A stretch of DNA of 13,483 bases. Source: Nitrospinota bacterium. GTDB lineage: Bacteria > UBA8248. The notes under the pieces are model-generated. The model worked only from the letters and a program-made list of their open reading frames with translations, was not told the origin of the DNA and searched no databases. The translations under genes and the position numbers were made by a program. Numbering within the stretch: the stretch's first letter is position 1; the number at the start of each line of letters is the position of its first letter. Shown piece by piece: positions 1 through 13,483 of this stretch. The DNA lies in the NCBI GenBank assembly GCA_046581755.1, contig JAYGFR010000166.1:1-13483 (forward strand), read 5' to 3'.

Positions 1-447
1 GTCCTCCATTTCAATGTGACCGAGAACCCAACGGCTGAGTGGACCGCTCAACAGATCGTGGAGGCCTTTCCATACGGCACTGCCCCAAAGTATCTCCTTC
101 GGGACCGGGACAAGGTCTACGGGGACTACTTCCAAAAGAGGGTGGAGGGCCTGGGTATAAAGGAAGTGCTGATCGCTCCCAGGAGTCCATGGCAGAACTC
201 GTACGCGGAGCGAGTCATTGGCTCGATTCGCAGGGAGTGTCTGGATAGCGTCATCGTGCTGAACAAAAGACACCTGAAGAAAACGCTTGCGAGATATTTC
301 GATTATTACCACCGCTGGCGCACGCACCTCTCGCTCGACATGGACGCGCCTGAACATCGACACGTTCAGCCCATTGAACTCGGTGATGTCGTCGAGTTTC
401 CAGACATCGGCGGACTGCAGCACCATTACGAGCGCCGAGCGGCTTAA
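1..447 (+). CDS. Integrase-core (rve-type DDE) transposase, 5'-truncated by the window edge
   Basis: The frame is open from base 1 (VLHFNVTENPTAEWTAQQ...). It contains YLLRDRDKVYG (second catalytic Asp), PRSPWQNSYAERVIGSIRRECLD (catalytic Glu) and YYHRWRTHLSL, and ends GGLQHHYERRAA, typical of IS3/IS481-like integrase-core proteins. Confidence 0.9.
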   Translation, partial: VLHFNVTENPTAEWTAQQIVEAFPYGTAPKYLLRDRDKVYGDYFQKRVEGLGIKEVLIAPRSPWQNSYAERVIGSIRRECLDSVIVLNKRHLKKTLARYFDYYHRWRTHLSLDMDAPEHRHVQPIELGDVVEFPDIGGLQHHYERRAA

Positions 448-651
448 ACCTCTTCCGCCAACGGGAAAAAAACAAACCTACCCCTTGCAACACAATTGCG
501 GCTGAAACTGCCGGATCTGACAATTCCAGATGCCCGGCCCGTTCTCGTGCCCGGAATCTACCGACTTGATGAGAATTCTTGAGACGAACCCAGGTGAATT
601 GTGATGTGAAAAATGAATGAATTCAGCTGCTGTGAGTTTTCGAGAAGGACA
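1..651 (+). mobile_element. Right part of an IS-like element, putative right end ...GAGTTTTCGAGAAGGACA at 651
   Basis: The transposase is followed by about 200 bp of non-coding DNA ending in ACA (5'-TGT on the other strand), with a degenerate internal copy of the terminal 23-mer at 568-590. The left end lies outside the window, so the boundary is inferred. Confidence 0.5.
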
Positions 652-692
652 TCTCCTCGCGATAGGAAAAATTACCTTTGAATGGCTTGAAT

Positions 693-1982
693 TCACCTTC
701 CCAGGACTTCGCTTCTTGCTCCTCCGCACACATCCAGGATCAAACTCGCATAAACGCGCGTGCAGTTATAAAGGTCTTCGATGCTGACGTGCTCTCCCGC
801 ATTCGGGTCCCAACGACTCTCGGGCGTGGTGCGGAGCCTGCCCGAAGGCCCATAGTTAAGCGCGGGAACGTCAAAACGGTTCAGATAGGTAGCATCCGAG
901 ATATAGGCCTCAGAGATAATCTCCGGTCCCTCTCCGAATACAGCGCTGTGCGCCCTCACCATCGCCTTATAGACTGGAGAGTCCTCGCCCACCTCGGTCC
1001 CCGGCACCGACATCACGGTTTCGAGCACTGGATCGATCTCCGGATTCTCCCGCTTCACCTCGTCGAGCACCTCGAGAATTTCATTCTTCACGTCCATCAT
1101 GCTGACCGTCGGGGGAACGCGAGTGTCGATATAGAGAGTGCAGTAGACCGGCGTCCGGCTGCACCGGTAGGGCCAGCCACCCTCAATGGCGGCGATATTA
1201 AGATTTGCCGGGTAGCCCCGGTAACTACGCCGCTCTCGGTAGTCTTGTCCCCACTTGTAAAGCGTCTCGATGATCCGGGTCATCTGAAGAATCGTATTGG
1301 GAAATTTATGAGAATAACTGGTGTGCGAGGGCAGGCCCGTAAGAGTCACCTTGCTCCACATGTAACCCAGATGCCCTGGAAGCAAAGTCAGGCCGGTGGG
1401 CTCTCCAATAACGGCCAGATCGGCGATGCCCCCGTGGGTCACCATGTACCCCGTCCCTACGCCGCCTCCCCGGTAGAATGCCCCCTGGTAGCGGTCCACC
1501 GGACCCCGCTCGATCTCGCCCACCACCGCGGCGATGGTAACGTCACCGGAAAGTTCGATTCCCGTTCTCTGAACCGCTGCGACCGCCGCCGCGTAACATG
1601 CCAGCGCCCCTTTCATGTTGTAGATCCCCAGCCCGTAGATCCAGCCGTCCTCTTCAAACGATTTGGGGAGATAAGCCGGGTTGTCGGGCAGGAAGTCCTC
1701 CCGCCCCGTATAGGATGTGTCCATGTGGCCGTCGAAGAGAAGATGCGCGCCACCGCCCGAGCCCGGGAGGGTGCCGATGCAATTCGGCCGGCCGGGCTCG
1801 ACCTCCTGTATCCGGACTCTCAAGCCCATCTTTTTGAAATGACCTTCGATAAAACGGGAGCATTCCTCCTCCTCACCCGTGGCACTCGGGATATCCACCA
1901 GATCTCTCGCAAAGCGTACCAAACCATCCCGGTCTATAGCGCCCCATACTTTTTCGTGTTGCTCCGTGCGGATCTCGCCCAT
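693..1982 (-). CDS. M20-family metallohydrolase (ArgE/DapE fold), NaaA-like non-canonical active site
   Basis: Motifs DIPSATGEE, LLFDGHMDT, IYGLGIYNMKG, VVGEIE, VIGEPT, IEGG, YIDTR, SDATYL and LNYGP. The ATG at 1982 has AGGA 6 nt upstream; the TTG at 1988 is an alternative start. Confidence 0.9.
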   Translation of the reverse strand: MGEIRTEQHEKVWGAIDRDGLVRFARDLVDIPSATGEEEECSRFIEGHFKKMGLRVRIQEVEPGRPNCIGTLPGSGGGAHLLFDGHMDTSYTGREDFLPDNPAYLPKSFEEDGWIYGLGIYNMKGALACYAAAVAAVQRTGIELSGDVTIAAVVGEIERGPVDRYQGAFYRGGGVGTGYMVTHGGIADLAVIGEPTGLTLLPGHLGYMWSKVTLTGLPSHTSYSHKFPNTILQMTRIIETLYKWGQDYRERRSYRGYPANLNIAAIEGGWPYRCSRTPVYCTLYIDTRVPPTVSMMDVKNEILEVLDEVKRENPEIDPVLETVMSVPGTEVGEDSPVYKAMVRAHSAVFGEGPEIISEAYISDATYLNRFDVPALNYGPSGRLRTTPESRWDPNAGEHVSIEDLYNCTRVYASLILDVCGGARSEVLGR

Positions 1983-1997
1983 TTTCAATCCTACTCC

Positions 1998-2432
1998 CTA
2001 GCCATCGACAACAGCGACAACCTTTATCTCGATCAGACACCGCGGATCCGTAGCCATGCGAACCACCTGGACGCACGTCGAAGCCGGCCGATGGTCCCCG
2101 AAATACTCTTTTCTCACCTTCACCATGTCCCTGTGAGCGGTCATGTCCCTCAAAAAATATGTCGCTTCGACCACGCTATCGAGGGTGCCACCAGCGGCTT
2201 CAAGGCTTTTTTTAATCTTATCGAGACAAACTCTCGTTTGGCCCTCCATGTCCTGGGGCATATCGTCAAATTCTTCGGGCCGATGAGGATGACTATGATA
2301 AGCGGGAGCCGCCGTGCATCCCGAGAGAAAAATCAGCTTTCCTCCCGTCACCGCGACGCCAGCGGCATAGTGTGACTGGGACAAATCATCGGGCGCATCT
2401 GTCAAATCCACCATCTCCATATGTTTCGACAT
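1998..2432 (-). CDS. Rid (RidA/YjgF/UK114) family protein, Arg-less type with His-rich insertion
   Basis: LIFLSG, QTRVCLDKIKKSLEAAGGTLDSVV, RPASTCVQV and LIEIKVVAV. A GAGGAG RBS lies upstream. Confidence 0.9.
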   Translation of the reverse strand: MSKHMEMVDLTDAPDDLSQSHYAAGVAVTGGKLIFLSGCTAAPAYHSHPHRPEEFDDMPQDMEGQTRVCLDKIKKSLEAAGGTLDSVVEATYFLRDMTAHRDMVKVRKEYFGDHRPASTCVQVVRMATDPRCLIEIKVVAVVDG

Positions 2433-2570
2433 GGCTGCTCTCCTCTTTCCTCATTGCATTCGAACAATTTTCAAGAAAGCCAACAACATTATGTAAGGTC
2501 AAAATTCAAGCGCTGGATACGCTCAAAAAAAACCGGCTTCCCCCGCAGAATATGCAGCTTCAGCGCAGGC

Positions 2571-3413
2571 TTAGAGCTCCCGGATCATCCCCCACCGCTG
2601 GACCGTATAAACCTCCAGAGAGCGGAGTACGACCCTTTCGAGCAAAAACCCGAAAACACCGATCAACAGAACTCCCGCATACATGACATCTATCTGAAGG
2701 AAATCCTGGGCCAGAAATATCCGGTAGCCGAGACCCGTGCCAAGCGAGACGAGCAGCTCGCCCCCGACCAGAATCCGCCATGCCCGGGAAAATCCCAGCC
2801 GGTAACCTGTGATGATGGACGGAAGGGCCGCGGGAAACAGAACGCGCCGAAAAAAAGCCCATCCCCTGGCTCCCAACACACGGCCCGCATAAAGCATATT
2901 AGGCGGAATGGATTTCACTCCCGTCCAGGTGTTTACCAAAACGGTCAAACCGGCTTCAAATCCCAGAACAACGATGAGGGTCGTCTCGGAAAGACCGAGA
3001 AACAGTATGACGATGGGAAAAACGGCGATTCCGGGGATCGAGAGGAAAAAATTCAGCGGCGGGATAATTATTTTTTCGGCGATGCGGTTCGTTCCCATGA
3101 TGAGGCCGAAAACGGTTCCAAACATGCAAGCAACCAAACCACCGATCAAAACGCGTGACAGGGAAGCGAGGATGTCCGGGATAAGAATCCCTTCGCTGAA
3201 AAGATGTCCTATCGTTCCGATTACCACGGTGACTGTCGGAAAAAGCGCCGTGTGGATTATTTCCGATCGAGCAAGAAGCTCCCAGAGAACAAACAACGCC
3301 AAAAGAGGCCAAGTATTTTCCCAGGCGGTTGAGAGGTAATACATCCACTTACCCTTGCCCGGATCGATTATTTCCACCGCCTTAGTATCCAATGATGCTT
3401 CGCCTTGAGCCAT
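2571..3413 (-). CDS. ABC transporter permease, NitT/TauT (SsuC/TauC-like) family
   Basis: LWELLAR..LFP, SLSRVLIG, SIPGIAVFPIVILFLG, the EAA-like loop AGRVLGARGWAFFRRVLFPAALPSIITGYRLG, and GLGYRI, with several hydrophobic segments. Confidence 0.93.
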   Translation of the reverse strand: MAQGEASLDTKAVEIIDPGKGKWMYYLSTAWENTWPLLALFVLWELLARSEIIHTALFPTVTVVIGTIGHLFSEGILIPDILASLSRVLIGGLVACMFGTVFGLIMGTNRIAEKIIIPPLNFFLSIPGIAVFPIVILFLGLSETTLIVVLGFEAGLTVLVNTWTGVKSIPPNMLYAGRVLGARGWAFFRRVLFPAALPSIITGYRLGFSRAWRILVGGELLVSLGTGLGYRIFLAQDFLQIDVMYAGVLLIGVFGFLLERVVLRSLEVYTVQRWGMIREL

Positions 3414-3464
3414 TTTGCCCCCCCCAACTTCAGCTTATTGATATTTCGTGAATTTCAAAAATTA

Positions 3465-4757
3465 TTAAACCTCACTGGCTTCCCGCCCACAAATCTCCGC
3501 AGCCGCGGCTGCGTAGACGCGAGCGCAAGCAGCAAACTCATCCACGTGTAAATGCTCGCCGATATCTTTTGACCAGCCCCAGACACCGCCTTGCTGAGTC
3601 CGCCCCCCCCGGTCCATAAACGATAGTGGTGATTCCGCCTCGCTCAAGGTGGGTGGCGTCGTGGCCGGTATGCTTGTAAACATGGGCGGGAGGAACACCC
3701 GTCAACATCTCGTGGGCCGCTGAGACCGCTCCCGCGACCGGGCTGGAGGGGTCAAGAGCAACACCGGGATTCATCACATACAGCTCCACCTCGGCCTCGA
3801 GGTCCTCATCGGTTTAGCGCAGGCCCTCGATAATTTCCTCAAGCTCCTGCTTTACATCCATCGAATTCTGGTCGTGAATGGTCCGGACATCGATATAAAG
3901 GCTGCACTCAATGGGATTGCGGGCCGCCCGCCACGGCCAACCGCCCCGCATGGAAGCGATGTTGACGTTCGGGCGCTCGCCCAGATACTCATGGCGCTCC
4001 TGATAAGAAGGAATCCACTCTTTTATCGCCTGATATATTTTTACCGCCTTATCTATGGCGCTGACGGCCGGGATCTATGGATATAGCCCGTGTGCGAGAC
4101 GGTCCCCCGCGTTGTGATTTTGACCCAAGTGCTTCCCATGTGGCCCACCCCTAGCTGGAGGCCGGTCGGCTCACCCAAGATGCAATAGTCGGCCACCTGT
4201 CCGTGAGCCACGAGGTGTTTCGTCCCCACCCCGTAACCGGAATATTCCACGCCCTGAAATTCATCCACGGGCGCCTTTTCCACCTCACCCACAACGGCGG
4301 CCAGCACAATGTCGCCGCACCGCTCCACGCCCGACTCGACGATGGCCCGTATAGCGGTCAAGAAAGCAGCGAGGCCGCACTTCATGTTTTTCACGCCCAA
4401 GCCGTATAGCCAATCTCCCTTGCGAAATCCCTTGGGCTTGTAGCCGGGGCTGAAAAGATATTCCTCATCGCCCCGATAGGATGTATCCATATGGCCGTTC
4501 AACATGAGAGATGGCCCGCCGCCCCTTCCGGGCAAAACACCCACGGCGTTGAAGCGCCCCTGCGAAAGCTCCTGGCGAATCGAACGCATATCAAGGACTT
4601 CATATTGCTCAAACATGAACTCCGCCATCTCGGCTTCGGAACCTGTCGGGGAGGGAATGTCCACCATCTGCAAAAGGAGTTTGATGGCGGAATCGACATC
4701 GACGCGCTCAGATAAAGCACGAGTCATCTGCTTGAGAGATTCATCCGGGTTGGCCAT
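3465..4757 (-). pseudogene. Disrupted M20-family hydrolase, paralog of 693..1982
   Basis: Manual translation gives a continuous paralog (NGHMDT, GVKNMKCG, GEVEKAPVDEFQG, GEPT, RGGWPWRAARNP, YIDVR, YGPGGR, GEHLH). It is broken by a frameshift near 4075, an in-frame TAA at 3816-3814 and an extra G in a G8 run at 3603-3610. The span is 1293 bp, or 431 codons. Confidence 0.9.
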
Positions 4758-4778
4758 TTCGAAACGCCCCCTCCTAGC

Positions 4779-5627
4779 TCACTCCAGCAACTCTTTTTCT
4801 GAAAAACCAGACTGTTTCGGTTCGGGCGGCATTACACCTGGTTGCATCCCAAAATCGTCTTCAATCTGCTGCTCGATAAGATTTTCAAGATGCCGCTCGT
4901 ACTTCATCAACGAGTCGGAAAGGGAAATACGGTCTTCATAAGAAAGATCAATCGAAATGGTTTCCACCACACATCCCGGGCGGCTACTCAACACCACCAC
5001 CCTTTGGGAGAGAAATACGGCCTCGCGGACGCTGTGGGTAATGAACACGATGGTTTTTTTCGTTTCCCGCCAGATGTCAAGGAGTTGAACCTGAAGGCTC
5101 TTGCGTGTCTGGGCGTCAAGAGAACCGAAAGGCTCATCCATCAGCAATATTTCGGGCTCAGTCGCCATGGCGCGGGCGATTCCCACCCGCTGCTTCATCC
5201 CGCCCGAAAGGCGATGAGGAAACACATCGGCAAACTCAAGAAGGTTCACAAGCCGCAGATAATGCTCTGCTATGCGATCCTGCTCCTCCTTGGGCAACCC
5301 TTTCATTGAAAGGCCGAATTTGACATTGTCCCGGACCGTCATCCAGGCGAAGAGCGCAAAATCCTGAAACACGACGCCGCGATCTAGGCCTGGTTCGTTT
5401 ACCGGCTTTCCGTCGAGAAGCAGGGTTCCGGAATCGAAGGGATGAATGCCCGCCACCACCATCAGGAAAGTGGACTTCCCGCAGCCGCTGGGACCAATAA
5501 CTGTGACAAGTTCGCCTTCGCTCACCTCCAGAGTCAGATTCCGCAGAGCGTGCACACGGGAGCGCTTCCCGAAGCCCTCATTAATCACGTAGGACTTGTC
5601 GAGGTTTTTTACCACGAGTTTGGACAT
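4779..5627 (-). CDS. ABC transporter ATP-binding protein, NitT/TauT (SsuB/TauB-like) family
   Basis: Walker A GPSGCGKST, Q-loop VFQDFALF, signature LSGGMKQRV, Walker B LLMDEPF and H-loop FITHS. The ATG at 5627, downstream of GGGAG, is preferred over the TTG at 5648. Confidence 0.95.
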   Translation of the reverse strand: MSKLVVKNLDKSYVINEGFGKRSRVHALRNLTLEVSEGELVTVIGPSGCGKSTFLMVVAGIHPFDSGTLLLDGKPVNEPGLDRGVVFQDFALFAWMTVRDNVKFGLSMKGLPKEEQDRIAEHYLRLVNLLEFADVFPHRLSGGMKQRVGIARAMATEPEILLMDEPFGSLDAQTRKSLQVQLLDIWRETKKTIVFITHSVREAVFLSQRVVVLSSRPGCVVETISIDLSYEDRISLSDSLMKYERHLENLIEQQIEDDFGMQPGVMPPEPKQSGFSEKELLE

Positions 5628-5695
5628 CTTCGTTCTCCCGCCGAACAACTTCGGCCAAAGCGCAAAGTCCCGCGTGCCGATGGAAGAATACGATC

Positions 5696-5729
5696 AAATC
5701 GGCGGGAGGGGCGCCCCTCCCGCCGATTT
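5696..5729. terminator. Perfect 34-bp palindrome; intercistronic stem-loop (mRNA stabiliser or partial terminator)
   Basis: AAATCGGCGGGAGGGGCGCCCCTCCCGCCGATTT equals its own reverse complement. It lies about 40 nt after the binding-protein stop codon and has no long U tract. Confidence 0.65.
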
Positions 5730-5768
5730 CACCTAAATCGCACCGCCCGTATCCGGATGGCTGGCTGG

Positions 5769-6746
5769 TTATTTACCAAGAGCCTTGTTGGTGAATTCGG
5801 GCATCAAGGCCTTTTTGAAATCAGGAATGAATTTAATCTTCTTGATGTCGTACATCATCTGCGCGAAGTTATTAGTGTCGGTCATCACATCGTCATCGAA
5901 CGTCATCTTATCGTAACCGCGCGTATAGATACCGGCTTTCACTTTGGCCCTCGGAATGGTCAGCCCCCATCCCTTGTAAGCCTTCGCCATGATATCGACG
6001 GTCTCTTTGTGGTTGCTGTTGACGAATTTAATCGCCTTGAGCCAGGCATTCACGAATTTTTGCGTGGTGGCCTTGTTCTTTTTCACCCAATCGCAGTTAG
6101 CATACAGGAACACCGGGTAAACGATTTTGCCGACCCGCGACCACTCGTCGTTCGTAATCAGCACGCGGGCCAGCCCCTTCGAGACCATGATTGAGGCATA
6201 AGGCTCCCAGGCCACGGCAACGTCAATCGAACCGGACTGGAACGTCGCGGGGATGAGCCTCGTCTTCAGATTTTTGACGATGTAGTCCTTTTCCTTGAGA
6301 CCGGCGTACTTGAGCAAAATCCGCCATGCGACGTATGTCCCCGAGCCGACCTGGATCGCAAGCCGCTTGCCCTTCAAATCGGCCATGGTCTTGGAGGTTT
6401 TGTCCCGGACCGGAACGAGGATCTTGGACGTAAGGCCGTACTGCACCATCCCGATGACGCAGAGCGGGAGGCCCTTTGCGAGAACCTGAATGACGCGGGA
6501 GTGAAGGCCCACCCCCATGTCGGCGGAGCCGCCGATAACCGCCTGGAGGGAAGCACTTCCGGAGCTTTCGGCGAAGACCTTGACATCAAGGCCCTCCTCT
6601 TTGAAAAAGCCTTTCTGTGAAGCCACCTCGTTCACGATCGCCTGGGTGCTCCGGTTCGTGGACAACCGCACGTCCGCCGCATCGGCACTGTGAGAAACGG
6701 AAAAAACCATCCCAATTATTGCAACTGCGCAAACTAATTTCCTCAT
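5769..6746 (-). CDS. ABC transporter substrate-binding protein, NitT/TauT (SsuA/NMT1-THI5-like) family
   Basis: Signal peptide MRKLVCAVAIIGMVFSVSHSADA, followed by KGFFKEEGLDV, DLKGKRLAI..GS and GSIDVAVAWEPY. The ATG at 6746 is preceded by GGAGGG. Confidence 0.92.
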   Translation of the reverse strand: MRKLVCAVAIIGMVFSVSHSADAADVRLSTNRSTQAIVNEVASQKGFFKEEGLDVKVFAESSGSASLQAVIGGSADMGVGLHSRVIQVLAKGLPLCVIGMVQYGLTSKILVPVRDKTSKTMADLKGKRLAIQVGSGTYVAWRILLKYAGLKEKDYIVKNLKTRLIPATFQSGSIDVAVAWEPYASIMVSKGLARVLITNDEWSRVGKIVYPVFLYANCDWVKKNKATTQKFVNAWLKAIKFVNSNHKETVDIMAKAYKGWGLTIPRAKVKAGIYTRGYDKMTFDDDVMTDTNNFAQMMYDIKKIKFIPDFKKALMPEFTNKALGK

Positions 6747-6889
6747 TTCAACCCTCCCTCCCCGCCTAAACTCAGCAAGAAAAAAATTCACCTCGGCACA
6801 ATCGTACCCCTCTTGATCATGCGACCAAGAACCACGACTGAAACTCGCTGCATCAATCCTCTTGGATGGCTATTATTTTGATTAGAATA

Positions 6890-6918
6890 AATCTAACAGA
6901 ACTCTTTTTATCAATCAA
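6890..6918 (-). promoter_or_regulatory. Candidate sigma70 promoter for the ABC/M20 operon
   Basis: On the minus strand: TTGATT (6918-6913), a 17-nt spacer ending in TGt, then TAGATT (6895-6890), all within an AT-rich intergenic region. Confidence 0.5.
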
Positions 6919-6973
6919 GCATGTGTTACCCGTTTAATATGAATCATTTCAAAAATTATCCTCATCCAATAAA

Positions 6974-7369
6974 TTATTCAATCCCCAAAACGGCAATCGC
7001 CTGAATTTCGACCATCATCTCAGGGCGCGCGAAGCCCTTAACGGTTATCAGTGCGCTGGCGGGCGCGGCGCCGGGAAAAAACTCTTTCCGGATTGCCGTG
7101 AAACGATCACCGTGGCGCATATCGAGAATGAACACCGTCATCGTAACGATGTCCTCGAGTTTGCCGCCGCATTGCCCCAGGACTTCCCCGATGGCGCGAA
7201 AAGAAGCGCGGACTTGTGCGTCGAAATCGCCATGAAGCTGATTTCCCGTCCCATCCACGGTCCTGCCCACGCCCGCGAGCCAGACCTGCCGCCCTCCGCT
7301 GGTAATGACGGCCGGCGAAAAAGACCGTTCAATCTGTCTGGCGTTTCCTTCGAGGTATATTCTCGGCAT
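6974..7369 (-). CDS. Rid (RidA/YjgF) family protein, Arg-less type
   Basis: FSPAV, VWLAGVG, GDFDAQVRASFRAIGEVLGQCGGKLEDIV, APASALITV and MVEIQAIAV. Confidence 0.9.
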   Translation of the reverse strand: MPRIYLEGNARQIERSFSPAVITSGGRQVWLAGVGRTVDGTGNQLHGDFDAQVRASFRAIGEVLGQCGGKLEDIVTMTVFILDMRHGDRFTAIRKEFFPGAAPASALITVKGFARPEMMVEIQAIAVLGIE

Positions 7370-7405
7370 CTTAACTTCCTTGAGCGCAAAAATACGCCCT
7401 TCTCG

Positions 7406-8677
7406 TCAATCGGGGATATATGCGGCCAGGGACGCCAATATCCGGCATCCCGGAACCGGCATCGGTCCGCTTACCTCGGCGCTCAAGTTAACGGGCGCCC
7501 CGCCGGGGAACGATTCTTCCCAGACCTCGAAGGAGCCGTGCAAATCCGCCATATCGAGAAAGACCGTCTGGCTCCTCACCACATCGGCAAGGCTTCCCCC
7601 TGCCTCCCGGCAGATGGCGTCCGCATTCTTGAGGAGATAGCGGGTCTGTAACTTAATGGGCGAGCCGTACCAGGGAAGGGACGGATTGACTCTGGCCTCC
7701 CTTGCAAGACCGCCCTCGTCGGCGGCCATCTGGGTCGAGAGCCAAAGGTATGGCCCGGTCTTGACGGCGTGCGGCTCATGAAAGAGAGGCTTCGGCACGG
7801 AATCCGACATGATGGTTTGCCGCTTGAGACCACCGTCCAGCCGGAGGGAGATGGAGCTTATTTCTATACGCGAGCCGAGAATTGCCAGCTCATCACAGGG
7901 GATGATGACTCTGGCGGGGGGGTCGTCGGGGAAATACGACTCCCAGACGTAGTCGAAAGCGGGCAGATCCTCCATGTGGGAGAGATATACCGACACCTGG
8001 ACGATATCCTTGAGCGACATTCCCAACTCACCCAGAATCTTCTCCTTGGTGTTGACGATATATTCCGTCTGCCGCTTGATCGCGGATTGATGCCAGAAAA
8101 TGGGATCGACCCGGGCATCGGGATGGATGCCCGTCTCGTAGTCGGTGGCGATCATCCCCGGCATCAGGACAAACGGCCCAGCCGATTGGGCCGCTGGATA
8201 CCCCGTGAGGGACCCGGGCACAAAATCCATGTCGTGGGTTTCCTTGGTCCACGGCGAGCGGGGATTCAGCGCAAAACCGTCGCAGGCGATTAGGGCACCC
8301 GGAACCTCCAGGGCTTTCGCGCACACCCGCGTGCTTGTCGGATGCCCTTTTGTCATCACGCTTTGCCGGGCCGATGAATACCACGGTGCCTGATCGCGGC
8401 CGATGATGAATTGCTCGATCCGTACCAGATCCTCGAATCCCACGCCGCCGCTCTCGAGCACCTTCTCCATCCGCTGGAGCATGTAGCGCGTTTGCCTGAC
8501 CATGGAGGGCGGGCCGCAAAGGGATACCGCGTCGGGCACCACTGTTTCAGGGGCGAGGCCAGCGGCGTAATCCGTCGGCATCTGGCCGGAGAAGAATACG
8601 AAATGTTCCGTTTCGATGGCCTCGGACTGGGCCTTCACCGGGGCGGGGCAGTTTTGGGGAACAATGGTGCGTCTCAT
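7406..8677 (-). CDS. Triple tandem Rid (RidA/YjgF) domain protein, 423 aa
   Basis: The start is reassigned to the ATG at 8677 (GAGGTG RBS). Three repeats of about 140 aa each show the Rid pattern: FVFFSGQM/FVLMPGMI/YLWLSTQM, RQTRY/RQTEY/LQTRY, FEDLV/LKDIV/LADVV and PTSTRV/PARVII/PVNLSA. Confidence 0.88.
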   Translation of the reverse strand: MRRTIVPQNCPAPVKAQSEAIETEHFVFFSGQMPTDYAAGLAPETVVPDAVSLCGPPSMVRQTRYMLQRMEKVLESGGVGFEDLVRIEQFIIGRDQAPWYSSARQSVMTKGHPTSTRVCAKALEVPGALIACDGFALNPRSPWTKETHDMDFVPGSLTGYPAAQSAGPFVLMPGMIATDYETGIHPDARVDPIFWHQSAIKRQTEYIVNTKEKILGELGMSLKDIVQVSVYLSHMEDLPAFDYVWESYFPDDPPARVIIPCDELAILGSRIEISSISLRLDGGLKRQTIMSDSVPKPLFHEPHAVKTGPYLWLSTQMAADEGGLAREARVNPSLPWYGSPIKLQTRYLLKNADAICREAGGSLADVVRSQTVFLDMADLHGSFEVWEESFPGGAPVNLSAEVSGPMPVPGCRILASLAAYIPD

Positions 8678-8772
8678 GAATATCACCTCAAAATAAGAGG
8701 GCCCCTTCCACAAAAGGAAAGGAATCCACTGTGGCCTATGGAGAATGCTTTTCAATATACCATAGCCGGTCA

Positions 8773-8802
8773 TCGACAAAGGAGAGCCCCGGAAGGTAGA
8801 AT
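8773..8802 (+). promoter_or_regulatory. Candidate sigma70 promoter for the YciI-like and Rid genes
   Basis: TCGACA (8773-8778), an 18-nt spacer and TAGAAT (8797-8802), 46 nt upstream of the ATG at 8849. Confidence 0.45.
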
Positions 8803-8848
8803 TGTTTTTATCGTGTCCAAAAATAAATTTGTGGCCAGAGAGAAGGCT

Positions 8849-9196
8849 ATGCCCCTTTTTCGCGTACACGGAAAACCGGCGAAAGACGCGAGCAAGGATG
8901 ACCTGCGGGCGCTTCGCAACGAACATCTCCTGTACCACAATCAACTTGTGGCCGAGGGGAAAATGTTCGGTGCCGGGCAACTCGGCCATGATCAAGGGAT
9001 GTTCATTCTCATCTGCCAGGACGAATCCGAGGCACATGCAATAGTCGACAAGGATCCATACCTAAGGGAAAAGCTTCGCGACTACGAGATTCTCCCCTGG
9101 CGGCTCAACATGAGTTGCGTTGTAGACGTTGAAACCCGGGCCTCTCTGAACGGAGACGATCCCTCGAATCCGCGCTATCAGCCGCCCAAGAGTTGA
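8849..9196 (+). CDS. YciI-like protein (dimeric alpha/beta barrel, muconolactone isomerase-like)
   Basis: The start is reassigned to the ATG at 8849 (115 aa). It shows LRNEHLLY (R-x-x-H), GKMFGAGQL, GMFIL...SEAHAIVDKDPY (DP motif) and YEILPW. Confidence 0.8.
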   Translation: MPLFRVHGKPAKDASKDDLRALRNEHLLYHNQLVAEGKMFGAGQLGHDQGMFILICQDESEAHAIVDKDPYLREKLRDYEILPWRLNMSCVVDVETRASLNGDDPSNPRYQPPKS

Positions 9197-9245
9197 GCAG
9201 AGAAGCTCTTTCCCATCTCCTAAATTTTTAAAATGGAGTCCACGC

Positions 9246-9680
9246 ATGATTGAGCGCCACAACGTCATTCCCGAAAATATGTACAATCGCGCCGTCCGCG
9301 GACAATATATGTACTCTCCCCTGGTCGTCGTCCGCACAGGGGATCACGCCCACATCTACGTCGCGGGCCATACCTCCATTCTGCCGAACGGTGATATCGG
9401 GGGCGTGGGTGATATGCGCGAGCAGATTCGCATCGTTTGCGAGAAAATCCAGCAGGCGCTTGGAACTGTCGGAGCTACGTTGGACGACGTTGTGCGAACG
9501 ATCAGCTACACGCTGGATATCGAGGAATATTACCACGTGGTGGATGAGCGGTATAAATACTTCAACAACCAACTCCCTACGAACACCCTGCTTGGCGTGA
9601 GCCGGCTCGCCCATCCGGATATGGTGGTCGAGATCGAAGCAGAAGCCATCATCGATTCCGAAAGGGTAAAGATTCCTTGA
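9246..9680 (+). CDS. Rid (RidA/YjgF) family protein, Arg-less type
   Basis: YSPLVV, IYVAGHT, GDMREQIRIVCEKIQQALGTVGATLDDVV and PTNTLLGVSRLAHPDMVVEIEAEA. A GGAG RBS lies upstream. Confidence 0.92.
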   Translation: MIERHNVIPENMYNRAVRGQYMYSPLVVVRTGDHAHIYVAGHTSILPNGDIGGVGDMREQIRIVCEKIQQALGTVGATLDDVVRTISYTLDIEEYYHVVDERYKYFNNQLPTNTLLGVSRLAHPDMVVEIEAEAIIDSERVKIP

Positions 9681-9684
9681 AATG

Positions 9685-9710
9685 AAAAAGGGCCGAACCG
9701 CACCGGCGCT
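9685..9710 (-). terminator. Possible intrinsic terminator between convergent Rid genes
   Basis: The minus strand reads AGCGCCGG-TGCGGT-TCGGCCCT followed by TTTT, directly after the stop at 9710. The stem is short and imperfect. Confidence 0.35.
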
Positions 9711-10102
9711 TACTCGGGCGTCTCGGCGACGCACTCGACCTCAACCAACCAATCGGGATCGATAAGACGGGAAACCTGGACATGCGTGCTGGCTGGGCGA
9801 TGCTCACCGAACATTTCAAGGCGCACCTCGTTCATCGCTTTTCTGTTGTTCAAATCCACGCTGAAAACCGTGACCTTGATGACATTTTCCAGTCCCGCCC
9901 CGGCCTCGGCGAGAATAGTCTGGATATTCGTCAATACCTGGCGCATCTGGGCAGCCGGATCTCCCCTCCCCACCAGATTCCCCTCCCCATCGACCGAAAC
10001 ACATCCGCTCAGGAAGATGAGCGAGCCTCCCGTCACCTGAATCGCCTGGGTATAGACGCCCAGAGATTTGATTTTGGGAGAATTGATTTTTTTTGCTGTC
10101 AT
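9710..10102 (-). CDS. Rid (RidA/YjgF) family protein, Arg-less type
   Basis: GVYTQAI, LIFLSGCV, GDPAAQMRQVLTNIQTILAEAGAGLENVIKVTVF and RPASTHVQVSRLIDPDWLVEVECVA. An AGGAG RBS lies upstream. Confidence 0.93.
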   Translation of the reverse strand: MTAKKINSPKIKSLGVYTQAIQVTGGSLIFLSGCVSVDGEGNLVGRGDPAAQMRQVLTNIQTILAEAGAGLENVIKVTVFSVDLNNRKAMNEVRLEMFGEHRPASTHVQVSRLIDPDWLVEVECVAETPE

Positions 10103-10254
10103 CCGTTTTCTCCTGCGTGGGGTTTCCCTCGAAACAACGCCGGTCCAAGGTCAATATAGGTCCCGGAAAAATATTCGTTATTCAAGGTATTGCAAAAGCG
10201 ATGCATTAAAATTCGTGGTTATTTAAATGATGCATTAGACAACAAAGGATAGAA

Positions 10255-11181
10255 ATGCCGGACGGAGCCCGTCTCACACAACTAGCCTGGGGCGTCTACG
10301 CTTTCATCGCTGCCGGAGGCGACTCGAATGCCGGAGCGATTCTGACATCCGAGGGGCTTTTGGTGATCGACGCCCAGCAACATGCGACTCTTGGGCGGCA
10401 ATTTCGCCGCGCCCTAGCCCGCGAAACCGGAAAGCCGGTCGAATGGCTCATCTTCACACACTACCACCTTGACCACACCGGCGGGAGCCCGGTATTCGCC
10501 GAGGAAGCACCGGTGCTGGCACAAGAAAGAACCCGCGACAAGCTTTGCGCAATCCTCGGTCCGGGCAAGGAAAATCCTCGAAACGTCACGGACTTTGACA
10601 CGAAGATCCGCCTCCTTTTTGGTCCAAACATTGGCAGTCTCATTCCGCCTAACGACCCGGGATGGGCCTGGTTTAAGAAGCGCATCGCTTCGCCGGAATA
10701 CGAAACCGTGTCGGTGGCGCTGCCTACCCGCACGTTTACCCAGCGGCATACGTTTGATCTTCCCGGCCGGACCGTTGTTCTCGAATACGTAGGGCCCGCC
10801 CATTGCGAAGGCAACATCATCGTCTTCCTTCCCGAGAACCGAATTGTCTTCGTAGCCGACCTGCTCTTTGTGGGCCGCTTTCCCTGGCTTGGAGACGGCG
10901 ACATCGAGGGATGGATTCGGGCGCTCGACTGGGTAGCGGAGCTTGAAGTGGAACAGGTGGTTCCGGGCCACGGACCTCCCGTGACGCTGAAAGAGGTGGG
11001 TGAGTTCCGGGACATGCTTTTTGCCCTGCATGAAGCAGTAGCGGAGGCGGCAGCGTCGGGCATAGATGAAGATCAGGCAGCGGCGACGGTTCGCCTTCCC
11101 GCCTACGAGTCGCTTCCCCGCTACCGGGAATGGATGCCCTGGAACGTGCGAAACTTGTTCCGGGCACTCGGTGCCGAATAG
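10255..11181 (+). CDS. MBL-fold metallohydrolase (cyclase/glyoxalase II-like group)
   Basis: SNAG..LVIDAQ, the HxHxDH motif THYHLDHTGG, and downstream ligands AHCEG, ADLL and VPGHG. No signal peptide. Confidence 0.92.
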   Translation: MPDGARLTQLAWGVYAFIAAGGDSNAGAILTSEGLLVIDAQQHATLGRQFRRALARETGKPVEWLIFTHYHLDHTGGSPVFAEEAPVLAQERTRDKLCAILGPGKENPRNVTDFDTKIRLLFGPNIGSLIPPNDPGWAWFKKRIASPEYETVSVALPTRTFTQRHTFDLPGRTVVLEYVGPAHCEGNIIVFLPENRIVFVADLLFVGRFPWLGDGDIEGWIRALDWVAELEVEQVVPGHGPPVTLKEVGEFRDMLFALHEAVAEAAASGIDEDQAAATVRLPAYESLPRYREWMPWNVRNLFRALGAE

Positions 11182-11225
11182 ATTTTTTGAACTGTCGTTT
11201 CATGAAAGAGATCTAGGAGGAAATC

Positions 11226-12374
11226 ATGGTGAAAAATGTTTCATGGATAGAAAACAAAGGGTTCCGGCAGCTCGCTCGGATGGAGCTTCCAGGAGCCGGC
11301 CAAGTGGTGGTCGATGGAAACTACGCATACCTCGCCAACATGAAACCGCCTCTGGGCACCACCATCCTCGACATCTCCGATCCGAAAGACCCGAAGATTG
11401 TCTCCCAGATCGAAATCCCTCTCAACGTTCATTCTCACAAGGTGAATGTTTCGGGGGACATCATGCTTGTGAATCATGAAAAATACCGCTCCTACGAGGG
11501 GTCCGAAGTCTCCCGGGGGGGACTGAAAATTTTCGACATCTCCAACAAGGCCAACCCACGCGAGATTTCATTCGTCGAGGCCGGCGAGTGGGGATACCAC
11601 CGATTCACCTTCGACGGACGCTACTGCTACGGCTCCCCGTGTCCCGAGGGTTATGAGGGCAACATCGTGGGGATTCTCGACCTCAAAAACCCCGAAAAAC
11701 CCGAATACGCCTCGATGTGGTGGGCGCCCGGGCAGTGGGTGGGCGGCGGAGAGGAGCCCCGTCCGGAGGGCAGGCGGTGCCGGTGCCACCATCCCATTCG
11801 CCTTGGCGATCGACTCTATGCCGGCTGGTGGCTTGACGGCTGGTACATCCTGGATATCAGCGATTTATCGAAACCCGAATTCGTCAAGCACATCAAATGG
11901 CAACCCCCATACGCCCGCCCGACACACACCACACTCCCAATTCCGTTCGACATCAAGGGGCGGAAGATTCTGCTCGTGAGCGACGAGGAGGCACGCGATC
12001 AATATGCCCCGGTTCCGAATGGATTTATCTGGTTGGTGGATATCACCGAGGAAACAAACCCCGTTCCCATCTCGACATACCGGGCCCGGAAGGACGATGA
12101 ACCTTTCGATCCCGACTGCTGGTACGGCTGCCATCAGCCGCAGGAGCAGATCTACGGGGAGCAAACACACTTTGCGGTGACGTGGTTTGCCGGGGGCCTC
12201 CGCATGATTGACATTGCCGACCCCTGGCGAGTGGAAGAACTCGGCTACTATATCCCTGAACCGGGAAAAGGATTTGACATCACTCAGACCAACGACGTCT
12301 ACCAGACGCCTGACGGCCTTTACTACATCACGGACAGGCTCGGTGGTTTTGAGATTCTAGAATGGATAGGTTGA
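11226..12374 (+). CDS. LVIVD-repeat (beta-propeller) protein, cytoplasmic, His-rich
   Basis: Repeats TTILDISDPKDP, LKIFDISNKANP, GILDLKNPEKP, YILDISDLSKP, WLVDITEETNP and LRMIDIADP. An AGGAGG RBS lies upstream; no signal peptide. Confidence 0.88.
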   Translation: MVKNVSWIENKGFRQLARMELPGAGQVVVDGNYAYLANMKPPLGTTILDISDPKDPKIVSQIEIPLNVHSHKVNVSGDIMLVNHEKYRSYEGSEVSRGGLKIFDISNKANPREISFVEAGEWGYHRFTFDGRYCYGSPCPEGYEGNIVGILDLKNPEKPEYASMWWAPGQWVGGGEEPRPEGRRCRCHHPIRLGDRLYAGWWLDGWYILDISDLSKPEFVKHIKWQPPYARPTHTTLPIPFDIKGRKILLVSDEEARDQYAPVPNGFIWLVDITEETNPVPISTYRARKDDEPFDPDCWYGCHQPQEQIYGEQTHFAVTWFAGGLRMIDIADPWRVEELGYYIPEPGKGFDITQTNDVYQTPDGLYYITDRLGGFEILEWIG

Positions 12375-12398
12375 TGATGTTTTTCAAAACCTTACGGC

Positions 12399-12527
12399 TG
12401 TGCTCCACAATAATTGGATCCTCCAAAATTTCAATGCTTTTATCATCTGAAAAATTCCATTCAGATAGAAACTTAAGATTCGATAGTGTATTTGGACAGG
12501 AGGGAGATTCAATTTTTGTGGAGCACA
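12399..12527. repeat. 129-bp segment bounded by 22-bp imperfect inverted repeats (MITE-like or structured RNA)
   Basis: 12399-12420 TGTGCTCCACAATAATTGGATC versus the reverse complement of 12506-12527 TGTGCTCCACAAAAATTGAATC: 20/22 identical, with the outer 12 bp perfect. Confidence 0.6.
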
Positions 12528-12686
12528 ACGCAAATTAGCAATTCGCCATGCACAGGCGCCTGGGGACAAATTCACTCCCACCGGAGGCCAAAATGTTGAA
12601 AAAAGGACTTAAAACTCGTTCGGTTTTTTGGACAGGACAGGAGGGAATATCATGAATTCATCTGGAAATTTCGAGATTAAGCGAGT

Positions 12687-13376
12687 CTACTCTTCCGGCG
12701 GGGTGAGAGCCACCTCCGCCGTCTCGCCCATGATGACGTTGTCGGGCAGCAGGGTTGGCGGCTCGCTCGAGGCCATGTGTTTAAAAAAAGTGGCGGCCGC
12801 GCGCTTGTGGCGCTCGACGACGGCGTCGGGCATGTCCGGCGAGCTGCCGCGTCGCTTAAGGACCGGCCCCTCCGTCGTCGCGAGATCGTGCACGCCGTCG
12901 AAGTCGGGCACCGGCCTCCCGGTCCGCTCGCCCTGCTCGCGGTCCACGGTGCAATCGGCGACGATCCATCTACCGTTCAGGTAGACCTCGCCCGCCGAGT
13001 GCCAAGGTTGAGGGCGCGTTCCGTACATTTTGCGCATCTTCTCGGGCAGGAAGGGCTTGTCGGGACAATCGACGATCTCGAACCCGATGCGGGCCGGAAT
13101 ATCCGCCGCCCGGCACAGGGCGGCGAAAGCGGTCGCCTTGTGCATACAAAATCCCCGGCCTTCGCGGATGAAATCCGAGGCCTTGCCTTTTCCGTCGAGG
13201 AGCATCTGAAAACCGCCGGCAATGTCGAAGGTCAAGTCCCGGACATAGGCGTGGATGAGAATGGCTTTCTCGGCGTCGCTTGCGCAGCCCTCGGTGAGCT
13301 CGCGGGCTTTTTCCGCGACCAGCGGCGAGTCGGAGTCCGCGTATTTTCCGGGCTTCAGGTACGCGTCCATGTTCAC
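12687..13376 (-). CDS. Transglutaminase-like domain protein (Cys-His-Asp putative cysteine protease)
   Basis: YLKPGKYADSDSP, IHAYVRD, GFCMHKA (Cys), ALCRAADIPARIGF, WHSAGEVYLNGRW (His) and ADCT (Asp). GAGGAG lies 6 nt before the GTG at 13376; the ATG at 13370 is an alternative start. Confidence 0.9.
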   Translation of the reverse strand: MNMDAYLKPGKYADSDSPLVAEKARELTEGCASDAEKAILIHAYVRDLTFDIAGGFQMLLDGKGKASDFIREGRGFCMHKATAFAALCRAADIPARIGFEIVDCPDKPFLPEKMRKMYGTRPQPWHSAGEVYLNGRWIVADCTVDREQGERTGRPVPDFDGVHDLATTEGPVLKRRGSSPDMPDAVVERHKRAAATFFKHMASSEPPTLLPDNVIMGETAEVALTPPEE

Positions 13377-13483
13377 GGGTTTCTCCTCAAAAAATATGCC
13401 AGCACTGAAAAGGCCCGGGAATTTTCCCCGGCTATCCGCCCGCCTCGATGAGGGCGGGAAGAATTTCCTCGCCGGCAAGGCGG

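Follow-up and report, generated by a model that had tools for sequence, protein, structure and literature searches.

The window analysed here, a complete contig (13.5 kb) from a marine Nitrospinota MAG, carries what we read, with a probability of roughly 55%, as a conserved catabolic operon, by which a nitrogen-containing organic acid is likely imported and its nitrogen is predicted to be stripped largely by hydrolysis. That this is an undescribed organic-nitrogen catabolic cluster is plausible: every part comes from a known protein family, with only the combination apparently new, and no account of this gene combination emerged from literature searches, in agreement with an earlier note on this DNA that had matched it to no described pathway.

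Gene content and Rid density of the window

Five Rid genes, one of them encoding a single-chain triple Rid, supply seven Rid domains on the contig, alongside an ABC importer of NitT/TauT type, two M20 genes resembling NaaA, and genes for a YciI-like protein, an MBL-fold hydrolase and an LVIVD propeller. Profile matches found again all members of this list, as claimed beforehand, and the claimed absence of oxygenases and dehydrogenases also holds (no family matches among the 20 + 5 window ORFs scanned); no regulator gene is present in the window, a point against the catabolic reading. Eight genes form a minus-strand operon of single orientation with short gaps, running from 8677 to 693 in the order Rid3x, Rid2, binding protein, ATPase, M20b, permease, Rid1 and M20a. 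The C-terminal fragment of an IS3/IS481-type transposase at the left end (1..447, plus strand; PF13683 rve_3, E 9.6e-15; cut by the contig end, with NF033516 and NF033577 matches far under cut-off) is a boundary and lies outside the pathway. This fragment and the contig end sit where the sister genome G002 continues with another Rid gene (Rid0) and with genes for a class-IV aminotransferase and HyuB.

The whole genome yields 20 Rid-domain matches, seven of which lie on this contig; when genes are counted by tblastn, 5 of 16 fall within 0.32% of the genome, against an expectation of 0.05 (binomial P about 1e-9). Chance placement of genome-wide paralogues, which the earlier note had named as an outcome that would undo its reading, does not explain this local density.

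M20a resembles NaaA and its paralogue is a pseudogene

M20a (693..1988, minus strand; PF01546 + PF07687) is the last operon gene inside the window. Its best solved relative is the 5-nitroanthranilate aminohydrolase NaaA (5k8m, E 1.5e-49; the next entry follows at 8e-18), in an alignment that covers residues 20–422 (~400 residues) at moderate identity. Asn124 occupies the canonical bridging-Asp position and Arg278 corresponds to NaaA Arg289; both, an active-site signature of NaaA kind, are invariant in 24 family members, and the description of M20a as atypical and NaaA-like is upheld. NaaA chemistry depends on a nitro-activated ring, and plain amide hydrolysis by M20a is therefore equally possible.

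The M20a paralogue M20b (3468..4757, minus strand) was recovered by tblastn in three pieces that fall into two frames. Comparison at the DNA level with the orthologue of G002, which is intact, placed a single-base deletion near 4068, a TAA stop at 3816–3814 and, near 3603–3610, a G-run that is one G too long; the frameshift near 4068 is common to contigs of four runs from four independent studies. Thus, of the two paralogous M20 hydrolases proposed earlier, both genes are there but the second is a pseudogene; it is intact in G002, absent in the metagenome contigs L063 and L064, and dispensable.

Most Rid domains lack the RidA arginine

The four single-domain Rid proteins, all matching PF01042, comprise three of Ser type—Rid1 (1998..2432, minus strand, E 2.9e-21), with the motif RPASTCV (kept in orthologues) and a His/Pro-rich insertion; Rid2 (6974..7369, minus strand, E 6.7e-19), with APASALI; and Rid5 (9710..10102, minus strand, E 2e-30), with RPASTHV—and one of Asn type, Rid4 (9246..9680, plus strand, E 2.7e-18), with LPTNTLL. 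Rid5 is in sequence the most RidA-like of the set, scoring 87.9 against TIGR00004, under the cut-off of 106.25. All four are without arginine at the aligned position of the RidA catalytic residue, as are six of the seven Rid domains overall, such that imine handling, which the earlier note had attributed to Rid proteins in general, cannot simply be carried over; the Arg motif is kept in domain 2 of Rid3x. Because they lack the arginine on which the one well-studied Rid activity depends, the Rid proteins might be ligand binders rather than catalysts.

These features bear on a competing explanation that we regard as possible, at about one chance in four: salvage of N-acylated or N-carbamoylated amino acids or lactams, in which the M20 proteins would be ordinary ArgE/DapE-type deacylases, the hydantoinase-type enzyme of the full operon would open a cyclic amide, its class-IV aminotransferase would remove the amino group, and the Rid proteins would provide RidA damage control for the PLP enzyme. 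In NCBIfam, both M20a and M20b match ArgE/DapE deacylase models best, but M20a misses the cut-off (161.7 vs 217.6) and the bridging Asp is Asn across the subfamily. The arginine required for RidA action on 2-imino acids is what the four single-domain proteins lack at the aligned position, and a protective role needs far fewer than five Rid genes, although Rid genes are documented to cluster with PLP enzymes (excerpts of PMC4433059). The G002 operon runs on with Rid0, a class-IV (BCAT/D-amino-acid type) PLP aminotransferase and HyuB (hydantoinase B), and the window's own genome has ~20 paralogues of HyuB as well as 4 matches to class-IV aminotransferases, some adjoining M20 or Rid genes; however, neither L064 nor the family-level core contains the aminotransferase or HyuB.

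The importer belongs to the NitT/TauT type

The substrate-binding protein (5769..6791, minus strand; NMT1/SsuA-like, PF09084, E 1.5e-27) likely starts at the Met of MRKLV..., 15 codons into the ORF, and then has a signal peptide; it scores 142.2 against TIGR01728 (cut-off 163.5), and its closest solved chains are 3qsl, SsuA, NrtA-like and THI5. The ATPase (4779..5648, minus strand; PF00005, E 3.3e-32) has SaoA, TauB and NtrCD, and the permease (2571..3413, minus strand; PF00528) SaoP, TauC, SsuC and NtrB, as best NCBIfam matches, all under cut-off. The nearest named families of the binding protein are sulfonate, taurine and nitrate binders, which counts against the organic-nitrogen reading.

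Uptake of organosulfonates or taurine for sulfur scavenging, with the hydrolase and Rid neighbors as unrelated passengers, would fit importer parts that score best against SsuA/TauA, SsuC/TauC and TauB-type models and a binding protein that has solved SsuA and TauA among its nearest structures. We nevertheless consider it improbable: every importer score lies under the curated cut-offs, a profile scan found no desulfonating enzyme family among the window genes, and the transporter genes, which share one orientation with the Rid and M20 genes interspersed among them, keep this arrangement in congeners. The NitT/TauT family also transports nitrate, pyrimidine precursors and aromatic acids.

Rid3x is predicted to be a single-chain pseudo-trimer

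Rid3x (7406..8677, minus strand), the first operon gene, is 423 aa long when read from its true start, the Met at 8677, and contains three PF01042 stretches. The Pro-Ala-Arg motif and Glu are retained in domain 2 only; in domain 1 the arginine is replaced by Ser, followed two residues later by an Arg, and in domain 3 by Asn. The AlphaFold2 model (pLDDT 94.2, pTM 0.93) confidently predicts a single-chain pseudo-trimer, whose only whole-chain structural matches are chorismatases (4bps, 5ag3 and 5a3k). These matches could suggest a biosynthetic cluster, with the triple Rid as a chorismatase-like enzyme making an aromatic building block; with TM of only 0.50–0.65, identity of 12–13%, no match to the chorismatase model TIGR04444, and an operon that pairs an importer and its binding protein with hydrolase-type partners only (Pfam and NCBIfam profile matches found no synthetase, ligase or exporter in it), we hold this to be very improbable.

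Distant triple-Rid paralogues sit with Rid-MBL-Rid, HyuA-HyuB-M20 and Mo-hydroxylase-OYE-CN-hydrolase sets, their neighbors including molybdenum hydroxylases, hydantoinases, CN-hydrolases, and cyclase-family and isochorismatase-family genes; such company is typical for N-heterocycle catabolism and speaks for the catabolic reading.

The cluster is conserved in congeners and has a core recurring across the family

The order Rid5/Rid4-YciI/Rid3x-Rid2-binding protein is kept in every congener locus covering it. The ATPase follows in G002, in the congener G001 and in L063 and L064; where contigs run on (G002, L063 and L064), the permease, Rid1, M20a and Rid0 come next, and the short contig L062 shows Rid4-YciI-Rid3x-Rid2-binding protein until its end. 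We surveyed the family through 21 genome loci with a Rid3x orthologue, 3 of them cut at or just after Rid3x: within the flanks retrieved, 12 of the 21 have an M20a-like gene (51–94% identity) and 14 have NitT/TauT-like ABC parts; triple Rid, M20 and ABC make up a core that recurs across the family. At two full-flank loci (L020 and L022) the Rid3x orthologues lie amid unrelated genes, and at L025 the window's genes are absent from the 3.4 kb downstream. The synteny of triple-Rid, NaaA-like M20 and YciI genes that the earlier note had proposed to look for is therefore strong within the genus and reduced to a core across the family. The genes are a conserved unit and no chance pile; a fortuitous gathering of genes that share no function on a mobile island in decay, to which the IS fragment at the left end, the M20b pseudogene and the IS fragments or transposases that also break into the related loci L063 and L019 could be ascribed, is disfavored as highly unlikely by gene order held at 86–97% protein identity in several congeners (partly at 50–75% across genera) and by Rid clustering far above chance.

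YciI, MBL and LVIVD proteins

The YciI-like gene (8849..9196, plus strand; PF03795, E 8e-10, 39.5 bits vs cut-off 24) diverges from Rid3x, with the window's best promoter-like site at 8773–8802, and is found in every congener locus covering its position. Solved relatives of the MBL-fold hydrolase (10255..11181, plus strand; PF00753, E 5.7e-23) are 8d2z and the chlorothalonil hydrolytic dehalogenase 6uxu (4.3e-13, partial coverage); beta-lactamase models score far under cut-off, and no signal peptide is visible in the protein. The LVIVD beta-propeller (11226..12374, plus strand; PF08309, E 2.9e-14) has the Sphingobium TCM1 phosphotriesterase 5hrm as its sole PDB sequence relative (E 6.5e-10) and as the best fold match of its model (E 1.5e-16, TMq 0.68; model pLDDT 80.9). 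Seven His residues, lying in clusters, and acidic residues besides are invariant in 14 LVIVD orthologues; the propeller is a predicted metalloenzyme, and both it and the MBL protein look like metal hydrolases.

MBL and LVIVD form a conserved pair whose attachment to the cluster is variable: the pairing itself is stable, but the synteny expected of LVIVD fails in G001, where the pair is missing beside the cluster. In other genera, LVIVD orthologues lie near MBL, Amidohydro_2, cyclase, CN-hydrolase and another NitT/TauT importer; in G010, LVIVD adjoins three Rid4-like genes, and Rid4-like genes also adjoin Rid3x in that genome.

Proposed pathway

Under the preferred catabolic reading, the periplasmic NMT1/SsuA-like protein would capture the substrate for import by the permease and ATPase, and M20a would cleave a C–N bond beside a carboxylate, either deaminating an amine (enamine-like or aromatic) or hydrolyzing an amide. 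Dedicated catalysis on enamine, imine or tautomeric intermediates, not general RidA damage control, would be the task of Rid3x, whose one conserved site is built on domain 2, and of the single Rid proteins of Ser/Asn type, and YciI would be a small helper resembling an isomerase or tautomerase. In loci that have them, MBL and the LVIVD propeller would add further metal-dependent hydrolytic steps, and in the full G002 operon the class-IV aminotransferase and hydantoinase-type enzyme would remove the last nitrogen or act in ring opening. The suggestion of a largely hydrolytic pathway stands in so far as M20a, MBL and LVIVD are hydrolase-like; with the additional PLP aminotransferase and ATP-dependent hydantoinase-type subunit of G002, hydrolysis does not account for the whole pathway.

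Comparison with known systems

The NaaA family is already known. NaaA of Bradyrhizobium sp. JS329 (PDB 5k8m-5k8p) and M20a both have Asn for the bridging Asp, and the Arg mutated in entry 5k8p has a counterpart in M20a; the naa pathway continues with a ring-cleaving dioxygenase (PMC10306065, in excerpt), whereas none occurs here, and the excerpted published description reports no Rid genes, compared with five here. The LVIVD propeller shares 18–19% identity with the phosphotriesterase (haloalkylphosphorus hydrolase, 5hrm/5ioj) of Sphingobium sp. TCM1, which is ~100–200 residues longer.

RutC, a 3-aminoacrylate deaminase (PMC8113886, in excerpt), and AmnE, a 2-aminomuconate deaminase (PDB 6izh; excerpts of PMC6742747), are likewise Rid-fold proteins encoded in catabolic operons, release ammonia from enamine-carboxylates according to the same excerpts, and are both among the sequence and structure matches here. 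They differ in that no protein here reaches the RutC model cut-off of 169.1 (best score 66.3), the Rut and Amn partner enzymes are not in the window, and those systems have one Rid gene vs five.

The chorismatases FkbO and Hyg5 are the only solved single-chain Rid-fold pseudo-trimers, like Rid3x, and are single-site enzymes on a ring carboxylate; theirs is a biosynthetic context, whereas Rid3x, distant from them in sequence, lies in an importer operon. The triple-Rid architecture is itself already known, having been named 3x-RidA in 2015 for three tandem-fused Rid domains, e.g., EF_0115 of Enterococcus faecalis (Niehaus et al, 2015; excerpts of PMC4433059). Rid3x resembles it in having three PF01042 domains in one ~420 aa chain, and the covalently linked trimer presumed there agrees with the predicted pseudo-trimer; it differs in that the Pro-Ala-Arg motif survives in domain 2 alone and, unlike 3x-RidA, for which those excerpts give no function or context, Rid3x heads an operon of importer and NaaA-like hydrolase genes.

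Gene content and organization of the cluster

The window is an entire contig (13,483 bases), C100 in its own assembly; it belongs to a 4.22-Mb genome in 400 contigs (estimated completeness 96.5%), and its gene map agrees with the earlier note, whose inventory of five Rid genes with seven domains is therefore right. An operon on the minus strand runs from 8677 to 693 and opens with a single-chain triple-Rid gene (Rid3x, 7406–8677, 423 aa; its long ORF begins farther upstream, and the conserved protein of the relatives begins at Met 8677). There follow, all on the same strand, Rid2 (6974–7369), an NMT1/SsuA-like binding protein that shows a signal peptide (5769–6791), an ABC ATPase (4779–5648), the M20 pseudogene M20b (3468–4757), a permease (2571–3413), Rid1 (1998–2432) and the intact M20 gene M20a (693–1988). 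Divergent from the operon, on the plus strand, lie YciI (8849–9196; PF03795, E 8e-10) and Rid4 (9246–9680), both covered by a spurious minus-strand ORF; beyond them are Rid5 on the minus strand (9710–10102) and, again on the plus strand, an MBL gene (10255–11181) and an LVIVD propeller gene (11226–12374). At the left edge, directly downstream of M20a, the contig boundary truncates a transposase of the IS3/IS481 type, of which a C-terminal fragment remains (1–447), and at the right edge a transglutaminase-core-like gene (12687–13481) runs off the contig; none of the related loci showed the latter near the cluster.

The scanned ORFs of the window gave no match to oxygenase or dehydrogenase families, as had been read from the sequence beforehand. 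No Rfam family reached its gathering score anywhere in the window, and counts of promoter-like sites and terminators were no better than those of shuffled sequence (7 vs 6.8 and 11 vs 15.9, respectively), the single site worth noting being a 10-of-12 promoter-like match that precedes YciI. The stretch from 3400 to 4800 (M20b and the ends of its neighbours) was found in contigs of marine, seawater and hydrothermal-vent metagenomes from several studies, and six metatranscriptome runs contained small shares (0.08–0.16) of the words sampled from it.

The transport genes encode a PF09084 binding protein, a PF00528 permease and a PF00005 ATPase most similar to TauB/NtrCD, a set that we take to be a NitT/TauT-family importer. 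Sulfonate, taurine and nitrate systems rank first among the NCBIfam models for these parts, with no equivalog cut-off reached; Sao labels (a selenoprotein-linked system), also among the top NCBIfam labels, were dropped because their scores lie far below cut-off. Elsewhere in the genome (C191:1714–2405) there is a cut-off second copy of the permease (residues 1–199 of 280; 87% amino acid and 82.5% nucleotide identity), which carries ~100 bases of the upstream region and none of the other cluster genes.

The cluster is conserved and longer in a sister genome

The earlier note had proposed a search for co-occurrence and synteny of the triple-Rid, NaaA-like M20, LVIVD and YciI genes; this was run, and the cluster proves conserved in the genus and its core in loci of the family. 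The order Rid5, Rid4–YciI, Rid3x–Rid2–binding protein–ATPase is kept in four congener loci (G001, G002, L063 and L064), with orthologue identities mostly of 80–97% (the lowest being YciI, 77%), and a short contig (L062) carries Rid4–YciI–Rid3x–Rid2–binding protein. G001 is cut at the ATPase; in the other three loci the permease, Rid1, M20a and a further Rid gene (Rid0) follow. In the sister genome G002, whose Rid3x is 95% identical, M20a is followed by Rid0, a class-IV aminotransferase and HyuB (hydantoinase B subunit), the last reaching the contig end. The window has an IS fragment and its contig end where G002 continues with Rid0, and Rid0 has no close copy elsewhere in the window's own assembly (best match 46%). 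Insertion sequences also interrupt the cluster in relatives: L063 has an IS fragment separating LVIVD from Rid5, and in L019 Rid2 is parted from the gene of the binding protein by an IS1595 transposase.

At family level the comparison covered the fetched flanks of 21 loci in genomes, each with an orthologue of Rid3x (59–95% identity). An M20a-like gene is present in 12 of the 21 and NitT/TauT-like ABC parts in 14, three loci are cut at or just after Rid3x, two with full flanks hold none of the window's genes (L020, L022) and one has none of them in 3.4 kb downstream (L025); the loci come from kin genomes, and the counts therefore overstate their independence. In the related genus g8 the common form consists of Rid3x, M20, an NMT1-type binding protein, an ATPase, two permeases and GNAT. 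The spacer between Rid3x and M20 in that genus (L009:9868–10540, with the same gap in L027, L030 and L032) holds a repeat-like element; a small ORF within it was rejected as a conserved gene, since 3 of 12 loci match, some of them on either strand, and one locus has a further match elsewhere.

Most of the Rid domains lack the catalytic arginine

All five Rid genes match PF01042, and scanning the genome in six frames recovers each of the seven domains, the weakest being domain 3 of Rid3x (27.1 bits; it reaches the gathering score only when combined with its neighbours, at 28.6 bits). That scan gave 20 domain matches, seven of them on C100. By tblastn, 5 of the 16 Rid genes sit on C100, which makes up 0.32% of the genome (expected number 0.05, binomial P ~1e-9). 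The host is Rid-rich, with 11 Rid genes outside C100, yet its genome-wide richness is insufficient to explain the local density.

Arg105 of E. coli TdcF/RidA is described as essential for imine hydrolysis, and the accessible part of the same source places subfamilies Rid4 to Rid7 (not to be confused with the gene labels used here) among those without it, with Ser in its place in ~10% of RidA-class proteins (PMC4433059). In a MAFFT alignment that set the seven window domains beside the genome's remaining 13 (six Arg-bearing, with P-A/T-R or H-A-R), six of the seven lack Arg at the aligned position. Ser occupies the column in Rid1 (RPAST), Rid2 (APASA), Rid5 (RPAST) and domain 1 of Rid3x (PTSTR, with an invariant Arg two residues later); Asn occupies it in Rid4 (LPTNT) and in domain 3 of Rid3x (APVNL). 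Only domain 2 of Rid3x (PPARV) retains Arg. Orthologues in four congener loci carry identical motifs, and those of more remote relatives are similar. Membership of the RidA subfamily fails on the conserved arginine and equally on TIGR00004, whose cut-off of 106.25 is reached by none of the five proteins (Rid3x 99.1, with three domains summed; Rid5 87.9; Rid1 56.6; Rid2 46.3; Rid4 40.0).

An AlphaFold2 model of Rid3x built from 36 homologues (pLDDT 94.2, pTM 0.93) repeats the Rid secondary-structure pattern three times, and the best-kept positions in the homologue set (Q203, P254, A255 and E272) cluster on domain 2. The family goes by the database name ‘RidA family protein’, and similar L-PSP proteins of ~420 aa are common in Pseudomonadota (Protein Atlas). 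In the related genome G010 a second Rid3x copy (L037, G010:C1:1273173–1274442) is interrupted by a single TAA, so that its alignment falls into two pieces; after it, on the opposite strand, come two NaaA-like M20 genes in tandem, and a further M20 gene lies upstream.

M20a is NaaA-like and M20b is a pseudogene

The closest solved protein to M20a is the 5-nitroanthranilate aminohydrolase NaaA (PDB 5k8m, E 1.5e-49 over residues 20–422; the next entry, 3pfo, has E 8.1e-18). Both proteins have Asn at the canonical bridging-Asp position (G-x-x-N-x-K-G), and the Arg that differs between 5k8m and the Arg-to-Ala variant 5k8p (NaaA Arg289) is kept in M20a and M20b. Asn124 and Arg278 are invariant among 24 members of the M20a family. 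By the sequence features tested, M20a is a member of the NaaA-like subfamily of M20 metallohydrolases with a putative deamination activity. The Asp-to-Asn replacement, a TIGR01910 score of 161.7 (below the cut-off of 217.6) and equivalog scores all far below cut-off speak against a canonical ArgE/DapE deacylase with a dinuclear site and a bridging Asp. The subfamily counts no fewer than 1210 proteins in the databases (E <= 1e-30), which bear only the generic names ‘M20 family metallo-hydrolase’ and ‘acetylornithine deacetylase’; one characterized member is known. M20 homologues with 45% identity occur in Betaproteobacteria.

Of the two paralogous M20 genes claimed in the earlier note, both are present and NaaA-like, and M20b is a pseudogene. 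M20a aligns with the M20b region as three pieces in two frames, and the intact G002 orthologue of M20b (430 aa) likewise aligns end-to-end in three pieces, at 85–94% identity. Comparison with the G002 DNA locates three lesions: the loss of one base from a C-run near 4068, a TAA in place of TCA at 3816–3814, and an additional G in a G-run near 3603–3610. These are told apart by contigs from four runs, which belong to four studies and are all 95–99+% alike. None has an indel relative to the window near 4068, so that the frameshift with respect to G002 is common to all four and M20b is truly frameshifted in the host species. At position 3815 all four runs have G, giving Ser and no stop; the in-frame stop is therefore peculiar to the window's assembly, either as a variant or as an error. 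The extra G at 3603–3610, missing in three of the four runs and seen in one, is either a rare variant or an assembly error, unlike the shared frameshift. M20b is absent from the congener contigs L063 and L064, where the permease directly follows the ATPase, and is dispensable.

MBL and LVIVD form a conserved, variably joined pair

For the LVIVD model (pLDDT 80.9) the Sphingobium TCM1 phosphotriesterase leads the fold matches by seven orders of magnitude and is also the only sequence match in the PDB; seven His, together with acidic residues, are invariant across 14 orthologues. A search of the LVIVD literature found no enzymology. The MBL protein is nearest to 8d2z and chlorothalonil hydrolytic dehalogenase; it scores far too low for a class B metallo-beta-lactamase (best subclass B1/B2 score 69.2 vs a cut-off of 200) and is also below the cut-off of the ‘quinoprotein relay’ MBL models (123 vs 280).

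Both genes adjoin Rid5 in the window and in L064, where LVIVD is 89% identical to that of the window and MBL (7505–8409) ~56% identical, aligning in two overlapping pieces, which suggests a frameshift or a different paralogue. In L063 the two lie nearby in inverted orientation, separated from the cluster by fragments of an IS and of an Amidohydro_2 gene; G001 has unrelated genes at the position. LVIVD orthologues of four other genera (72–76%) are paired with an MBL orthologue (59–61%). In L051, the only one of these pair loci scanned with Pfam, an Amidohydro_2 gene sits between the two, and close by are a NitT/TauT importer different from the window's, two genes of the cyclase family, a CN-hydrolase and one more Amidohydro_2 gene. 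G010 has LVIVD beside three Rid4-like genes and a NitT/TauT importer, and two Rid4-like genes upstream of its Rid3x. From these occurrences, the pairing of MBL with LVIVD is conserved, and the two are found repeatedly, though not in every case, together with Rid4-type genes and the NitT/TauT importer family.

Wider company of triple-Rid genes

Distant triple-Rid paralogues (28–39% identity) were followed in 18 neighbourhoods of three relatives, among which further single Rid genes occur in five, MBL in three, CN-hydrolase in two and M20 with HyuB in one. Pfam scans of three neighbourhoods gave, respectively, Rid–MBL–3xRid–Rid beside an NMT1-type protein, a cyclase-family gene and a Zn-dehydrogenase; isochorismatase–HyuA–HyuB–M20–3xRid; and a xanthine-dehydrogenase-type hydroxylase, OYE, GntR, two 3xRid genes, a second hydroxylase and a CN-hydrolase. 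On two metagenome contigs, triple-Rid genes (31–35% identical) directly adjoin NitT/TauT ATPase and permease genes. This company fits that of N-heterocycle and amide catabolism, in agreement with the earlier note's idea of a route that imports a nitrogen-containing, possibly amino-(hetero)aromatic compound and strips its nitrogen.

The window's own genome has matches to ~20 HyuB, 16 amidase, 13 cyclase-family, 14 luciferase-like and 11 MBL proteins. Its HyuB paralogues are spread over many contigs (e.g., C57, C88, C279, C323 and C378), several near M20, class-IV aminotransferase, YciI or Rid genes. Such a repertoire of amide and heterocycle hydrolases is unexpectedly large for a lineage whose nearest relative is labelled a nitrite oxidizer (ODZ_NOB7a).

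Proposed function

Taken together, the cluster would encode an importer-coupled catabolic route harvesting nitrogen from an organic acid, a reading to which we give slightly better than even odds (roughly 0.55); any particular substrate class is much less probable than this general reading. The gene families and their conservation were largely right as first read, and that reading is corrected in three respects: M20b is a pseudogene, most Rid domains lack the RidA arginine, and a relative has a longer operon. A bolder proposal, which we regard as unlikely, is an undescribed, oxygen-independent, Rid-centred pathway in marine Nitrospinota related to nitrite oxidizers. Here the arginine-less Rid proteins and the single-chain Rid pseudo-trimer would be the main catalysts, not damage-control helpers; with an NaaA-type metal hydrolase, and optionally the propeller and MBL hydrolases, they would obtain ammonia from seawater carboxylates of the amino-aromatic or N-heterocyclic kind. 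Were it true, the pathway would provide the first assigned function for the large Ser/Asn class of Rid proteins.

The main value of the cluster is that it gives access to the question of what triple Rid proteins and those without the arginine do. For the majority of Rid subfamilies without the catalytic arginine, function is given as not known in the accessible part of PMC4433059 (Niehaus et al, 2015), and a conserved operon of five Rid genes, the triple-Rid among them, is a concrete place to find it. The accessible part of a comparative paper on Nitrospinota covers three nitrogen sources, namely nitrite, cyanate and nitrogen fixation, and makes no mention of such a cluster (PMC10839748); if dissolved organic nitrogen were used through an importer-linked hydrolytic route, the picture of ocean nitrogen cycling would be broader.

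Comparison with known systems

The gene combination was not found described in the main texts of the literature on the Rid family and its fusions, NaaA and M20, Nitrospinota organic nitrogen, or LVIVD. Among described systems, the chorismatases come closest in fold to Rid3x: 4bps, 5ag3 and 5a3k are the sole whole-chain Foldseek matches of its model (TM 0.50–0.65, identity 12–13%), the remaining matches being single Rid domains. An FkbO/Hyg5 chorismatase would match TIGR04444; Rid3x does not, and the only window protein that does is Rid5, far below the cut-off (E 0.0067, 15.7 bits vs 325). The Rut pyrimidine pathway was rejected, as the best RutC score is 66.3 (cut-off 169.1) and, where RutA, RutB and RutD partners would be expected, the window has no luciferase-like, isochorismatase or alpha/beta-hydrolase gene. 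Thiamine-pyrimidine salvage combines a ThiXYZ importer, the YlmB M20 deformylase and TenA; with no TPP riboswitch among Rfam matches at threshold in the window and no TenA-type match in the scanned ORFs, it was removed.

For each of the Rut, Amn, Naa, thiamine-salvage and chorismatase systems, a defining feature is missing from the cluster, which is none of them. Its parts belong to known superfamilies, namely Rid, the 3x-Rid architecture, NaaA-like M20, NitT/TauT ABC, YciI, MBL and the LVIVD propeller, and the whole is a real and conserved, uncharacterized catabolic gene cluster built of them. Rid3x has a known architecture: 3x-RidA, named in 2015 (PMC4433059; Niehaus et al, 2015), has three Rid domains in tandem in one polypeptide, and Rid3x likewise holds three PF01042 stretches in its 423 residues.
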